From: Candidatus Latescibacterota bacterium
GTDB taxonomy: Bacteria > Latescibacterota > UBA2968 > UBA8231
Assembly (NCBI GenBank): GCA_963422735.1
Contig: OY730476.1
Coordinates: 2,528,001-2,592,000 of the forward strand
DNA length: 64,000 nt
Direction of reading: 5' to 3'
The position numbers and the translations under genes were made by a program. Shown here piece after piece: positions 1 through 64,000 of this stretch; position 1 is the first letter of the stretch, and the number at the start of each line of letters is the position of its first letter. Under the pieces are notes generated by a model, which was not told the origin of the DNA, ran no database searches, and saw nothing but the letters and a program-made list of their open reading frames with translations.

Positions 1-1
1 A

Positions 2-1918
2 GCGATTACTTGGCGCGGGGTGGCTCTGGGTGGACTAACGATTGCCGTGATGTTCACCTACCTCATCCTCTATGCGGGGATGGGGGCGGGATCTGAGGGC
101 TATGTGCAGTCGCAGTTCCCGATGATGGCGTTTATACCCTTCGTCCTCTGGCTGTTCCTCAATGCGATACTGGCGCGGATTTCGCCCCGGTTGGTGCTGA
201 GCCAAGGCGAGTTGTTGACCATTTTCGCGATGGTGTGGATTGTCGGCGCGATCCCACAATGGGGGTGGATGGAGTATTGGGTCGCGCTGATGGCGGCGCC
301 TGCCTATATGGCCACGCCCGAGAATCAATGGGCGGAGATAGTCTGGCCCTTCATGCCTTGGCACGTCTTTCCCGATACTGCGCCGCGGGTAGTAGAGGCC
401 TTCTGGTTGGGGCAGGTCACGGGGACGCCGGTGCCTTGGGATGGCTGGTACGCACCGCTGAGCCAGTGGTTTGGAGTTTCCGTCGCCATGGTGGCGTTTG
501 GGTTTGCACTGGTGGTGATTTTCCAGCGGCAATGGGTCGAGGCGGAGAAGCTGAGCTTTCCTTTGGCGCGGATGCCGCTGGAGCTGACCGAGGGCTTTGA
601 CGGACGAGGGCGGATGCCGGACTTCTTCCACAAGAAGCTTTTTTGGCTGGGCTTCAGTGTGGTTTTCCTGCCGACGCTCTACAATGTCATCAGCTATTTC
701 ACGCCCGGGCTGCCGCTTGTCGAGCTATGGACAGAGCACTACAGGCTCGTATTGCCCCGGCCCTTCCCCGGGCTGACCATCCGCTTGATGGCTCCGGTAT
801 TGGCCCTGACCTATATGTGCCCTTTGAATATCCTCGGCAGCTTAGTGTTCTTTGCGCTGTTGGCCGCGCTGAAGCTGGGCCTGATGCAGCAGGTGGGAGT
901 CCGCGTGGGGTTATCGGGCCAGGAAATAAGCGGTGGCGGCATTCTGCAGATGGAGAGTTTTGGCGCCTTGGTGTTCATTGCCGTGTGGTCGGTGTGGTTG
1001 GCCCGCAGCCATCTGCGCTCGGTGTGGCAGCAAGCCCTCACCGGCCAAGGAGACGACCGCGATGTCCGCTCCTATCGCTTGGCCTTGGCAACCCTGATCG
1101 CATCGGCGGCTTACGTGGTCGGTTGGGGGGTTAGTCTGGGGGTGAGCCTGCCTTTGTCGATCGGGGCCTTCCTGCTGATGGTAATGACGTACTTCGTAAC
1201 CATTAAGTTGGTCGCCGCCACCGGGTTTCCCTACCTGACCCCGAGTTGGGCCAATGCCAAAGGGGAGATGTTTGTCACCGAATTGATCGGCTCAGCCAAT
1301 TTATCACAGCAAAACTTGGTGTCGTTCAAGATATTTTCCAGCAACATGTTTTTCGGCAATATCCGCCTGCCGGTATGGCCGGCCTTACCGCATCTGCTGC
1401 GGATATTTCCTTTGCGCAGACAACCCAAACGAGTGGTGGCGGTGGTGGCGGTGGCCTTTCCGGTCGGCTTCCTGGTGGCGGCGTGGGCTACGATCTCTAT
1501 GGCCTATGACGTTGGAGCGACCAACCACCTGATGGTCATTATCGGGCTATACGATCAAATCGCACATATCCAGCTCAATCCCCGGGTCGCTGATCCGGGC
1601 AAGTGGGGCATCTATCTGCTAGGATTTTTCGAAGCGGCTGGACTGGCGTTTTTGCGGGGGCGATTCTATTGGTTTTCTCTGCATCCGATCGGTTTGGCCT
1701 ATCAGGCGACGGCGGGCACTTCGATCTATTGGTTTAGCCTGTTCCTAGTGTGGCTGGCCAAACTGGTCCTATTGCGCTACGGGGGAATTCGCGCCTACCG
1801 TACGGGCAAGCCCTTTTTCTTTGGTTTGGGGATCGGCTATGTCATTGGCGTGGTGTTTTCTGGAGTTGTCGATATGATCTGGTTCCGAGGGCAGATGCAC
1901 GTGGTCCACGATTGGTAA
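2..1918 (+). CDS. Polytopic membrane protein, DUF6785/DUF6784-like (putative transporter); probably 5'-truncated by the window edge
   Basis: Many TM segments; motifs RQWVEAEKLSFPL, WFSLHPIG and LRYGG..GKPFFFGL are shared with the paralog at 57172-59106; the frame is open back to position 2. Confidence 0.7.
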   Translation, partial: AITWRGVALGGLTIAVMFTYLILYAGMGAGSEGYVQSQFPMMAFIPFVLWLFLNAILARISPRLVLSQGELLTIFAMVWIVGAIPQWGWMEYWVALMAAPAYMATPENQWAEIVWPFMPWHVFPDTAPRVVEAFWLGQVTGTPVPWDGWYAPLSQWFGVSVAMVAFGFALVVIFQRQWVEAEKLSFPLARMPLELTEGFDGRGRMPDFFHKKLFWLGFSVVFLPTLYNVISYFTPGLPLVELWTEHYRLVLPRPFPGLTIRLMAPVLALTYMCPLNILGSLVFFALLAALKLGLMQQVGVRVGLSGQEISGGGILQMESFGALVFIAVWSVWLARSHLRSVWQQALTGQGDDRDVRSYRLALATLIASAAYVVGWGVSLGVSLPLSIGAFLLMVMTYFVTIKLVAATGFPYLTPSWANAKGEMFVTELIGSANLSQQNLVSFKIFSSNMFFGNIRLPVWPALPHLLRIFPLRRQPKRVVAVVAVAFPVGFLVAAWATISMAYDVGATNHLMVIIGLYDQIAHIQLNPRVADPGKWGIYLLGFFEAAGLAFLRGRFYWFSLHPIGLAYQATAGTSIYWFSLFLVWLAKLVLLRYGGIRAYRTGKPFFFGLGIGYVIGVVFSGVVDMIWFRGQMHVVHDW

Positions 1919-2154
1919 AGGGGCTATGTCCGCGATCTGTTGGGCTTGGGTGCAGACCTCGTCAACGCCAGCGTTGTAACAGCCGCTTTCGAAGTTGACA
2001 AATTGGGGTGAGCGATTGAAGGCGTTGCGGTCGGTCGTCGATGGCGAGCGGAGATTGGTCAGCCAATGTTGCGCTGGCAGCGTGGACCTACTGGCTGTTG
2101 TCGGGTGATAGCAAGGGCCGGGCTAGTCTTGAAGAAATCCCTACTCACTCACCT

Positions 2155-3042
2155 CTATGGACGCTCGTATTTGGGGTCCAGTGCATCGCGTAAACCGTCG
2201 CCTAGAAACGAAAAGCCCAGCATAGTCAGGGCGATGGCGACAGTCGGGAATAGCGCTAGATGCCAGTAGATGCGGACATAGGCGTTGGAGACGCCGACCA
2301 TCTTGCCCCAACTGGCCATCGGATCGTTAATCCCCAAACCGATAAAGCTCAAACCCGCTTCGGCGAAGATGGTGCCTGGGATACCAAAGCTGACAGCGAC
2401 TAGGATTGGGGTCAGCGCGTTGATAAGTAGGTCGCGGAAGATAATTTTGCGCGTCGGCACACCCAGTGCCCTTGCCGCTAGGGCGTATTCTTGCTCGCGC
2501 AGGGTCAAAAATTGTGCCCGCGTCAGCCGGGCGATGCCGATCCAGCCAGTGATGCCCAAGGCGACGACAATAGTCGCCAAGCCGCCTTCGAGGACCGAGA
2601 TGATGAGGATGGCAAAGAGCAAGCTGGGAAAGGCGGTCATCACGTCAATGATGCGGGTGACGACAAAATCGAGTCGCCCGCCGAAATAGCCAGCGAGGGC
2701 ACCGACCGGCACCCCGATTAACACGGCGAGGGCCTGGACCAGCAGACTGACGGTTAGCGAGGTGCGGGCACCGTAGATTAGGCGGCTGAGATAGTCGCGT
2801 CCAACCTCGTCGGTGCCCAGCAGGTGATCCGGGTGTTGCAAAGGCGCGAGCAAAACCTTGTCGAAATAAGCGTGGTCGTAGGGGAAGGGCGCGAGAAGAT
2901 CGGCGAAGATTGCCAAAAAGGAAATCACGCCGACAATGGCCAGGCCAATGACGGCGAGGCGGTTGCGCACAAAACGCCGTCGGGCGTCGGCCCAAAAGGA
3001 GCGGTGGGCACCGTCGATTCCGTCGTCGAGGGACTCGGTCAT
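2155..3042 (-). CDS. oppC: Oligopeptide ABC transporter permease (OppC/DppC family)
   Basis: HLLGTDEVGRDYLSRLIYGAR, EAA-like loop EYALAARALG, C-terminal GDGLRDALDP; ATG at 3042 overlaps the upstream stop. Confidence 0.9.
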   Translation of the reverse strand: MTESLDDGIDGAHRSFWADARRRFVRNRLAVIGLAIVGVISFLAIFADLLAPFPYDHAYFDKVLLAPLQHPDHLLGTDEVGRDYLSRLIYGARTSLTVSLLVQALAVLIGVPVGALAGYFGGRLDFVVTRIIDVMTAFPSLLFAILIISVLEGGLATIVVALGITGWIGIARLTRAQFLTLREQEYALAARALGVPTRKIIFRDLLINALTPILVAVSFGIPGTIFAEAGLSFIGLGINDPMASWGKMVGVSNAYVRIYWHLALFPTVAIALTMLGFSFLGDGLRDALDPKYERP

Positions 3043-4007
3043 CAGGCTTCTTTTCTGCCGCCGAGTTTGACGCGCGGGTCGATGAGAGTATAGGCGATAT
3101 CGGTCAGCATATAGGTGATACCCCACAATAGGGCCACCAGCAGGAAAGTCGCCATGATCATCGGGTAGTCGCGGTTGAGGGTGCTGGTGACGAAGAACTT
3201 ACCGAGGCCATTGATGCGGAAGATGGTCTCGATAAAGATGCTGCCGGTGATGAGGTTGGGTATTTCGGTGCCCAGCGCAGTGACCATCGGGATCTGTGCA
3301 TTGCGCAGCACGTGGTGCCGCATGACCTTTGCTTCGCTCAGGCCCTTGGCTCGGGCGGTGCGCACATAGTCCTCGCCGATGACATCGACGATGCTGGCGC
3401 GGGTGTAGCGAGCAATGATCGCCATCGGTGCCAGCGCGTAGGCTAAGACCGGCAGAATCCAATCCGAGCACAGGATATCGCCGCAGAGGCAGGATCCGGA
3501 ATTGCTCCAGCCGCCGGTGGGCAGCCACTGCCGTGCAACCCCGAAAAACAGGATAAACCACATCGCCACCACGAAATTGGGCACGGTGACGCCGAGCATC
3601 GCGCCAAAGGTCACGATATTGTCAATCCAACTGTTCTGGCGATAGGCAGCTAACATGCCGGCGGCTATCCCACAGCTAAAGGCCACGAGGATCGTCATCA
3701 CGCCGACTTGCACAGTGACGATCCAGGTCTTGCCAATCAGTGCGGCGACTGTGGTCTGCGGCTGCTGGTAGGGGATGCCGAAGTCGAAGCGAACCGCGTG
3801 GCTCATGTAGTTGAGGTATTGCTGCCAGACGGGTTTGTCGAGGCCGTATTTGCGCTCAATATTCTCGCGTGCGGCTTTGGGCAGTTTGGCCTGTTGGGTG
3901 TCGAAGGGGCCGCCTGGCACCGAGTGCATCAGTGCGAAAACGATCATCGACACTGCGAGTAGCACAAAGGCCAGGGCGATCAAGCGGCGGGCCAGATAGA
4001 AAAGCAT
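3042..4007 (-). CDS. oppB: Oligopeptide ABC transporter permease (OppB/DppB family)
   Basis: PGGPF, YGLDKPVWQQY, DYVRTARAKGL, IDPRV motifs. Confidence 0.92.
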   Translation of the reverse strand: MLFYLARRLIALAFVLLAVSMIVFALMHSVPGGPFDTQQAKLPKAARENIERKYGLDKPVWQQYLNYMSHAVRFDFGIPYQQPQTTVAALIGKTWIVTVQVGVMTILVAFSCGIAAGMLAAYRQNSWIDNIVTFGAMLGVTVPNFVVAMWFILFFGVARQWLPTGGWSNSGSCLCGDILCSDWILPVLAYALAPMAIIARYTRASIVDVIGEDYVRTARAKGLSEAKVMRHHVLRNAQIPMVTALGTEIPNLITGSIFIETIFRINGLGKFFVTSTLNRDYPMIMATFLLVALLWGITYMLTDIAYTLIDPRVKLGGRKEA

Positions 4008-4051
4008 CGCCTATGGCCCCGGGTGCGCTCTTTGGCAGTGATCGCCGGTCA

Positions 4052-5755
4052 TTATTGCGCCATGCCGATGTATATATCGCCCCACATCCAGTCGTTGCCG
4101 GAGTGGTTGCCGTAGGTCCCTTCTGGCCCCGGCTCGCGGATGCTGGCACCACGAACCGTGGGCCGAAACAGGTCGCCGGCCCAGCGGTGGGCGATAAAGG
4201 CTCCGCCGACATCGTCGACGAGAAGCCGCTCGGCATCGCGGAAAAGCTGGTCGCGGCGCTGGGGGTCGCCCATTAAGTTGCTGGCCTCGTCTAGGATGGC
4301 GTCGAAGCGTTGGTTGCGCCAGGAGTGGCGACCGCTGCTGACCCAGATGCCGAGCAAGTTGATGGGGTCGGCAAAGTCGATGCTATAGGCGACGGCACCC
4401 AGCGCAATGCCAGTGGGTCGCTCGTGTAGGGCGTTCATAAAGACTTTGTTGTCTTTGTTCGAGACTTGGATCGAGACGCCCAAACACTGGGAGATCGAGG
4501 CAGCGGCAGCTTGATAGACTGAGGCAATGCCGGGATTTTCGTTGCGCAACCACATCACCTGCGGCGGAAAGCTAACACCGTCAGAGTAGCCGGCTTGGGC
4601 TAGGTGTTCCTTAGCTAGGCCACAGTCGAAGCGCTGATAGTGGGCAAGTTGACCCTGTACATCGGCGGCGGGAAAGCCAGGCATGAGCATGGAATGGGCG
4701 GGCATGGCCTTGATCTCGCCGTAGACGCCCTTGACGATGGCCTCGCGGTCGATGGCGTGGGCGAAGGCCTTGCGCACATTGATGTCGTTGAAGGGTGGGT
4801 TGTGCGCGTCGAAGAAGACATAGTCGGTGCCGATCAGACCGGGGCGCAAGTAGTTGGCTTGCAGCTCGGGGTCGCGCTGGATGGTGGCGAAATCGGCTGG
4901 CGACAAGTCGTTGAAGTTTAAGGTGTCAATTTCGTTGTTGAGATAGGCGATAAAATAGGTCGCTGGCGACAGGTATATCCCCTCGATCCGCGCCAACCTC
5001 GGCGGTCGGTAGCCCGCGTAGTGCGGGTTGGCCTTGAAAACTACTTTGAAACCGTGGTCGAAAGACTCCAGCATAAAGGGGCCGGACGAGACTGAGGTGG
5101 TCGGGTCGTTGTTGTAGTAGGGGCCGTGCGTCTCCAGTGCCTTCTTCTGCAGCGCGAAGGCGTATTTCATGATTTTGGGCAGTGGCGGAAACACGCCCTT
5201 GGTCACAATCTCGAGGGTGCGGTCGTCCACGGCGCGGACCCCCAATGCTTCGATAGGTAGTTTTCCGGCAATGACCTCGTCCCAGTTCTCGATCCCACCC
5301 TTATCGATGAAAGTGTAGTACCAGGCGAAATCCCAAGCGTGATCGGGACTGGCACTGAAGCGGAAGGTTGCGACGTAGTCGTGGGCGGTGACAGGGGTGC
5401 CATCGCTCCACATCAGACCCTCGCGCAAAACAAAGGTCCAAGTCACTCCGTCGTCGGCGACCGACCAACTTTCAGCGGCACCAGGTTGGGGATTTTGCGC
5501 CTTGTCGAAGGTGACCAACGGATCGTTGAAGAGATTGGACCCGCAATAGGGCTGATAGACGCTGACCGAAAAGTCGAAAGTGATCGAGTTGGCGGTATTG
5601 TTGCAGGGGATGCGGTACACCTGCTGGTCATAGGGTAGCGCGTCGGGCGGCAAGTCCAGACTAAGGATGGTCTTTTCTTGGGCACTGCCGGGGCGGATGA
5701 AAAGCGCGAAAATAGCGATCAACAGCGGGACGGAAGTTGTAATGTTGTTTTTCAT
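4052..5755 (-). CDS. oppA: Peptide ABC transporter substrate-binding protein (family 5)
   Basis: Signal peptide; AESWSVADDGVTWTFVLREGLMWSDGTPVTAHD family-5 signature; PPFNDINVRKAFAHAIDR. Confidence 0.9.
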   Translation of the reverse strand: MKNNITTSVPLLIAIFALFIRPGSAQEKTILSLDLPPDALPYDQQVYRIPCNNTANSITFDFSVSVYQPYCGSNLFNDPLVTFDKAQNPQPGAAESWSVADDGVTWTFVLREGLMWSDGTPVTAHDYVATFRFSASPDHAWDFAWYYTFIDKGGIENWDEVIAGKLPIEALGVRAVDDRTLEIVTKGVFPPLPKIMKYAFALQKKALETHGPYYNNDPTTSVSSGPFMLESFDHGFKVVFKANPHYAGYRPPRLARIEGIYLSPATYFIAYLNNEIDTLNFNDLSPADFATIQRDPELQANYLRPGLIGTDYVFFDAHNPPFNDINVRKAFAHAIDREAIVKGVYGEIKAMPAHSMLMPGFPAADVQGQLAHYQRFDCGLAKEHLAQAGYSDGVSFPPQVMWLRNENPGIASVYQAAAASISQCLGVSIQVSNKDNKVFMNALHERPTGIALGAVAYSIDFADPINLLGIWVSSGRHSWRNQRFDAILDEASNLMGDPQRRDQLFRDAERLLVDDVGGAFIAHRWAGDLFRPTVRGASIREPGPEGTYGNHSGNDWMWGDIYIGMAQ

Positions 5756-6801
5756 CTGTCTAATAAATCGGCTGCCTGCACTGGAGTACTAGGCTGGCGC
5801 AGCAGACAGGCGACTTGGCGTCCGGCACCGATAGTGGTTAGTTGTGGGATGGTCGTTTCGCATTGTGCTTGGCGCTCGGCGCAGCGGGGGTGGAACGGAC
5901 AGCCAGTGGGGATCGCAGTCGGGTTGGGCGCGTCACCGTCGAGGAGGATTCTCGTCCGGCGCTTTTGGGGGTTGGGGACGGGTGCCGCCGAGAGCAAGGC
6001 TTGGGTATAGGGGTGCAAAGGGGTGTCATAGAGCGCAGCTTTGGGGGCCAATTCGACGATCTTGCCCAGATACATTACGGCGACCCGGTCGGAGATGTGG
6101 CGCACGACGCTGAGATCGTGGGCGATAAACATATAGGTCAACCCCATGTCGGCTTGGATGTCCTGTAGCAGGTTGACGATCTGGGCTTGGACCGAAACAT
6201 CGAGAGCAGAAACTGGTTCGTCGGCGACGATAAAACGCGGCTCGACAGCTAGGGCGCGGGCGATGCCGATTCGCTGGCGCTGGCCGCCGGAGAATTCGTG
6301 CGGGTATCGATGAGCAGCCACAGCGGGCAAGCCGACCATTTCCAGCAGTTGCGCGACTCGGGCACCGACCTCTTTGCCGCGTGCGAGATGATGGGTGGTG
6401 ATTCCTTGGGCAATGATCTTGTGTACTGTCAGCCGCGGGTTTAGCGAACTGTAGGGATCTTGGAAGACTACCTGCATTTGGCGGCGGATAGCGCGCATGG
6501 GCCCACCGGACAGACGGCTGATGTCGACACCGGCGAAATGCACTTGGCCAGCGGTGGGTTCGATCAAGCGCAGGATCAGACGCCCGAGGGTGGTTTTACC
6601 ACACCCGCTCTCGCCGACTACGCCGAGGGTTTCGCCCTTGTGGACGGCCAGCGACACGTCGTTGACGGCCCGCACTTGACCGGTGGGCCGGCCCCAGCGG
6701 CTTTTGCGGATGGCGAAGTGCTTGGTCAGACCGATGGTGGCCAATAGCGGGTCCGCGACTTGGAGCAAGGGCGTAGTACTGGTGGCTAAAGCTGGCAGCA
6801 T
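5752..6801 (-). CDS. oppF: Oligopeptide ABC transporter ATP-binding protein (OppF/DppF family)
   Basis: Walker A GESGCGKT, FSGGQRQR, DEPVSALD, C-terminal HPYT...GCPFHPRC; start codon uncertain. Confidence 0.9.
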   Translation of the reverse strand: MLPALATSTTPLLQVADPLLATIGLTKHFAIRKSRWGRPTGQVRAVNDVSLAVHKGETLGVVGESGCGKTTLGRLILRLIEPTAGQVHFAGVDISRLSGGPMRAIRRQMQVVFQDPYSSLNPRLTVHKIIAQGITTHHLARGKEVGARVAQLLEMVGLPAVAAHRYPHEFSGGQRQRIGIARALAVEPRFIVADEPVSALDVSVQAQIVNLLQDIQADMGLTYMFIAHDLSVVRHISDRVAVMYLGKIVELAPKAALYDTPLHPYTQALLSAAPVPNPQKRRTRILLDGDAPNPTAIPTGCPFHPRCAERQAQCETTIPQLTTIGAGRQVACLLRQPSTPVQAADLLDR

Positions 6802-6992
6802 GTGTAGTAGCGGTTGGCTGTAGAAATGGATCCCAAGCGGCCCCTGCACGCGAAGCGCGAAGCTTGACCGCCCGCACACAGTGTGGCTTTATTGGGCCGG
6901 CGCAACGGTTACCGTGCGTGATCGCGGTGAATATAATAGGATGCAGCCGCGATGCAAGAATTCGCCATGGACGTCTAACTCAGGATCAACTC

Positions 6993-8222
6993 TTGTCCGA
7001 TTCAAAAAAAACTTGGCCGGCTATCAATAAAGCAGAGGCCTACTGGAGAGATATTGCCGCTGATTTTATGCAGGCACCCGACGAGTCCTATCTCAATACC
7101 GGTTCTTGGGGGGTGTTGCATCGTTCGGTTTTCGACGCCTTAGTCAAGGGGTTGAAAGAGTTGGAGAGCAATCCGACGCACAACCGCGCCCAGCAGGTTG
7201 ACCGCATGAACCAAGCGCGGCGCGATCTAGGTGCCTTTCTCAACGCTGCACACGTTGACTTGGCTTTCACGACCAATGTCACCATCGCCATCAACCAAGT
7301 CGTCCACGGCCTCGATTGGCAGCCCGGCGACGAGATTTTGGCTTCCGACCAAGAATATGGTGCCATCGACAACTGCCTGCACCACGCCGAGCGCCGTTAT
7401 GGCGTTGCGGTGCGCCGAGCGCCGATCTCTATTCCGCCCGAGGAGCCCAAGCAAATCGTGGACTCTTTCCACCGGGCGCTGACCGCGCGGACGCGGCTGT
7501 TATTGGTCAGCCATGTAACGTCGCCTTCTGGGCTCATCACCCCGATCAAAGAGTTGGCCGAGTTGGCACACGCCCACGGCGCGATGATCGCCGTTGACGG
7601 GGCGCATGCCCCTGGGCAGATCCCTTTGGACCTGACCTACTACGGCTGTGATTTCTACGGCGGTAATTGTCACAAATGGCTCTGCGCGCCCAAGGGCACG
7701 GGATTTTTGTACGCCCAGTCGCAAGTACAGGATAAGCTTCACCACATCGCCGTTAGTCATGGCTACGACAACGACGGGCCCAAGCCCAATGATGCGGGAG
7801 TGCTTTGTATCAAGGGGCAGCCTTTTATGTGGCAGCTAACGGCTATCGGTACGCGCGAGTTGTCCTGTTTCGGAGCAGTAGCCGAGGCGGTGGCCCTGCA
7901 AAACGAGATCGGTAAGGAGCGAATCGCCGACCGCGGGCGGCAGTTAGCTGGCTATTTGCGCCAGCGCATGGCCGAAACGGGCTGGGTCGAACCGCTTTCC
8001 TCGCCACACCCGGATCTCTCCAATTCGATTTCCACGTTTCGGCTCAAAGGCTTTGGCTCCGACAATCCCGGACCGATCCTCTATGATAAATACCGGATCA
8101 CGACCCCGGTTTGGGGCCAAGCCGAGCCGGGTTATACCCAGCGGGTTTCCACCCATATCTACAACAACTTTGGCGAAATCGACCGCATGGTCGCGGCGCT
8201 AGACGAGATCAGAACGGGATAG
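6993..8222 (+). CDS. Class V PLP-dependent aminotransferase (isopenicillin N epimerase/cysteine desulfurase-like)
   Basis: YLNTGSWG, VDGAHAPG, GNCHKWLCAPKG (PLP lysine); TTG start at 6993 inferred from upstream AGGA. Confidence 0.85.
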   Translation: MSDSKKTWPAINKAEAYWRDIAADFMQAPDESYLNTGSWGVLHRSVFDALVKGLKELESNPTHNRAQQVDRMNQARRDLGAFLNAAHVDLAFTTNVTIAINQVVHGLDWQPGDEILASDQEYGAIDNCLHHAERRYGVAVRRAPISIPPEEPKQIVDSFHRALTARTRLLLVSHVTSPSGLITPIKELAELAHAHGAMIAVDGAHAPGQIPLDLTYYGCDFYGGNCHKWLCAPKGTGFLYAQSQVQDKLHHIAVSHGYDNDGPKPNDAGVLCIKGQPFMWQLTAIGTRELSCFGAVAEAVALQNEIGKERIADRGRQLAGYLRQRMAETGWVEPLSSPHPDLSNSISTFRLKGFGSDNPGPILYDKYRITTPVWGQAEPGYTQRVSTHIYNNFGEIDRMVAALDEIRTG

Positions 8223-8243
8223 ATGCCTGCGGCCAAGCAGGGA

Positions 8244-10496
8244 TTAGAGGTTCGACAAATAGGACAACTTGAGTAGCAGCACCCGATTGTCGGGCCGCGT
8301 GTTGCTCTGCGTCTGGTTGTACGCTAGGAAGAAATGGCTTTTGGGGCTGTACTCCCAGCCGAACAGGGCGCTGATCAGGTGATGGTTGTTGGTTTGTTGC
8401 TGCGGACTTAAGAGCTGTCGCCGTTCGGTCTGGGCGAAGATGCGCAGGAAGGTGTCGCGGGTAAACAGATAGGTCGTGCGCAGCGAGCCGACGGTGAAGC
8501 GGCCGTCTGCCTCGCCGCCCCGGTCGCGGGTCTGGGCCAAGGTGCCGCCGATGTCGATGGCTAAGTTGGTGAAGGGACGCAGAATGCCAAGGAGCGCGAG
8601 CTGGCGCTGTTGACCGACGGCCTGTCGCGAAAAGTTAAAGAAGTCGCCGATGAGGCCAGAGACCTCAACTGACGCTGGGCGCGAGGAGTTGGTGGCGATG
8701 AAAAACCCGAATTCGTTGGCGTCGAAAATATCGGTCAGTTCGATATTGTGGCTGCGCCCGTAGTGGACATCGAAATAGCTGACGAGCGTTTCGGTCAGTT
8801 CCATCCCCGCTTTCAGTTCGCTCTGCCAGCCGACTAAATCCTCCGCGAACTCGGGCGCAAGGGCACGTATAGGGTTGTCGTGATGCCAGTTGGCGAAATA
8901 GGCGGCGGCGTAAAGCCCCTTTGATATGCCAAGGTCCCCTTCGACGAATGCCCGGTGCCCCTTCCAGCGCGGCCCATAGCTCCCAGCCAGCACTAGCTGC
9001 TGCCAGCCGCGAAAAGGCTCTTTGCGCAGGAAACCGGTCTCGTTGGTGTCGAATCGGGGGGCGACTTGTTCTAGAACTAGTGAAGCTTCCCAGAGGAAAT
9101 TGCGCTGGCTGAGTTCGAGAGTGAGGGCCGAATGGTCTTGGTCCGGCCCGTTGCGGAAGCTCATCGCGTACTGGCCCTGGGCTTTATAGGTCTTGGCGAA
9201 GGTGATATTGGCATCGACGCCGCCGACCCGGCTGTGGGTGCCGTCGAGGTCTTTGCCGGCGTACATGACGCCGATATTCGACTGGCGTAAGATGTCTTTT
9301 TTGACGCGCAGTGCTGAGAAAAGCACCTCCTCGCTCAAGGCGGGCCCGTCGCCTAGTTCCAGCAGGCCGATGCCGCCGGTCTGGCTGCCTAAGAAACCGA
9401 GCGAGTAGTCGCCGACCTTACCGGTCATTTTGCTCCCCCAGACGATATCGCCCCGGCTGCCGATGCGCCGGCTGAAGAAGAGATCAAAAGGCGTTGAAAA
9501 AAAACTGTTGCCCTCGACGAAAAATGGGCGCTTCTCGGGAAAGCGGGTTGGAAAGCGAGTTAAGTTGATCTCGACTTGGTCAGCTTCGACCTGAGCGAAA
9601 TCGGGATTGACCGTCAGGTTGGCCTTCAGCGCTGCGGTCAGGTTGTATTGCAGGTCGAGGCCGATGGCACCTTGGCCCCCGGTGTCCTGCCCCGAGGTCT
9701 GGGACGCGCCCCCCACAGCATAGGGCGTGACCTCGAAGAGCTTGCCCGATTCGATATCGGCGAAGCCGACGGCATGGCCCAGATCCGACATCCGCGTGAA
9801 AACGCCCGCCTGGGTCATTTGTTTCCACACCGTCCATTCGTTCTTGCGTTTGTTTACGCGCTCAATGTCGAAGCCCCAGATCTGGTCTTGGCCCTTGGGA
9901 AAGCGGAAGTTGGCAAAGGGGATTTTGAATTCGGCGGTCCAACCGGCGGAGTCGATTTGCGTCTCAACCCACCATATGCCGCGCCAATTGCGGTCCGAGC
10001 TGCTGTCGTCGTAGCGGTAGCCATCAGCTTGGATGCCGCCCGGAGTGGTCGCAAAAGTGTACCCGGTGCGATGGTCGTGGTGCGGGTCAATGTAGAAGGA
10101 GATCCAGTCCGACGGGAAAATCTGGCCACGGCGGTCAAGACGGTTGACGATTTTTGTCGGTTCGGCGTCGTAGCAGCTAAACCCCACATAGAGGTTGTGG
10201 CGGTCATAAACGATATGGAATTGGGTGTCGTCGGTGGCGGGTGCGCCGCGCTGGGGTGCTAGTTGGCGCATGCCTTTTGCCGCTTGCGCCCGTTGCCAAG
10301 CCGCCTCGTCGAGGCGACCGTCAATGGTGGGTGGTGCTGCATCGCCGAGCTGGTAGGCTTGGATGACGTGTATGCCGAGATCTCCCGGATGGGCCAACAG
10401 GACAATGGGAGAAAAGGCAGTTAATAATAAGGCGATGACTGCGAGCACCGGCATTCTTTTGAGTCTTCTCAACATCTGTTGCCTCCTTATGGCCAT
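8244..10496 (-). CDS. Secreted/outer-membrane protein with CBM9-like N-terminal domain and DUF5916-like domain
   Basis: Signal peptide; PTIDGRLDEAAW, WTAEFKIPF, TVNPDFAQVEAD, FPEKRPFFVEG; beta-strand-rich C-terminus. Confidence 0.75.
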   Translation of the reverse strand: MAIRRQQMLRRLKRMPVLAVIALLLTAFSPIVLLAHPGDLGIHVIQAYQLGDAAPPTIDGRLDEAAWQRAQAAKGMRQLAPQRGAPATDDTQFHIVYDRHNLYVGFSCYDAEPTKIVNRLDRRGQIFPSDWISFYIDPHHDHRTGYTFATTPGGIQADGYRYDDSSSDRNWRGIWWVETQIDSAGWTAEFKIPFANFRFPKGQDQIWGFDIERVNKRKNEWTVWKQMTQAGVFTRMSDLGHAVGFADIESGKLFEVTPYAVGGASQTSGQDTGGQGAIGLDLQYNLTAALKANLTVNPDFAQVEADQVEINLTRFPTRFPEKRPFFVEGNSFFSTPFDLFFSRRIGSRGDIVWGSKMTGKVGDYSLGFLGSQTGGIGLLELGDGPALSEEVLFSALRVKKDILRQSNIGVMYAGKDLDGTHSRVGGVDANITFAKTYKAQGQYAMSFRNGPDQDHSALTLELSQRNFLWEASLVLEQVAPRFDTNETGFLRKEPFRGWQQLVLAGSYGPRWKGHRAFVEGDLGISKGLYAAAYFANWHHDNPIRALAPEFAEDLVGWQSELKAGMELTETLVSYFDVHYGRSHNIELTDIFDANEFGFFIATNSSRPASVEVSGLIGDFFNFSRQAVGQQRQLALLGILRPFTNLAIDIGGTLAQTRDRGGEADGRFTVGSLRTTYLFTRDTFLRIFAQTERRQLLSPQQQTNNHHLISALFGWEYSPKSHFFLAYNQTQSNTRPDNRVLLLKLSYLSNL

Positions 10497-10859
10497 ACCT
10501 CGGCGTCGCTGAGCGTGGCAAGGGCCGCACTGTGGATAAATTCCCGATGGCTAATGGTCATTCGCTGTTGTCCTCGTCGCGATCATCGTCCTTGTAGGCT
10601 GATGGCAGCGATGCTGTGCGCTCGAGGCGCACCCGATAAAAGCGGTGCTAATAAACGCAATGGGCGAGGTGCCAACAACCGACCTCCGTCCGCAGGTCAG
10701 GATCTATACTAACTAAGCGCGATGTATAGGATAGAAGGCGTTTGCGCCGATGCGGCTCCACGCGTTGTTTTGCGAGAATTTGCGGAGCTACTTGGCGGGA
10801 GAGGCGTTGCTGTGCGCGATCGACAAGCGCAAGGGGTATTGAGCTAAGATAACACCGTT

Positions 10860-11521
10860 TCCAATCTATGTTCTCGTTTTATCCAGTCGGGGATAAACTG
10901 CTAAGTAAGCTATAAAACCCCGGCACGTGATTGGGATGGAGCAGATGGCATAGCTCGTGGATAACGACGTATTCAATACATTCTCTGGGTGCTTTTATAA
11001 GCTCCCGATTCAATGTTATACCGCCTTTACTGCTGAAACTGCCCCAGAGCGTTTTCATCTTGCGGATTTTAAGCAAAGGCTTGTCCATCCCTTTTTTTAA
11101 AGAGATGCCAGCATTCTTCAAATATTTGAGCAAAATAAACATCTGCCTTGCTCCGGTACCATGCTTCAAGCAGCATCGCTATATGCTCCGGCTTATCGTC
11201 AACCGCTTGTATGTGGAAGAAGCCGCGCTTTAACAAAACTGCGTCTGTTTCAGACGGCCTTGTCTTCAGCCGATACTGTTTGCCGAGATAAAGATGGCTT
11301 TCGCCACCGACCAATCTCCGCTTGGGGGTGCGCGGTGCAAACTGTGCGAAATAGCGAATCTGGCGTCTTATCCAGCGTATGCGCTTGTAAACGAAACCCT
11401 CAACAAGAGTTTCATCTGTTCCTAGTGGGGCTTTTACAACTACCGAACAGTCGGGATGAACTACGATCTCAACAGTCTTTCTTTTTGAGTAACTCAAGTG
11501 AAAGGGGATGATTTCGTCCAT
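10860..11521 (-). pseudogene. M48/YgjP (DUF45) metallopeptidase of a type I RM locus, frameshifted
   Basis: N-part (SKRKTVEIVV..GESHLYLGKQY) and C-part (WGS..IEYVVIHELCH, HExxH) are in different frames, switching at the T-run near 11091-11098. Confidence 0.8.
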
Positions 11522-12722
11522 CTGTTCAGACGATAAATCAATGTTTTTACCACATCGCAAAAGAAATCATCCAGCTCGTTTTTTGCGGCATTCTGCGCGT
11601 CGCTATCGTTCCAAAAGCTCACCTTCCAATTTTTTTAGTGCGTTTTTGATGGCAAGTGCTGTTTCTGCGGCAATGTCGTCAACCCGGCTTTCACCCATGT
11701 CAATTTCTGTCAAACAGAGCTTGACTGCCCCAAAATACGCGCTGGCTTCTTCGCTATCGCGGATAGAGTAGGGGACATCGTCGCGTTGTGTGTTTGCGAC
11801 CTTATCGCGGAGAGCACTCACCTTTTGCGAATAGTCAAGGTATGATATCCGCTGATTCCTGAAACCGTCCATTGCGTCTTGAATGAGCGTTGAGAACTTC
11901 TCGTAAAAAGCCGGGTCTTTGTCCATGCTTTCAGTAATTGTGCGCTTGGCCTCATGGGCGATGATATCGGCCCTTGCCGCCGTAGTCTTGGTTCGATAGA
12001 TGCCTCGCTCCTCTTCGACCATTTTGACCATAGAGAAGGTCTTATCATCAAACATATTCACGGGGTCGTTTAACCGAGTAACCTCATTGGCCTGAATATG
12101 CGTGTCCAACAATTTTTTAATCCGAGGTTCATAGTCGCGGTAATCAATGGCTTCGGCGTAGCGCGGCTTGACCGCCCGTCTCAGTTTCTGAAAGCACTTG
12201 AGATCGCTTTTGTAGCGTTTCAGTTGCTCCTCGTCGGCCTGCATAATGAACTGCTCAGCTAAGAGGGCCATGGCAAGGGTCTTGCCGTATTGCGTGAGGC
12301 GTTAGTAAAACTCACTCCGCACTGCGTCGTCAGTCAGCAGCACTTCGCAGCGTTCTTCATCGCGATCGCGGGAGTTTTTGATTGCCTTGAAGATGCCCCA
12401 AAGGTCTGAGTAGCGCTGTGGCAGCTTTGGCACTTCTTCATGTATGGAGGTCAGAAAATCCGCAAGGTCGTCTCCGTCAAAATCCGAAAGCGCGTTATAT
12501 ATGTGCAGTGCCTTGTCTAGTTCACCCAGCACATTGGCATAGTCGAACTCCTTGCCTTCATACAGGCAATCGCCTGGAGGAGCGTGTGTTCGCACAACTT
12601 GCGTTACAGGTAGAGCACGGTATTGCACGGCGCGTCAAACCCGGTGATGAGTTTGTCCACGACAATTAGAATTTCCGGCTTGTCCGAGTGCTTAAATTGA
12701 TCGATGATTTGCTTGTTATATC
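11522..12722 (-). pseudogene. hsdR: Type I restriction subunit R, fragmented C-terminal part
   Basis: Fragments PEILIVVDKLITGFDAPCNTVLY, HTLLQAIA, DYRDYEPRIKKLLD and DPAFYEKFS, separated by stops and frameshifts. Confidence 0.8.
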
Positions 12723-12835
12723 GAACGACATATCAAAAATCCTAGCCCGGCCGCGTCGGCGACCAGCACCGGTTGTCTTCTTAGGGCCGATTGAGCGTAT
12801 TAACAGGCTCCAACTCGAACGAGGAGATACCAATT

Positions 12836-13294
12836 ATGAAAAGCTGTATCCGCGCCGCACTCGCATTCGCGCTCGCCGTCTCACCAGCCTTTGCCCAAGA
12901 GGCCGTGCCGCTCAAGACCCTGCCCTTCAGCCCGGCCCGCCAAGCCGGCGACTTTCTCTTCATCAGCGGTCAGATCGCCCGCACGGCCGACGGTGCTGAC
13001 GTCAAGGAGTCGGTCGCGGCCGAGACTCATCAGATCATGGAAAACATCGGGCAGATACTTGAAGAGCACGGATATGCGTACGACGACCTCGTCAATGTCA
13101 CCGTCTGGCTCTCGGACATTGAAGATTACCACGAGATGAACAAGGCATACGCCTCGCACTTTAAGGAGCAATTTCCGGCGCGGGCCTGCACCGGTGGGGC
13201 GCAGATCGTCTTCGATTTTCGCGTCGAGATTGCCGCCATTGCTTATAAAGACACGGATGACGATGAACACCATGACCGTGCCGACGAAGATTAG
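12836..13294 (+). CDS. RidA/YjgF/UK114 family protein with N-terminal signal peptide
   Basis: PFSPA, FLFISGQI, FPARAC, VEIAAIA; GAGGAG RBS; leader MKSCIRAALAFALAVSPAFA. Confidence 0.85.
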   Translation: MKSCIRAALAFALAVSPAFAQEAVPLKTLPFSPARQAGDFLFISGQIARTADGADVKESVAAETHQIMENIGQILEEHGYAYDDLVNVTVWLSDIEDYHEMNKAYASHFKEQFPARACTGGAQIVFDFRVEIAAIAYKDTDDDEHHDRADED

Positions 13295-13297
13295 ACC

Positions 13298-14296
13298 ATG
13301 CCGCTGAGCCGCCGTCGCTTCATGCGCGAGACCGCGCTAGCCGCCAGCGGCCTAGCCCTCGCCGGGACGGCGCGCGCGGAAAAGGACATCCCCATGAGCA
13401 CTGCTCGCCCCCTCTTTATTTCTACTTGGCCCTTTGGCAAAGCCGCCAACGAACAATCGCTGCGGATCGCCGAACAGGGCGGCTCCATCCTCGACGCCGT
13501 CGAGCGCGGCATCCACGTCGCCGAGGCCGACGCCGCCAACGCATCCGTAGGATTAGGGGGGATCCCCAACGCCCAAGGCGTGGTGCAGCTCGACGCCTGC
13601 ATCATGGACGGCGAGGGGCAATGTGCTGGTAGCGTCGCCGCCATTGAGGGGATCCTGCACCCGATCTCGGTGGCGCGCCGGGTGATGGACGAGACCAAGC
13701 ACGTCATGCTCGTCGGCGAAGGCGCGCGGCAGTTCGCGCTAGAGCAGGGTTTTGCAAGCGTCGAGTTGCTGACGGAAGAAAGGCGCAAGGCGTGGGAGGA
13801 ATGGCGGGAAAAGCAGGGCGCGGCCGACAATCACGATACCATCGCCCTACTCGGCCTCGATGCCGAGGGACGACTCGCCGGTGGGTGCTCGACTAGCGGC
13901 TGGGGGTACAAGCTGCCGGGCCGCGTCGGCGACTCGCCGATCATTGGTAGCGGCCTGTACGTCGATGGGGGCGTGGGCGCGGCCGGAGCTACTGGTCTGG
14001 GCGAGAATGTCATGCGCTACTGCGCCACCTTCCTCGTCGTCGAATACATGCGTCAGGGGCTTCACCCGGAGGAAGCCTGCGTCGAGACCATCGGCCGCAT
14101 CGTCGCGCTCGACCCGCGTCCAGCCGAGGAATTGCACCTTAACTTCGTCGCGCTCGACAAGCAGGGCCGCTTTGGCGCGGCTGGCACCAACGAGGGCTTC
14201 CAATATGCCGTGACCTATCCCGGCTACAGCGAAGTGCTCACGGGCATTGGGGTGGGCGCGGGCGAGATCGGACCCGAGGGAGGCAATCGACGCTGA
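13298..14296 (+). CDS. N(4)-(beta-N-acetylglucosaminyl)-L-asparaginase (Ntn hydrolase), Tat-exported
   Basis: SRRRFMR twin-arginine leader; LDACIMDG; autoprocessing site HD/TI; GRVGDSPIIGSG. Confidence 0.88.
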   Translation: MPLSRRRFMRETALAASGLALAGTARAEKDIPMSTARPLFISTWPFGKAANEQSLRIAEQGGSILDAVERGIHVAEADAANASVGLGGIPNAQGVVQLDACIMDGEGQCAGSVAAIEGILHPISVARRVMDETKHVMLVGEGARQFALEQGFASVELLTEERRKAWEEWREKQGAADNHDTIALLGLDAEGRLAGGCSTSGWGYKLPGRVGDSPIIGSGLYVDGGVGAAGATGLGENVMRYCATFLVVEYMRQGLHPEEACVETIGRIVALDPRPAEELHLNFVALDKQGRFGAAGTNEGFQYAVTYPGYSEVLTGIGVGAGEIGPEGGNRR

Positions 14297-14377
14297 GGCT
14301 TAGCAGCCGTCTGCTTCACCGCGCCCCCCGTCTGCCTTTAGGCGCGACAAATTCCCGCTGGCCGCCGCGTTGGCTCG

Positions 14378-15185
14378 CTAGGAAGGAATTCCAGACGGCT
14401 GCTCATTTTCGCGCACTAGCAAATAGACGACCAAGGCTATCATATTGCCCAAGAGACCGAATAAGCCCCAAGCCGCGGCTCTTTCCCGGTTCTTTTGAGT
14501 GTCTAGGACCATCCACGCAGGGATGGAAAGCCAGAAGAGGATCAAGCTGCCGATCATAACCACGGCGACGGTTATATTTCGCACCAGTCTGATCCTTTCG
14601 AGTCTATCTATAGGATGCTCCCCAGACTTGTATAGCGTTTGCGAAGCCTCCATCGAGACCGCCACGGCGATTAAGCCATCTTTGACGCGGGTCATTTCTA
14701 CGGGCCTACGGGATGTGTATCCTCCTCTATAACCACCAATTACCGCCGGCAATAGGATGGCGGTCCGCTGTATGGGCTGAAGCAGCCCTTCGGGCACGGT
14801 CTCCAATAGTTTAGTCAGAGTACCGAGAGGAAAATCTGCGACATTGCATATTGGGGGAGTATATCGGCCGTAATATACAATGAAGCCTTGAGCATTGGTC
14901 ACCCATACCTCGCCGATGGTTTCCTCTTGGGCCACCACTTCGATTAGGGTGTTGGGTTTTCTGGTTGCCGTCGAGTGTGTCTATGAGGCCCACGATCCGC
15001 TCTAAGGCAGCTTTGGCTTCGCTCGCCCTTGTCCGCTCGTCTTCCCGCAAGTGGTGGTGCCATTCGTCGCGGTCTTCTACTGCCTCAGTTCTCCTTGGGA
15101 CCACATAGAACTCGAGAAATGCGAAGGAGGAAAGGAGAACCAGTACGCTCAGGATGGTCAGCTTAGGCAGCCATCTATGCAGGGC
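14378..15185 (-). pseudogene. Membrane protein (possible anti-sigma partner), frameshifted and 5'-deleted
   Basis: TM segment near 15110-15170 continues into ORF 14811-15104, then shifts into ORF 14378-14938 with C-terminal TM helices (WGLFGLLGNMIALVVYLL). Confidence 0.45.
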
Positions 15186-15189
15186 GTCT

Positions 15190-15495
15190 TTAATAGTTGT
15201 GGGGGTCGCGAGCCGATGGCAGCTCGGCCACTTTCTCGGCTGGAATGCTCATGCTTTGGCGGCGCAGCTCGTCCATACGCAGGTTGTGGGCCACGGTATA
15301 AAGCCAAGTCGAAAATTTGCCCCGAGGTTTGAAGCGGTCGGCGTTTTCCAATACGCGCATGTAGGTCTCCTGAAACACATCTTCTGCCAAGGCCGCGTCC
15401 TGCAAGAGCCGAAAGATAAAATTGAAAAGGGGCTGGCGATGGCGCGTGTAGAGTTCGTCAAACGCCTGCGCATCTCCTTGGCGGAGATTTTCCAT
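15190..15495 (-). pseudogene. ECF sigma-70 factor fragment (region 2 only)
   Basis: GDAQAFDELYTRH, AEDVFQETY, FSTWLYTVAHN; region 4 absent. Confidence 0.75.
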
Positions 15496-15597
15496 CAGTT
15501 CACATCTGTCTATTTATGCGGATGGGGCCGCAGTTTCGTTCACGGTGGTGATGAACGGCCTAGTCCCGTCCCCAGGGCATTGCCCCTACAGGGGAAA

Positions 15598-15637
15598 CGC
15601 GGAACCACGCATGGTGCGGCGAACTGCGTAACGTCAG
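15598..15637 (+). repeat. Right end of a decayed copy of the MITE at 23645-23867
   Basis: AACCACGCATGGTGCGGCGAACTGCGTAACGTCAG is nearly identical to 23833-23867. Confidence 0.75.
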
Positions 15638-15662
15638 TGAATAACTTAGGATTGCTATAGGA

Positions 15663-16958
15663 TCACGGGTGTCTCAGGGCTGTCTGCAACGCCTCGACGG
15701 CGCGGTCGATGTCGGTCTCGTCGTTAAAGATGTGCGTGGAGATGCGTATGGCGTTGTAGTTTTCCTTCGGTACGCCAGTATCCTCCACATAGGCGTACGT
15801 GCCCTGCGCTGGTTTGAGGAAGATATTGCGCTTTTGCAATGCGGCGACGACTTCGCTGTGGCTGCCGCTGGTGAGTAAGAAGCTGACGATGCCCGAGGAG
15901 AGCTCGCGTTGGGACGGAGTGATCGGCGCGAGTTGGGGGATTTCCGCTAGGTGCTGGCGCGCGTAGCCGCAGAGTTGGCGGCAGCGCACTTCGACGCGCG
16001 GGCGGCCGATGGCGTTGTGAAATTCCATCGCCACTCCGTGCGCGACGATCTGCGGCACATTGCGGGTGCCGGACGAGGCGGAATAGGCCCTATAGCCGGA
16101 ATACGTGAACACGGGTCGGACGCGATCTTGCACTTCCCTGCGGATGTAGAGCAGTCCTGTGCCCTTGGGAGCGAGCATCCACTTGTGGCTGCTGGAGGCA
16201 TAGGTGTCCACGCCGAGTGCTTTGACGTCGACGGCGATCATGCCTGGGGCCTGCGCTCCGTCGCAGACTAGCAGGATGTCGCGGGGTCGGGTGAGGGCAG
16301 CGATGGCCGCCAGCGGCATTTGCAGCCCGGTGATGGTGTCGATGTGGCTGAAGCTGCACACGCGGGTGCGCGGCGTCAGGTGATCTTCCGCTAGTTGCAG
16401 AATCTCTGCGGCATCGCGCACAGGATTGGGCATTTTGATGCAGCGAACCACCACACCGCGAGTGCGCGCCAAGTGCTGCCAGCAAACCATGCCGCCGCCG
16501 TGTTCGTGATTCGTCGTCAGCACCTCGTCGCCCGGCTGGAGGTCGAGGCCGCTGGCTACGTGGTTCATGCCTTCGGTCGTATTGCGCGTCAGCGCGACCT
16601 CGTCTAGCTCGGCCCCAATGAACTCGGCCCCCTTGGCCCGCACCTTTTCCATCTCGTTGCCGAGGCCGCCCCAAGTGTTGGCCAGCGGATTGCCTTCCAG
16701 CTCGGCAAGGTACGCGGTCAGGGCGTCGGTCACCACGCGGGGCGTCGCACCAATACTGCCGCAGTTGAGATGCACTAGCCCCGGGTGCAGGCGAAACTCT
16801 CGGCGCACCCGCTGCCACAGCGCTCGCTCGCTGCTAGCGGCCGCCACGTCTCGACCGAGGGTGCCGAGCCGCTCGGCAAGCCCTGCGGCCACGTCGGGAA
16901 GGAATGGGGCTGCGGCCGCGGCTACGGCGATCTCCTTGAAAAATGCTCTTCGTTCCAT
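15663..16958 (-). CDS. Class V PLP-dependent aminotransferase with twin-arginine leader
   Basis: MERRAFFK leader; HLNCGSIG, CDGAQAPG, SSSHKWMLAPKG. Confidence 0.85.
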   Translation of the reverse strand: MERRAFFKEIAVAAAAAPFLPDVAAGLAERLGTLGRDVAAASSERALWQRVRREFRLHPGLVHLNCGSIGATPRVVTDALTAYLAELEGNPLANTWGGLGNEMEKVRAKGAEFIGAELDEVALTRNTTEGMNHVASGLDLQPGDEVLTTNHEHGGGMVCWQHLARTRGVVVRCIKMPNPVRDAAEILQLAEDHLTPRTRVCSFSHIDTITGLQMPLAAIAALTRPRDILLVCDGAQAPGMIAVDVKALGVDTYASSSHKWMLAPKGTGLLYIRREVQDRVRPVFTYSGYRAYSASSGTRNVPQIVAHGVAMEFHNAIGRPRVEVRCRQLCGYARQHLAEIPQLAPITPSQRELSSGIVSFLLTSGSHSEVVAALQKRNIFLKPAQGTYAYVEDTGVPKENYNAIRISTHIFNDETDIDRAVEALQTALRHP

Positions 16959-17011
16959 GGATTTGTCCTATGAGTTTGTCGGTAGTACTAGCTCAGTCTA
17001 TACTTTCTATT

Positions 17012-18199
17012 ATGTCTTGGTACAGATCCTCTCTGCTCCTGCTGGCGGTTGTCGGCTGCGGACGAGCACCCGACCCGGCGCACGAAGTACACGGCGACCG
17101 CTCAATGCACACCGGCCACTACGGAGAAGCCGCTGTCCACTACCAGTGCGCCGTTGAGCAGAATGCAAAATCGCCGGTGCTCTACCGCAAGTTGGCCGAG
17201 GCTCACGCGAAAAACGAAACCCTGTCCGCCGCCGTCCACGCGTACGAGCAGGCCATTTCCCTAGAGCCACGCCACGCCAAGACGCGGACCGAGTTGGCAA
17301 TCCTGTTTACGCGCCTCGACCGCTACGACGAGGCCTTGGCTCTGCTCGAACAGACGGTGCGGGAGCAGCCCGATCACGCCCGTGCGCAGATGGTGCTGGG
17401 CTTGCTGCACGCCCGCGAGGGACGCTACCCAGCCGCGATTGCCGCCTATCAGCGCGCCATTGCCGCCGTGCCCAGCTACGGGGAGGCGTGGTTCAACCTC
17501 GGCGAAGCCTATCTCAAGCAAAACGACTACGCGGCCGCTGAGCAAGCCTTTAGCCGCGCCGTAGCCGCGGACACGACCTCAGCCCAATTTCGCAATAGCT
17601 TGGGGCGCAGCTACTATCTTCGGCGCGACTATGAGGCAGCCGCGGCCGAGTTTCGCCGCGCCGTGCAGCTAGACTCGCTGTTTGCCCAAGCCCGCTTCAA
17701 CCTCGGCAACGCCTTGCTGCGCTCCGGGCAGAAGGAAGTGGGGCGACGCCAGCTTACGCTCTACAAGCGGCTCGACGAAGAGGAGGGCCGAATCGCCATG
17801 CTGAAAAACACCTTGGCGACGCACCCAGACGACGCTGGTACCTACCACGACTTGGCCGTTGTGTACGGGCAGCGCGGCCAATACCAAGAAGCGCGCATCC
17901 GCTATCTCCAAGCACTCGACCGCGACCCTGCTTTTGCGCCTGCCCACCACAATCTCGGCAACATCCACTTCCGCCGGGGGGAAATGGCCGCGGCCGAGCA
18001 GAAGTTTCGCCAAGCATTGCAGGCCGATTCCACGTACGCCCTCGCGCACTTGGGATTGGGCAATGTCCAGATGTTGCGCAAGCAGTACGAGCGCGCCATT
18101 GCCTCCTTCCACCGCGGCTTGCGCCACCAGCCCGACCACCCCAAGCTCCGTCGCAACCTCGCGGCCGCCGAGCAACTCGCCGCGCAGCTTGGCCCATGA
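17012..18199 (+). CDS. Tetratricopeptide repeat lipoprotein
   Basis: Lipobox-like LLLLAVVG-C; repeated AWFNLG/AHHNLG..A...Y..A TPR units. Confidence 0.85.
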   Translation: MSWYRSSLLLLAVVGCGRAPDPAHEVHGDRSMHTGHYGEAAVHYQCAVEQNAKSPVLYRKLAEAHAKNETLSAAVHAYEQAISLEPRHAKTRTELAILFTRLDRYDEALALLEQTVREQPDHARAQMVLGLLHAREGRYPAAIAAYQRAIAAVPSYGEAWFNLGEAYLKQNDYAAAEQAFSRAVAADTTSAQFRNSLGRSYYLRRDYEAAAAEFRRAVQLDSLFAQARFNLGNALLRSGQKEVGRRQLTLYKRLDEEEGRIAMLKNTLATHPDDAGTYHDLAVVYGQRGQYQEARIRYLQALDRDPAFAPAHHNLGNIHFRRGEMAAAEQKFRQALQADSTYALAHLGLGNVQMLRKQYERAIASFHRGLRHQPDHPKLRRNLAAAEQLAAQLGP

Positions 18200-18453
18200 T
18201 GCCGCGCACCTCGTCGCTGTGGGCTATCGTTGTATTCGTCGCGCTCGCGGCGGCCGAGCCAGCCCCGCAATTTGTGGAGATCACCGAGGAAGCGGGCCTA
18301 GATTTTCGCTATGTCAACGGGACCAGTGGCCACAAGTACATGGTGGAAGCGGTCGGCTCGGGTGCGGCCTTTTTCGACAGCGACGTGGATATATTCGTCT
18401 CGGACTCGGCCCCCGCTGCGCAATACGGGGCGGCAATGCCAACCACTGTCTGA
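18196..18453 (+). pseudogene. Truncated CRTAC1-like (FG-GAP/ASPIC-UnbV) protein
   Basis: Signal peptide, then QFVEITEEAGLDF..GSGAAFFDSD as in the protein at 63 kb; homology ends after about 65 aa. Confidence 0.7.
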
Positions 18454-18856
18454 CGATTGAGGCCGTTGGAACCGCGAGCAACCGGGATGGCTTGGGTACG
18501 CGTCCGCGCCGTGGCCGGCGACTTGGTGCAGACGCGGGAGGCTCATGGGGTCCAGCGACGTGCGCCTGACGCACGGCTTGGGCGACCACAGGGTCGATAC
18601 GCTGCAAGCCCATTAACCCAGCGGAGCGGTGCAGACGCTGGTGGGCGTGGAGGCCGATCAGCGCATTGTGATTCGGGAGGATCGTTGAGGAGGTTGGAGC
18701 GTTTTGACGATAGAGCGCTATTGGGCGATAATGTGTACCGCGATTGATTCGTTTAATGATCGCTTATAAGAGGCGAAAACAATGAGTGCAACGCGATTTT
18801 GTCCTTGCAGATATTGGTGTCGATGTCACACTATCTGAGAAGTGGGATAGTCCCAA

Positions 18857-19057
18857 ACGACAGGTGCGGAATTCATCCGTCGTGTGCGAGCGTTTGGGCG
18901 TGGAGATTTTTTTTACTCGCGACAGGGCAAAGGTAGCCATGGTCGCCTCTATTACGGCAAGCGGTTCACGACGGTGAAAGATCGAAAGAAAGAGATCAGT
19001 CGGAGCTTAGTCGCTACCATGCTCCGACAACTCGGATTGTCCGCAGAGGACATCTAG
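18857..19057 (+). pseudogene. hicA: HicA toxin with ACG in place of the start codon
   Basis: Open frame (T)TGAEFIRRVRAFG..RQGKGSHGRLYYG..MLRQLGLSAEDI*; GKGSH motif; directly upstream of hicB. Confidence 0.75.
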
Positions 19058-19089
19058 GTACTGAAAACCGTGGACGATGAAGGTGTCTT

Positions 19090-19521
19090 ATGGCGCAATT
19101 GAGACGATTGGCCTATCCGGTGAACCTACAGATGATGCCCGATACCGTGCTTGTGTCGTTTCCCGACATTCCAGAAGCCTTGACCGAGGGCGATACGCAA
19201 CGCGAGGTGCTGTCGGAAGCAGCGGACTGCCTTATCGCGGCACTTGGAGGGTACGTGAACGACGGGCGGCGCATTCCGAAACCGTCGGCAGGTAACGGAC
19301 CCGTTGTTGAGTTGCCGGCACTCATCGCTGCCAAGCTCGCGCTCTACGAGGCAATGCGCGAGCAGGACATCGACATTGGCGAATTAGCGGAGCGGCTTGG
19401 CGCAGTTGCAACAACGGTACGACGACTCCTCGATCTGGACCATAGCTCACACATCGATCAGGTCGAGACCGCGCTAGAAGCGTTGGGCAAACGACTAGTG
19501 TTGGAAGTATATGCCGCTTAA
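19090..19521 (+). CDS. hicB: HicB family antitoxin with C-terminal HTH
   Basis: VSFPDIPEALTEGDT, IPKPS, AKLALYEAM, RLLDLDHSSHIDQVE. Confidence 0.88.
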   Translation: MAQLRRLAYPVNLQMMPDTVLVSFPDIPEALTEGDTQREVLSEAADCLIAALGGYVNDGRRIPKPSAGNGPVVELPALIAAKLALYEAMREQDIDIGELAERLGAVATTVRRLLDLDHSSHIDQVETALEALGKRLVLEVYAA

Positions 19522-20911
19522 CGTGAGAGCGTACCCAAGTCGACTACCCGATTATTGGTGTCATGTAGTTAGCCCTTTCGCGCTCCTTTTATTGTGCAGC
19601 GCGGCTCTATGCGCGGAAGATACGGTCCTGCGCGTAGGAGACAAGGCCATTTCGGTGCGGCGGTTCGAGGCGATGGCGCAAAAGCTGCGGGAGACCGGCT
19701 ACAGCCACGTCGAGGAGCTGAACAGCCAAGGCAAGCAGGAACTGCTTGACGGCGTCATCGCACGGGAATTGCTCATTGCCGAGGGGCTCCGGCGCAGGTA
19801 CGACCGCGATTCGACCATCGCCCGGGCCGTGGCCAAGAGCGAGCGCAAGGCGCTGATGAACAAACTCTACGAGCTGGAGGCTGTGCAGGCGTCGTATTCG
19901 TTTTCGGACGCCGAGCTGCGGGCGTTCTTTGCCCAACAGCAGTACGACGTGGAAGTCCTCAGCCAGCACATCGTCTGCGCCACCGAAGAAGAGGCCCACT
20001 ACGTCCTCGGGTTGCTTGAAGAAGGGACGCCTTTTGAGTCGCTGGTGCGGCCCTATTCTCTCCAGCACATCCAGCAGCGCTTTGGCCCCGGCGGTTGGGT
20101 CGGCTGGTTTAAGGTCGGCGAGGTGTACGAGGAGCTAAAGGGGGCCCTTGGCACCATGCCTATCGGCAGCGTGTATCCCGACCCCGTGCAGACCGCGAGT
20201 GGCTACCACATCTTCCGGCTTGAGAGCCGACGCCCCGTCGATTTTGCCGCGGTCCGCGAGTGGGTGGAGAAAAAGGCCCGCGTACAAAACCGGGCCGACG
20301 ATATGGAACGCTACGTCGGCACTCTGCGCCAGCGGTATCAACTCGCGCTGGATGCGGAGGTTTTTGCCGAGTTGCTTGCCACTCCGCGGCAATCAACGCA
20401 GTGGGATGGAGGGGACGCGCCGCTGCTCACGTGGCGCGGCGGCCAGCTCATGGCGCGGGAATACCTCGCCTTAGTCGAGCAGGGCCGTGCGCCGCATCCG
20501 GTCGAACTCGATAGTGTGCGCCTGTACAAGGCCGTGGATAACCTCGCCGGCAAGCAGATCATGGAGACGGAAGCCCGCAAACTGGGGATTGACGACGATG
20601 CGGATATCCGCGCCAGCGTCGAAAGGGAACGAGATGCCCTGCTAGTCAAGCGGCTCTACCAAGCCGAAGCCGAACGGGTCGGGGAAATCGGCGACGCGGC
20701 CGTGAGGGCCTTCTACAACCAGCACCTCGACCAGTTTACCCTCGCCGATGGCCGAGTAGCGGATTTTGCTTTTCTGCGCGAGAGCATTCGCACGGCCCTG
20801 CGAAAACGGGCCGCAACCCAAGCCATGGATGCGCTATTAGCCGAGTTGCGCGAGGCGCATGCAAGTCAGATCCACGTGTTTTCAGATGCGTTGGAGAAAG
20901 CATTTCAATAG
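19511..20911 (+). CDS. PpiC/SurA-type peptidyl-prolyl isomerase chaperone
   Basis: SQHIVCATEEEA, GTPFESLVRPYS, GGWVGW, PVQTASGYHIFRL; start uncertain. Confidence 0.75.
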   Translation: MPLNVRAYPSRLPDYWCHVVSPFALLLLCSAALCAEDTVLRVGDKAISVRRFEAMAQKLRETGYSHVEELNSQGKQELLDGVIARELLIAEGLRRRYDRDSTIARAVAKSERKALMNKLYELEAVQASYSFSDAELRAFFAQQQYDVEVLSQHIVCATEEEAHYVLGLLEEGTPFESLVRPYSLQHIQQRFGPGGWVGWFKVGEVYEELKGALGTMPIGSVYPDPVQTASGYHIFRLESRRPVDFAAVREWVEKKARVQNRADDMERYVGTLRQRYQLALDAEVFAELLATPRQSTQWDGGDAPLLTWRGGQLMAREYLALVEQGRAPHPVELDSVRLYKAVDNLAGKQIMETEARKLGIDDDADIRASVERERDALLVKRLYQAEAERVGEIGDAAVRAFYNQHLDQFTLADGRVADFAFLRESIRTALRKRAATQAMDALLAELREAHASQIHVFSDALEKAFQ

Positions 20912-20979
20912 AAGAGTGTGGGCGTACCCTTTTGAGCATCCATCGTAGGGGCAACTCTCGTTTGCGGCGTGGCTGGCGT

Positions 20980-23625
20980 TTAGCGGTCCGTGCCCAATCC
21001 CGCGTACACCGTGATGAAGGAGAGCAGCTCGGACGAAGCCGGTGATCCGTCGAGGTTGTTGCGAATCCAGCGCGCACCGACATTCGTCGTCAGGGCGTAG
21101 CCCAAGTACGCTGAGTCGTTGGCAACTTGGCCGGCGAGCACCCACGTCGTGCCGTCTAGGAGGTAGCCCGAGGGCAGGGGGTCTGGCGTGGGACGGAGAT
21201 TGTTGAACAGCTCGCACTCGGCCCCGGCGATGAAGCGCATGTTTCTGTTGATGCGGCGCACGGTTTGCAGCGAGAAAATTTCCGTTAGCTCGCGGGTTTT
21301 GAGTGCGCTGCGCTGCGCCGGCACCCGGTTGTTGTAAAGCTGTTTCCACTTGGGTACCACGGTCCAGCCACGGATGTGGGTGGAGTACTCGCCTTTGACC
21401 ACGATGCCTAAGAAGCTCTGGTCGCGCAACTCGTCCCTCTGATTCCCCAATTGCTGATAGAATTCGTGTTTGACCTTGGCCGTCAATGGCAGGTAGCGGT
21501 CGTAATGTACTTCGAGGTACGTGGTGTTGACAAAGGCGTCGCACGCTGGTAGGAGGTCGCGAGTAAAGACCGAGCGGCCGCGTGTGCCGGGCAGGTCGCG
21601 CCACAACAGCACGTCGTCGGGAATGTCGTCTCGGACCTTGCGCGGATTGGCAATCAGCCACGCGCTGAAATCCTTTTCGGGAAACTCCTTTTTCGCGGTC
21701 AGCAGCAGGTAAGCGGCTTGGTTTTCCCGGGCCGTCTCTAGCAGGCGCTGATCGAGATAGCCGACCATGACGGTTGTGCGGGGTAAGAGCTCGATGGCTG
21801 CGTAGGTGTTGAATCCTTGGCGGCCCAGCTTGTAGGGATAATCGGCTTCCCCATCGTCCTCAAAGCGGTCGATGACGCCGTTGCTGTTCATGTCCATGCC
21901 GAACAAAAACTCCGGCGGATCCACATCAAAGCGCAAAAACGGCTCCTCGTAGTCGGGCTGAGTGTTGAAGTTCCGGTTGAAATCCGAAATGTCGTCGTTG
22001 TCCTCGTCAATGCCCGGGAAGACCGCGGCGTCGGTCAGCAACTGCTGCCCCTGCCGAGTGTTGACGCGGCGGCCGAATGTGCGCCGCGTCCAGTCCGGCA
22101 ACTCATCCTGATCGTCGTTGTCATCGACGAATTCGTACAGGTGTCGCTGCTCGTTATCGTAAAATACCTGCCCCTCGGCGTTGGGGATGAAGGCACGGGT
22201 AGAGTAATCCGCGTCGATGCTGAAAACCTCGGCGAAAAACGTATAGGGATAGTTGCGTTTTTGCGCGGTCGCGTATAGGGCTTGGGCCTCATTGGTCGCT
22301 AGCGTCTGGTCCTTGGCCATGTTCTCGTTGGGAAAGCGGCGGTTCTGAAAGTTGCGGACGAACTCGCCCCTGAAGTCAAAGCCTTGTAGGTCGGCAATGG
22401 CGAGGTCAAATCCCAACATGCGGGTCCCGGTCGGCAGGCCGTAGCTAAACCGATGAAATGCCTGATTCGAGCCGTCCTTGACGTTGCCGGCTGCGCGCAA
22501 CACCGGCAGGAATACGGGCGTGCCGAGGATGTTTGTCTGCTTGTTGGAGGTCACTTCCACCTTGTAGTCGTTGGCCAGCACGAGGCCGATCTCAATGCGC
22601 TCAATCTCGCGGAAATCGTCGATGGCGTCCTCCGTACTCGGGGAGAAGTCTTCAATGTTGTACGTCAGCGTGATGACATCCGTGCCGCTGGCCACAATCG
22701 CGCCGCCGCGGCGAATGCCGCCCTCGACCACAGCAACGATGTCTTTGGTGTGCTCGACGCCGTTGATGAAGATGCGCCAGCGCGACAACAGTGCGCCGCC
22801 CTCGCCGTCTTCGGGCGAATCGTCGGAAATGCGCACGACAATGGAGCGCACAAAGTCCGTGTTCATCGGGCCGCTGAGCAGGCCGCTGAGCGAGTTGTCG
22901 CCAAAAGGCAGGTTGGAATTGCGATGCGCCGCATTGACAAAGGTCGCGCCGAGGGCGGCAAAATCCCCGATCTGCACCCGCCCCTTGGCCGCCATCAGGG
23001 CGGTGAAGGTATTGGCCTGGACGCCACCTCCGATTTCACTGGAGGAAATTTCTCCGGTGTTGCTGATCCGCGACGACAGCATGGTCAGGGCATACTTGTC
23101 GGTCATAAGATCCCACTGAATGCCGTCGAATCGCGGCTTGGAAAATGTCAGGGGGGTCAGGGTCGTGCGGATGCCGTCGCCCACCATCAGGGCCGAGTGG
23201 AACTGCCCGGAATGGCTCGACGATACGAGCAAGTTGTTAAACCACGAGCTAAAACGCGGATTTTTGGTGATGATGCTGCCGTTGTCTTCCGGGTAGTCTT
23301 CGGTCCAGTCGTACACTAGCCAACCCTGCGTGATGTAATCGCCGTACACGTCGTAGAACGGCGAGCCTTCCAAAAAGACCTCAGTGTAGCGCTCGTAGTG
23401 GTCGCGGGCGTAGTTGGAGTATTGCTCTTGCCGCCAGTCGTATAGCGAGTACAGCCGCTGCGGCAGGTACCACTTGCGCACCGAGGGCACGAGGGTCGCT
23501 GGAGAGACTTCAGTACCGGTGGCGTAATAGGGGTTGTCGTACCCAGTGGCGCGTTGGGCACCCACCTCTTGCGGCGGCGCCCAAGCGAATAGACACATTA
23601 GCAGTGCGAAAATTCGACGTCTCAC
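20980..23625 (-). CDS. Large secreted/outer-membrane hypothetical protein with Asp-rich Ca-binding-like loops
   Basis: GTG start at 23625 with GAGGGAG RBS; signal peptide; DDNDDQDELPD, DEDNDDISD, DMNSNGVID; beta-strand-rich C-terminus. Confidence 0.65.
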   Translation of the reverse strand: MRRRIFALLMCLFAWAPPQEVGAQRATGYDNPYYATGTEVSPATLVPSVRKWYLPQRLYSLYDWRQEQYSNYARDHYERYTEVFLEGSPFYDVYGDYITQGWLVYDWTEDYPEDNGSIITKNPRFSSWFNNLLVSSSHSGQFHSALMVGDGIRTTLTPLTFSKPRFDGIQWDLMTDKYALTMLSSRISNTGEISSSEIGGGVQANTFTALMAAKGRVQIGDFAALGATFVNAAHRNSNLPFGDNSLSGLLSGPMNTDFVRSIVVRISDDSPEDGEGGALLSRWRIFINGVEHTKDIVAVVEGGIRRGGAIVASGTDVITLTYNIEDFSPSTEDAIDDFREIERIEIGLVLANDYKVEVTSNKQTNILGTPVFLPVLRAAGNVKDGSNQAFHRFSYGLPTGTRMLGFDLAIADLQGFDFRGEFVRNFQNRRFPNENMAKDQTLATNEAQALYATAQKRNYPYTFFAEVFSIDADYSTRAFIPNAEGQVFYDNEQRHLYEFVDDNDDQDELPDWTRRTFGRRVNTRQGQQLLTDAAVFPGIDEDNDDISDFNRNFNTQPDYEEPFLRFDVDPPEFLFGMDMNSNGVIDRFEDDGEADYPYKLGRQGFNTYAAIELLPRTTVMVGYLDQRLLETARENQAAYLLLTAKKEFPEKDFSAWLIANPRKVRDDIPDDVLLWRDLPGTRGRSVFTRDLLPACDAFVNTTYLEVHYDRYLPLTAKVKHEFYQQLGNQRDELRDQSFLGIVVKGEYSTHIRGWTVVPKWKQLYNNRVPAQRSALKTRELTEIFSLQTVRRINRNMRFIAGAECELFNNLRPTPDPLPSGYLLDGTTWVLAGQVANDSAYLGYALTTNVGARWIRNNLDGSPASSELLSFITVYAGLGTDR

Positions 23626-23644
23626 GGAGTGCTCCCTCTTAATA

Positions 23645-23867
23645 CCTGACGTTACGCAGTGGTTTGTCGCCGACGAACCCGTCCATGCAGGCGGTGCCCA
23701 ACCGGTGGGGCCCGCTGGCTTCCTGCTTCCGCAGAAAGGACCCCTGCCCCCGTTGAGGGCCGAACCAAGGTGCAGGCCCAAAGCTCGTCATTGCCGCACA
23801 GGCGTGACATCCAGTAGGAGGAGGCGGGGCGAAACCACGCATGGTGTGGCAAACTGCGTAACATCTG
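23645..23867. mobile_element. MITE-like element, 223 bp
   Basis: Imperfect TIRs CTGACGTTACGCAGT (23646-23660) and ACTGCGTAACATCTG (23853-23867); TTAATA duplicated at 23639-23644 and 23868-23873. Confidence 0.75.
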
Positions 23868-26225
23868 TTAATAAGCAACATGCACAAGCCTGTAGGCGCG
23901 GTCGGCGCGGGCGTCTGCTTCTATTGCAATTCGCAGGACATAGACGCCGGGCGGCACCGTGCGGCCGGCACTCCGTCCGTCCCAGACGTAGCGGACGCGC
24001 CGCCCCGGCAAGCCGTAGTTTGCGAGTTCGACCACAGGCCGGCCATCTAGGGTAAAGACCTGTACTTGCGGTACCTGCTCGGTCTTGACGACGGTGAAAT
24101 TCAGTTCGCATTGGTCGTTTGCACCATCGCCGTTGGGGGTTATCGAGCGGGTGTGCTCGACATTGCGGATCAACGAGCCGCTGGAGACCACCTCGGGCAC
24201 GAAGACCAAATCGGCACCGAACTCAGCGGGGACGACGCCTTGGAGGTTATCGCCTGCGGCCGAGTTGAAGACAAACGCGTTGAAGACCGTGGGGCTGTGG
24301 GACAGGCGCGCGGAAAAGGCGATGGCGACCGAATCCCGCCGGACGAGCGGCGGCGGCAGTTCCACTAAGAGCGAATCTCCCCGCAACAGGCCAGTAGCCG
24401 CCACCTCGGCTTCCCCCACGGATGCCCTGATGAATGCGACGTCTTGGTCGCCGCCGGGCGGGAGTAGGATGAGCGCGCGGTCGAACCCGGCGTCTCGGCT
24501 ATTGAAGGCCACCGGGGCGAGGGTGTAGCGAAACGTCTGCAATGTGTCCATAGCGGCTTCGCGGGGGAAGATGCGGCCCGTCAGTCCAGCCGTGATGACC
24601 GGCGCATTGGCCACAAACGTGAGCGATCGCAGGGTGGGGAAGACCGCTGGATCGTCGCTGATGAGCCGCACCCGCGCTCGCAGCCACTGCCGCGGCGATG
24701 GCGAAAGGAATGCCTGCCCTGAAAACCGGTGGGGTTGGCTATACGCGCTCCAAGTGTCGTCGCGCACCTGTTCCTCGACGATGTCGCCGCGGTTGCGGGA
24801 CTTGGCAGACTCGTAGGCTTGTTTGGTCACTTCTTTGCCGTTGGCGAGGAAGTAGCGCTTGATGGTCTGGAAGCCATTGCCGGTCTGGGTTTCCACTTCG
24901 ATGCGGGTTCCGGGCGGCAGGTCGGCGTCCCATTCGACGAAGCGCATGCTGCGGGCGCCGCCGAGGAAAATGTCTTCGGACTCCAGCTCGACTTGCACGG
25001 GATAGCCCTCGCTGTGGAAGACGAAGAGTTGGACGGCGCGGTGGAACTGCTGCGGCCGCGTTACGCGCCACAACAGCAGCCGCAGTGCGCGTGGCTCGAA
25101 CTGGAAATCGAACAAATAGCGGCCGGAGTTATCCACGGACGACAGCAACTCGTAGTGGAAAGTACCTTCGACGACCGGATCGGAGCTATTGCTCGGGGTA
25201 CCGTCGGAGACGAAGAAATCGAAGCTGGGCCAACTGCCCTGCTTGTCGCGCTGGAATCCGTAGAGGAACGGGCCGCGGCCCGACACAATCGGCATCCAGA
25301 TGAGTCGATCGACGCGAAAGACATTGCCGAAATCGACGACGGACCAGACGCCCGAATCGCGCCAGTTGCCCTTGTCCGACGCCTCGATGTTCCACCCGCG
25401 AAATCCCACATTTTGGTCGATGAGGGCCTCAGCTCCGCTGCCCTTGCCACAGCCCTCGCAGTCGCGGTGCTTGGACGTCCATGTCCGTCCTCCCCAGTGC
25501 TCGGCACGATCCTCGGTCTGCACCATGGAGGAGAGGTTGAAGCCAATGCCGTCCACCTCTATTTCGGCGAGCGCGGCTTCGGGCGTTGCGCCGGCTGCTT
25601 CAAAGCGCACGAAGCGCACGATGTCGAAGTCGAGGACCTCGCTCGCGCTCAGGTACTCGCCCGTGGCCGGGGAGAGGCCAGTCGTGGTGAGGTCAAACTC
25701 GACCAGGGACTCGGTGTTGTTGTTGACCGGCCTGCCCAAGCGGCGATAGACGATGCGCTTGGCCCGGCCGCCGAAGACCGGAATGCCCGGGCTGACGTAC
25801 ACCGAGAAAAAGTTAAAGGGCTTGGCCCCTTCGCGGTCGGGAAAGAGGACGCGCACCTTGTCGGCCACGACGGTGCGCCCCAAGTCTAGTTCCAGCCACC
25901 ACGACTGTACCGGGGTGTCCGGGTCGGGCTGCCACCAAGTATTGGGGTCTTGGTCGCCGGCTAGGTCGGCCTGCTGCTGGTTGGACGGCGTGCGCACAAA
26001 ACGCTGCCCGTAGTCGCCGATGGCCTTGGAGGAAAACTCGCGGGCGTTGGCCACCGCGTTGAACCGCTGCCCAAAGCGCTTCACTTTAATGGACTGAGGC
26101 AAGACCTCGACTAGCCCCTGCGGATGGGCCCAAGAAGCAAAGTCGGATCCGGCAAAGCGCAGGTTCTGGCTGCTTGCTGCAGCCGCGAGCAGGAGGGGAA
26201 AAATGGCTAACGATAGCGTTTTCAT
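23868..26225 (-). CDS. Secreted protein with discoidin-like domains and C-terminal PNGDG/FlgD-Ig-like domain
   Basis: Signal peptide; WWLELDLG; ITPNGDGAND, WDGR..VPPGVY; ends VHVAY. Confidence 0.7.
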   Translation of the reverse strand: MKTLSLAIFPLLLAAAASSQNLRFAGSDFASWAHPQGLVEVLPQSIKVKRFGQRFNAVANAREFSSKAIGDYGQRFVRTPSNQQQADLAGDQDPNTWWQPDPDTPVQSWWLELDLGRTVVADKVRVLFPDREGAKPFNFFSVYVSPGIPVFGGRAKRIVYRRLGRPVNNNTESLVEFDLTTTGLSPATGEYLSASEVLDFDIVRFVRFEAAGATPEAALAEIEVDGIGFNLSSMVQTEDRAEHWGGRTWTSKHRDCEGCGKGSGAEALIDQNVGFRGWNIEASDKGNWRDSGVWSVVDFGNVFRVDRLIWMPIVSGRGPFLYGFQRDKQGSWPSFDFFVSDGTPSNSSDPVVEGTFHYELLSSVDNSGRYLFDFQFEPRALRLLLWRVTRPQQFHRAVQLFVFHSEGYPVQVELESEDIFLGGARSMRFVEWDADLPPGTRIEVETQTGNGFQTIKRYFLANGKEVTKQAYESAKSRNRGDIVEEQVRDDTWSAYSQPHRFSGQAFLSPSPRQWLRARVRLISDDPAVFPTLRSLTFVANAPVITAGLTGRIFPREAAMDTLQTFRYTLAPVAFNSRDAGFDRALILLPPGGDQDVAFIRASVGEAEVAATGLLRGDSLLVELPPPLVRRDSVAIAFSARLSHSPTVFNAFVFNSAAGDNLQGVVPAEFGADLVFVPEVVSSGSLIRNVEHTRSITPNGDGANDQCELNFTVVKTEQVPQVQVFTLDGRPVVELANYGLPGRRVRYVWDGRSAGRTVPPGVYVLRIAIEADARADRAYRLVHVAY

Positions 26226-26235
26226 AGTGCCTCCG

Positions 26236-28293
26236 TCAGTACGCGACCCCGACCGTTTCCATGCGGGCAAATGTGCCGCGATCAACCTCGACCTCGACGC
26301 CGACTAGGTACAGCCCCGGGGGCACGAGTTTCCCCCGCTCGGCCCGCGCATCCCACCGCAGCGCATACGGCCCGGCTGCGGCCCGCGCATCCAAAATTGC
26401 GGCGCAGCGACGACCGCTCAGGTCGTACACCTCCACCCGCAACGCGCCCCCATCGACGCCGAACAAATCGAATCCAATGGCGACCTGCTCGTTGACCCCA
26501 TCGCCGTTGGGCGTGATCACGGGTGAAGACAGTCCAACCGCCCCGAGAATGCCTAGGCCTGTGTCGCTGGAGACGACTTGGATGCTGTTGCTGGACACAT
26601 CGGCGTGGGCGTCTCCGGCCTCAATGGACTGCGGCAAACTAACAGCCAGGGTGTTAAAAAGACGGCTGGCTAAAAAGACCGATGGCTGGAAAACCGCGCC
26701 TTGAAAGCGCACGCGAAACGCCTTGTCTTCCTGGAACGCTGTGGGAAAGGTGAAGCGCAAACGTCCGTCGCTAGCGGCGATGGAAAAATTCACATCCTCG
26801 GCTGCCGGCTGGTCGTCAATGGTCAGGTCGAGGAAGCGGGTGGCCGGAGGAACCTCCAACTCGATGCCGTCGAATCCCGCGTGGTCGGTTGCGCCGGCCT
26901 CTGTGCGAATGTGATAGGCAAAGCGCTGGATGACCCCGAGGGGCACCTCGACGGCACCGTCCGCATCGGTGCGCCCGTCGAGGGCAATTTCCGCCAGTGC
27001 GCGGTCGGCCAACAGCGGCGAGACCTCAAAGGCCAAGCTGTCGAGTACGCCAAAGGCCATCGGGTCTTCGGTGGTGATAGTAAAGCGAAATTGGAGGAAC
27101 TCGGCTCCGTCTGAGGAGCGGATCTCGTCGCCCGATGCTTGGTAATTGACCGACCAGTTATTCCAGTTTTCTACATCGTCGTCGCGCTTGGCCCGGAAGC
27201 CGGCGATCCCCTCGGAAAACCGTTCTACCACCCGCGGCGAGTCGAAATAGGTCTTCTCATCTACTTCCACCAGCCGGCCGAGGTCGTCGAAGATGAAGTA
27301 CGTCTTGGGGTCGGCGTCGAAGCCAGCGCGGGTCTGCAAGTATAGCTGCACCGGCGCGGTGGGGTCGGCGGTGATCGCGCCGGAAGGCAATTGGCGATAG
27401 CGGGTGAATTTCCACGCGACCCGTCCCAAGCTCACGGCTTGGCCGAAAGAATGGGGCGCGGAGATGTAGCGGGCCTCTTGGGGGTAGCCGCGGCCAAAGA
27501 CCTCGATTTCGGCCAGCAAGGTCGTGGTGGAGACCTCCCCGAACTTGAAGCGGAGAAAGCGAGTAAAGCGCAACCCTGGTGCGAGGGAGACGACACTCGT
27601 GTTGTTGGCAAAGGTGCTGGCGATAATCTCGTCGAGGGGGTGGTACCCCGCCGACCCAGTTGAAACGGTTTCGTCCTCAAAGATCAGCCATTCAACCGGC
27701 ACGTTCGTCCGGCTGACTTCATAGGCGCGGGCGAATAGTTCGCGCTGCCTTTGGTTGTCGCTGGTCAGCCCAGTCTGTGGCGGAAAGAACACGATGCTGT
27801 CAACGGGCACTGGCACGCCGAGGTCGAGTGTGATGAATTGCGCGCTGTTGGGACGGCCATCGGCCCGCGCCCTGTGAGTATAGCCCGCGGTTAGTCCGTC
27901 GCCATCGACTAGCCCGCGCATGACCTCTGGGGCGAGGGCGTTGGTTCCGCCCCCCAGCCACAGACGCGGGTGCCACCCAACCTCTAAGGTGTCGGCCTCG
28001 ATCTGACGCGGCCCCTTGTGCAAGCTCCAGCGATAGCCAAAGAGGTTGCGCTGAGTCGTGGCAATGCCAGTGCGCACGAGTTGGCGAGTAACCGTGTGGC
28101 CTAGGGGAATTGCCCGCGGCTGGATCGCCCCAGCGCGCGCGGAGTCGTCGAGGGCGATCCAGTGCGCTACGGCCTCGGCCCAAGGCTCGCCGCTTGTGCC
28201 CCCTACGACCCAAGCCGAGGGCGTCTGCGCCGCCACCCGGCCGCTGATGGCGAGGAGCAACACCAGCCACCGCATGTTGCTCGGAGCGGTCAA
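26236..28293 (-). CDS. Secreted paralog with C-terminal PNGDG/FlgD-Ig-like domain
   Basis: Signal peptide; ITLDLG; ITPNGDGVNE, YDLSGR, WDAR..VPPGLY; ends VGVAY. Confidence 0.7.
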   Translation of the reverse strand: MTAPSNMRWLVLLLAISGRVAAQTPSAWVVGGTSGEPWAEAVAHWIALDDSARAGAIQPRAIPLGHTVTRQLVRTGIATTQRNLFGYRWSLHKGPRQIEADTLEVGWHPRLWLGGGTNALAPEVMRGLVDGDGLTAGYTHRARADGRPNSAQFITLDLGVPVPVDSIVFFPPQTGLTSDNQRQRELFARAYEVSRTNVPVEWLIFEDETVSTGSAGYHPLDEIIASTFANNTSVVSLAPGLRFTRFLRFKFGEVSTTTLLAEIEVFGRGYPQEARYISAPHSFGQAVSLGRVAWKFTRYRQLPSGAITADPTAPVQLYLQTRAGFDADPKTYFIFDDLGRLVEVDEKTYFDSPRVVERFSEGIAGFRAKRDDDVENWNNWSVNYQASGDEIRSSDGAEFLQFRFTITTEDPMAFGVLDSLAFEVSPLLADRALAEIALDGRTDADGAVEVPLGVIQRFAYHIRTEAGATDHAGFDGIELEVPPATRFLDLTIDDQPAAEDVNFSIAASDGRLRFTFPTAFQEDKAFRVRFQGAVFQPSVFLASRLFNTLAVSLPQSIEAGDAHADVSSNSIQVVSSDTGLGILGAVGLSSPVITPNGDGVNEQVAIGFDLFGVDGGALRVEVYDLSGRRCAAILDARAAAGPYALRWDARAERGKLVPPGLYLVGVEVEVDRGTFARMETVGVAY

Positions 28294-30278
28294 TAGGCCA
28301 CCCCTACAGGCTCTACTGCGGCAAACATGTCGAAGTCGGCCTCCACGCCGACGCGGCAGAGGTACAGGCCCGGGGGCACCAAGCTGCCCTGTTCGTTGCG
28401 GCCGTCCCAGATTTCGGAGTAAAAGCCGGCGGGCCGCGGCTGGGAGACTAGCTGCCGCACCCGGCGTCCGCTGAGGTCAAAGACCTCGACCGCCACTGCT
28501 GTATCCGCGGTGAACTGGGACAACACGAGGTCAATGGCAACGGCATCGTTGCGGCCGTCGCCATTGGGCGAGATCATAGCCGTTGAAAGCGCTAATTGCA
28601 GCTCGGGCTGTGCCTGAGTCGCAAAGGCGTTGGTTGCGTTCGTGCCCGCTAGTTCGCTGGCGTTGCCCGGGGAGATGGGATGCGGCGGGACGCTCCCCGC
28701 GCCGAGGAGATAGGCGTTGATCGGGGTATTGTGTCCCAGCAGCCGCAGGCGGAAGGATATCCGCAGGGGTTGGTTGTTGTCGGCGGTGACGGGCGCAAAG
28801 AAAATGTCGAAGCCGCTCTCGGTCGCCGTCCATTCAAAGTCTTCTACGGCCGCGAGGGGGTCGCCCATTTGCAGGCTCTCGAATACCGGCGGTGGAGACG
28901 TCTCAATGCGGACGCCGCGATACCCGGCCACATCGGCTGCGAACTCGGTGCGGATGTCATAGGTAAAGGTCGTGTCGATGCCCCCTTCGACTTCGAGCAG
29001 GCCGCTGGCGGGAAAGGGATCGGCGGCGAGGGCCACCTCGCCAACGGCCTCGCCGACCAGCCTAGGAGAAAATTCCACCTGAAAAGTGTCGATGCGCACG
29101 GCATTTTCGGCGTCGCCATCGAAGAGAATGCGGAACTGCATGAACTCTCTCGGGCTGGGTAACCCGATGGGCACCTCGATCGTACCCATGCCCGCGATGT
29201 GCGTACTCGGCGACCACGCGCTCCAGTTGTCAACATCGTCGCGGATATCGCCCTTGACGAAATCACGCACCGGTCCTTGCTCTTCGACCGGCAGATTGAG
29301 ATAGTCGGCCCGGTCCAGCTCCTCTAATAGTTCGCCCGTGACTGCGTCTTGGCGAAACAAGGCGCGCCGCGGCAGACTGGTGTTGTATTCGGCTGCGGTC
29401 ACCTCCTGCTGGCGACCGGTGTCGCGATCGCGGCGAAAGTACGCCAGCGGGCTGTCGTCGGCTCCGGTCCGCATCTGGATGGCCGCGGTCGCGGCCCCGG
29501 TCGTTCCGAATCGCGTGGCGTGTACGCGCAAGCGGCCGTAGTTGACTGGGCCACCAAAGGAATGCAAAGCCGACTCGTAGCTGGCGACCGGCACAAAGCC
29601 CTGCCCGTAGATTTCAAACTCCGCGATATTGAACACCGTCTTCGACAGCACGCGCAGCTGTAGGAAGCGGCCCTGCAAGGGGGCAAATTCGATATCTACT
29701 GTGGATTCGCGGTTGACATCAACCCGCCGCAAGAGCGCGTATTGCGGCCGGTTGATGTCGTTGAAGTTTTCTCCGTCATTGACTCGCAGTTCAAAGGCTT
29801 TGACAAAGGCGTCATCGTCGGGAGCGGGAAAGAAACGAATGCGGTTGACCGGGAAGGGCGCACCTAGATCCCAGAAGAACGTCGCCCCGGCTTGGCTCTG
29901 TGCGGTCTTGAACACACCTGACGAGGAGGTCGTCGGATCGCCGTCGATTAGGTCGAGAGGGCCGGCGACTTGATTGAAGAAGCCGTCGTTGGACCATGCT
30001 CGCGGCTGGCCGCCGAGGGTGAAGTCGCGGGGTTGGCCGTTGAGAAAGCGTTGGCCCGAAGCGCGAAGCAGTTCGATGAGGTTTTCCCCGGCCTGTAGCT
30101 GCAAGGGCTGCAGAGCACCATCGACGTCTAGCGCGCCGATCTGCGTCTCGGCCTGCGAGACCCACGAAAGCCCCCCCTTGCCGATGTGCCACACCTCGAC
30201 TTGGGCATCGCTTGGCGCTAGTCCCCCAAGCACCGCTAGGAAGGTGCCGACGAGGGATCTGGACGCGGGGGCGGTCAT
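28290..30278 (-). CDS. Secreted paralog with C-terminal PNGDG/FlgD-Ig-like domain
   Basis: Signal peptide; FWDLG; ISPNGDGRND, FDLSGR, WDGRNEQG..VPPGLY; ends VGVAY. Confidence 0.7.
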   Translation of the reverse strand: MTAPASRSLVGTFLAVLGGLAPSDAQVEVWHIGKGGLSWVSQAETQIGALDVDGALQPLQLQAGENLIELLRASGQRFLNGQPRDFTLGGQPRAWSNDGFFNQVAGPLDLIDGDPTTSSSGVFKTAQSQAGATFFWDLGAPFPVNRIRFFPAPDDDAFVKAFELRVNDGENFNDINRPQYALLRRVDVNRESTVDIEFAPLQGRFLQLRVLSKTVFNIAEFEIYGQGFVPVASYESALHSFGGPVNYGRLRVHATRFGTTGAATAAIQMRTGADDSPLAYFRRDRDTGRQQEVTAAEYNTSLPRRALFRQDAVTGELLEELDRADYLNLPVEEQGPVRDFVKGDIRDDVDNWSAWSPSTHIAGMGTIEVPIGLPSPREFMQFRILFDGDAENAVRIDTFQVEFSPRLVGEAVGEVALAADPFPASGLLEVEGGIDTTFTYDIRTEFAADVAGYRGVRIETSPPPVFESLQMGDPLAAVEDFEWTATESGFDIFFAPVTADNNQPLRISFRLRLLGHNTPINAYLLGAGSVPPHPISPGNASELAGTNATNAFATQAQPELQLALSTAMISPNGDGRNDAVAIDLVLSQFTADTAVAVEVFDLSGRRVRQLVSQPRPAGFYSEIWDGRNEQGSLVPPGLYLCRVGVEADFDMFAAVEPVGVAY

Positions 30279-30991
30279 CAGTTGAGCCGGACCGCGGCCG
30301 AGGGGTCATACCCTTGCAAGGTGTCGCGCTGAAAGGAGAAGCTCAGGTCAATCGCCTCTACGGGGGCGTCTGCATAGTCGAAGCGCAAGACGATGTTCTC
30401 GATGTGTACTTGGATCGCCCGGACATCGTCGTCGAGGACGGGGAAGACTAAATACCCCTGCTCTTCGCTGCCGCTGAAGACCAAGGCCCCGCTGTACAGC
30501 GTCCTCTTGAGCGCGTCCGTGCGGGCTTGAAAGGTCTTGCGCCCTTGCCCCGTGCGGCCCAGCCAATACGACCGAAAATACTGATATAATTGAGCGTAGC
30601 TCAGCGCCGCGTACTGCCGGGTGTTGGCCGCGGCAATGTGCGCGTTAAGCGGGTCGATCTTGATCTTGGGATATTGATAGTTGTTGACCTTGAGCCTAAA
30701 GACGGTAAACCGCGGCGGCGTCCACTCGTCGCCCGCGGCAGTCCACTCGCCAAAGGTGTAAGGGTTGTCGGACAGGTCTGGCCCGGGGGCGAGGCGGTTT
30801 AATTCCTCGTCCGTCATGGGCTTGAGCTCAATCGACAGGCGGTCGAGGGCATAGGTGATGGAGCCGTCGTCGTTGACGGTCATGCCCTCGGCTTGGCGGC
30901 TGGCGGGTTGGAGCGGCGTGTGAAAGTAGCGGCCGCAAGCCCCCACCAGCAGGGCCAGTAGTAAGGACCAAGCCCAGAGCCGTTTGTACAC
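30278..30991 (-). CDS. Hypothetical lipoprotein
   Basis: Lipobox LVGA-C; GTG start after a G-rich RBS; stop overlaps the next start. Confidence 0.65.
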   Translation of the reverse strand: MYKRLWAWSLLLALLVGACGRYFHTPLQPASRQAEGMTVNDDGSITYALDRLSIELKPMTDEELNRLAPGPDLSDNPYTFGEWTAAGDEWTPPRFTVFRLKVNNYQYPKIKIDPLNAHIAAANTRQYAALSYAQLYQYFRSYWLGRTGQGRKTFQARTDALKRTLYSGALVFSGSEEQGYLVFPVLDDDVRAIQVHIENIVLRFDYADAPVEAIDLSFSFQRDTLQGYDPSAAVRLN

Positions 30992-31053
30992 GGTGCAACC
31001 CCCTTAGAAGCTGTTTGGAAACGCCTCGAACAAGGAATTTCCAGACAGCTTTT

Positions 31054-31094
31054 AAAAAAGAAGTCAGGCCAATTAAGGGTCTAATTGGCCCGAC
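31054..31094 (-). terminator. Rho-independent terminator
   Basis: Stem GGCCAATTA/TAATTGGCC within 31063-31094, followed on the minus strand by TTCTTTTTT, about 30 nt after the stop of 31124-32071. Confidence 0.75.
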
Positions 31095-31123
31095 GGATTC
31101 TTAAGTACTGCGATACTTGTTGT

Positions 31124-32071
31124 TTAAAACGAGTCCTTGATCTTACCCCAAGTCGATGACTCGACTGCTGTGGGGCCGGAGTACTCGCCAACTTGCAGCA
31201 ACTTGGCAATGGAGTAGTACTGCCGAGCCGAGGCTTCGGGTCCGCGGGTAGTCCAGTCGTTGCGGCCGCCCGGGGTGCCGTCTTCGTCGGGAGCGAAGCT
31301 CGAATCCGGTCCTTCGCCGTCTTCGTACCACATGGCGAAAGGCAGGCCCGCGCCGTCTTGGCCGGACACTGCGTCTAGCTGCCACACTTCACTCGCCGAC
31401 GGGCCAGCGTCCTCTTGGAAGGCAAGTACCTTGACGCTCCACTCGTAGTACGTGGTGCCGCCCTCGGCCCACAGGTCAGCAGCCCAGGCTTCGGGCGGAT
31501 CGACGCGCACGGCCATTTCGATCCACGGCGATTCGCCGTACTCGGCCCATGCCTCTTGCTCAGTGTAGCGGAAAGCGACATTGGTCGGCGGGCTGAGATC
31601 GCCCGGCGCCATCAGCCACTCCATGGTGTAGCCCGAAGCCGGGCTGCGCTCGCGCCCGTGATCCTGCGGATCGAGGCCGACCTGCAGCATGTCGCCGTCC
31701 CAGCGGGCGATATTCGTGCCGGCGTGTGCCAGCACGTCGTCAACCGCTTCCAAGAAGCAGTACCAGCGGTTGTCGTCGCCGCCCTTCCAGCCCATGAAGG
31801 TGGTAATGAACAGGTCGTCGCGGTCTGGGGCCGGGCGGTCGCCTTCATCGCGCCACTCATCCATAGTCAAGGTGTACTCAGGGTCGAACCAAGCCCAGTC
31901 GTCGCTATGTCCGTCAATGGTGATGGCACCGGGGTCGGGGACTTCGAGCATGTAAAACCAAAATCCCTGACTGCCATTGCGATCCTCGAGGGCGGGCGGA
32001 TCGAAAAACTGGGCATTTGCCACACCTACAAGGGCGAGGCTGAAAATGCCTGCGATTGTGAATCGCCGCAT
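31124..32071 (-). CDS. Secreted acidic protein (CBM9/DOMON-like) with C-terminal TAVESSTWGKIK motif
   Basis: AAGGAG RBS; signal peptide; ITIDGHSDDW; terminal PTAVESSTWGKIKDSF. Confidence 0.65.
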   Translation of the reverse strand: MRRFTIAGIFSLALVGVANAQFFDPPALEDRNGSQGFWFYMLEVPDPGAITIDGHSDDWAWFDPEYTLTMDEWRDEGDRPAPDRDDLFITTFMGWKGGDDNRWYCFLEAVDDVLAHAGTNIARWDGDMLQVGLDPQDHGRERSPASGYTMEWLMAPGDLSPPTNVAFRYTEQEAWAEYGESPWIEMAVRVDPPEAWAADLWAEGGTTYYEWSVKVLAFQEDAGPSASEVWQLDAVSGQDGAGLPFAMWYEDGEGPDSSFAPDEDGTPGGRNDWTTRGPEASARQYYSIAKLLQVGEYSGPTAVESSTWGKIKDSF

Positions 32072-32181
32072 GTTCGTACTCCTTCGTTTGAAGTGAACGC
32101 CAGAAATCTCCGACGCATTGCTCGTGCATAATTAAAAGAAATGAATGGGGGAGAGAAAATCAATACGCCCACCCCGGTGCC

Positions 32182-32967
32182 CTAGCGGACCGAATAGACT
32201 GTGGATTGGTTGTACGGGATGATCAGCGGCTCGATCCCGGCGAGCGCAGCCGCCCACTCTTGCGGATCGTAGTCGCGGGTGACAAAGCAGGCGTAATGAG
32301 CCGGCACGGCGACCTTGAGGCCGAGTGCCGATGCCATCTTGGCCGAGCCAGCAAAGAAGGGGAATTCCCCTTCGCTGGGGTGATTGGTCAACAGCCCGAT
32401 GTCGGGACCGAGGTCGCGGATGGGCGCGAGTAATTCTTCGTGTTCGGCAAACGTGTTGACCGGGTCGCCGGAAATGTACACGCGTACGCCGCCAGCCTCC
32501 ACCAAGTAGCCCAAGTGGGTCACATCGGGCGGAGCGATGTCGTCGCTGGGCAGGCCCTCCGGGGGTTTGGCATACACCGCGTAGGCCGTCATGGTGCCCA
32601 GTTTGGCACTAGCACCGGCGGTGATGGTCGCCATTTGGGCAGCGATACCCGCGCTGCGGACGCGCTGGATGCTCTCTGCCGGACCGACGATCTGCACGCC
32701 TGGATAGGCAGCGACAATGCGCGCAATGGACTCTGTGCAAGTGTGGTCGCCGTGGTCGTGGGTCAGGAGCACAAAATCCGTGTGCAGCGACGCCTCGTGG
32801 AGTGGGGGGCGGGCGTGGATGAAGCGCTCGGCCGGTCGCTCGTGGGGGTAGTAGGGATCGACTTGGACGATGGTTCCCTGCGCGTCCTTGAGGCCAAACG
32901 TGCTCTGGCCAAACCAGTGGATGCCAACCGCGTCTCCATTTACTACCAGCGATTCAAATGGGTGCAT
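32182..32967 (-). CDS. Metallo-beta-lactamase-fold hydrolase (UlaG-like)
   Basis: HWFGQS, VDPY, THDHGDH, YISGD, VPAHY. Confidence 0.82.
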   Translation of the reverse strand: MHPFESLVVNGDAVGIHWFGQSTFGLKDAQGTIVQVDPYYPHERPAERFIHARPPLHEASLHTDFVLLTHDHGDHTCTESIARIVAAYPGVQIVGPAESIQRVRSAGIAAQMATITAGASAKLGTMTAYAVYAKPPEGLPSDDIAPPDVTHLGYLVEAGGVRVYISGDPVNTFAEHEELLAPIRDLGPDIGLLTNHPSEGEFPFFAGSAKMASALGLKVAVPAHYACFVTRDYDPQEWAAALAGIEPLIIPYNQSTVYSVR

Positions 32968-33059
32968 GGTTTCTCCCTGCGGGGTAAGCCGGGTTGCAAC
33001 CCGATGTGCGTTCCGTAAATTTCGTTAAAATTATGAGAAGAAAGAATGGGGAGCAAACG

Positions 33060-34343
33060 ATGAACAATTCCACGCTTTTCGACGCTTCGTATCAACGCCG
33101 CAAGTGGGCACTGCTAGAGCGGCTGCTAGAGCGGCTGGTGCCGATCTACACCTCAGAGGAGGTCGGAGCACTCCGCATTGATGCGGTTGACCGGGATATT
33201 CTTTCGCAGCGCTCTGGGCGCGGGTTTGTCGATCGCGATCTGCTGGAAACGGTTTTGGGCAACTTGCTCGAATGCGTCGCCCCTGGATCGCACAATGCCT
33301 TGGGGCCGGGGCACCAAAAGCCGTCGCTCGACGAGGCTATCGGCGAGATCGCCGACCAGCTCTACGCGATGATTGCACAATCGCTCTCGGCGGCCGGCGA
33401 GAGCGAAGACACTAAAGAGAAGGCTCTAATGAGCACCTTCTGCTTGCTGTGGGAATTGCCCGCCTACAATGTCCGCGCCCGCTGGAATCGCTTTGCTGCG
33501 CTTAGGGATCCAGCCGTTTGGGATGCCTATTTGCTCGACAACTGTGGGTTGACTCAGGAGCGGCTACTCAAGATAGACTTTCGGGCCGCCTTGGACGAGA
33601 CCATTCACCGCCGCGACTTCGACCACTATCGTCGCTTCCTCGCCGCACTGGAGTGCGACTTCATTTTCGACTATCAGATGCAGCTTGTGATGAGCACTTA
33701 TCCGGGGTGGCGAGTGCTGTTCTACCACGACATTGCCCATGCCCTAACGCGCTCCGGCTCGGTGAAGGGTGAATCCGGGCTAACGCGGCGACCGGTGCCC
33801 TTGCTGCCACGGGCCATTGCCGAGTTAGGGGGGCGCTATTATCAGGCGGATATCCATCCCGAAACGCAGATTGGCGATGCCAACTTCCTCGACCATCCCC
33901 ATCGCGGCATAACCACCGGACAGACGGGTATCATCGGCAGCGGGTGTCACATGTACCCGTGTACTTTGGGCGGCCTCAGCGGCAAGGTGCAGCAGCGCCA
34001 TCCCATCATTGGCGACTACGTGTTTATCGGCACGGATGCCGGGCTTTTTGGCCCCGTGCAGGTGGGCGACCGCACGGCGATTGGGGCCAATTCCGAAATC
34101 AACGGCATCGTCGCGATTGGCCCGGATTGTCGGATCGGCGTGTCGGTATCTATTGGTACGCTCAGAGCAAAGGCCGTGCGGCCTGGAGCGATTAAATTGG
34201 GGGCTGGGGTGCGCGTGGGGGCCGGCACCGTCATTGAAAATGATTCGCCGCTCGACTTAGTCATTCCCGACCAAGCGGCGATACCAGCGCGCAGCTACGT
34301 GGTCAACGACGGCTGCGGCCGGCCGAAATTTGTGCGGGAATAA
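33060..34343 (+). CDS. Serine O-acetyltransferase-like hexapeptide-repeat acyltransferase with long N-terminal extension
   Basis: DIHPETQIG..LDH, TLGG..RHPIIGDYVFIG, hexapeptide repeats. Confidence 0.65.
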   Translation: MNNSTLFDASYQRRKWALLERLLERLVPIYTSEEVGALRIDAVDRDILSQRSGRGFVDRDLLETVLGNLLECVAPGSHNALGPGHQKPSLDEAIGEIADQLYAMIAQSLSAAGESEDTKEKALMSTFCLLWELPAYNVRARWNRFAALRDPAVWDAYLLDNCGLTQERLLKIDFRAALDETIHRRDFDHYRRFLAALECDFIFDYQMQLVMSTYPGWRVLFYHDIAHALTRSGSVKGESGLTRRPVPLLPRAIAELGGRYYQADIHPETQIGDANFLDHPHRGITTGQTGIIGSGCHMYPCTLGGLSGKVQQRHPIIGDYVFIGTDAGLFGPVQVGDRTAIGANSEINGIVAIGPDCRIGVSVSIGTLRAKAVRPGAIKLGAGVRVGAGTVIENDSPLDLVIPDQAAIPARSYVVNDGCGRPKFVRE

Positions 34344-34451
34344 GGAATCCAAATCGCATCCTCCTAATTTATAGCCCGTCAGATTCGCGTTAGCCATCCG
34401 CTCAGGCGACGAAATGACGAAATTAAGTGCTCGCCCACAGGGTGCGGTTCG

Positions 34452-34745
34452 TCAATAATAGTAGCGTGCCTGCAAGAAACCTATACGTCCTTCGCTTACC
34501 ATACGATGTTCTTCCGTAAGGCGCCGCGACCACGTCCCGAACGGGAGGTATTTGAGGGGTTCCGGTTTGCCGATACCTGAAAATGGGTCGCGGAGCACGG
34601 CCTGTATCAGATCAAAGGCGCGCAGAGCTATTTTGCGGTTAGTGTGTACCCAGTAACGCAGATCTTCAACGAATTCAGGATGGAATACCCCTATCCATTC
34701 GCGAGCGGGAGGAACATCCTTTCGTTTACTTTTCTTTTTCGACAA
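34452..34745 (-). CDS. yoeB: Txe/YoeB family toxin (possibly with a short internal deletion)
   Basis: EDLRYW, DPFSGIGKPEPLKY, WSRRLTEEHR, QARYYY. Confidence 0.85.
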   Translation of the reverse strand: MSKKKSKRKDVPPAREWIGVFHPEFVEDLRYWVHTNRKIALRAFDLIQAVLRDPFSGIGKPEPLKYLPFGTWSRRLTEEHRMVSEGRIGFLQARYYY

Positions 34746-35016
34746 GACCGAGTTCCCGGCGAAGCTCTTCTATGGAAGAAGGAGACAACGTCCGGCTCTG
34801 TGCGCGGTTGATCGCCACGAGAAGGCGTTGGACGTTTTTGGGCGATCTGAGGAGATGAGCCGTCTCGAGAAGGCTGGCTAATTCGTCGGCTGAAATCAGC
34901 GCGACGTCTTCGGCATTGCGCCGCCGTATAATCACGGGCTCGCGGGTGGAGGCGACTTTGTCGCAGAGCGATGCGAGCTCGGCTCTGGCTTGGGAGTAGG
35001 TCGTAATGGTAGTCAT
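34726..35016 (-). CDS. yefM: Phd/YefM family antitoxin
   Basis: TYSQARAELASLCD, ETAHLLRSPKN; overlaps yoeB. Confidence 0.9.
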   Translation of the reverse strand: MTTITTYSQARAELASLCDKVASTREPVIIRRRNAEDVALISADELASLLETAHLLRSPKNVQRLLVAINRAQSRTLSPSSIEELRRELGLVEKEK

Positions 35017-35164
35017 TTGATTCTCCTATGGTCTGTACCTATTTAGTGTACATGTCGTGAAAATTTTGCCAAGATGAATGCTTGCAAAAAACAACTAGCC
35101 AAGATTTGTCCTGACGGCTCCTTTTTTCGGATACCTTTGTCGCCTAAAAGCAACTACTATAAGG

Positions 35165-35935
35165 GTGATCATGGAACGGAATGGAAAAAACTGCGTGCAG
35201 AGAGCTACCGCTGGCGACTCCGCGGCGTTTGGGCTGCTAGTTGAGGAACACACACCGTGGCTGCTGGTGCGGCTCACTCGCAGGCTGGGCTCGCAAGAGG
35301 CGGCAGAGGACATCCTACAGGAGGCGTTCATTGCCGCGTACCAGCAGCTAGCGGAATTGCACTCTCCCGAGCGATTCGGTGCTTGGCTGTGCTCGATCGC
35401 GGACAACAAAGCGCGCATGTGGCAGCGCCGCCGTCTCACGCAGCTCAATTTTCTGGATCAGCTCAACATCGCGGCCCCGCCCGAGCAGGAGAAGCAGGAG
35501 GTTAAGGCACTGGTGCGGAAGGCGATCGGACAATTGAGCGACCCCCACCGAGACGTGATCGTCCACCACTACCTCAAGGGCTATTCCTATCAGCAGACAG
35601 CAAACTTGCTGCACCTCCAAACCGGAGTGGTAAAGAGCCGTCTGCAAAAGGCCCGGAAACGCCTGCAAAAGGAGATCGTGGCGATGGCAGAATCCATCAC
35701 TTCCCAGACATTCGAACTTGGCCCGGACGATCTGGCCGGATTGCGTCACGTAGCTCGCTTCAGGAGCGACGATCCCAAGCGGCCCATTATGCACTGCGTT
35801 TGTCTCGACGCCGGCGGTAGGATTGTCGCGACCGATGGCTCGCGGCTGCTCAACCAAAACGCCAAGGGCATGGCAAAGCCATACCAAGTCCGCCAAGTCA
35901 TCAAGGCAATCGAGAAATTGGAGGGCATGCGATGA
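35165..35935 (+). CDS. Chimeric ORF: ECF sigma-70 factor, beta-clamp-like fragment and HicA-like C-terminus
   Basis: Sigma regions 2 and 4 (AEDILQEAF, FGAWL, GVVKSRLQKAR), then RPIMHCV..IVATDGSRL, then AKPYQVRQVIKAIEKL overlapping hicB (ATGA). Confidence 0.7.
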   Translation: MIMERNGKNCVQRATAGDSAAFGLLVEEHTPWLLVRLTRRLGSQEAAEDILQEAFIAAYQQLAELHSPERFGAWLCSIADNKARMWQRRRLTQLNFLDQLNIAAPPEQEKQEVKALVRKAIGQLSDPHRDVIVHHYLKGYSYQQTANLLHLQTGVVKSRLQKARKRLQKEIVAMAESITSQTFELGPDDLAGLRHVARFRSDDPKRPIMHCVCLDAGGRIVATDGSRLLNQNAKGMAKPYQVRQVIKAIEKLEGMR

Positions 35936-36258
35936 GCGACCATTACACGTACCGCATCACGTGGTCGGCCGAAGACAACGAACAGGTGGGTCTATGCGCT
36001 GAATTCCCATCGCTGAGCTGGCTGGCCCCTACGCCTGCTGAGACGTTGTCCGGCATCCAGCGCCTTGTGCGCGGGTGTCTGGCAGACATGCACACCACCG
36101 GAGAAGCCGTGCCGGAACCAATAGCGGACCGCAGCTACAGTGGGAAGTTCATGGTGCGTGTGCCGCCAGAATCGCACCGCGCCCTTGCCATACAAGCAGC
36201 AGAGCAAGGGGTGAGCCTAAACCGGCTTGTGAGTGCGCGGCTTGTAAGCACCACCTAA
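35932..36258 (+). CDS. hicB: HicB family antitoxin (RHH type)
   Basis: YTYRITWSAED, CAEFPSLSW, YSGKFMVRVPPESHRALA, GVSLNRL. Confidence 0.88.
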   Translation: MSDHYTYRITWSAEDNEQVGLCAEFPSLSWLAPTPAETLSGIQRLVRGCLADMHTTGEAVPEPIADRSYSGKFMVRVPPESHRALAIQAAEQGVSLNRLVSARLVSTT

Positions 36259-36524
36259 CTGGTTGCGGTGCTCTCGCCGAAGCGGTGGGGCTGGGTCGCG
36301 CACTGCCGGGAGCAGGAAACAGTGGAGCGAATTTTTCGGCCGCAGTCGGAGTACGTCGGATCCGAGGGTAGAGAGTAGGTGCCCTTGGAAAACCGCTGAG
36401 CAGCCAATTCGCTGATCCATTCTGCCAAGAGATTCACCTTATTAGGCATGTATCGTAATGTTCTTATGTATGAGAACGACGCGAAGGTGCCCGCGTGGCG
36501 TACAGTTGCTCGTCCGCCGGCTCC

Positions 36525-37268
36525 TCAGTCGCCCGTCCTCGGCGGCCAAGTGGCGAAATATTCGGGTGCCCAGCGTCTGGCGAGGTGGTAGTTGCGTTTC
36601 TGATAGGGGCCGGTGGGTGGTGCTGTCTCGGCTTCGATCCAGGCCTCGGCACCGGCCAGCCGGGGGAACTCCAAGATCCAGAGGAACTCGCCTTCGGTGT
36701 TGGTTCCGAGCAGTCGGAAGACCTCCCCGTGGATGAGGCCGTGGCCTCGGGCCACCTCTTGTAGTCGCTTTTGGCGCTCCTCGTCGCCGCGCGTCCGGGG
36801 GGCAACTTGGTCGGAGCCACGACGCCAGCCGCCGAAGGCGAGCACGACGATCGAGGAGGAATCGGCGGTCAGGAGTGGGATCACGTGCGGGTCAGTGTCG
36901 GGGGCCACGGGAGGTTCGGGCTTGCGGGGCAGCCAAGCTAGGCTCTCCGGTTGCCAGCGTCTGGCGAGAGAGTAGTCGTAGAAGCCGTAGCGTCCATACG
37001 GAGGCTCCACCTCAGCCGACATCCAAGCCTCGGCACCGGCTAGGTCCGGGAATTCGATGGTCCAGAACCGCTCCCAACTGTCGCGAGGTGCCAGCAGGCG
37101 GTACCCGTGTAGGCCGATCAGGCCATGGCGCTCGGAGACGGACAGCATCAGATCAACGTGCTGGTGCTCGTAATCGAGCCGCTGAGCCTCGTCGAGTCGA
37201 TGCCACTTAGGCAAGCGTCCACCCCGGAACAGAATGACGACGCTGTCGCCTTGCGCCGAATCAGTCAT
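36525..37268 (-). CDS. Hypothetical protein made of two internally repeated domains
   Basis: Duplicated HGLI..RLL..W.[IL]EFP.LAGAEAW..AE..PP.G.Y....Y.LARRW. Confidence 0.65.
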   Translation of the reverse strand: MTDSAQGDSVVILFRGGRLPKWHRLDEAQRLDYEHQHVDLMLSVSERHGLIGLHGYRLLAPRDSWERFWTIEFPDLAGAEAWMSAEVEPPYGRYGFYDYSLARRWQPESLAWLPRKPEPPVAPDTDPHVIPLLTADSSSIVVLAFGGWRRGSDQVAPRTRGDEERQKRLQEVARGHGLIHGEVFRLLGTNTEGEFLWILEFPRLAGAEAWIEAETAPPTGPYQKRNYHLARRWAPEYFATWPPRTGD

Positions 37269-37339
37269 GCGGACCCCCCCCTGTTGGGTTGCCTGACATA
37301 ATGGTGCGCCCGATCTCTCCGCGTACCCAGACGGAGAGG

Positions 37340-38266
37340 CTACGACAACTCGCCGATTAGTCTGCGGATGTTGGCGTAGTTCGTCTGCATGGCTTCGAGC
37401 CGCGACCCGCTTGCCGGTAGAAAGTGGGTAGCAATCGACAGGACGGCGTCGCAGCGGTTGTCGCGCAGGTTGCGCAGGATCGTCGGGTAGTCCACGTCTC
37501 CCTCGCCGATTGGCGTGTAATCGAATTCGAGCTTCGAACCGTTTATGGTGCGCAGATCCTTGGCGTGGACGCCGTGCAGGTAAGGGCGCAGGTTTTCGAA
37601 TCCGGCGGTGGCATTATCGACTTCGCCGCAATTGTAGTTGTCCGCCGGACACCACAGCACCTTGAACCGCCGTGAGCCTACTGCTTCGACGATGCGGCGA
37701 AAGTTGCGGCTGGTGTTGCCGTAGTTCCACTGCATCATCAGGAAGGCGATGTCGATGTCGTATTTCTCGGCGAGGTCGGCGAACATCGAGAACGCTTCGA
37801 CTAGCTTTTCCATGTCGCCATCGGAGATGATGCCGCCACGCGTTGCCCAGCGCATCGGCCAAGTCGGCTTCCCGCCAGTGTACTCGGCTGGCCAAGCGAA
37901 GCTGCTGCAGCCGACCGCTCCGATTCCCAAGCGGGCCGAAACCTCCATTGACCGTTCTAGGTTGGTGAAATGCTCCTTGAACTGGGCGTGTTTGAGCATC
38001 TTGCCCGGCTCAAGCTCGGCGAGATGCACTGTCTTGAACAACCCGGCACCGTCGAGCAGGAAAAATTCGAGACCGTGCGCGGCGACTTGCGCGGCGGCTT
38101 GGTCTATCTCGGCGTCGGAAAGCTCGTAGAAGCTGCGATTGTCGGAGTGGGTGCCGCACCAAACGTAGCGCGCACCGAGATCGCGCGCTGTCGCCAGCGA
38201 TTGCCCGAATGGCTGCTGCAGCTCTCCGAGATAGATCCCCATCTTGAATTCGTAGTGGTCGCTCAT
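37340..38266 (-). CDS. Sugar phosphate isomerase/epimerase (AP-endonuclease-2 TIM barrel)
   Basis: VHAKD, PIGEGDVDY, VLSIATH; some expected acidic metal ligands appear substituted. Confidence 0.7.
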   Translation of the reverse strand: MSDHYEFKMGIYLGELQQPFGQSLATARDLGARYVWCGTHSDNRSFYELSDAEIDQAAAQVAAHGLEFFLLDGAGLFKTVHLAELEPGKMLKHAQFKEHFTNLERSMEVSARLGIGAVGCSSFAWPAEYTGGKPTWPMRWATRGGIISDGDMEKLVEAFSMFADLAEKYDIDIAFLMMQWNYGNTSRNFRRIVEAVGSRRFKVLWCPADNYNCGEVDNATAGFENLRPYLHGVHAKDLRTINGSKLEFDYTPIGEGDVDYPTILRNLRDNRCDAVLSIATHFLPASGSRLEAMQTNYANIRRLIGELS

Positions 38267-38273
38267 GATTCTT

Positions 38274-39107
38274 CTATCCCCGCGCAGGCTCGGCCATCTC
38301 TGCCCGTGCCTGAGTCGCTAGTTCTTTAAGGTGATCGTCGTTGGCCATCCGCTGTTCGAGATGTACCATGCGACGGGCACTCGCCGTGGCGAGCATCTTC
38401 TCGCCGTACGCGCGCTTCGCCCAGAAGCGGGCAAGCCCTGCGATGTCTTGTTTGACAAGGTCGATCTGATCGTCGGGCACGCGCACCATGCAGTTGATGG
38501 TGAACATGCGGCGACGACCACCGCCCCCGAAGGCCGCGTGTTTGAGGTTGTGCTGGAAAACGACGACGTCTCCTCGGGCGATCTCCAGCGCGACGGCTGG
38601 GACTTGGTCGCCGGAGATGCCCCACTGTTCCTGCGATTGGCGCGCGTTTGCTTCGAGCGTCTCGGCATACTGATCGCCGCGCCGGTGGCTGCCCGGGATT
38701 ACGCGCAGGCAGCCAGTGTCGCGCGTCAGGGGGTCGAGGTAGAAGGCGATCTTGACGTGGCGCACTTCCTTCTGGTAGCCATCGGAGTGCCACTGCGTGT
38801 CGCCGGCGTAGTAGTTGCCGTCGGAACTGCTGTAGTTGAAGTCGTCGCCGAGCAGACTGGCCAGCAACCCCTCGATGCGCGGATCGTCGAGCAGCGCGCA
38901 CAATCGCTCGTGTTGATCGATGAAGGGCACGATGCAGGAACGCCGTTCGCCGTCGTGCGGTTGCCCGTCGTGGCCGCCGCCGCGCTCGGCCCAGACCTGT
39001 TCAAAGGCGTCGATGATTTCGTCGATGCAGTCGGCCATCAACCCCGGCAGCGCGAGGTAGCCAAAGGTGTCGAAAAAGTTGAGTTGCTGTTGGTTGAGGG
39101 GGATCAT
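38274..39107 (-). CDS. Phytanoyl-CoA dioxygenase (PhyH) family Fe/2-oxoglutarate oxygenase
   Basis: FFDTFGYL, WHSD, GCLRVIPGSH, GDVVVF...H, RR. Confidence 0.85.
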   Translation of the reverse strand: MIPLNQQQLNFFDTFGYLALPGLMADCIDEIIDAFEQVWAERGGGHDGQPHDGERRSCIVPFIDQHERLCALLDDPRIEGLLASLLGDDFNYSSSDGNYYAGDTQWHSDGYQKEVRHVKIAFYLDPLTRDTGCLRVIPGSHRRGDQYAETLEANARQSQEQWGISGDQVPAVALEIARGDVVVFQHNLKHAAFGGGGRRRMFTINCMVRVPDDQIDLVKQDIAGLARFWAKRAYGEKMLATASARRMVHLEQRMANDDHLKELATQARAEMAEPARG

Positions 39108-39180
39108 GTCGGTTCTCCCGGAGTGCTTGACGAAGGGTGAGTTAAAGACGCAAGTAAGAAAAGAGATCGGCACTCGCTAT

Positions 39181-39369
39181 CTATAAGATGACCGATCTTC
39201 ACGACATAGACTATCAGGGCATTGTAGCACTCGACAGCGGTCCAAGCCAGAGAGTTTTTCAACGCCTCGTGGATGAAGATCGTCCTTTAGAGCGCGAATT
39301 CGAGCAATGATGCGCTGTCGTTGTTTCTTCTACGGCAGAGGGCTTGAGCTGAATTTTATAGCTTGCCAC
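39181..39369 (-). pseudogene. RelE/ParE family toxin remnant
   Basis: Fragments MASYKIQLKPSAVE, QRIIARIRALKDDLHPRGVEKLSG and VYVVKIGH, interrupted by deletions/frameshifts; overlaps the antitoxin stop. Confidence 0.7.
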
Positions 39370-39589
39370 TGCGCTTGAGATATTTGACGACATCCTCAAA
39401 CGGCAAATTGGGTTCGGCGTCCCGCTCGTCGAAGGCACTCAAATCCTCGACATTCTCGGTTAGGGTGCGTCTCACCGCATCATTGACCAAGGCGGAAATT
39501 GACCGGTTCGCTGCGGCAGCCTGTAGCTGAAGGGCCCGCTGAATCGCAGGATCAAAGTTGATGGTGATTCGTTTGGTCGCATTAGGCAC
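39356..39589 (-). CDS. CopG/RHH family antitoxin
   Basis: KRITINFDP..RALQL..SISALVNDAVR, EDLSAFDER. Confidence 0.75.
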   Translation of the reverse strand: MPNATKRITINFDPAIQRALQLQAAAANRSISALVNDAVRRTLTENVEDLSAFDERDAEPNLPFEDVVKYLKRSGKL

Positions 39590-39814
39590 GAGAAAAGTAA
39601 TAACCTCATAGCGTTAAAACGTCACAGCATAGCGGATTCATTGGATGTCGCCGCTCCCACAGAGCTTGACGGAGGGTGGGGGAGGCGATACATTGGCGGC
39701 GTTTTGGATGCATGTTAAATATAATGAAAGAGCCTGTCTTCATTCAATGGCTGCATAGAATGTCTCTCGCTGGTTGGGAATGGGATTTGATACCGAAAGA
39801 CGTGGAGGGTAGCG

Positions 39815-40951
39815 ATGAAAATTGTCGATGTGAGTGCCGTGCTACTGCAACCCATGCCTTGGGTGCTGGTGAAGGTATGCACCGACGAGGGGATCACCGG
39901 CATTGGCGAGGCCTATCACGGGGCCGGCGTCCACCACATCGCCGTTGATGAACGCCTCACCCAACGCGCCCTCATCGGCCAAGATCCGCGCAACGTTGAC
40001 AAACTCTTCCGCGACATGAAAAGCTCGATGTCGGCGTCGGGGTACTACCAAGGTGCGGTGATGAGCGCGATTAGCGGCATTGAGATGGCGCTGTGGGATA
40101 TCACCGGGCAGGCGATTGGCGTGCCGATCTGGCAATTGCTGGGCGGCGCGTACCGCGACTCAATTCGCATGTACAACGACTGCCACGCCGGCGACGAAGA
40201 CGACAATCCCGAATCTTGGGCAGCCAAGGCCAAGGAAGTGGAAGCCCGCGGCTTTGACGCCATCAAGTTCGACATTGATCCGCGTCCCAACCGGCGCGAC
40301 CGCTACAACCGCACCATGAGCAACAGCGACATTGCCTTCCACATCGAAGTGGTCACGGCGCTCCGCGAAGCACTGCATCCCAACACGGATTTGCTCATCG
40401 ACGCCCACTGGGCCTACGCTCCCCACGACATTCTCAAGGTTGCCTACGCCTTGGAAGCACTAGATTTGATGTGGTTGGAAGATCCGGTTCCGGCCGAAAA
40501 TGTCGCCGCACTCAAAGAAGTGAAGACCGCGACGCGCACCCCGATCTGCACAGGCGAAAACCTGTACACGCGACACGGATTCCGCGAGCTGGTCGAGACG
40601 CAGGCGACGGATATCATCTCGCCCGATTTGGCCAAGGCCGGCGGCCTGTCCGAAGGACGGCGCATCGCCGATCTGGCCGACATCTATTACATCCCAATTT
40701 CACCGCACAACATCTGCAGTCCGATCGGCACCGTAGCCATGTGCCACGTATGCGCCGCTTCTCCCAACTTTCAAGTGTTGGAGTTTCACCACCTCGACAA
40801 CGAGCTATGGAGCAGCCTCACTGTGGAACGCGACCTGATCGTCAACGGGCGGATCCCCTTGCCGCAGGCCCCCGGTCTCGGGGTCGCACTCGACGAGGAG
40901 GTGGCTCGCGGCGCAGCGCGCGAGGACCTCGGCTTCTTCGACGCGGAATAG
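39815..40951 (+). CDS. Mandelate racemase/muconate lactonizing enzyme family dehydratase
   Basis: TDEGITGIGE, IEMALWDITG, KFD, IDAH, WLEDP, TGEN, PHN, PGLGV. Confidence 0.9.
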   Translation: MKIVDVSAVLLQPMPWVLVKVCTDEGITGIGEAYHGAGVHHIAVDERLTQRALIGQDPRNVDKLFRDMKSSMSASGYYQGAVMSAISGIEMALWDITGQAIGVPIWQLLGGAYRDSIRMYNDCHAGDEDDNPESWAAKAKEVEARGFDAIKFDIDPRPNRRDRYNRTMSNSDIAFHIEVVTALREALHPNTDLLIDAHWAYAPHDILKVAYALEALDLMWLEDPVPAENVAALKEVKTATRTPICTGENLYTRHGFRELVETQATDIISPDLAKAGGLSEGRRIADLADIYYIPISPHNICSPIGTVAMCHVCAASPNFQVLEFHHLDNELWSSLTVERDLIVNGRIPLPQAPGLGVALDEEVARGAAREDLGFFDAE

Positions 40952-40958
40952 AGCTGAT

Positions 40959-41960
40959 TTGTCGCTCAACTACGTCTTCCGTCGCCTCGGAGTGTTCCTA
41001 CTGGTCGTGTGGGCCGGGGCCACCATCAACTTCTTGATGCCCCGGCTGGCCCCGGTAAACCCCATCCGCGAGCGCCTGTTGCAGGCGGTTTCCTTCGGCG
41101 GTGCGGGCAAGACCGACATGGAGGCCGTGGTGGCCACGTACGAGGCTCGCTTCGGTCTCGATCAGCCCCTGTGGAAGCAATATCTCCGCTACCTTGGAGA
41201 TGTGGCGCGCCTCGACTTTGGGGTTTCCATCGCCAATTTTCCGAGCCGCGCTTCCGACATTATCATGCGCGCCCTGCCGTGGACGCTCGGCCTGCTGACG
41301 ACGGCGACGCTGATCGCCTTTGCCCTCGGCACGGTGCTCGGCGCACTGCTGGCTTGGCCGCGATCACCCGGTGCCCTGCACTACTTTGCCGCGCCCTTCT
41401 TGGCGCTGTCGGCGATTCCCTACTATCTGCTCGGCTTGGTTCTCGTATTCTTGCTGGGTTTCACCCTGCACGCTTTCCCTCTCGGCGGCGGCTTTACCTT
41501 GGGAACGCTACCTGGGCCGACCTTTGCCTTTGCCATCGACGTGATCTATCACTCTATCGTCCCTGCCCTGTCGATCGTGCTGTCGTCGGTGGGGTTTTGG
41601 GCTTTGTCGATGCGCGGCATGATGGTCACTGTCCAGGGCGAGGACTACGTCAACTACGCCGAGGCCCGAGGCTTAAAGAGCCGCGACATATTCTTCCGCT
41701 ACGCCCTGCGCAACGCTTTGTTGCCGCAGACCACGGCCTTGGCGCTGGCCATGGGCTACGTCGTGTCCGGGGCCGTGCTGGTGGAGGTGGTGTTCGCATA
41801 TCCGGGCGTGGGCACGGTGCTGTACCGCGCCGTGCAGACCTTCGACTACTTCGTCATCTACGGCGTTGTGCTCATGGTCATCCTCGCTATCGCCGTGGTG
41901 ACCCTGATCCTCGACTTGGTTTACCCGCTCCTCGATCCGCGCATTGTTTACCGTCGATGA
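40959..41960 (+). CDS. Peptide-type ABC transporter permease (DppB family)
   Basis: FGLDQPLWKQY, EDYVNYAEARGL, LDPRI. Confidence 0.88.
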   Translation: MSLNYVFRRLGVFLLVVWAGATINFLMPRLAPVNPIRERLLQAVSFGGAGKTDMEAVVATYEARFGLDQPLWKQYLRYLGDVARLDFGVSIANFPSRASDIIMRALPWTLGLLTTATLIAFALGTVLGALLAWPRSPGALHYFAAPFLALSAIPYYLLGLVLVFLLGFTLHAFPLGGGFTLGTLPGPTFAFAIDVIYHSIVPALSIVLSSVGFWALSMRGMMVTVQGEDYVNYAEARGLKSRDIFFRYALRNALLPQTTALALAMGYVVSGAVLVEVVFAYPGVGTVLYRAVQTFDYFVIYGVVLMVILAIAVVTLILDLVYPLLDPRIVYRR

Positions 41961-41966
41961 CGAGTT

Positions 41967-41992
41967 GGGCAACCACAAGGGATTGCCCCTAC
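41967..41992 (-). repeat. GTAG-type REP-like palindrome
   Basis: Minus strand GTAG-GGGCAA-TCCCTTGTGG-TTGCCC hairpin between two permease genes; partial copies at 15574-15589 and 20945-20954. Confidence 0.6.
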
Positions 41993-42018
41993 GGTGCTCC
42001 GCGCATGGCCTCTCGCCG

Positions 42019-42876
42019 ATGATGCTCTCGCCGATTTCCGCGGCAGCTCGCCGCCATCCCCAGCTTGCAGCCGGCTTAATCGTCGTCTTCGTGGTGATCG
42101 CCTTTGGTCCCGTGGGGACCCTGTTCGTCGATACGGATCTGGCCCGCGTCGGCTCGGCAGAACCCAATTTGTCGCCGTCGTTGGAGCATCTCCTCGGCAC
42201 GGACGCGGCCGGGCGGGACCTGCTCGCGGTAATGGTGGCAGGCACACCGCTCACACTCAGGGTTGGCTTTCTCGCCGGTGCCGTCGGTCTAGGCATCGGC
42301 ATTCTCCTCGGCTTTCTCGCCGGGTACTTCGGCGGCTTAGTGGACGCCCTGATCCGGGGTGCCGCCGACGTGCTGCTGACCGTGCCCGGCCTGCTGTTCC
42401 TCGTGGTGCTGGCCACCTCGTTGCGCACAGCCGTCACTGTTGATATGATGGCCCTCGTGGTGGCCTCGCTGGCGTGGATGCTGCCGACGCGCACGATCCG
42501 CTCGCAGGTGCTGTCGATGCGCGAGCGCGCCTACGTGCAGGTGGCCCGGCTCTCCGGCATGAGGGACTTGGAGATCATCGCCCGAGAGCTGCTACCGAAC
42601 CTGCTGCCCTATCTAGCGGCCAGCTTTGTCAGCGCCGTGGGGGCCGCGGTGCTAGCCTCAATCGGACTGGAAGCGCTGGGCTTGGGCCCCCAGAACGAGC
42701 CTACCCTCGGGATGACTATCTACTGGGCTTTGTACTATACCTCACTGCTGCGGGGAATGTGGTGGTGGTGGGCACCGCCGATAGTGATGATCGTACTGAT
42801 CTTCCTCGGCTTGTTCCTCGTCTCCATGGGATTGGACCGCATCGCCAATCCACGCATATGGCGGGTCTCGTCGTGA
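42019..42876 (+). CDS. Peptide-type ABC transporter permease (DppC family)
   Basis: HLLGTDAAGRD, RERAYVQVARLSG, WWWWAPP, ANPR. Confidence 0.88.
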   Translation: MMLSPISAAARRHPQLAAGLIVVFVVIAFGPVGTLFVDTDLARVGSAEPNLSPSLEHLLGTDAAGRDLLAVMVAGTPLTLRVGFLAGAVGLGIGILLGFLAGYFGGLVDALIRGAADVLLTVPGLLFLVVLATSLRTAVTVDMMALVVASLAWMLPTRTIRSQVLSMRERAYVQVARLSGMRDLEIIARELLPNLLPYLAASFVSAVGAAVLASIGLEALGLGPQNEPTLGMTIYWALYYTSLLRGMWWWWAPPIVMIVLIFLGLFLVSMGLDRIANPRIWRVSS

Positions 42877-43856
42877 ACGCCGAGAGCAAAAGCCGCGTCG
42901 TACTGCGGGTGCAGGATCTGCGCGTCCACTACCATACTCAAAGGGGCCCGGTGTGCGCTGTAGAGGGCGTCGGCTTTGAGTTGCGGTCGGGCGAGCGGCT
43001 GGGCTTGGTGGGCGAGTCGGGCTCGGGCAAATCGACGACGGCCACGGCCCTGATGCGACTGATCCGGCCGCCCGGCCGGATCGAAGCGGGCCGGGTCGAG
43101 CTCGACGAACTAGAGCTGCTATCGTTGTCCGAGGAGGAGATGCGGGGTGTGCGCTTTTCGCGCATCTCCCTGATCCCCCAGGGCGTGATGAGTTCGCTCA
43201 ACCCGGTGATGCGAGTGGGTGCTCAGATCGCCGACACGATTGAGGCACACGAGGAGCGGCCGGACCGCAAGGCTTTACAGGAACGGGTAAAAAGCCTGCT
43301 GGCGCTGGTCGAGCTGGACCCGGCGACGGCGCGCAGGTACCCCCACGAACTCAGCGGCGGCATGAAACAGCGCGTGGGCATGGCCATTGCCGTGGCCTTG
43401 CGTCCCCAAGTGATTATCGCCGACGAGCCAACCAGCGCCTTGGATGTAGTCGTGCAAAAGCGGGTGATGGACACCTTGTTCCGCGTGCAGCAGGAACTCG
43501 ACGCCGCGGTGATTTTGGTGGGCCACGATATGGGCCTGATGGCCCAATGCGTGGACCGCATCGGCGTAATGTACGCCGGTCGGCTGGCCGAGCTCGGGCC
43601 GGTGCAAAGCCTGCTCGAAGAGCCGCTGCATCCGTACACGCGCATGCTGGTAGAAAGCCTGCCGTCTCTGGAGCGCAAGGGCGTGTTTCGCGGTATCCCC
43701 GGATTGCCGCCCTCGCTGCTGGAGCCGCCGCCGGGATGCCCCTTCCACCCGCGCTGTCCGCAGGTGATGGACCGCTGCTCAAAGCGCGTACCAGCGCTAG
43801 AAGTGGTGGCTGCTGAGCACCGAGCGGCCTGTCACCTGCACACCGAGGTCTCGTGA
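42873..43856 (+). CDS. Peptide-type ABC transporter ATP-binding protein (DppD family)
   Basis: GESGSGKS, YPHELSGGMKQR, DEPTSALD, GCPFHPRC; GTGA overlap. Confidence 0.9.
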   Translation: MNAESKSRVVLRVQDLRVHYHTQRGPVCAVEGVGFELRSGERLGLVGESGSGKSTTATALMRLIRPPGRIEAGRVELDELELLSLSEEEMRGVRFSRISLIPQGVMSSLNPVMRVGAQIADTIEAHEERPDRKALQERVKSLLALVELDPATARRYPHELSGGMKQRVGMAIAVALRPQVIIADEPTSALDVVVQKRVMDTLFRVQQELDAAVILVGHDMGLMAQCVDRIGVMYAGRLAELGPVQSLLEEPLHPYTRMLVESLPSLERKGVFRGIPGLPPSLLEPPPGCPFHPRCPQVMDRCSKRVPALEVVAAEHRAACHLHTEVS

Positions 43857-44911
43857 GCACGCCGCTGATCGAAGCGCGGGGTGCCAGCCGAGCCTTTGGC
43901 GGCGGCGTGTTCGACCGGCAGCAGATCGTCGCAGTCGCCGACGCCTCGCTGGTAATCCCGGAGGATGAGCCTGTGGTCGTAGCCATTGCTGGCGAAAGCG
44001 GCAGCGGCAAAACCACCTTGGCGCGCCTGCTGCTGGGTATCCTACCTCCGACCGGCGGATTGGTGCGCTACCAAGGCACGGAATTGCGCCATCTCGACGC
44101 CAAGGTGCGCCAGATATTCCGCCGGCAGGTGCAGGCCGTGTTTCAGGATCCCTTTGAGGTGTTCAATCCGTTCTATCGGGTGGACCACCCCCTAACGGTG
44201 CCGGTTGCCAAGTTCTTCCCGGAATTGTCGCGCCACGAGCGGCGGCAGCGGATCGAGGAGGGGTTGCAAGCGGTCGGCTTGCGGCCGGAGGAGACCCTCG
44301 GGCGCTATCCCCATCAGCTAAGCGGCGGTCAGCGCCAGCGCATCATGGTGGCGCGAGCGCTGTTGCTCGACCCGCGCGTGATCGTGGCCGACGAGCCCGT
44401 GTCGATGGTGGACGCCTCGTTGCGCGCTACCATCTTGGAGACGCTGTCCCGCATCCACCGAGAGCGCGGCATCAGTCTTGTATACATCACGCACGACCTG
44501 ACTACCGCGTATCAGCTGAGCCACACCATTCTCGTCATGTACCAGGGTGCGGTGGTCGAGGTGGGCGACGTGGAGCAGGTCATCAAAGTGCCGCAACACC
44601 CCTACACGCAGCTACTTGTGAATTCTATCCCGCTGCCGGACGCAAAACGCCGCTGGGGAGCAGGCTCTATTGATGGCACGCCTAGCGGCGCAGTGAGGTC
44701 GCCGACGGTGGAAGAGGGAGCACTGGCCCCGAGCACCAGCGGCGGCTGCGCCTTTGCCGAGCGCTGCCCCCACGTCATGCCCCGCTGTCGCCAGCAGCGT
44801 CCGCCGCTGGTGCAGACCGATGCTGGTCGCGCTGCTGCCTGCTATCTCTACGAGGACGGGGCGGTGCTGTCGGAAGAGCAGGTCGCCGGCCTGTCCTACG
44901 GAGGTGGGTAA
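43853..44911 (+). CDS. Peptide-type ABC transporter ATP-binding protein (DppF family)
   Basis: GESGSGKT, LSGGQRQR, DEPVSMVD, HPYT, GCAFAERC. Confidence 0.9.
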   Translation: MSTPLIEARGASRAFGGGVFDRQQIVAVADASLVIPEDEPVVVAIAGESGSGKTTLARLLLGILPPTGGLVRYQGTELRHLDAKVRQIFRRQVQAVFQDPFEVFNPFYRVDHPLTVPVAKFFPELSRHERRQRIEEGLQAVGLRPEETLGRYPHQLSGGQRQRIMVARALLLDPRVIVADEPVSMVDASLRATILETLSRIHRERGISLVYITHDLTTAYQLSHTILVMYQGAVVEVGDVEQVIKVPQHPYTQLLVNSIPLPDAKRRWGAGSIDGTPSGAVRSPTVEEGALAPSTSGGCAFAERCPHVMPRCRQQRPPLVQTDAGRAAACYLYEDGAVLSEEQVAGLSYGGG

Positions 44912-45099
44912 GGGATGTGGTGCCCTGAACTGCAAGCCACCCGCGACGACATCGCGATTCGCCGCATCCGCATCGCCAAAGACCGGCTCGACAACGCAGT
45001 CGCGTGCGCGGCTCGGCAATCTCGACGAGACGACGAGATGATCCCGTTGATTGCCCTAGCTGGAGTGCTCAATAAGTCCGAGCGACAGGAAGGAGTCTG

Positions 45100-46251
45100 A
45101 TGGACGTCTTCGCGTTCCGCAAGGAGCTTATTTCAGAATACGAACGCTTCTCTCGAAGTTTCACCCAGATCCGGGCGGCAGAGGCGGCAGACATTCACAA
45201 AGCTGTTGATGAGGCTTACGCCAGTGGCCGTTTCTGGCCCGCTCCCCTCATCCAGTTGAACCCAAATTTCGTGCCGGATGGGTCTATTGACGAGTTTGTA
45301 GCAAAGGGCGCCCTCGAGGCGGAGTGCGCGAAGATCTTTCGCATCAAGAGCCCAACCGACCCCCTCGGCCAACCGCTCGTGTTGCACAAACACCAAGCCG
45401 AAGCCATAGCTATCGCCCGACGAGGCGAGAGCTATGTCCTGACAACGGGTACAGGATCCGGCAAATCGCTCAGTTACTTCATCCCCATTGTCAATGACGT
45501 ATTGCGGCGGAAGAAGTCCGGCGACCCCTGCAAGGGCATCTGTGCCATGGTTGTCTATCCGATGAATGCCCTGTGCAACAGCCAGTGCGAGGAGTTGGAG
45601 AAATTTCTCAAGCGCGGCTATGGCGAGGGTAGCCAACCGGTGACCTTTGCCCGTTATACCGGCCAAGAAACTAACGAGGAGCGGGAGCACATTGCGAAGA
45701 ATCCTCCCGACATCCTCCTGACGAACTACGTCATGCTCGAGTTAATCATGACGAGGTTCATAGAGACCGATAAAGCAGTGCGGCAACACGCCGCCGGGCT
45801 ACGGTTTCTGGTCTTGGACGAATTGCACACGTACCGGGGGCGTCAAGGGGCTGACGTGGCCATGCTGGTCCGGCGCGTGCGGGAGCGGTTCAACGAGAAT
45901 CTCCTCTGTATCGGCACCTCTGCCACCATGGCTTCAGAGGGTAAGGCCGAGGAGCAGAATGCGGCTGTTGCGAACATCGCCAGTCGGCTGTTCGGGGTCG
46001 CTGTCAGCGCGGACAACATCATCACCGAAACCTTGGAGCCCGTTACCAACGACGAAACGCCTAGCGATCCATCCAGCCTGAGACACGCCATCGAGACAGG
46101 CGTACCGGCGAGCCCAACCTACGATGAACTTTCAAGACATCCGGTTGCAGCTTGGGTGGAACGGAAGCTCGGCCTGGGGGATCATTGCCAACGGCTCGAA
46201 ACTGCGTCTCCTCCGCGACAACGCCAGCCTGACTCGGCCCGCCTGCATTGA
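45100..46251 (+). pseudogene. DEAD/DEAH-box helicase, N-terminal domain only (truncated near 46175)
   Basis: TGTGSGKS, YPMNAL, ARYTGQ, PPDILLTNYVMLE, DELH, SAT; no helicase-C domain. Confidence 0.8.
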
Positions 46252-49200
46252 GGCCGACTTGGACCTCATGTTCGCAGAGGCACTCTATGCGGATTTTGCG
46301 GCTTTCTGGCTCACCGTCCACGCCAGCCGTTTGCAGCCAACCAATGGCAAGCCGTCTAGTTGCATCATCGAAAGCTGGCGCACCCAAGCTCATCAGACCG
46401 GTGAACGCGCCTTAGACAATCTCCGCGACGGCGTCACCCAAGCCCTACGGCAGATCGGCAACGGCTTCCTACAGCATCCGGGCAACGATGCGCTGCGGAC
46501 CAACCTCGACGCGGGCAAGCTCTCGCCCGAGGGCTATTTCCAGCAGCTTCTCCGGTTCATTTACCGCCTGCTCTTTCTCTTTACGGCCGAAGAGCGCGAT
46601 CTCCTGCATATACCGGGGGCCACCAACCAACAGCGCACCCTGTTCGCCGAGGGGTATTCTCTTTCTCGGTTGCGCGACCGCGCCCTGCGCCGACGCCATT
46701 ACGACCACCACCACGATCTCTATGAGGGCCTGCGGATTACCTTCGGTGCGCTCGCCCAAGGGGTGTCTGCTCTGGGGCTGCCGGCTTTAGGCGGCTTGTT
46801 CCGCTCGGATCAGTGCCCGGATTTGGACGGGGCCGCCCTGGCCAATGAGCGGCTTTTGGAAGCGGTGAGGAATCTCGCTTTCTTCCGCACCGACTCCGCC
46901 CTTGCCCGCGTCAACTACCGGGACATGGGCACCGAAGAGCTCGGTTCGGTGTACGAAAGCCTCTTGGAGCTCCAGCCGGTGGTAGATGTGAACGCTGCGC
47001 CTTGGGCTTTTGGCTTTGTTGGCGATGGAAACGGAGAGCAGGCCGGAGGCTCGGCGAGAAAGCTCACGGGCTCGTACTACACGCCCGCTACGCTCGTGAG
47101 CGAGCTAATCAAATCAACGCTCGATCCCGTGCTCGCCCAAGCGGTCGCTGACCGTCCCGAAGATCCGCGGGCCGCCATTCTCGCCTTAAAGGTCATCGAT
47201 CCGGCATGCGGCTCCGGGCATTTCCTCCTAGCGGCGGCACGGCGCATGGCTGCCGAGATTGCCCGTATCGAGGCTGGTATGAGCAGATCCGGCGAGACTG
47301 CACACCAGCATGCGCTGCGGGACGTGGTGCAAAACTGCATCTACGGGGTGGATCGGAACTCGCTGGCGGTTGAGCTGTGCAAGACCGCCCTGTGGATCGA
47401 AACCGTGCAGCCGGGCAAGCCGCTGACCTTTCTCGATGCGCACATCTTGCACGGCGACAGCCTCGTCGGCGTTCTCGACCCGGAGATTATGGCAAACGGC
47501 ATTCCGGCCGCAGCGTACAAGCCCTTGACCGGCGATGATAAGGCCGTCTGCACCGAGCTCAAAAAGCGCAACCGCCAAGCGGGCGACGCGGTGCAGGGCG
47601 ATCTGTTCAATAAAGACAGCCTGCTCGAAGTGGCGGTGGCTACCTTAGACCTCGACGACATGCCCGAGGAAACGATTGAGGATGTAGAGAAAAAGCGCGC
47701 CGCGTATGCAGCCATGCGCGTACAGGAAGATCGCACCCAAGAGGAACTGCGGGCGAATTTGTTTGTCGGGGCGTATTTTGCCCAAAAGACGCGGGGCAGC
47801 ACGGACGCGGTGCCGATCACCGAGGATTTCAACCGCCTCGACGCCGGCTTGGTCATGCGGCCCGGCGTCTGTGATGCGGTTGGCAAGCTAGCCCGGGAGC
47901 ATCGCTTCTTTCATTGGCATCTGGCCTTTGCCGAGATCGTGCAGGATGGGGGGTTTGACGTGGTGTTGGGAAATCCGCCGTGGGAACGCATCAAGTTGCA
48001 GGAGCAGGAGTTTTTTGCGTCGCGGTCGCCGGACATCGCCCATGCTCCGAACAAGGCCGCCCGCGACCGGCTTATCAAGCAACTAGCCCTCGAAGACGCC
48101 CTGCCTGCTGAAAAGGCCCTTTTTGCCGAGTTCCAAACCGCACAACGGCGAGCCGAGGCCACTTCTCAGTTTGTCCGCACCGGGGATAGATTCCCGCTTG
48201 CCGGCATTGGCGATGTCAACACGTATGCGGTATTTGCCGAGTTGTTCTTCGAGTTGATCGGTTCGCGAGGGAGAGCGGGCCTGATCGTACCTTCTGGCAT
48301 TGCCACCGACCATTCGACCAAAGCGTTTTTCGACGAAATTGTCACCAACAAAAGACTCGTCAGCCTCTACGACTTTGAGAACCGGGAGAAAGTTTTCCCA
48401 AGCATAGACAGCCGGATCAAATTCTGCCTGCTCACGCTGACCGGCACCGAGCATCCCTGTCCACAGGCCGAGTTCGCCTTCTTCCTGCACCAAGCCGAGC
48501 AACTGCGCGATCCCGAGCGTCGGTTTGCGTTATCAGCGGAAGATTTCGCCCTGTTCAATCCCAACACCCGCACCTGCCCCATCTTCCGCACCCGGCGCGA
48601 CATGGAAATCGCCCGCAAGATGTACCGCCGGGCCGGCGTCCTGTGGAAGGAGGCGAAAGGCGGCGAGGAGGAAGTGAACCCTTGGGGCGTGAAGTTCCAG
48701 CGCATGTTCGACATGTCCAATGACTCCGGCCTCTTCCGCACCCGCGAGCAGTTGGAAGAAGCGGGCTGGCATCTTGTGGGCAACGCGTTCATGCACCCTT
48801 CGACGAGCAAGGAGCACGAGCAGTCCGTCGCCGGCATAGGCGACGCAACGAGCGGCCGCTACCTCCCCCTGTACGAAGCCAAGCTGTTCCACCAATACGA
48901 CCATCGCTTCGCCACCTTTGACGGGGTTTCGGAAAAAGACCGCAAAGGCGGCAAGGCCCGCCCCATGACGGCGGCGGAAAAAGCGGGCGCTCAGGCCGTT
49001 GTCCTTCCTCGATATTGGGTGCCAGAAGAAGAAGTGCAAAAAAGACTTGACAAAACCGGAACGACCGAATTTTTGACGACCGACAGGACAGGACAGGACA
49101 GGACAGGACAGGACAGGACAGGACAGGACAGGACAGGACAGGACAGGACAGGACAGGACAGGACAGGACAGGACAGGACAGGACAGGACAGGACAGGACA

Positions 49201-49357
49201 GGACAGGACAGGACAGGACAAGTCCTATTACGTCGCACTACGAGCAATCACAAGAGCTACGGACGTCCGCACGACGATCAGTGCAGTCGTGCCGCGAAAC
49301 GGACTGGGCAAGGGAACAGTCATCCGACTCAAGAATGGGAGTTGGCTTTGCGACTGA
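46124..49357 (+). CDS. Eco57I-like/type IIG N6-adenine DNA methyltransferase, phase-variable, N-terminus probably deleted
   Basis: RKLTGSYYTP, motif I DPACGSGHFL, motif IV GFDVVLGNPPW, YDFENR, NPNTRTCPIFR; contains (TGQDR)n. Confidence 0.88.
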   Translation: MNFQDIRLQLGWNGSSAWGIIANGSKLRLLRDNASLTRPACIEADLDLMFAEALYADFAAFWLTVHASRLQPTNGKPSSCIIESWRTQAHQTGERALDNLRDGVTQALRQIGNGFLQHPGNDALRTNLDAGKLSPEGYFQQLLRFIYRLLFLFTAEERDLLHIPGATNQQRTLFAEGYSLSRLRDRALRRRHYDHHHDLYEGLRITFGALAQGVSALGLPALGGLFRSDQCPDLDGAALANERLLEAVRNLAFFRTDSALARVNYRDMGTEELGSVYESLLELQPVVDVNAAPWAFGFVGDGNGEQAGGSARKLTGSYYTPATLVSELIKSTLDPVLAQAVADRPEDPRAAILALKVIDPACGSGHFLLAAARRMAAEIARIEAGMSRSGETAHQHALRDVVQNCIYGVDRNSLAVELCKTALWIETVQPGKPLTFLDAHILHGDSLVGVLDPEIMANGIPAAAYKPLTGDDKAVCTELKKRNRQAGDAVQGDLFNKDSLLEVAVATLDLDDMPEETIEDVEKKRAAYAAMRVQEDRTQEELRANLFVGAYFAQKTRGSTDAVPITEDFNRLDAGLVMRPGVCDAVGKLAREHRFFHWHLAFAEIVQDGGFDVVLGNPPWERIKLQEQEFFASRSPDIAHAPNKAARDRLIKQLALEDALPAEKALFAEFQTAQRRAEATSQFVRTGDRFPLAGIGDVNTYAVFAELFFELIGSRGRAGLIVPSGIATDHSTKAFFDEIVTNKRLVSLYDFENREKVFPSIDSRIKFCLLTLTGTEHPCPQAEFAFFLHQAEQLRDPERRFALSAEDFALFNPNTRTCPIFRTRRDMEIARKMYRRAGVLWKEAKGGEEEVNPWGVKFQRMFDMSNDSGLFRTREQLEEAGWHLVGNAFMHPSTSKEHEQSVAGIGDATSGRYLPLYEAKLFHQYDHRFATFDGVSEKDRKGGKARPMTAAEKAGAQAVVLPRYWVPEEEVQKRLDKTGTTEFLTTDRTGQDRTGQDRTGQDRTGQDRTGQDRTGQDRTGQDRTGQDRTGQDKSYYVALRAITRATDVRTTISAVVPRNGLGKGTVIRLKNGSWLCD
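49086..49220 (+). repeat. Simple sequence repeat (GGACA)27, preceded by one CGACA unit
   Basis: Perfect 5-nt tandem repeat of 135 nt inside the methyltransferase. Confidence 0.98.
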
Positions 49358-49560
49358 TCACAACAGCAACCAACCAGAGAACAGTGATAGCGTCTCTTAT
49401 TCCAGACACGGGCCTTGGTCACAAAGGAGCCGTCATCACGCTGGACGTTGGATCATTCCTTTTCGAAAAACCACCAATGCCACGAATGAGCGGACCGGCA
49501 TCGCTTCGTTCGTCCCAAGGTCAGGCATGAGCGATCGGGCACCACTTCTCTGTATCGAAG
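49220..49560 (+). repeat. Three tandem paralogous cassettes of about 37 codons, one per reading frame
   Basis: YVALRAITRATDVRTTISAVVPRNGLG / ELALRLITTATNQRTVIASLIPDTGLG / IIPFRKTTNATNERTGIASFVPRSGMS; aligned CGA codons at 49241, 49351 and 49464. Confidence 0.85.
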
Positions 49561-50060
49561 ATGCTGAGGCTGCGGCACTGTTTGTCTCGACCCTCAATTC
49601 ACTTGTGCTGGACTTCGCGGCTCGGTCTGCGGTTGGCGGTACAGACCTCAGTTTCTTCATCGTCAAGCAGCTCCCCGTCCTGCCACCCGAAGCCTATCTC
49701 GAAGAGGCTTTCTCCGGCCTCAGATACGTCGAACTCATCGTCCCTCGCGTCTTAGAGCTTACGTACACCGCCGCCGACCTCGAAGGTTTCGCCCGCGACT
49801 TAGGCTACGACGGCCCGCCCTTTTCCTACGACGACGACCGCCGCCACCGCCTCAAGTGCGAGCTGGACGCCATCTTCGCGCACCTATACCAGCTAGACCG
49901 CGACGACCTCGAATGGATTTTAGACGCGCCCGAGCCGAGCGAGTCCTTCCCAGCCCTCAAACGCAACGAGATGAAGGAGTTCGGCGAATACCGCACCCAA
50001 CGCTACGTCCTCTGCGCCTACGACCAATTGGCCCGCGGTGAGCTCCCAGACCTGACGTAA
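49281..50060 (+). CDS. C-terminal part of the methyltransferase (currently out of frame with the N-terminal part)
   Basis: LNSLVLDFAARSAVGGTDLSFFIVKQLPVLPP, ELDAIFAHLYQL, E..EFGEYRTQR; the frame is open back into the repeat. Confidence 0.85.
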   Translation: MQSCRETDWAREQSSDSRMGVGFATDHNSNQPENSDSVSYSRHGPWSQRSRHHAGRWIIPFRKTTNATNERTGIASFVPRSGMSDRAPLLCIEDAEAAALFVSTLNSLVLDFAARSAVGGTDLSFFIVKQLPVLPPEAYLEEAFSGLRYVELIVPRVLELTYTAADLEGFARDLGYDGPPFSYDDDRRHRLKCELDAIFAHLYQLDRDDLEWILDAPEPSESFPALKRNEMKEFGEYRTQRYVLCAYDQLARGELPDLT

Positions 50061-50145
50061 TGCAGGCGACGGACTGCTCGACAGGCTCAACGAGCGGAGG
50101 GAGGTGGGCTGGAAGCATCTGTACCAAACCAATTTCAGCTTCTAA

Positions 50146-51196
50146 CTGACGTTGCTCAGTGCCGCTACTCGGCTTCGTCTAACAGGTGCCTGAAGGCTTC
50201 GAGGCTGGGCACTTGTATGGCCGCCCGAAACAACTGCTTGAGGCGCTGCACATCGTCGATGGCCCCAAGGCGGGCGGCCAACGGATCCGACGCGGCCAGC
50301 CCAAAGCGAATCTCCAGCACGTCGAGCAGATCTTCAATGGCGCGTTCTCGGCCTCCTCGCTCAATGCCTTGCTCAAGGGCCTTTTCCGTGAAATACTGCA
50401 CTACCGACGATTCGTACATGGTCGCCTCCGAGATGATGGTCATAATCGTTTCTAATCGATACACCAAACCGCTCAAAATAGCAAGGTCGGCTAAGTAATT
50501 CGCCTTGAGGGCCTCGGCCATCGGCACCCCTTGCGCCCGGTGGATACACTGGCGCAACCACGCCTCGGCATTCATACCTGCCGGTCGCTGCATCAACGGC
50601 GCAAAGGGGATCAAGCCTGAATGCCCCTCGTCGAGCATGCGTTGGCCGTCTAGCTCAATCAGCCGAATCACCTTGTATTGCACCAACACGCGGTAGCCGT
50701 GTCGCTCTTGGAGATAGTGCCCCGGATCACGCTGGCCGGCGTCGGGACGCAGATAGATGACGTGGGAATAGATCGGCAGCCCGTGCTGCTCAATGCCGCG
50801 CCCGATATAGCCGGCTATGCGCTGCGGCATGGGTGGTTTGCTGTCGGTGGTTTGAAATTCGTGATGGACCAACGCTTCGTCGCCGCCGATTTGCACGTAG
50901 ATGAGGCTGTCGGTGCGGTGTGTTTCGACAGTAGGTTGACGCCGAGGACCTCAAGGTCGTCTTGCTGGAGGGCGAAGCGGGCAAAGTCAGCCGGGTAGGT
51001 GTGGATGAGATGCTTGGCGATAGTATCGAATTCGGCCATGAGCCATGCCTTGGGTTGCGGGTGGGGTGGTATCCGCAACGGGCAAGAATTGTGCCAAGGC
51101 AGCGGTTCAGAGGGGACGAGAAGGATATGAGGTGTTGGAGTATAGCGGAGAGGATGCAGGGATGGGAAGTTAGGGGGAAAAGCTGCGTAACATCTG
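50146..51196. mobile_element. Putative TIR-bounded element (1051 bp) carrying an Rpn-family gene
   Basis: Ends CTGACGTTGCTCAGT and GCTGCGTAACATCTG resemble the MITE TIRs; flanks TTCTAA and TTATAA (5/6 match). Confidence 0.55.
50165..51039 (-). pseudogene. Rpn/YhgA-like PD-(D/E)XK nuclease, frameshifted near 50940
   Basis: MAEFDTIAKHLI..PADF in one frame; HRTDSL..HHEFQT..MPQRI, VIYL and EQGIERG..LEIRFG in another. Confidence 0.72.
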
Positions 51197-51641
51197 TTAT
51201 AACTGTTGTTTGAGCCGTCCTTTTGACGATCAGACGCAAGATCGAATTCGCCTTGAAACCTAAGCTATTATGCTGATTATACCGCTGGGTTGGCCAGCGA
51301 AGTTTCTATGTTTGAAGCCAATCAAAACCTTGACTTGAGACAACGCTTGCGAATAAAATTCTTTCATAACGTATGCTCATCAGACCGTTGCCGTTGATGT
51401 AACGGGGACTGCGAGAGGCAAACATGTTGAATCATTGGGATTTAAGCCGTTCAATGCGCTGCATCTTGCCAGCGCCAAAAGCGGCAATGCGAATTTCCTT
51501 CTAACAACGGATGACCGGATGCTCAAAAGGGCGAAAAGCATCAGTTCGCAACGTAGCATCCGCGTCGAAAACCCGCTGACGTGGTTACAGGAGATGACAG
51601 AAGATGAACGCTCTAAAGATGACAGCGAATCAAATTCATGA
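51197..51641 (+). pseudogene. PIN-domain (VapC-like) toxin remnant
   Basis: NCCLSRPFDDQTQDRIRLET*, frameshifts, then FNALHLASA..FLLTTDD. Confidence 0.75.
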
Positions 51642-51828
51642 GTTTGGTATTGAGGAACTTTTGAATAAACTCGGTCCCGTTGGAACGATTCGTTTTCTCC
51701 ATCAGTACGAAGCGGGCAAGGGCAATTACTCGGTTGATCGGCAGCAATGGCTTACTGTGCCAGATATCGAGGCGCTCGCAAACCAGATGCAGCGGTCACG
51801 CGAAGACAATTCCTCCAGTAGAGTTTAA
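51604..51828 (+). CDS. Small protein, probable antitoxin partner of the PIN toxin
   Basis: GIEELLNKLGPVGTIRFLHQYEAGKGNYS; overlaps the PIN 3' end. Confidence 0.65.
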   Translation: MNALKMTANQIHEFGIEELLNKLGPVGTIRFLHQYEAGKGNYSVDRQQWLTVPDIEALANQMQRSREDNSSSRV

Positions 51829-53612
51829 TGCTGATTCCGTCCCTACATCGTCTGTTAGGGTTGCCCCTATTGGTCGCGGCGTACGCGGCACTAGCTGGCT
51901 GCGGACCGGGCGTGGTGCTGGACGATGTTCCTCGGGACCGCACCTTGATCTTGATGAATGGCGGTCCGAACCAGTATTCCCTTTTCGACAATCAGAACCC
52001 TTATATCCCCGGCTCCGATCAGGGATACCACATGGGCACGTTGCCAGCGGTGTTTGAGCCACTGATCATGTACAACGTGCTCACTGGGGAACACGAGAAC
52101 TGGCTGGCCGAGAGTTGGGAATACGACGACAGCTTTACCGTGCTCACCGTGAAAATTCGCGAGGGCATCGAATGGGCCGACGGCACCCCCTTCACCGCGC
52201 ACGACGTGGCCTTCACCTTCGGCATGCTGCGCGATCGCGCTGAGTCCATGGTGCATCTGGCCGACCTGCCCGAGTTTTTCGACTCCACCGAGGTCGTCGA
52301 TGACCACACCGTGCGGCTAGTGCTTAAAAAGGCGGGGCCGGCGTTTTGGGCGACCACGCTGAGTAGCAACCACGGCATCTTTGTCTTGCCCGAACACATC
52401 TGGGAAGACCAGGACCCCCTAGAGTTCACCTTTCACGACATTGACGGCGGCTTGCCCTTGGGCACGGGGCCCTATCGCCTCGTGTACGCTTCGCCGCATC
52501 AGAAAATCTACGATCTGCGCCAAGACTGGTGGGCGGCCAAGACGGGGTTCAAGCGCCTGCCGAAGATTCAGCGAATCATCTACGTGCCGCAGCAGGAGGA
52601 GAGCCAGGCCGCGCAACTGCTGCTGACCGACCAGCTCGACATGGCACCCATCATGCAGGTGCTCACCCTCGAAAGCGTGTTGGAACGCAATGCGCGGGTC
52701 GTGACCTTCTCTGATCGGCAGCCGCCCTACGGCTACCTCGACTGGTGTCCCATCGACCTCAATATGAACTGCTCGGAGCCGCCCTTTGACGATCCGCAGA
52801 TTCGCCGGGCTATTAGCATGGCCATTGACCGGGAGAAACTCGTCCAGCTAGCCGAATCGGGGGCGGGCGTGGTCGCGCTGCATCCCTTCGCGCCCTACGA
52901 ATGGTTCGCGCCTTTTGACGAGGCCCTACAGGAAATCCTCGCGCGGCACGGGTACGATACTCAGCCGCACCTGCAAGAGGTCGATCGGATCATGGGAGGG
53001 AAAGGCTATCGCAAGGACGACGAGGGCCTGTGGATCAGCCCGGAGGGCGAGCGTCTCGAGATCGCCCTGTACGTGCCGCAGTGGCTGCGGGCCTACGGTC
53101 CGCCGCTGACCCAACAACTGCGCGACGCTGGTTTCGATGCGAACTTTGACACCTCGCCCGGCCTGACCTCTCTCGTGCAGACCGGGGAGCAGAAGGTTTC
53201 TCTCGGCTGCAAGGGCCCCAGTGGGGTGCGCGGCATGGATCCCTATCTGATGCTGTCCTACTACACCTCGCAGTACTTCCGGCCCACTGGGCAGCCGGCG
53301 CCGCTGTGGTCCACCATTTCGCGCTGGCGCAACGAGGAGTTCGACCGCATTGTCGAGCGCATCGCTCCCCTACAGGTCGGCGACGAGGAACTGTTGGAAC
53401 TATTCGTCGAGGCCATGGAAATCTGGGTGGGGGAGTTGCCCGACATCTTCCTTGCACAGCTCATCATCCGCTATCCTTGCAACACCACCCGCTGGACCGG
53501 CTGGCCGAGCCAGCAAGATCCCTACGGCTTCCCGCACTCTTGGCAGTGGGAGCTGTTGAAGACCTTCATCCGGCTGGAGCCTGCCGGGGCAATGGCTCGA
53601 CACGAGGGGTAA
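51828..53612 (+). CDS. Family-5 ABC substrate-binding lipoprotein
   Basis: Lipobox LAG-C; WLAESWEY..IREGIEWADGTPFTAHDV; GTGPY; PPFDDPQIRRAISMAIDR. Confidence 0.9.
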   Translation: MLIPSLHRLLGLPLLVAAYAALAGCGPGVVLDDVPRDRTLILMNGGPNQYSLFDNQNPYIPGSDQGYHMGTLPAVFEPLIMYNVLTGEHENWLAESWEYDDSFTVLTVKIREGIEWADGTPFTAHDVAFTFGMLRDRAESMVHLADLPEFFDSTEVVDDHTVRLVLKKAGPAFWATTLSSNHGIFVLPEHIWEDQDPLEFTFHDIDGGLPLGTGPYRLVYASPHQKIYDLRQDWWAAKTGFKRLPKIQRIIYVPQQEESQAAQLLLTDQLDMAPIMQVLTLESVLERNARVVTFSDRQPPYGYLDWCPIDLNMNCSEPPFDDPQIRRAISMAIDREKLVQLAESGAGVVALHPFAPYEWFAPFDEALQEILARHGYDTQPHLQEVDRIMGGKGYRKDDEGLWISPEGERLEIALYVPQWLRAYGPPLTQQLRDAGFDANFDTSPGLTSLVQTGEQKVSLGCKGPSGVRGMDPYLMLSYYTSQYFRPTGQPAPLWSTISRWRNEEFDRIVERIAPLQVGDEELLELFVEAMEIWVGELPDIFLAQLIIRYPCNTTRWTGWPSQQDPYGFPHSWQWELLKTFIRLEPAGAMARHEG

Positions 53613-54311
53613 GCTATGGACGCTTCGATTACCAAGGCCAAGACGTGCAGGGACGCGACCGAGGGCGGCGATGTCCGCCTGCTGGAGTTGACCCACCGAT
53701 GGACGGCTGGGAGCGCGTGTGCGTGCCTCATCGATCGCGCGAGTTCGAAGACGGAACTGCGGCTGCCCGAAGGCTGGTGGGAATTCCTGATCTCAATGCC
53801 GCAGCGCAACGTACACGGGCTACAGACGTTTCACCTCGCCGACATGGACTATCGCGGCTTCACCGACCAAGTGCCCGGGATGCTGGCCGCACCGCTCGTC
53901 GTCGCAGTCGGGAGCGGACCCCAGCGGCGTGGGGCAAGCACCGGCTGTGTCTCAACCCGGCCTCTCGCTCGACGGCAACGTGGTCGCAGGAACTGTTCCG
54001 TCGGCTCGCTGGGTGGGATGTGGGACCGCTGGGGCACGAGCGATTGCCAGAGGTGCTCGTGCGGGTGATGTGGGTCGCCCGCGCCTGCGTTCTTGCAACC
54101 CCGCTGGCCGGACAAGCGGTCCTGCCCTATGCCGTGCTGGCACATCGTGGTTTGTGTTGTCCGAAGTGGGCGCGTACCGTTTCACCTGTCAGGGCACAAG
54201 CGTGGATGTCGAAAGCCGGCGGCAGCCGATCCGGGCACCGGGCGGATACGACCACGTCCAGTCAGTGACGCTGCATTATCCGAGTGACAGACCCCTCAAG
54301 CGGAGAATGAT

Positions 54312-55757
54312 ATGTTAGACGCTCGCCCCAATATCCTGCTCATTATGACTGACCAGCAACGCGGCGACTGCATGGGTCTTGATCCCCACAGTCCCCGGTG
54401 TTTGCAAACGCCCAACCTCGACTGGCTTGCCCGCACCGGAACGCACTTTCACCGCGGCTACTCCGAATGCCCCAGTTGCATTCCCGCTCGCCGCTGTCTG
54501 ATGACCGGCACCGCACCCGCCGCCAATGGGGCCGTTGGCTTCAGAAGCGCTCCGTGGCAGCCGCCGCACACCTTGGCCGGCGAGTTGTCCAAGGCAGGTT
54601 ATCAGACGGAGATGATCGGCAAACTCCACTTAACCCCCCATCGCAAGCGCTACGGCTTTGACCACATGCAACTAGCCGATGCCACCCGGGGCGACGACAA
54701 CGACTATGTCGAATGGCTGCGGCAATATCACCGCCGCAATGAAGTAGATCCCGGCATGGCCCACGGCATTTCCGCCAACGGCTGGATTGGTCGCCCGCAC
54801 CATTTGCCCGAAGAACAGATGCATACCTTCTGGTGCGTTGACCGGGCCATGGACTTTCTGCGCAAACGCGATCCTTCAGCGCCGTTTTTTCTCAATCTTT
54901 CCTTTATAGATCCTCATCCCCCGCTCACGCCACCAGCCTCTTATTACAACCGCTATATGCATCGCAGTCTGCCCGATCCACTCGTCGGCGACTGGGCACC
55001 CGCATTCGACGGTCCCGAAAAAGGTCTCAATCCCAATGCGTGGCAAATTCGTCTCAACGAACGCGACATGCGCTGTTGTCGCGCCGCTTATTACGGCATG
55101 ATCAACTTTATAGATGATCAGATCGGCCGCCTCATCCAGTTTACCGGGGGGCTCAACAACTGCTTAGTCATCTTCACCTCCGATCACGGCGAAATGCTGG
55201 GCGACCACAACCTCTTTCGCAAAACGTGGCCTTATGAAGCTTCGGCCCGAGTCCCATTTTTTATGCGCGCCCCTAAAAATTGGGACTATCCCGAAGAAGT
55301 CATTTGCAAAAGTCCCGTCGGCATCCAGGACATCATGCCCACCATTCTCGATGCGGCCGACATCGGCATCCCCGATACCTGCACGGGCAAAAGCCTCCTG
55401 CCCGTCCTGCAAGGCGACACCGTCGGCGTCAGGGAATTTCTCCACGGAGAACACGCTGGCTGTTACGCCCGCGACCACGGCAATCACTATGTCACTGATG
55501 GACGCTGCAAGTACATCTGGTATTCGCAAACGGGCCAAGAACATCTTTTCGACTTGGACGAAGACCCCCAAGAAATGCGCGACCTGTCTCGTGATCCGGA
55601 CGCCGAAACTAAGATGCAGCCCTGGAGAAATCGCCTCAGCGAATACCTCAAAGACCGTCCAGAAGGTTTTGCGGATGGCCCGCGCTTAATTCCCGGCCAA
55701 CCCCATGACGCACTCCTGCCAGACTACGATCCAGAAGCGACCTACCCCTATCTATGA
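54312..55757 (+). CDS. Arylsulfatase (formylglycine-dependent, Cys type)
   Basis: PNILLIMTDQQR, CIPAR (CxPxR), GKLH, SDHGEMLGDH. Confidence 0.92.
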   Translation: MLDARPNILLIMTDQQRGDCMGLDPHSPRCLQTPNLDWLARTGTHFHRGYSECPSCIPARRCLMTGTAPAANGAVGFRSAPWQPPHTLAGELSKAGYQTEMIGKLHLTPHRKRYGFDHMQLADATRGDDNDYVEWLRQYHRRNEVDPGMAHGISANGWIGRPHHLPEEQMHTFWCVDRAMDFLRKRDPSAPFFLNLSFIDPHPPLTPPASYYNRYMHRSLPDPLVGDWAPAFDGPEKGLNPNAWQIRLNERDMRCCRAAYYGMINFIDDQIGRLIQFTGGLNNCLVIFTSDHGEMLGDHNLFRKTWPYEASARVPFFMRAPKNWDYPEEVICKSPVGIQDIMPTILDAADIGIPDTCTGKSLLPVLQGDTVGVREFLHGEHAGCYARDHGNHYVTDGRCKYIWYSQTGQEHLFDLDEDPQEMRDLSRDPDAETKMQPWRNRLSEYLKDRPEGFADGPRLIPGQPHDALLPDYDPEATYPYL

Positions 55758-55807
55758 GCTAAGTACAACCACCGCGTCTCACCCTTATCAAAACGCCGGA
55801 GGAGACC

Positions 55808-56911
55808 ATGACTACGTATCGCGCCGCCGTTATCGGCTTGGGCCGCATGGGCAGCACGTTCGACGATGAAATGAGCGAAGGAGGGGCCATTTTTCTGCCC
55901 TATTGCCACGCCCCCTCGTACCGCGCTTCACCCCATGCGGAACTGGTGGCTGGAGCCGATCCGCACGACGAACAACGCGCCATTTTCGGCGACCGCTGGG
56001 GTTTGGAAAAAGACCATCTCTACAGCGACTATCGCCAGATGTTGGAGCGGGAAGACCTCGACTTGGTTAGCGTCTGCACTACCGCCCGCATTCGCTCGCA
56101 GATCGTCCAGGACTGCGCTCGCGCCGGCGTCAAGGCCTTATGGGCCGAAAAGCCCATCGCCCTGACCTTGGCTGAAGCCGATGCCATAGTCTCCTCCTGC
56201 CGCCAACACGGCACGGCCTTGGCCATCAACTGCGCCCGCCGCTGGAACCCGTTCTTCAGTCAGGCCCGCGACCTCATTGACAAAGGCGCGCTAGGGCAAA
56301 TCCTCCAGGTAACCGGCTACGCCCAATGTGGCCTGTCGCACAACGGCAGCCACCTCATCGATATTGTGCGCTACATGGCCGGGGGGCAGGTCGAGTGGGT
56401 TTTTGGCGAAATGGAATCGGACGCCGCAGCCGAGGGCGAAACCGACCCGCAGGGCAACGGCTATCTCTGTTTTGACAATGGTGTGCGCGCCTTTATCCGC
56501 GCCACTCCCACTGGGGTTGCGTCTTGGGAAATCGACGTCATTGGCACCGAGGGCCGCATCCGCTCTGTGGCCAATTGTACCCAAATGGAGTACATCCGCA
56601 CGGCTTTAGGTGGCAACCGGGGACGAGGCGTACCCGCGTACAGGCCCTTTCCCTATCCGACGCACATACAAGGCATGGGCCTGACCATTGTAGAGGATCT
56701 GATCCAAGCCATTGAGACGGGATCGGCACCGCGCTGCTCGGGCGACGATGGCCGGGCCGCCCTCGAAGTGGCCATTGCCCTGCGCCAATCGCACCGCGGC
56801 GGTTTTGTCCGCGTGGACCTGCCGCTAGCGGACCGCTCGTTAGGCATTCTCTCCTCGGAGATCGCCGAGGATCACACCCCGGCGCGGGTGCGGCGGTTAC
56901 AGGCTTCTTAA
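55808..56911 (+). CDS. Gfo/Idh/MocA family oxidoreductase
   Basis: GGAG RBS; VIGLGRMG, AEKPIA, HNGSHLID. Confidence 0.88.
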   Translation: MTTYRAAVIGLGRMGSTFDDEMSEGGAIFLPYCHAPSYRASPHAELVAGADPHDEQRAIFGDRWGLEKDHLYSDYRQMLEREDLDLVSVCTTARIRSQIVQDCARAGVKALWAEKPIALTLAEADAIVSSCRQHGTALAINCARRWNPFFSQARDLIDKGALGQILQVTGYAQCGLSHNGSHLIDIVRYMAGGQVEWVFGEMESDAAAEGETDPQGNGYLCFDNGVRAFIRATPTGVASWEIDVIGTEGRIRSVANCTQMEYIRTALGGNRGRGVPAYRPFPYPTHIQGMGLTIVEDLIQAIETGSAPRCSGDDGRAALEVAIALRQSHRGGFVRVDLPLADRSLGILSSEIAEDHTPARVRRLQAS

Positions 56912-57171
56912 ACACGGCATTCACAGCCTGTACCTCTCCGGTGTGGAGTGCAGCGGTGCCCAGGTGAGGCTTGGACGGCTCCACTGCTCAATCCCGAACC
57001 GCACCCCGACGGGTTGTTCAAATAGACTACAAGGCGCTCGGTTGTCGCGCACTAGGAAAATGGATTGTACGGCAGCCGTCTTTTATGGGCAGATGCCCTC
57101 CCCTTGGTCGAATGTAGAGGGGCGGCGCTTTGTAGGAAGCTGGCGGCCCTATAGCGACGGAGGCTCTGTAC

Positions 57172-59106
57172 TTGGCACTGAGTAAATCGCCTTTCACCCC
57201 GCGGGTATTCTTGGTGGGCCTGCTTTTGTGTCTGCTGATCAGCGTCGCCACACCGTACGCCAATATGTACCTACAGGGCTCGCTGATGGCCCTCGATTTT
57301 GGTACGGCCGCGGCTCTGTTTCTGCTTTTCCTGCTTATCTGTATCAACGTGGTTCTCCATCGTTGCGCCCCAGCCATGGTCTTCCGGCGGGGCGAACTGG
57401 CGGTGATTTACGCCATGATGGCGACCGCCTGTGCCATCCCGACTATGGGATTGATGGAATACCTATTACCGGGCATGACTGCTCTGGAGTACTATGCCAC
57501 GCCCGAAAATGATTGGCAGGCTTATATCCAGCCTCATGTAAAGCCGTGGATGGTGGTCGAGGATCCACTGGCGACCAAATTCTTCTACGAAGGGCTTCCC
57601 CAAGGCATGGTCATTCCTTGGGAAGCGTGGATAGTACCGCTGTGCGCTTGGGGTCTTTTCATTGCGGCGCTCTATCTGACCATGATGTGTGCCGCAGTGC
57701 TCATCCGACGCCAGTGGATGGAGTACGAAAGACTGGTCTATCCCCTCGTCCAAGTACCGGCGGCCATGATCCAACAGGACGAGGGATCTGTCCCTCCTTT
57801 TTTTCGGAGCGGGTTGATGTGGCTCGGTTTTGGCTTGGCCCTAGTCGTGGGCAGTTTGAAAGGGCTACACCATTACTATCCGTCCGTGCCGGCAGTAGCC
57901 ATGTCGACCTCCTTGGACCTCCTGCGCAATACGGTGAACCTGCCCATTATGTTGAGCTTTAGCGCCGTGGGCATTTTCTTTTTTGTCAACCTAGACATCG
58001 CTTTAGGTCTATGGGTTTTTACCCTCCTGGCCATGCTCGAAAAAGGGGCTTTCAGTGTAGTAGGGCTTCATAGCACCGAGGTCGTCAGTGTGTACGGCAC
58101 CCCGGAATCGCCACTATTGGCCCATCAGGGAATTGGAGCGCTGTTAGTCTATGTAGTCGTGGGACTGTGGCAGGCCCGGTCCCATTTTGCCGCTGTTGGG
58201 CACCGAGCTTGGAAAGGGCATGAAGGGAACGAGAATGTCAGTGAGATCATGTCCTATCGGGCCGCCGTGCTAGGGTTGTTCGGTGGGATTGCGGTCATGG
58301 TGTTGTGGCTCTGGTCATCGGGTATCCCTCTGTTGCCGCTCTTGGTGTTTCTGGCCGTCGCCCTGCTCATATTCTTCGGTTTGTCCCGCATAGTGGTCGA
58401 GGGCGGTGTTGCCGCCGCCCGTAGCCCTATGATCGCCTCGACCTTTGCGGTTTCGGGACTGGGCACATCCATAGTGGGGGCCGAAGGCTTGGTGGCCCTT
58501 GCCTATACATATATATGGCACGGCGATGTACGCACCTTTGTCATGGCCTCGTGCGCCAACGGCTTGAAGATAGTCGAGGGGATCGCCAATCTCCGCCCCT
58601 TGTTCTGGGCTCTAGCTCTGACCATTTTAGTGACCGCGGTCGGGTCGATCACGACCATTCTCTACTTGGCCTACACCTATGGGGGGATCAATCTGCATGG
58701 CTGGTTTTTCGGTGCTGGTCCTCAGGTCCCCTTTAATTATATCGCCCACAAATTTCAGAATGCCCCGTCTATACAGGTGGACGGCTGGTTGTTCAAAGCC
58801 ATTGGCGCGGCTCTAATGAGTGGGTTACTCTGGTTACGGCACCACTTTTTGTGGTGGCCCTTCCATCCGTTGGGTTTTGCTATTTGTACGGTATCCTTTA
58901 TCGTCGGGCGGCTCTGGTTCAGCATATTTCTAGCTTGGTTGTTCAAAATGACCGTACTCAAGTACGGGGGATCGCGGCTACACCGCATGGTGCGACCTTT
59001 CTTTATGGGCCTAATTTTGGGACAGTTTTCCAACGCTGGGTTCTGGCTCATCGTCGACGGGTTTACAGGTACTACCGGCAACGGGATAGGCGTACTGTTC
59101 TGGTGA
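57172..59106 (+). CDS. Polytopic membrane protein, DUF6785/DUF6784-like
   Basis: YYATPENDW, RRQWMEYERLVYPL, WWPFHPLG, LKYGG..PFFMGLILG; paralog of 2-1918; GGAGG upstream of TTG. Confidence 0.72.
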   Translation: MALSKSPFTPRVFLVGLLLCLLISVATPYANMYLQGSLMALDFGTAAALFLLFLLICINVVLHRCAPAMVFRRGELAVIYAMMATACAIPTMGLMEYLLPGMTALEYYATPENDWQAYIQPHVKPWMVVEDPLATKFFYEGLPQGMVIPWEAWIVPLCAWGLFIAALYLTMMCAAVLIRRQWMEYERLVYPLVQVPAAMIQQDEGSVPPFFRSGLMWLGFGLALVVGSLKGLHHYYPSVPAVAMSTSLDLLRNTVNLPIMLSFSAVGIFFFVNLDIALGLWVFTLLAMLEKGAFSVVGLHSTEVVSVYGTPESPLLAHQGIGALLVYVVVGLWQARSHFAAVGHRAWKGHEGNENVSEIMSYRAAVLGLFGGIAVMVLWLWSSGIPLLPLLVFLAVALLIFFGLSRIVVEGGVAAARSPMIASTFAVSGLGTSIVGAEGLVALAYTYIWHGDVRTFVMASCANGLKIVEGIANLRPLFWALALTILVTAVGSITTILYLAYTYGGINLHGWFFGAGPQVPFNYIAHKFQNAPSIQVDGWLFKAIGAALMSGLLWLRHHFLWWPFHPLGFAICTVSFIVGRLWFSIFLAWLFKMTVLKYGGSRLHRMVRPFFMGLILGQFSNAGFWLIVDGFTGTTGNGIGVLFW

Positions 59107-59203
59107 AAACCCACTTCGTGCCAAGCTGATGACGATGACGCGTTCGGCCGAGCTATTTATAGGTTGCAGGTATAGGCATAAACGGCGCGGTAGTGGGCAA
59201 TTA

Positions 59204-61462
59204 ATGACAATAATAAGGCAGATCGCTCTATACAGGGTTCAAATTTTTGCCGGATGGTTTTTTGTCTTAGTAGCCTGTGCTGGGCGAGAGCAGGCAGCCA
59301 GCACCCAGCGCATGGCCGAACTCCTAGAAGACATAGCAGTTAATGTCGATCCCGCCACGCATCCGTATGTTAATTTGGACCGAGTCGCATATTTCCGCAC
59401 GCGGTTGGACCGTCTGCGCCAATCCGGGGCGGGCGTCAATCCTCGGGGGCGAGAGCAAATCCTGCAGGCCCGCTTTTCTCTTGCCAACGAACTGCTGCAA
59501 GCCGGCCAATCCGATCGAGCAGTGCAAGAGTACCGGCAACTACAGACTGTGGTCCATCATCCTCGGCTTCGGCATTCCCTCCAACTGCTAGTGGGCTTGG
59601 CCTATCTCCGTTTGGGCGAGCAAGAAAATTGTATCGTGCAACACAATATCGACTCTTGTCTAATGCCGATCCGCGGCACCGGAGTGCATCAAATCAAGCG
59701 CGGATCGACCACCGCCATTGAGGAATTTTTGGGGGTTCTGAGCAGAAATATAGGCGACTTGTCGGCTCGTTGGCTACTCAATATCGCCTATATGACGCTG
59801 GGTCAGTACCCAGAAGAGGTGCCGCAGAATTTGCTGATTCCACCCGAAGTATTCACCTCTGACTACGATATTGGGGTTTTTCGCGATGTCGCTCCCCAGT
59901 TGGGGCTGGATGTGGTGGGACTTTCGGGGGGAGCCATTATGGAAGACTTTGACGGCGATGGCTATCTCGATATCGTGGCTTCATCTTGGGGACTGCGCGA
60001 CCCACTCCGCTACTTCCGCAACCAAGGAGACGGGACCTTCGCCGATCTCACACAAGCGGCAGGCTTGGAGGGTATTGTGGGTGGTTTGAATATCTGTCAG
60101 GCTGACTACGATAACAACGGCTATGCGGATGTGCTGGTGCTGCGCGGTGCTTGGCTCGACGAAGGACACTACCCCAACTCGCTATTGGCCAATCGGGGAA
60201 ATGGACACTTTGTCGATGCGACCGAGGCAGCCGGCTTGCTCACTTTTCACCCAACACAGACAGCGGCCTGGGGCGATTTTGACAACGACGGTTGGATCGA
60301 CCTGTTTGTCGGCAACGAATCGCAGGGGCAGGCCATTCATCCGTGCGAGTTGTTTCGCAACGAGGGCCAAGACTCTGGGCGTGGAGTCTCGGCGGTACAA
60401 TTCGTCAATGTGGCTGAGGCAGTGGGACTCGATGTGGTCGGATGGACCAAAGGAGTAGTCTGGGGCGACTACAACAACGATGGACAACTGGATCTGTACA
60501 TCTCGCGTCTGGAACCCGAAGAGTCTAATCTCCTTTTTCGCAATCAGGGGAGTGGGCGTTTCGCCGATGTGACGGCCACGGCAGGCGTAGCCGGACCGCC
60601 CTATAGTTTTCCGACTTGGTTCTGGGACTACGACAACGATGGGTGGCAGGATCTATTCGTCGCCGGTTTCAAGGGTGAGGTAGCGGACGTGGCGGCCGCT
60701 TATTTGGGCTTGCCACACCGCGCCGAAGAGCCTCGTCTATACCACAACAACGGCGACGGTACTTTTACCGATGTCACACGCAAGGTAGGGCTCGACGAGC
60801 CTCTCCTAGCCATGGGCAGCAATTTCGGCGACCTAGACAACGACGGGTACCAAGATTGTTATATCGGCACCGGCGACCCGTATATGGCTACGCTAGTCCC
60901 CAATCGCATGTTTCGCAATGCCGACGGCAATTTCTTCCAAGATGTCACCACCTCGGGTGGCTTTGGGCATTTGCAAAAGGGCCACGGTGTGGCTTTTGGA
61001 GATATTGACCACGATGGCGACCAAGATGTTTTTTCGGTCATTGGCGGGGCTTTTACCGGCGATGCCTATCAGAACGTCCTTTTTGCCAATCCAGGCCACG
61101 GCAATCATTGGATCAAGCTCCGGCTCGAAGGCAGGCGTACCAATCGGGCCGCCATTGGAGTGCGCGTAAAGGTGAGCGTGAATACCGCACATGGCAGCCG
61201 CGACATTTATTCCACGGTCACCAGCGGGGGTAGTTTTGGTGCCTCCAGCCTGCAATGCGAAATAGGCTTGGGACAGGCTGAGTCTATCCGGGCTATTGAA
61301 ATCGTCTGGCCCACCAGCGGGGAAGTGCAGCTTTTCAACGATATCGAAATGGACCAAAGCATGTACATCCGCGAAGGTGATTCGCGTCCGACTCGCTGGC
61401 AGCTCAAATCTTTCGCCATGGCCCCGGGCAATGGGCCGGACGGAATGGCACATACCCACTAG
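59204..61462 (+). CDS. CRTAC1-like FG-GAP repeat / ASPIC-UnbV protein
   Basis: Multiple D[FY]DNDGxxD repeats; NHWIKLRLEG..NRAAIGVRV; IEIVWP. Confidence 0.88.
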   Translation: MTIIRQIALYRVQIFAGWFFVLVACAGREQAASTQRMAELLEDIAVNVDPATHPYVNLDRVAYFRTRLDRLRQSGAGVNPRGREQILQARFSLANELLQAGQSDRAVQEYRQLQTVVHHPRLRHSLQLLVGLAYLRLGEQENCIVQHNIDSCLMPIRGTGVHQIKRGSTTAIEEFLGVLSRNIGDLSARWLLNIAYMTLGQYPEEVPQNLLIPPEVFTSDYDIGVFRDVAPQLGLDVVGLSGGAIMEDFDGDGYLDIVASSWGLRDPLRYFRNQGDGTFADLTQAAGLEGIVGGLNICQADYDNNGYADVLVLRGAWLDEGHYPNSLLANRGNGHFVDATEAAGLLTFHPTQTAAWGDFDNDGWIDLFVGNESQGQAIHPCELFRNEGQDSGRGVSAVQFVNVAEAVGLDVVGWTKGVVWGDYNNDGQLDLYISRLEPEESNLLFRNQGSGRFADVTATAGVAGPPYSFPTWFWDYDNDGWQDLFVAGFKGEVADVAAAYLGLPHRAEEPRLYHNNGDGTFTDVTRKVGLDEPLLAMGSNFGDLDNDGYQDCYIGTGDPYMATLVPNRMFRNADGNFFQDVTTSGGFGHLQKGHGVAFGDIDHDGDQDVFSVIGGAFTGDAYQNVLFANPGHGNHWIKLRLEGRRTNRAAIGVRVKVSVNTAHGSRDIYSTVTSGGSFGASSLQCEIGLGQAESIRAIEIVWPTSGEVQLFNDIEMDQSMYIREGDSRPTRWQLKSFAMAPGNGPDGMAHTH

Positions 61463-61518
61463 TCCCCCCGCCCGTTCGGCAAGACGTACGGCACTCTTTG
61501 AGAGAGGATAATTTTTCC

Positions 61519-63051
61519 ATGTATTTTCCGAGTCCATGGAAGGAATCGAGTACCATTTGCCGAATCGGCTATGCAATTTTATTGATATGGACCCTGTACC
61601 ACATTGGAGCCGTACATGGACAGGATGGCGAGGCGAGTGCTCCCTCAAGGAGCCAAGAGCATTATAGGCACGGTATGCGCCATGCCCAAAAGGGCGACTA
61701 TGAAAGCGCGGAGAGGGAGTACCGGAAAGCGATAGAACTAGATGCCAATAATATCTATCCGCACGACGGCCTCGGTTTCATATACGCCCTGCAAAGCCGA
61801 TTGGGCGAGGCGGAAGAGGAATTTGCCAAGGTACTCCAGATTGATCCGGGCTACGCACCAGCACACTACAAGTTGGGTAAAATTTTTTTTATTCGCCAAG
61901 AGTACGGCAAGGCTTTCGATTCTTACCACAAGGCCATTGAGGCTGCTCCCAAGTACTTTCCCGCTCACCACGGACTGGGTGTCATCTACGTACAGACCCA
62001 AGAGCGGGCTAAAGCAGCAGAGCACTTCAAAGCCGCTATCGAAATCAATCCCGACTACGCTCCCCCTCGCTACCGGCTCGGGACGATATATCTAGAAGAA
62101 GGGGACTATTCTCAAGCCATAGAGGAATTGCGGCAGGCGGCCAAGCTGGTCGCCAACGAACCATCTATCCACTTTGTCTTGGGGAACGCCTACATGGCAA
62201 TAGGCCAGCTTTCAGAAGCCGCAGAAGCATTCCACAGAACATTGCAACTCGAGCCGAGCTGGGCCGATGTGCACGATAAACTGGGCTTGGTCTATACCGA
62301 CCAGTCCTTGGCTCTACTGGGGGCTGTCATGGCGGACCAAGACAAGCTGGCAGCCGCCGTTGAAGAGCATCGCAAGGCCGTGGAATTGGCCCCTGAAAAC
62401 GGTTGGTTCCAGCACAATCTGGGTATGGCCTATGAACGCCAGCGACAGTACGACAAAGCAGCGGAGCAGTTCGTCAAGGCCCTCGCAGTCAATCCCGATA
62501 TGGCCTACACCCGTTATCGGCTCGGCATGATCTACTCGAGAGACAAAAAATACCAAGAAGCTATTGAGGAATACCAGTATGCCATCCGGCTCGAGCCCGG
62601 CCGGTCGGTTTTCCACTACGCCTTGGGGGCCGTATATGCTAAGATTGGCAGAGGGGAAGAGGCGATAGGCAAATTTAAAAAAGCCATCGAACTCGACTAC
62701 TACAATGCCGAAGCACATTTCGGTCTGGCCAACGCCTATCTGAAACAGGGCAGAGGCGAGGAAGGTGCAAAGGAGATGGAGAGCTTCAAAAAACTGCGCG
62801 AAGGCAATATAGCAGATATGGAACAACGGGTCGTCTTAGTGCCTGACAACCCAAGATACCACGGCGAATTGGCCGCTCACTATACCCAACAGGGCAGATA
62901 TATAAAGGCGATCAATGAGTACAAGCTGGCCATTGGTCTCGACCCGCATAATCTCGAGTACCGCCGATTGCTCAAAGATGTCTATATCAAAGCAGGGCGC
63001 TATCGGGAAGCGGAAGAGCAACAGGAGATTATCCAGAGCTTTGCCCAATGA
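61519..63051 (+). CDS. Tetratricopeptide repeat protein
   Basis: Many AHYKLG/AHHGLG..KAIE..P TPR units after an N-terminal hydrophobic segment. Confidence 0.88.
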   Translation: MYFPSPWKESSTICRIGYAILLIWTLYHIGAVHGQDGEASAPSRSQEHYRHGMRHAQKGDYESAEREYRKAIELDANNIYPHDGLGFIYALQSRLGEAEEEFAKVLQIDPGYAPAHYKLGKIFFIRQEYGKAFDSYHKAIEAAPKYFPAHHGLGVIYVQTQERAKAAEHFKAAIEINPDYAPPRYRLGTIYLEEGDYSQAIEELRQAAKLVANEPSIHFVLGNAYMAIGQLSEAAEAFHRTLQLEPSWADVHDKLGLVYTDQSLALLGAVMADQDKLAAAVEEHRKAVELAPENGWFQHNLGMAYERQRQYDKAAEQFVKALAVNPDMAYTRYRLGMIYSRDKKYQEAIEEYQYAIRLEPGRSVFHYALGAVYAKIGRGEEAIGKFKKAIELDYYNAEAHFGLANAYLKQGRGEEGAKEMESFKKLREGNIADMEQRVVLVPDNPRYHGELAAHYTQQGRYIKAINEYKLAIGLDPHNLEYRRLLKDVYIKAGRYREAEEQQEIIQSFAQ

Positions 63052-64000
63052 AAGCAGGCGCACAACCCATAGAGGCCGCTGGTTTATATGCATTTCTTTT
63101 TTTATCCTCGTTTCCTCACGGCTCTTAGCCGTCGAAGGACGGGAAGTAGAGAGGCGAGTCCAGTTCGTGGATGTAGCAGAGGAAGTAGGGGTTGTGGCGC
63201 AGAACGTCTCCGGGGATAGCGAGCAGACGTACTTGGTCGACAGCATGATGGGAGGATCGGCTTTTTTCGACTACGACCAAGACGGTGATTTGGATTTGTA
63301 CATCTTGAACGGGTCGAAAGTGGTTGGCTTTCCAGACTCAGAGCATCCGCGCAATACCTTTTATAGAAACGAGCACGGTAAATTCGTCGATGCTACCGAC
63401 GAAACGAACTTGGGCGACGCAGGCTGGGGTATGGGATGCACCGTCGGCGATTACGACAACGATGGCGACTTGGACATTTATATAACCAACTACGGCAGAA
63501 ACGTATTGTACGATAACCAAGGCGACGGGACTTTTGTCGATGTAACCGAGTACGCCCAAGTAGGAGATGAGCGGTTCAGCACGGGATGCGCCTTCCTCGA
63601 TTACGACGGCGACGGATATATAGATCTGTACGTAGCCAACTACGTCGATTTCAAGCACTTCCTAGCGACTACGCCCAACAAGTCCTATATGTGGAAAGGC
63701 TTAAGGGTTCATTTCGGACCCCGCGGGATGAAGGGGGGTGGGGATATCCTGTATCGCAACCAAGGCGACGGGACTTTTGCGGATGTGACCATGGAGACGC
63801 GGGTGGTGGACCAAGAGAAGCTCTACGGTATGGGCGTGATCGGCGGCGATTACGACCGGGACGGCGATGTGGACATCTATGTGGCCAACGACACTGGGCC
63901 TAATTTCCTTTATCAGAACCAAGGCGATGGCACTTTTGCCGACATTGGCTGGATGATCGGTGCTGCCTATGGCGAAAGCGGCGAGGCTCAAGGCTGTATG
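63041..64000 (+). CDS. CRTAC1-like FG-GAP protein, runs off the window end
   Basis: QFVDVAEEVGV, GGSAFFDYDQDGDLDLY, GMGCTVGDYDNDG; start codon uncertain. Confidence 0.85.
   Translation, partial: MPNESRRTTHRGRWFICISFFILVSSRLLAVEGREVERRVQFVDVAEEVGVVAQNVSGDSEQTYLVDSMMGGSAFFDYDQDGDLDLYILNGSKVVGFPDSEHPRNTFYRNEHGKFVDATDETNLGDAGWGMGCTVGDYDNDGDLDIYITNYGRNVLYDNQGDGTFVDVTEYAQVGDERFSTGCAFLDYDGDGYIDLYVANYVDFKHFLATTPNKSYMWKGLRVHFGPRGMKGGGDILYRNQGDGTFADVTMETRVVDQEKLYGMGVIGGDYDRDGDVDIYVANDTGPNFLYQNQGDGTFADIGWMIGAAYGESGEAQGCM

Follow-up and report, generated by a model that had tools for sequence, protein, structure and literature searches.

We describe a locus in which a perfect non-triplet repeat is followed by three paralogous copies of a short segment, each in another reading frame. 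At about even confidence, the sequence argues for a hypermutable region that acts as a switch in a PglX-like (NPPW) adenine methyltransferase, where slippage would give fused, split or truncated forms of the enzyme. We favour this reading since a conserved RTGA stop-start overlap opens the remainder of the protein. All positions refer to the window, i.e., the whole 64,000-nt stretch of DNA analysed here, and all features lie on its + strand.

Repeat tract and cassettes

The methyltransferase ORF, as now read, spans 46124..49357 (1077 aa from an internal ATG; C1 state). Inside it, Tandem Repeats Finder reports a perfect repeat with a unit that is no multiple of three, namely (GACAG)27.8 at 49082-49220 (period 5, 27.8 copies, 100% matches); the start had previously been placed one base early, at 49081. 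The tract translates as DRTGQ in each of the three frames. Genome-wide (4.95 Mb), it is one of 34 perfect repeats of at least 30 nt and the sole pentanucleotide repeat of that length. It directly precedes a 38-residue segment, the cassette, after which the final portion of the target-recognition domain begins.

Downstream of the tract, three cassettes are encoded. In the frame of the ORF, (DRTGQ)n is followed by ...KSYYVALRAITRATDVRTTISAVVPRNGLGKGTVIRLKNGSWLCD and the stop at 49355-49357. This is cassette C1 (49223..49357; class beta, cassette HMM 50 bits), i.e., 38 codons to 49336, then 6 codons and the TGA. The second frame reads ...EWELALRLITTATNQRTVIASLIPDTGLGHKGAVI... up to a stop at 49528-49530 and holds C2 one base back in frame (49333..49530; class gamma, 57 bits), with 38 codons to 49446, followed by about 27-28 off-frame codons and the TGA. 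The third frame reads ...RWIIPFRKTTNATNERTGIASFVPRSGMSDRAPLL... and is open up to the stop at 50058-50060. It holds C3 one further base back (49446..49559; class delta, 62 bits), which is continuous with the C-terminal module. The cassette motif positions (49241, 49351, 49464) give spacings of 110 and 113 nt and confirm the preliminary description of three paralogous cassettes, each shifted by -1 in frame. From the repeat to its own cassette, each frame of the window is stop-free, as had been claimed, over 3, 39 and 76 codons, respectively.

Given three copies, each one base back, every repeat length brings the ribosome into one copy. That is, 3n units yield C1 and a stop (the present state), 3n-1 units yield C2 and a stop, and 3n+1 units yield C3 and the full-length protein. 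Re-deriving this by hand from the coordinates, we obtain the same unit counts as before (one unit more for the C3 frame, one less for the C2 frame), including 1313 aa for 28 units when counted from the ATG at 46124.

Enzyme family and recognition domain

Pfam matches of the ORF are Eco57I (4e-20), N6_Mtase (1.8e-9) and MmeI_Mtase (2.1e-8). The catalytic NPPW motif (motif IV) lies at 47972..47983 in the frame of ORF 46124 and is invariant in alignment A2. Judged by these features, the enzyme is a gamma-class N6-adenine methyltransferase of the Eco57I/PglX-like NPPW type. No nuclease family was among the Pfam matches with E<=1 for the full-length 1447-aa ortholog and five single-cassette homologs, a screen that a divergent fold could escape. 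The earlier label 'type IIG' is therefore doubtful, while its methyltransferase core is indeed gamma-class.

Next, we compared the methyltransferase family with the PglX family using hhalign (Prob 97.9, E 6.2e-13, 384 columns, template 559-983). The same place of the template is found with the C-terminal part alone (E 6.6e-4) as well as with just the helix-to-LP block (E 2.5e-3). Past the methyltransferase core, our family can be aligned to the recognition domain plus spacer helices of PglX. Within this profile comparison, the cassette comes to lie just ahead of where the PglX recognition domain ends, and it is thus plausibly a recognition element. This designation, already used in the preliminary description, appears reasonable, as the cassette falls into the part matched to the C-terminal half of the PglX/MmeI target-recognition domain. 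According to the available text on MmeI, the corresponding C-terminal recognition subdomain reads base pairs 3-6 (PMC4833311). The cassette register relative to PglX differs between two hhalign runs, and we therefore assign no residue-level match to MmeI/PglX specificity positions.

The C1 and C2 proteins had been viewed as cassette-swapped versions of the C3 protein. This view fails, since their stops lie 6 and about 28 codons past the cassette. About 170-185 residues are absent that all 30 single-cassette homolog rows retain, among them the helix and strands matched to the terminal portion of the PglX recognition domain. Since 218 aa or more follow the anchor in 30/30 of these homolog rows, the part missing from C1 and C2 matters.

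Conservation in relatives

The three-cassette repeat layout is a family design. We found a non-triplet repeat at this site together with three cassettes in two or three frames at 16 distinct related loci. Among rows with enough downstream DNA, 17/17 (15 distinct) combine a repeat with three cassettes in at least two frames, and L063 adds to these. Record titles of the repeat loci (at least 16 distinct) name several phyla. The repeat unit is 4, 5, 8 or 10 nt long, and L012 carries a C12 homopolymer run. At 38 more distant loci (30 rows with 25 distinct peptides, plus 8 rows), there is no repeat and one cassette. In a tree of the upstream 500 aa, the repeat clade is monophyletic with support 97/97; the association of repeat and multiple cassettes therefore counts as a single evolutionary event.

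Two layouts were observed, which are interspersed on the gene-body tree. In layout I, found in most relatives, only two cassette frames are occupied, the third is empty, and the full-length protein retains two in-frame cassettes. Stops ahead of C2 or C3 in homologs had been named as an observation that would refute the three-frame reading; homologs of the window's layout (layout II) have none (5/5). In general terms, the coding of paralogous cassettes in overlapping frames downstream of a frameshifting repeat is genuine, recurs among homologs and is under selection, in line with the preliminary description.

In comparisons between genomes, a single cluster at 90% identity includes proteins with 11, 8, about 4 and 2 AEPSR units, and kin within one genus carry different tracts (GACAG x27, GACAG x14, GACAA x20, CGGAT x20, CACG x5). 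A periodic peptide (period 5, 7, 8, 10 or 11) is found in 69 of the best 120 database homologs. With regard to their ends, 33 of these 120 are full length, 41 end at most 80 aa past a cassette, 45 are without cassette, and 1 is of another kind.

The cassettes themselves look interchangeable, because in-frame alpha/epsilon hybrid proteins exist (P0071, P0092). Furthermore, P0066 and P0249 show 88-100% identity per 40 columns outside of the cassettes and the following ~60 aa, in contrast to 78, 49, 40 and 75% across the cassettes and these ~60 aa. In L016, a silent downstream module is present.

Selection on cassettes and open frames

We computed pN/pS for each cassette class over 24 codons. Own-frame values are 0.39/0.46/0.22 for alpha/beta/gamma and 0.37/0.40/0.30 for delta/epsilon/zeta, i.e., lowest for gamma. 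For all classes, the choice of cassettes by own-frame protein similarity biases pN downward. Shifted-frame values (0.69-2.45) are above the own-frame values. For C1/C2-type cassettes, own-frame pN/pS is 0.22-0.55 at near-saturated pS of 0.57-0.79. Absence of purifying selection on C1 and C2 had been named as an observation that would speak against their coding role; what we measure is own-frame purifying selection. Cassettes of the repeat clade are without internal stops.

Furthermore, we kept the C1 and C2 peptides fixed and redrew their synonymous codons. The C3 frame of the window is open in 3.9% of 5000 such redraws. For the layout-II loci, it is open in 2.1-5.6% of the redraws per locus, yet observed open in 5/5. 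For layout I, 13-68% of the redraws are open, and 8/8 are observed open. That is, the codon choice of the spare copies keeps the traversing frames stop-free.

Stop-start overlap and proposed switch

In the window, the C2 frame ends in an ATGA overlap at 49527..49530, where codon 28 of C3 (the M in GMSDRAPLL) supplies the ATG and the C2-frame stop supplies the TGA. In general, the frame ahead of the full-length one terminates at the TGA within a conserved ATGA/GTGA (RTGA), whose ATG/GTG lies in the full-length frame and opens the entire rest of the protein. This overlap is new in the present analysis. For the window, the resulting C-fragment ORF covers 49527..50060 (177 aa, MSDRAPLL... to the end) and is annotated as a distinct database protein (P0121). 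It comprises the last 11 C3 codons, the helix and strands aligned to the PglX recognition-domain end, and the C-terminal helices.

RTGA is found at cassette codon 28/29 in 14/14 delta/epsilon cassettes and in 0/48 others (8 zeta, 5 beta, 5 gamma, 30 single-cassette rows). In 11/14 cassettes, the preceding frame meets its first stop at this RTGA. Of the best 120 short database homologs (out of 1672 with E<=1e-10), at least 90 begin exactly at the RTG codon. The Shine-Dalgarno-like signal ahead of RTG is weak: its mean is -4.2 kcal/mol, and the 370 internal ATG/GTG codons used for comparison average -2.8 kcal/mol (Mann-Whitney, one-sided, p=0.015, loci not independent); the window site has -3.3 kcal/mol (44th percentile).

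Given the above, slippage would toggle the enzyme among three forms. The first would be the fused protein. The second would be split: its N-part would end in a cassette of its own, and the C-fragment would be translated separately by stop-start coupling. The third would be more split, or merely truncated. The forms would differ by the recognition segment used as well as by dose or tethering of the C-terminal part, which would change activity and perhaps the target range.

Several observations weigh against this fused, split or truncated switch. Beside the weak signal ahead of RTG, any TGA follows A, G or T with a chance of 3 in 4, and RTGA could also be a by-product of a conserved [MV][SN] peptide that the delta and epsilon classes inherited in one event. 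For the C1-to-C2 step, a start-type overlap (TTGA) is present in just 3/5 layout-II loci, while the window has CTGA and L023 has CTAA. The two in-frame cassettes of layout I are not accounted for, and the association of repeat and cassettes is a single event.

A farther-reaching version, which we consider unlikely, is that slippage would re-cut the gene into one, two or three stop-start-coupled cistrons. Here, C1, C2 or C3 would provide the first hairpin of the recognition subdomain, joined with the same remainder, fused or in trans, and successive xTGA overlaps would pass ribosomes by -1 each toward the C-terminal module. If true, one locus would provide up to three methylation or defence specificities with no recombinase.

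Alternative explanations

A plain ON/OFF/OFF switch is a possible reading, if on the unlikely side. Only the full-length C3 frame would be active, and the spare cassettes would keep the truncated N-part folded, harmless or complex-competent, with no C-fragment produced. This would agree with the early stops in the C1 and C2 frames, with the downstream length kept by all 30 single-cassette rows, and with the weak ribosome-binding signal ahead of the internal RTG. Furthermore, the frames are roughly equally frequent in nature (33/41/45 of the best 120), as for ordinary contingency genes. However, neither the conserved RTGA (14/14 vs. 0/48) nor the strong own-frame constraint on gamma (pN/pS 0.22) is explained, and a protein cut within its recognition domain has no obvious selectable activity.

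It is rather improbable that the three frames directly encode three enzymes differing in a DNA-contacting cassette and thereby provide three methylation or restriction specificities, switched by nothing but slippage. In cis, neither the C1 nor the C2 protein contains the rest of the subdomain or the C-terminal helices, so that this would be workable only via the split form. The T-N/D-x-R-T motif core is almost identical in all cassette classes, and layout I has just two cassette frames. On the other hand, profile alignment puts the cassette into the C-terminal half of the PglX/MmeI recognition domain, where the MmeI subdomain reads its base pairs (see above). The cassette region is moreover a mosaic, i.e., the part replaced between near-identical proteins, and the in-frame hybrids P0071 and P0092 would fit as well.

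C1 and C2 had also been suggested as silent donors for recombination. In this case, the expressed cassette would be overwritten by homologous recombination or gene conversion, and the frames would be incidental. The interspersed layouts, the mosaic replacement between P0066 and P0249, the silent module of L016 and the existence of hybrid cassettes point in this direction. But donors would need neither open approach frames (2-6% expected, 5/5 observed) nor own-frame codon-level constraint, and their co-occurrence with a frameshifting repeat would be unexplained. General Pfam, NCBIfam and PADLOC scans of the ORFs of the window island and of three relatives' loci returned no recombinase family. 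As the main function we thus hold donation to be highly unlikely; given the mosaic and hybrid forms, it may act as a slow, additional process.

Finally, a neutral relic, i.e., decaying copies from a tandem duplication near a slippery tract, is scarcely credible: a period of about 110 nt, being no multiple of three, shifts the copy frames automatically, and the window locus itself is decayed, but at least 16 distinct loci with titles naming several phyla have conserved these copies, which have no internal stops and show the own-frame constraint at near-saturated pS reported above.

Comparison with known systems

The following comparisons refer to the available parts of the cited sources. In Neisseria gonorrhoeae, hsdS1 of the type I system NgoAV contains a polyG tract. 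Depending on tract length, the specificity subunit is truncated or fused, or no active form results; changed sequence specificity is cited there from earlier work (PMC9577141). NgoAV shares with our locus the repeat within the specificity-determining part of a methyltransferase system. It differs by its homopolymer, its separate S subunit and the truncation at the natural junction of two recognition domains, and the available text describes neither paralogous segment copies in other frames nor a conserved stop-start overlap (PMC9577141). A gamma-class NPPY/NPPW methyltransferase is also known as a defence-system specificity factor with repeat-driven switching, but in the available text this switching is on/off, and multi-frame cassettes are not mentioned for it.

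Phasevarions of type III mod and type I hsdM/hsdS likewise have non-triplet (tetra- or pentanucleotide) repeats of strain-variable copy number in coding regions. In contrast, these repeats are located close to the 5' end, with ON/OFF expression as the outcome, and specificity differences stem from allelic recognition domains, not from frames (PMC5909438, PMC7383803). In Helicobacter canadensis, homopolymeric tracts in the 3' part swap the C-terminal sequence rather than silencing the gene, as proposed here, whereas paralogous, selected cassettes in alternative frames are not described in the available part (PMC2823697). Shuffling of hsdS also offers several alternative recognition modules at one locus with stochastic selection, but uses inverted repeats and usually a recombinase, with modules as separate silent genes instead of overlapping reading frames (PMC7394358, PMC7672463). 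For the (AG)n tract of Mycoplasma bovis mod1, frameshift suppression leads to low-level full-length protein rather than dedicated coding in other frames; OFF frames are not silent there, which challenges the binary view, as does the reading proposed for our locus (bioRxiv 10.64898/2026.04.01.715767).

Deletion in the window copy

In a syntenic relative, gene 1 encodes a 1760-aa helicase (DEAD, Helicase_C, MZB), gene 2 a 953-aa SNF2 protein (DpdE 5.7e-210, BrxHII 4.8e-48) and gene 3 the 1447-aa methyltransferase. This order of YprA-like helicase, BrxHII-like SNF2 helicase and PglX-like NPPW methyltransferase resembles ARMADA type I (PMC12458937). In the main text of that source, the terms 'phase varia', 'frameshift' and 'truncat' are absent.

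Relative to ARMADA type I, the three genes of the window copy have been reduced by two and a half. What is left of a YprA/DruE-like DEAD-box helicase are its N-terminal ~353 codons (45100..46172; Pfam DEAD 1.7e-26, PADLOC DruE3 7.6e-45). Everything further downstream in this gene is deleted; the ORF continues out of context to a stop at 46251. The blastn match to the intact 1760-aa helicase ends at 46172, and at the deletion junction (46172..46175) helicase codon ~353 is joined to methyltransferase codon 166. Respectively, 44801-46172 matches L086rc 503-1854 and 46175-47985 matches L002 2895-4708. Compared to the relative, ~7.7 kb are absent, i.e., the helicase remainder, the whole SNF2 helicase gene and the methyltransferase N-terminus, such that the methyltransferase is without its first ~166 codons.

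Instead of a complete ARMADA type I operon, the window thus holds a partial YprA-like gene and a truncated methyltransferase. From gene order and domain families, we class it as a remnant of an ARMADA-type-I-like island and not as a complete member. Due to the loss of ~7.7 kb, what remains of the switch in the window is most likely a relic that lost its function recently, while in the C1 state. The dN/dS between window and L002 is 0.13-0.22, which suggests that the deletion is recent.

Repeat and cassettes in the window

The perfect (GACAG)27.8 tract at 49082-49220 lies inside an ORF of 1077 aa (46124-49357) that starts at an internal ATG and encodes a gamma-class N6-adenine DNA methyltransferase of the Eco57I / MmeI / PglX / DrmMI kind (identified with Pfam, NCBIfam and PADLOC; NPPW motif at 47972-47983). 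In all three forward frames the tract is translated as DRTGQ. Translation and the cassette coordinates confirm the central observation of the preliminary description, i.e., three paralogous cassettes of 38 codons each, placed in three different frames behind the repeat. C1 starts at 49223 in the present frame, which stops at 49355-49357. C2 starts at 49333 in a second frame that is open for 39 codons before the cassette and stops at 49528-49530, and C3 starts at 49446 in the third frame, which is open for 76 codons before the cassette and runs to 50058-50060. Successive cassettes are each shifted one base back in frame. By arithmetic from these coordinates, one additional repeat unit leads into C3 and the loss of one unit into C2.

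The tract is the sole pentanucleotide repeat of at least 30 nt in the 4.95-Mb genome, and the window's C3 frame is open in 3.9% of synonymous-codon redraws with the C1 and C2 peptides fixed. We thus do not consider the three-frame arrangement a product of chance. Antisense ORFs across the region were treated as spurious, since the substitution patterns match the plus-strand frames. For programmed -1 ribosomal frameshifting from C1 to C2, no slippery heptamer was seen by eye at about 49330-49360. We also rejected the idea that a conserved internal start precedes C3, since the ATG at about 49338 is matched by Met in the homologous loci L002 and L003 and has no such counterpart in L021 or L023. 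Between 44800 and 50400, we counted 1 promoter-like site vs. a shuffle mean of 1.5 and 7 terminator-like sites vs. a mean of 5.7, so that neither count stands out from shuffled sequence.

Among the 34 perfect repeats of at least 30 nt in the genome, 31 are arrays of heptanucleotides that belong to a single unit family (ACCACTA / AGTGGTT / ACTAACC / GACCACA...) with up to 23 copies. Many of their units contain stop triplets, most arrays are found outside long open frames and none within the window. They look like a dispersed repeat family unconnected with the methyltransferase switch.

Conservation across homologs

Homologs were taken as the best 120 of 7996 database matches (E<=0.001) to the C-terminal half of the protein. 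Periodic peptides of five, seven, eight or eleven residues, built from many different units, occur at the same site in 69 of these 120. With regard to the natural states, 33 of the 120 best long homologs are full length, 41 end at most 80 residues past a cassette, 45 are without cassette and 1 is of another kind, i.e., the three outcomes are about equally common in nature within this set.

At the DNA level, we examined 13 loci from named genome records, 45 from metagenome contigs and 20 from relatives of the window's genome, each scanned with an HMM of the anchor (the PRYWVPEEEV region upstream of the cassettes) and a cassette HMM. The preliminary description had proposed to test whether homologs with a non-triplet repeat at this position keep three-frame cassettes. 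All repeat-bearing rows with anchor and enough downstream DNA (17/17; 15 distinct) carry three cassettes, spread over two or three frames, as does locus L063. The repeat units at the switch site measure 4, 5, 8 or 10 nt, with a C12 homopolymer run instead in L012. Loci without repeat show one in-frame cassette a few codons past the anchor (30 rows with 25 distinct cassette peptides, plus 8 more). Exceptions are 2 repeat rows with too little downstream DNA and 1 row with anchor and no cassette; the anchor was not detected in 10 sources of the main scan and 8 loci of the relatives' scan.

Phylogenetically, the loci with repeat group together in a single clade (tree of the 500 upstream residues; support 97/97), apart from seven single-cassette outgroups. 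The association of repeat and multiple cassettes is therefore one evolutionary invention and not many. By record title, the named loci come from Latescibacterota, Alpha- and other Proteobacteria, Longimicrobiales and others.

Two loci show complex turnover at a single site. L003 carries adjacent octanucleotide repeats, (AGACTACA)7 and (TCGGAAGG)11, at its switch site (5746-5893), and L007 a single repeat unit in two phases, (GAGCA)16 followed by (GCAGA)14.

Two layouts and open approach frames

The multi-cassette loci follow two layouts. In layout II (window, L002, L003, L021/L022, L023), C1 is of cassette class beta, C2 of class gamma and C3 of class delta, the last followed by the C-terminal module, and each has its own frame. 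In layout I (L004, L005, L006, L007, L011, L012, L017, L024, L063), C1 (class alpha) is in one frame, epsilon, zeta and the C-terminal module are in the next, and the third frame is empty. The stop-free off-frames noticed in the window are a conserved property: each of the three frames reaches its own cassette without a stop in 5/5 layout II loci, where 2.1-5.6% of synonymous redraws are open per locus. For layout I, 8/8 are observed open and 13-68% of redraws are. As background, off-frame reading meets 422 stops in 14183 codons. Judged by these redraws, frames that have to pass through foreign cassettes stay free of stops more often than expected.

On the gene-body tree the two layouts are intermingled. 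Close kin carry different repeat units, and nearly identical proteins can have unequal numbers of units or even belong to different layouts, which shows that recombination exchanges what lies behind the repeat. For instance, identity between the database proteins P0066 and P0249 is 88-100% per 40 columns, save for the cassettes and the next ~60 residues (78, 49, 40, 75%).

Some variants were seen besides. L016 contains a second complete cassette with C-terminal module (zeta; 1544-2200) downstream of its delta module, in a frame closed from the repeat, which may be a silent spare module or a remnant of module insertion. At L019 / L020 (3204-3600), stops close the frame toward the C-terminal module and an extra stretch lies between the cassettes, so that it looks like a decayed variant. 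In the full-length homologs P0071 and P0092, which have no evident repeat, the alpha cassette continues in frame into the epsilon cassette / C-terminal module. Such hybrid cassettes suggest that one cassette can stand in for another, and that an indel or a recombination event can fix a state.

Place of the switch in the protein

A sequence search of solved structures with the window proteins matched nothing useful, the family profile matched solved structures in the methyltransferase core alone (CamA, StySJI M, BsaXI, MmeI, PglX/BrxX, BseCI), and Pfam gives no family at E<=1 for the region past the core. We rely on a profile-profile comparison of the window's methyltransferase family with a BREX-1 PglX family, the latter seeded with the PglX of a relative, which matches PDB 8c45 at 1.8e-230. 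Both alignments match over 384 columns from the core to the C-terminus (Prob 97.9, E 6e-13). The C-terminal part alone (E 6.6e-4) as well as the block 'helix LN(S)...(Q)LP' alone (E 2.5e-3) align to the same place of PglX.

This block corresponds in PglX to the end of the recognition domain, which comprises residues 662-849 (PMC11341690). It holds S838, with T802 shortly before it; the same source gives S838 as counterpart of R810 and T802 as counterpart of A774 of MmeI. The MmeI recognition domain has subdomains 621-745 and 746-825, the second of which reads base pairs 3-6 (PMC4833311). Given this placement, the cassette is the stretch entering the last helix, i.e., the start of the second recognition subdomain, and the repeat is, on the profile evidence, near the junction of the two subdomains. 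The cassette register relative to PglX differs between two profile-profile runs and is thus unstable inside the cassette, so that no residue-level equivalence is claimed.

The preliminary description had regarded the cassette as an exchangeable recognition element. The profile placement supports the idea of a recognition element. On the other hand, the C1 and C2 proteins are cut inside that domain and are without the ~170-185 residues that are kept in 30/30 single-cassette homolog rows, which speaks against each of them being a complete recognition variant.

Stop-start overlap and C-terminal fragment

The motif RTGA (ATGA or GTGA) is found at codon 28/29 of the next cassette in 14/14 delta/epsilon cassettes, where its TGA is a stop of the frame preceding the full-length frame. 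In 11/14 that frame has no earlier stop, while in L003, L021 and L005 a stop precedes the motif by 8, 2 and 7 codons, respectively. The motif is absent at this position from 8 zeta, 5 beta and 5 gamma cassettes and from 30 single-cassette rows, which encode [VI]-G there vs. [MV]-[SN] in delta/epsilon.

The ATG/GTG of the overlap is in the full-length frame and opens all of the remaining protein. Gene callers begin a separate protein here: the database has 1672 proteins with a length of 112-357 residues and a match to C3 plus C-terminal module (E<=1e-10), and at least 90 of the best 120 of these 1672 short homologs start exactly at the RTG codon. Their starts read MSDRAPLL... (177-192 aa) or MSNKAPLL... 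or MNHKAPLL... (about 220 aa); the window's own fragment is database entry P0121 (177 aa). An xTGA overlap sets the reading frame one base back, which is in all loci the exact step between successive cassettes.

The empty frame of layout I likewise ends at an RTGA, at alpha codon 22 (8/8), which may be a by-product because 6/30 single-cassette rows have the motif there as well. The C1 frame of layout II ends with TTGA in 3/5 loci, with CTGA in the window and with CTAA in L023.

Duplexes with a generic anti-Shine-Dalgarno string were used to assess ribosome binding. The mean energy before the RTG is -4.2 vs. -2.8 kcal/mol for 370 internal ATG/GTG codons (one-sided p=0.015, for loci that are not independent), and the value for the window's own RTG is unremarkable. 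A strong ribosome-binding site was thus rejected in favor of a weak signal. Four codons ahead of the delta ATG, arginine is encoded by AGG in four loci and by AGA in one, while AGR accounts for 7/79 arginine codons in the window's gene body; this is suggestive only.

Proposed mechanism and alternative explanations

The analysis shows a non-triplet, presumably hypermutable repeat at a tolerant junction of the recognition domain, with a selected copy of the following segment in each frame behind it. Read-through frames are kept free of stops, and the conserved stop-start overlap leads into the rest of the protein. In our preferred reading, the repeat length may then switch the enzyme between a fused, a split and a further split or simply truncated form, to which we give roughly even chances. 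The split form would consist of an N-part ending in its own cassette and a coupled, separately translated C-fragment, such that the forms would differ in the recognition-segment copy used and in the amount or tethering of the C-terminal part.

The main rival is an ordinary ON/OFF/OFF switch with harmless OFF products, which we consider unlikely but still a serious contender. That a split enzyme of this kind would also change specificity, and not just activity, is rather doubtful. The claim of the preliminary description as written, i.e., three specificities selected by repeat length, appears improbable.

The remaining alternatives were weighed against the selection data for the cassettes. In pooled pairwise Nei-Gojobori estimates over 24 codons, the own-frame pN/pS of the spare cassettes is 0.39 for alpha, 0.46 for beta and 0.22 for gamma, next to 0.37, 0.40 and 0.30 for cassettes of full-length proteins. 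Own-frame pS is 0.57-0.79, and the two shifted frames yield pN/pS of 0.69-2.45. The own-frame pN is biased downward because the cassettes were found by protein similarity in these frames. Going by these ratios, the spare cassettes are selected coding sequence. A role of C1 and C2 as silent donor cassettes matches the selection data poorly and is very unlikely, and a neutral relic, which fits them poorly too, is next to negligible.

Repeat-driven phase variation of methyltransferases is well known and forms the textbook on/off device, while recombination has been thought necessary for specificity switching in restriction-modification and BREX-like systems. Among the published cases, as far as the parts of the sources covered go, are repeat-driven phase variation of pglX (PMC11341690), truncated vs. 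fused NgoAV specificity subunits depending on a repeat (PMC9577141) and C-terminal sequence switching by repeats (PMC2823697). The portions of the literature searched contained neither paralogous recognition-segment copies in alternative frames behind a repeat nor a frame-by-frame stop-start funnel. The main text of the ARMADA report is silent on phase variation, frameshifts and truncation (PMC12458937).

Going by the homologs inspected (best 120 of 7996 long and best 120 of 1672 short ones), hundreds of genes from several phyla have all three frames behind the repeat in selected coding. This bears on whether contingency genes can have designed products in their 'OFF' frames, whether toggling between fused and split is possible for a defence methyltransferase, and whether the recognition of a defence system can be altered by slippage alone. 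Such loci are currently annotated as 'truncated methylase' plus 'hypothetical protein'. The value lies in the family rather than in the window locus, since the clade of the host has not been cultured and this copy is broken.

Defence island and state of the local copy

In the syntenic relative (L002 and L086), the same site is flanked by a dipeptide-type ABC ATPase gene and an SBP_bac_5 gene. It holds three genes, i.e., a YprA/DruE-like helicase (1760 aa; DEAD, Helicase_C, MZB), a DpdE/DrmD/BrxHII-like SNF2 helicase (953 aa) and the methyltransferase (1447 aa). Their order matches that of ARMADA type I (PMC12458937), a likeness of gene order and domain families.

In the window, helicase homology stops at 46172 (codon ~353) and methyltransferase homology starts at 46175 (codon 166). 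About 7.7 kb are deleted and the helicase and methyltransferase frames are not joined. Compared to the syntenic relative, dN/dS is 0.22 for the methyltransferase body, 0.13 for C3 plus C-terminal module and 0.18 for the helicase fragment, which suggests a recent deletion. Most likely the switch in the window is a relic that now stands in the C1 state.

Beside the island, an ORF of 243 aa on the minus strand (50165-50896) shows 70.6% DNA identity in the relative and has no Pfam, NCBIfam or PADLOC match. The relative's island is bounded by a 223-bp direct repeat with 96.4% identity (586-808 of L086, reverse complement, and 6836-7058 of L002), of which the window retains the left copy only (44932-45114). 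Such a repeat may mark where the island was inserted or duplicated.
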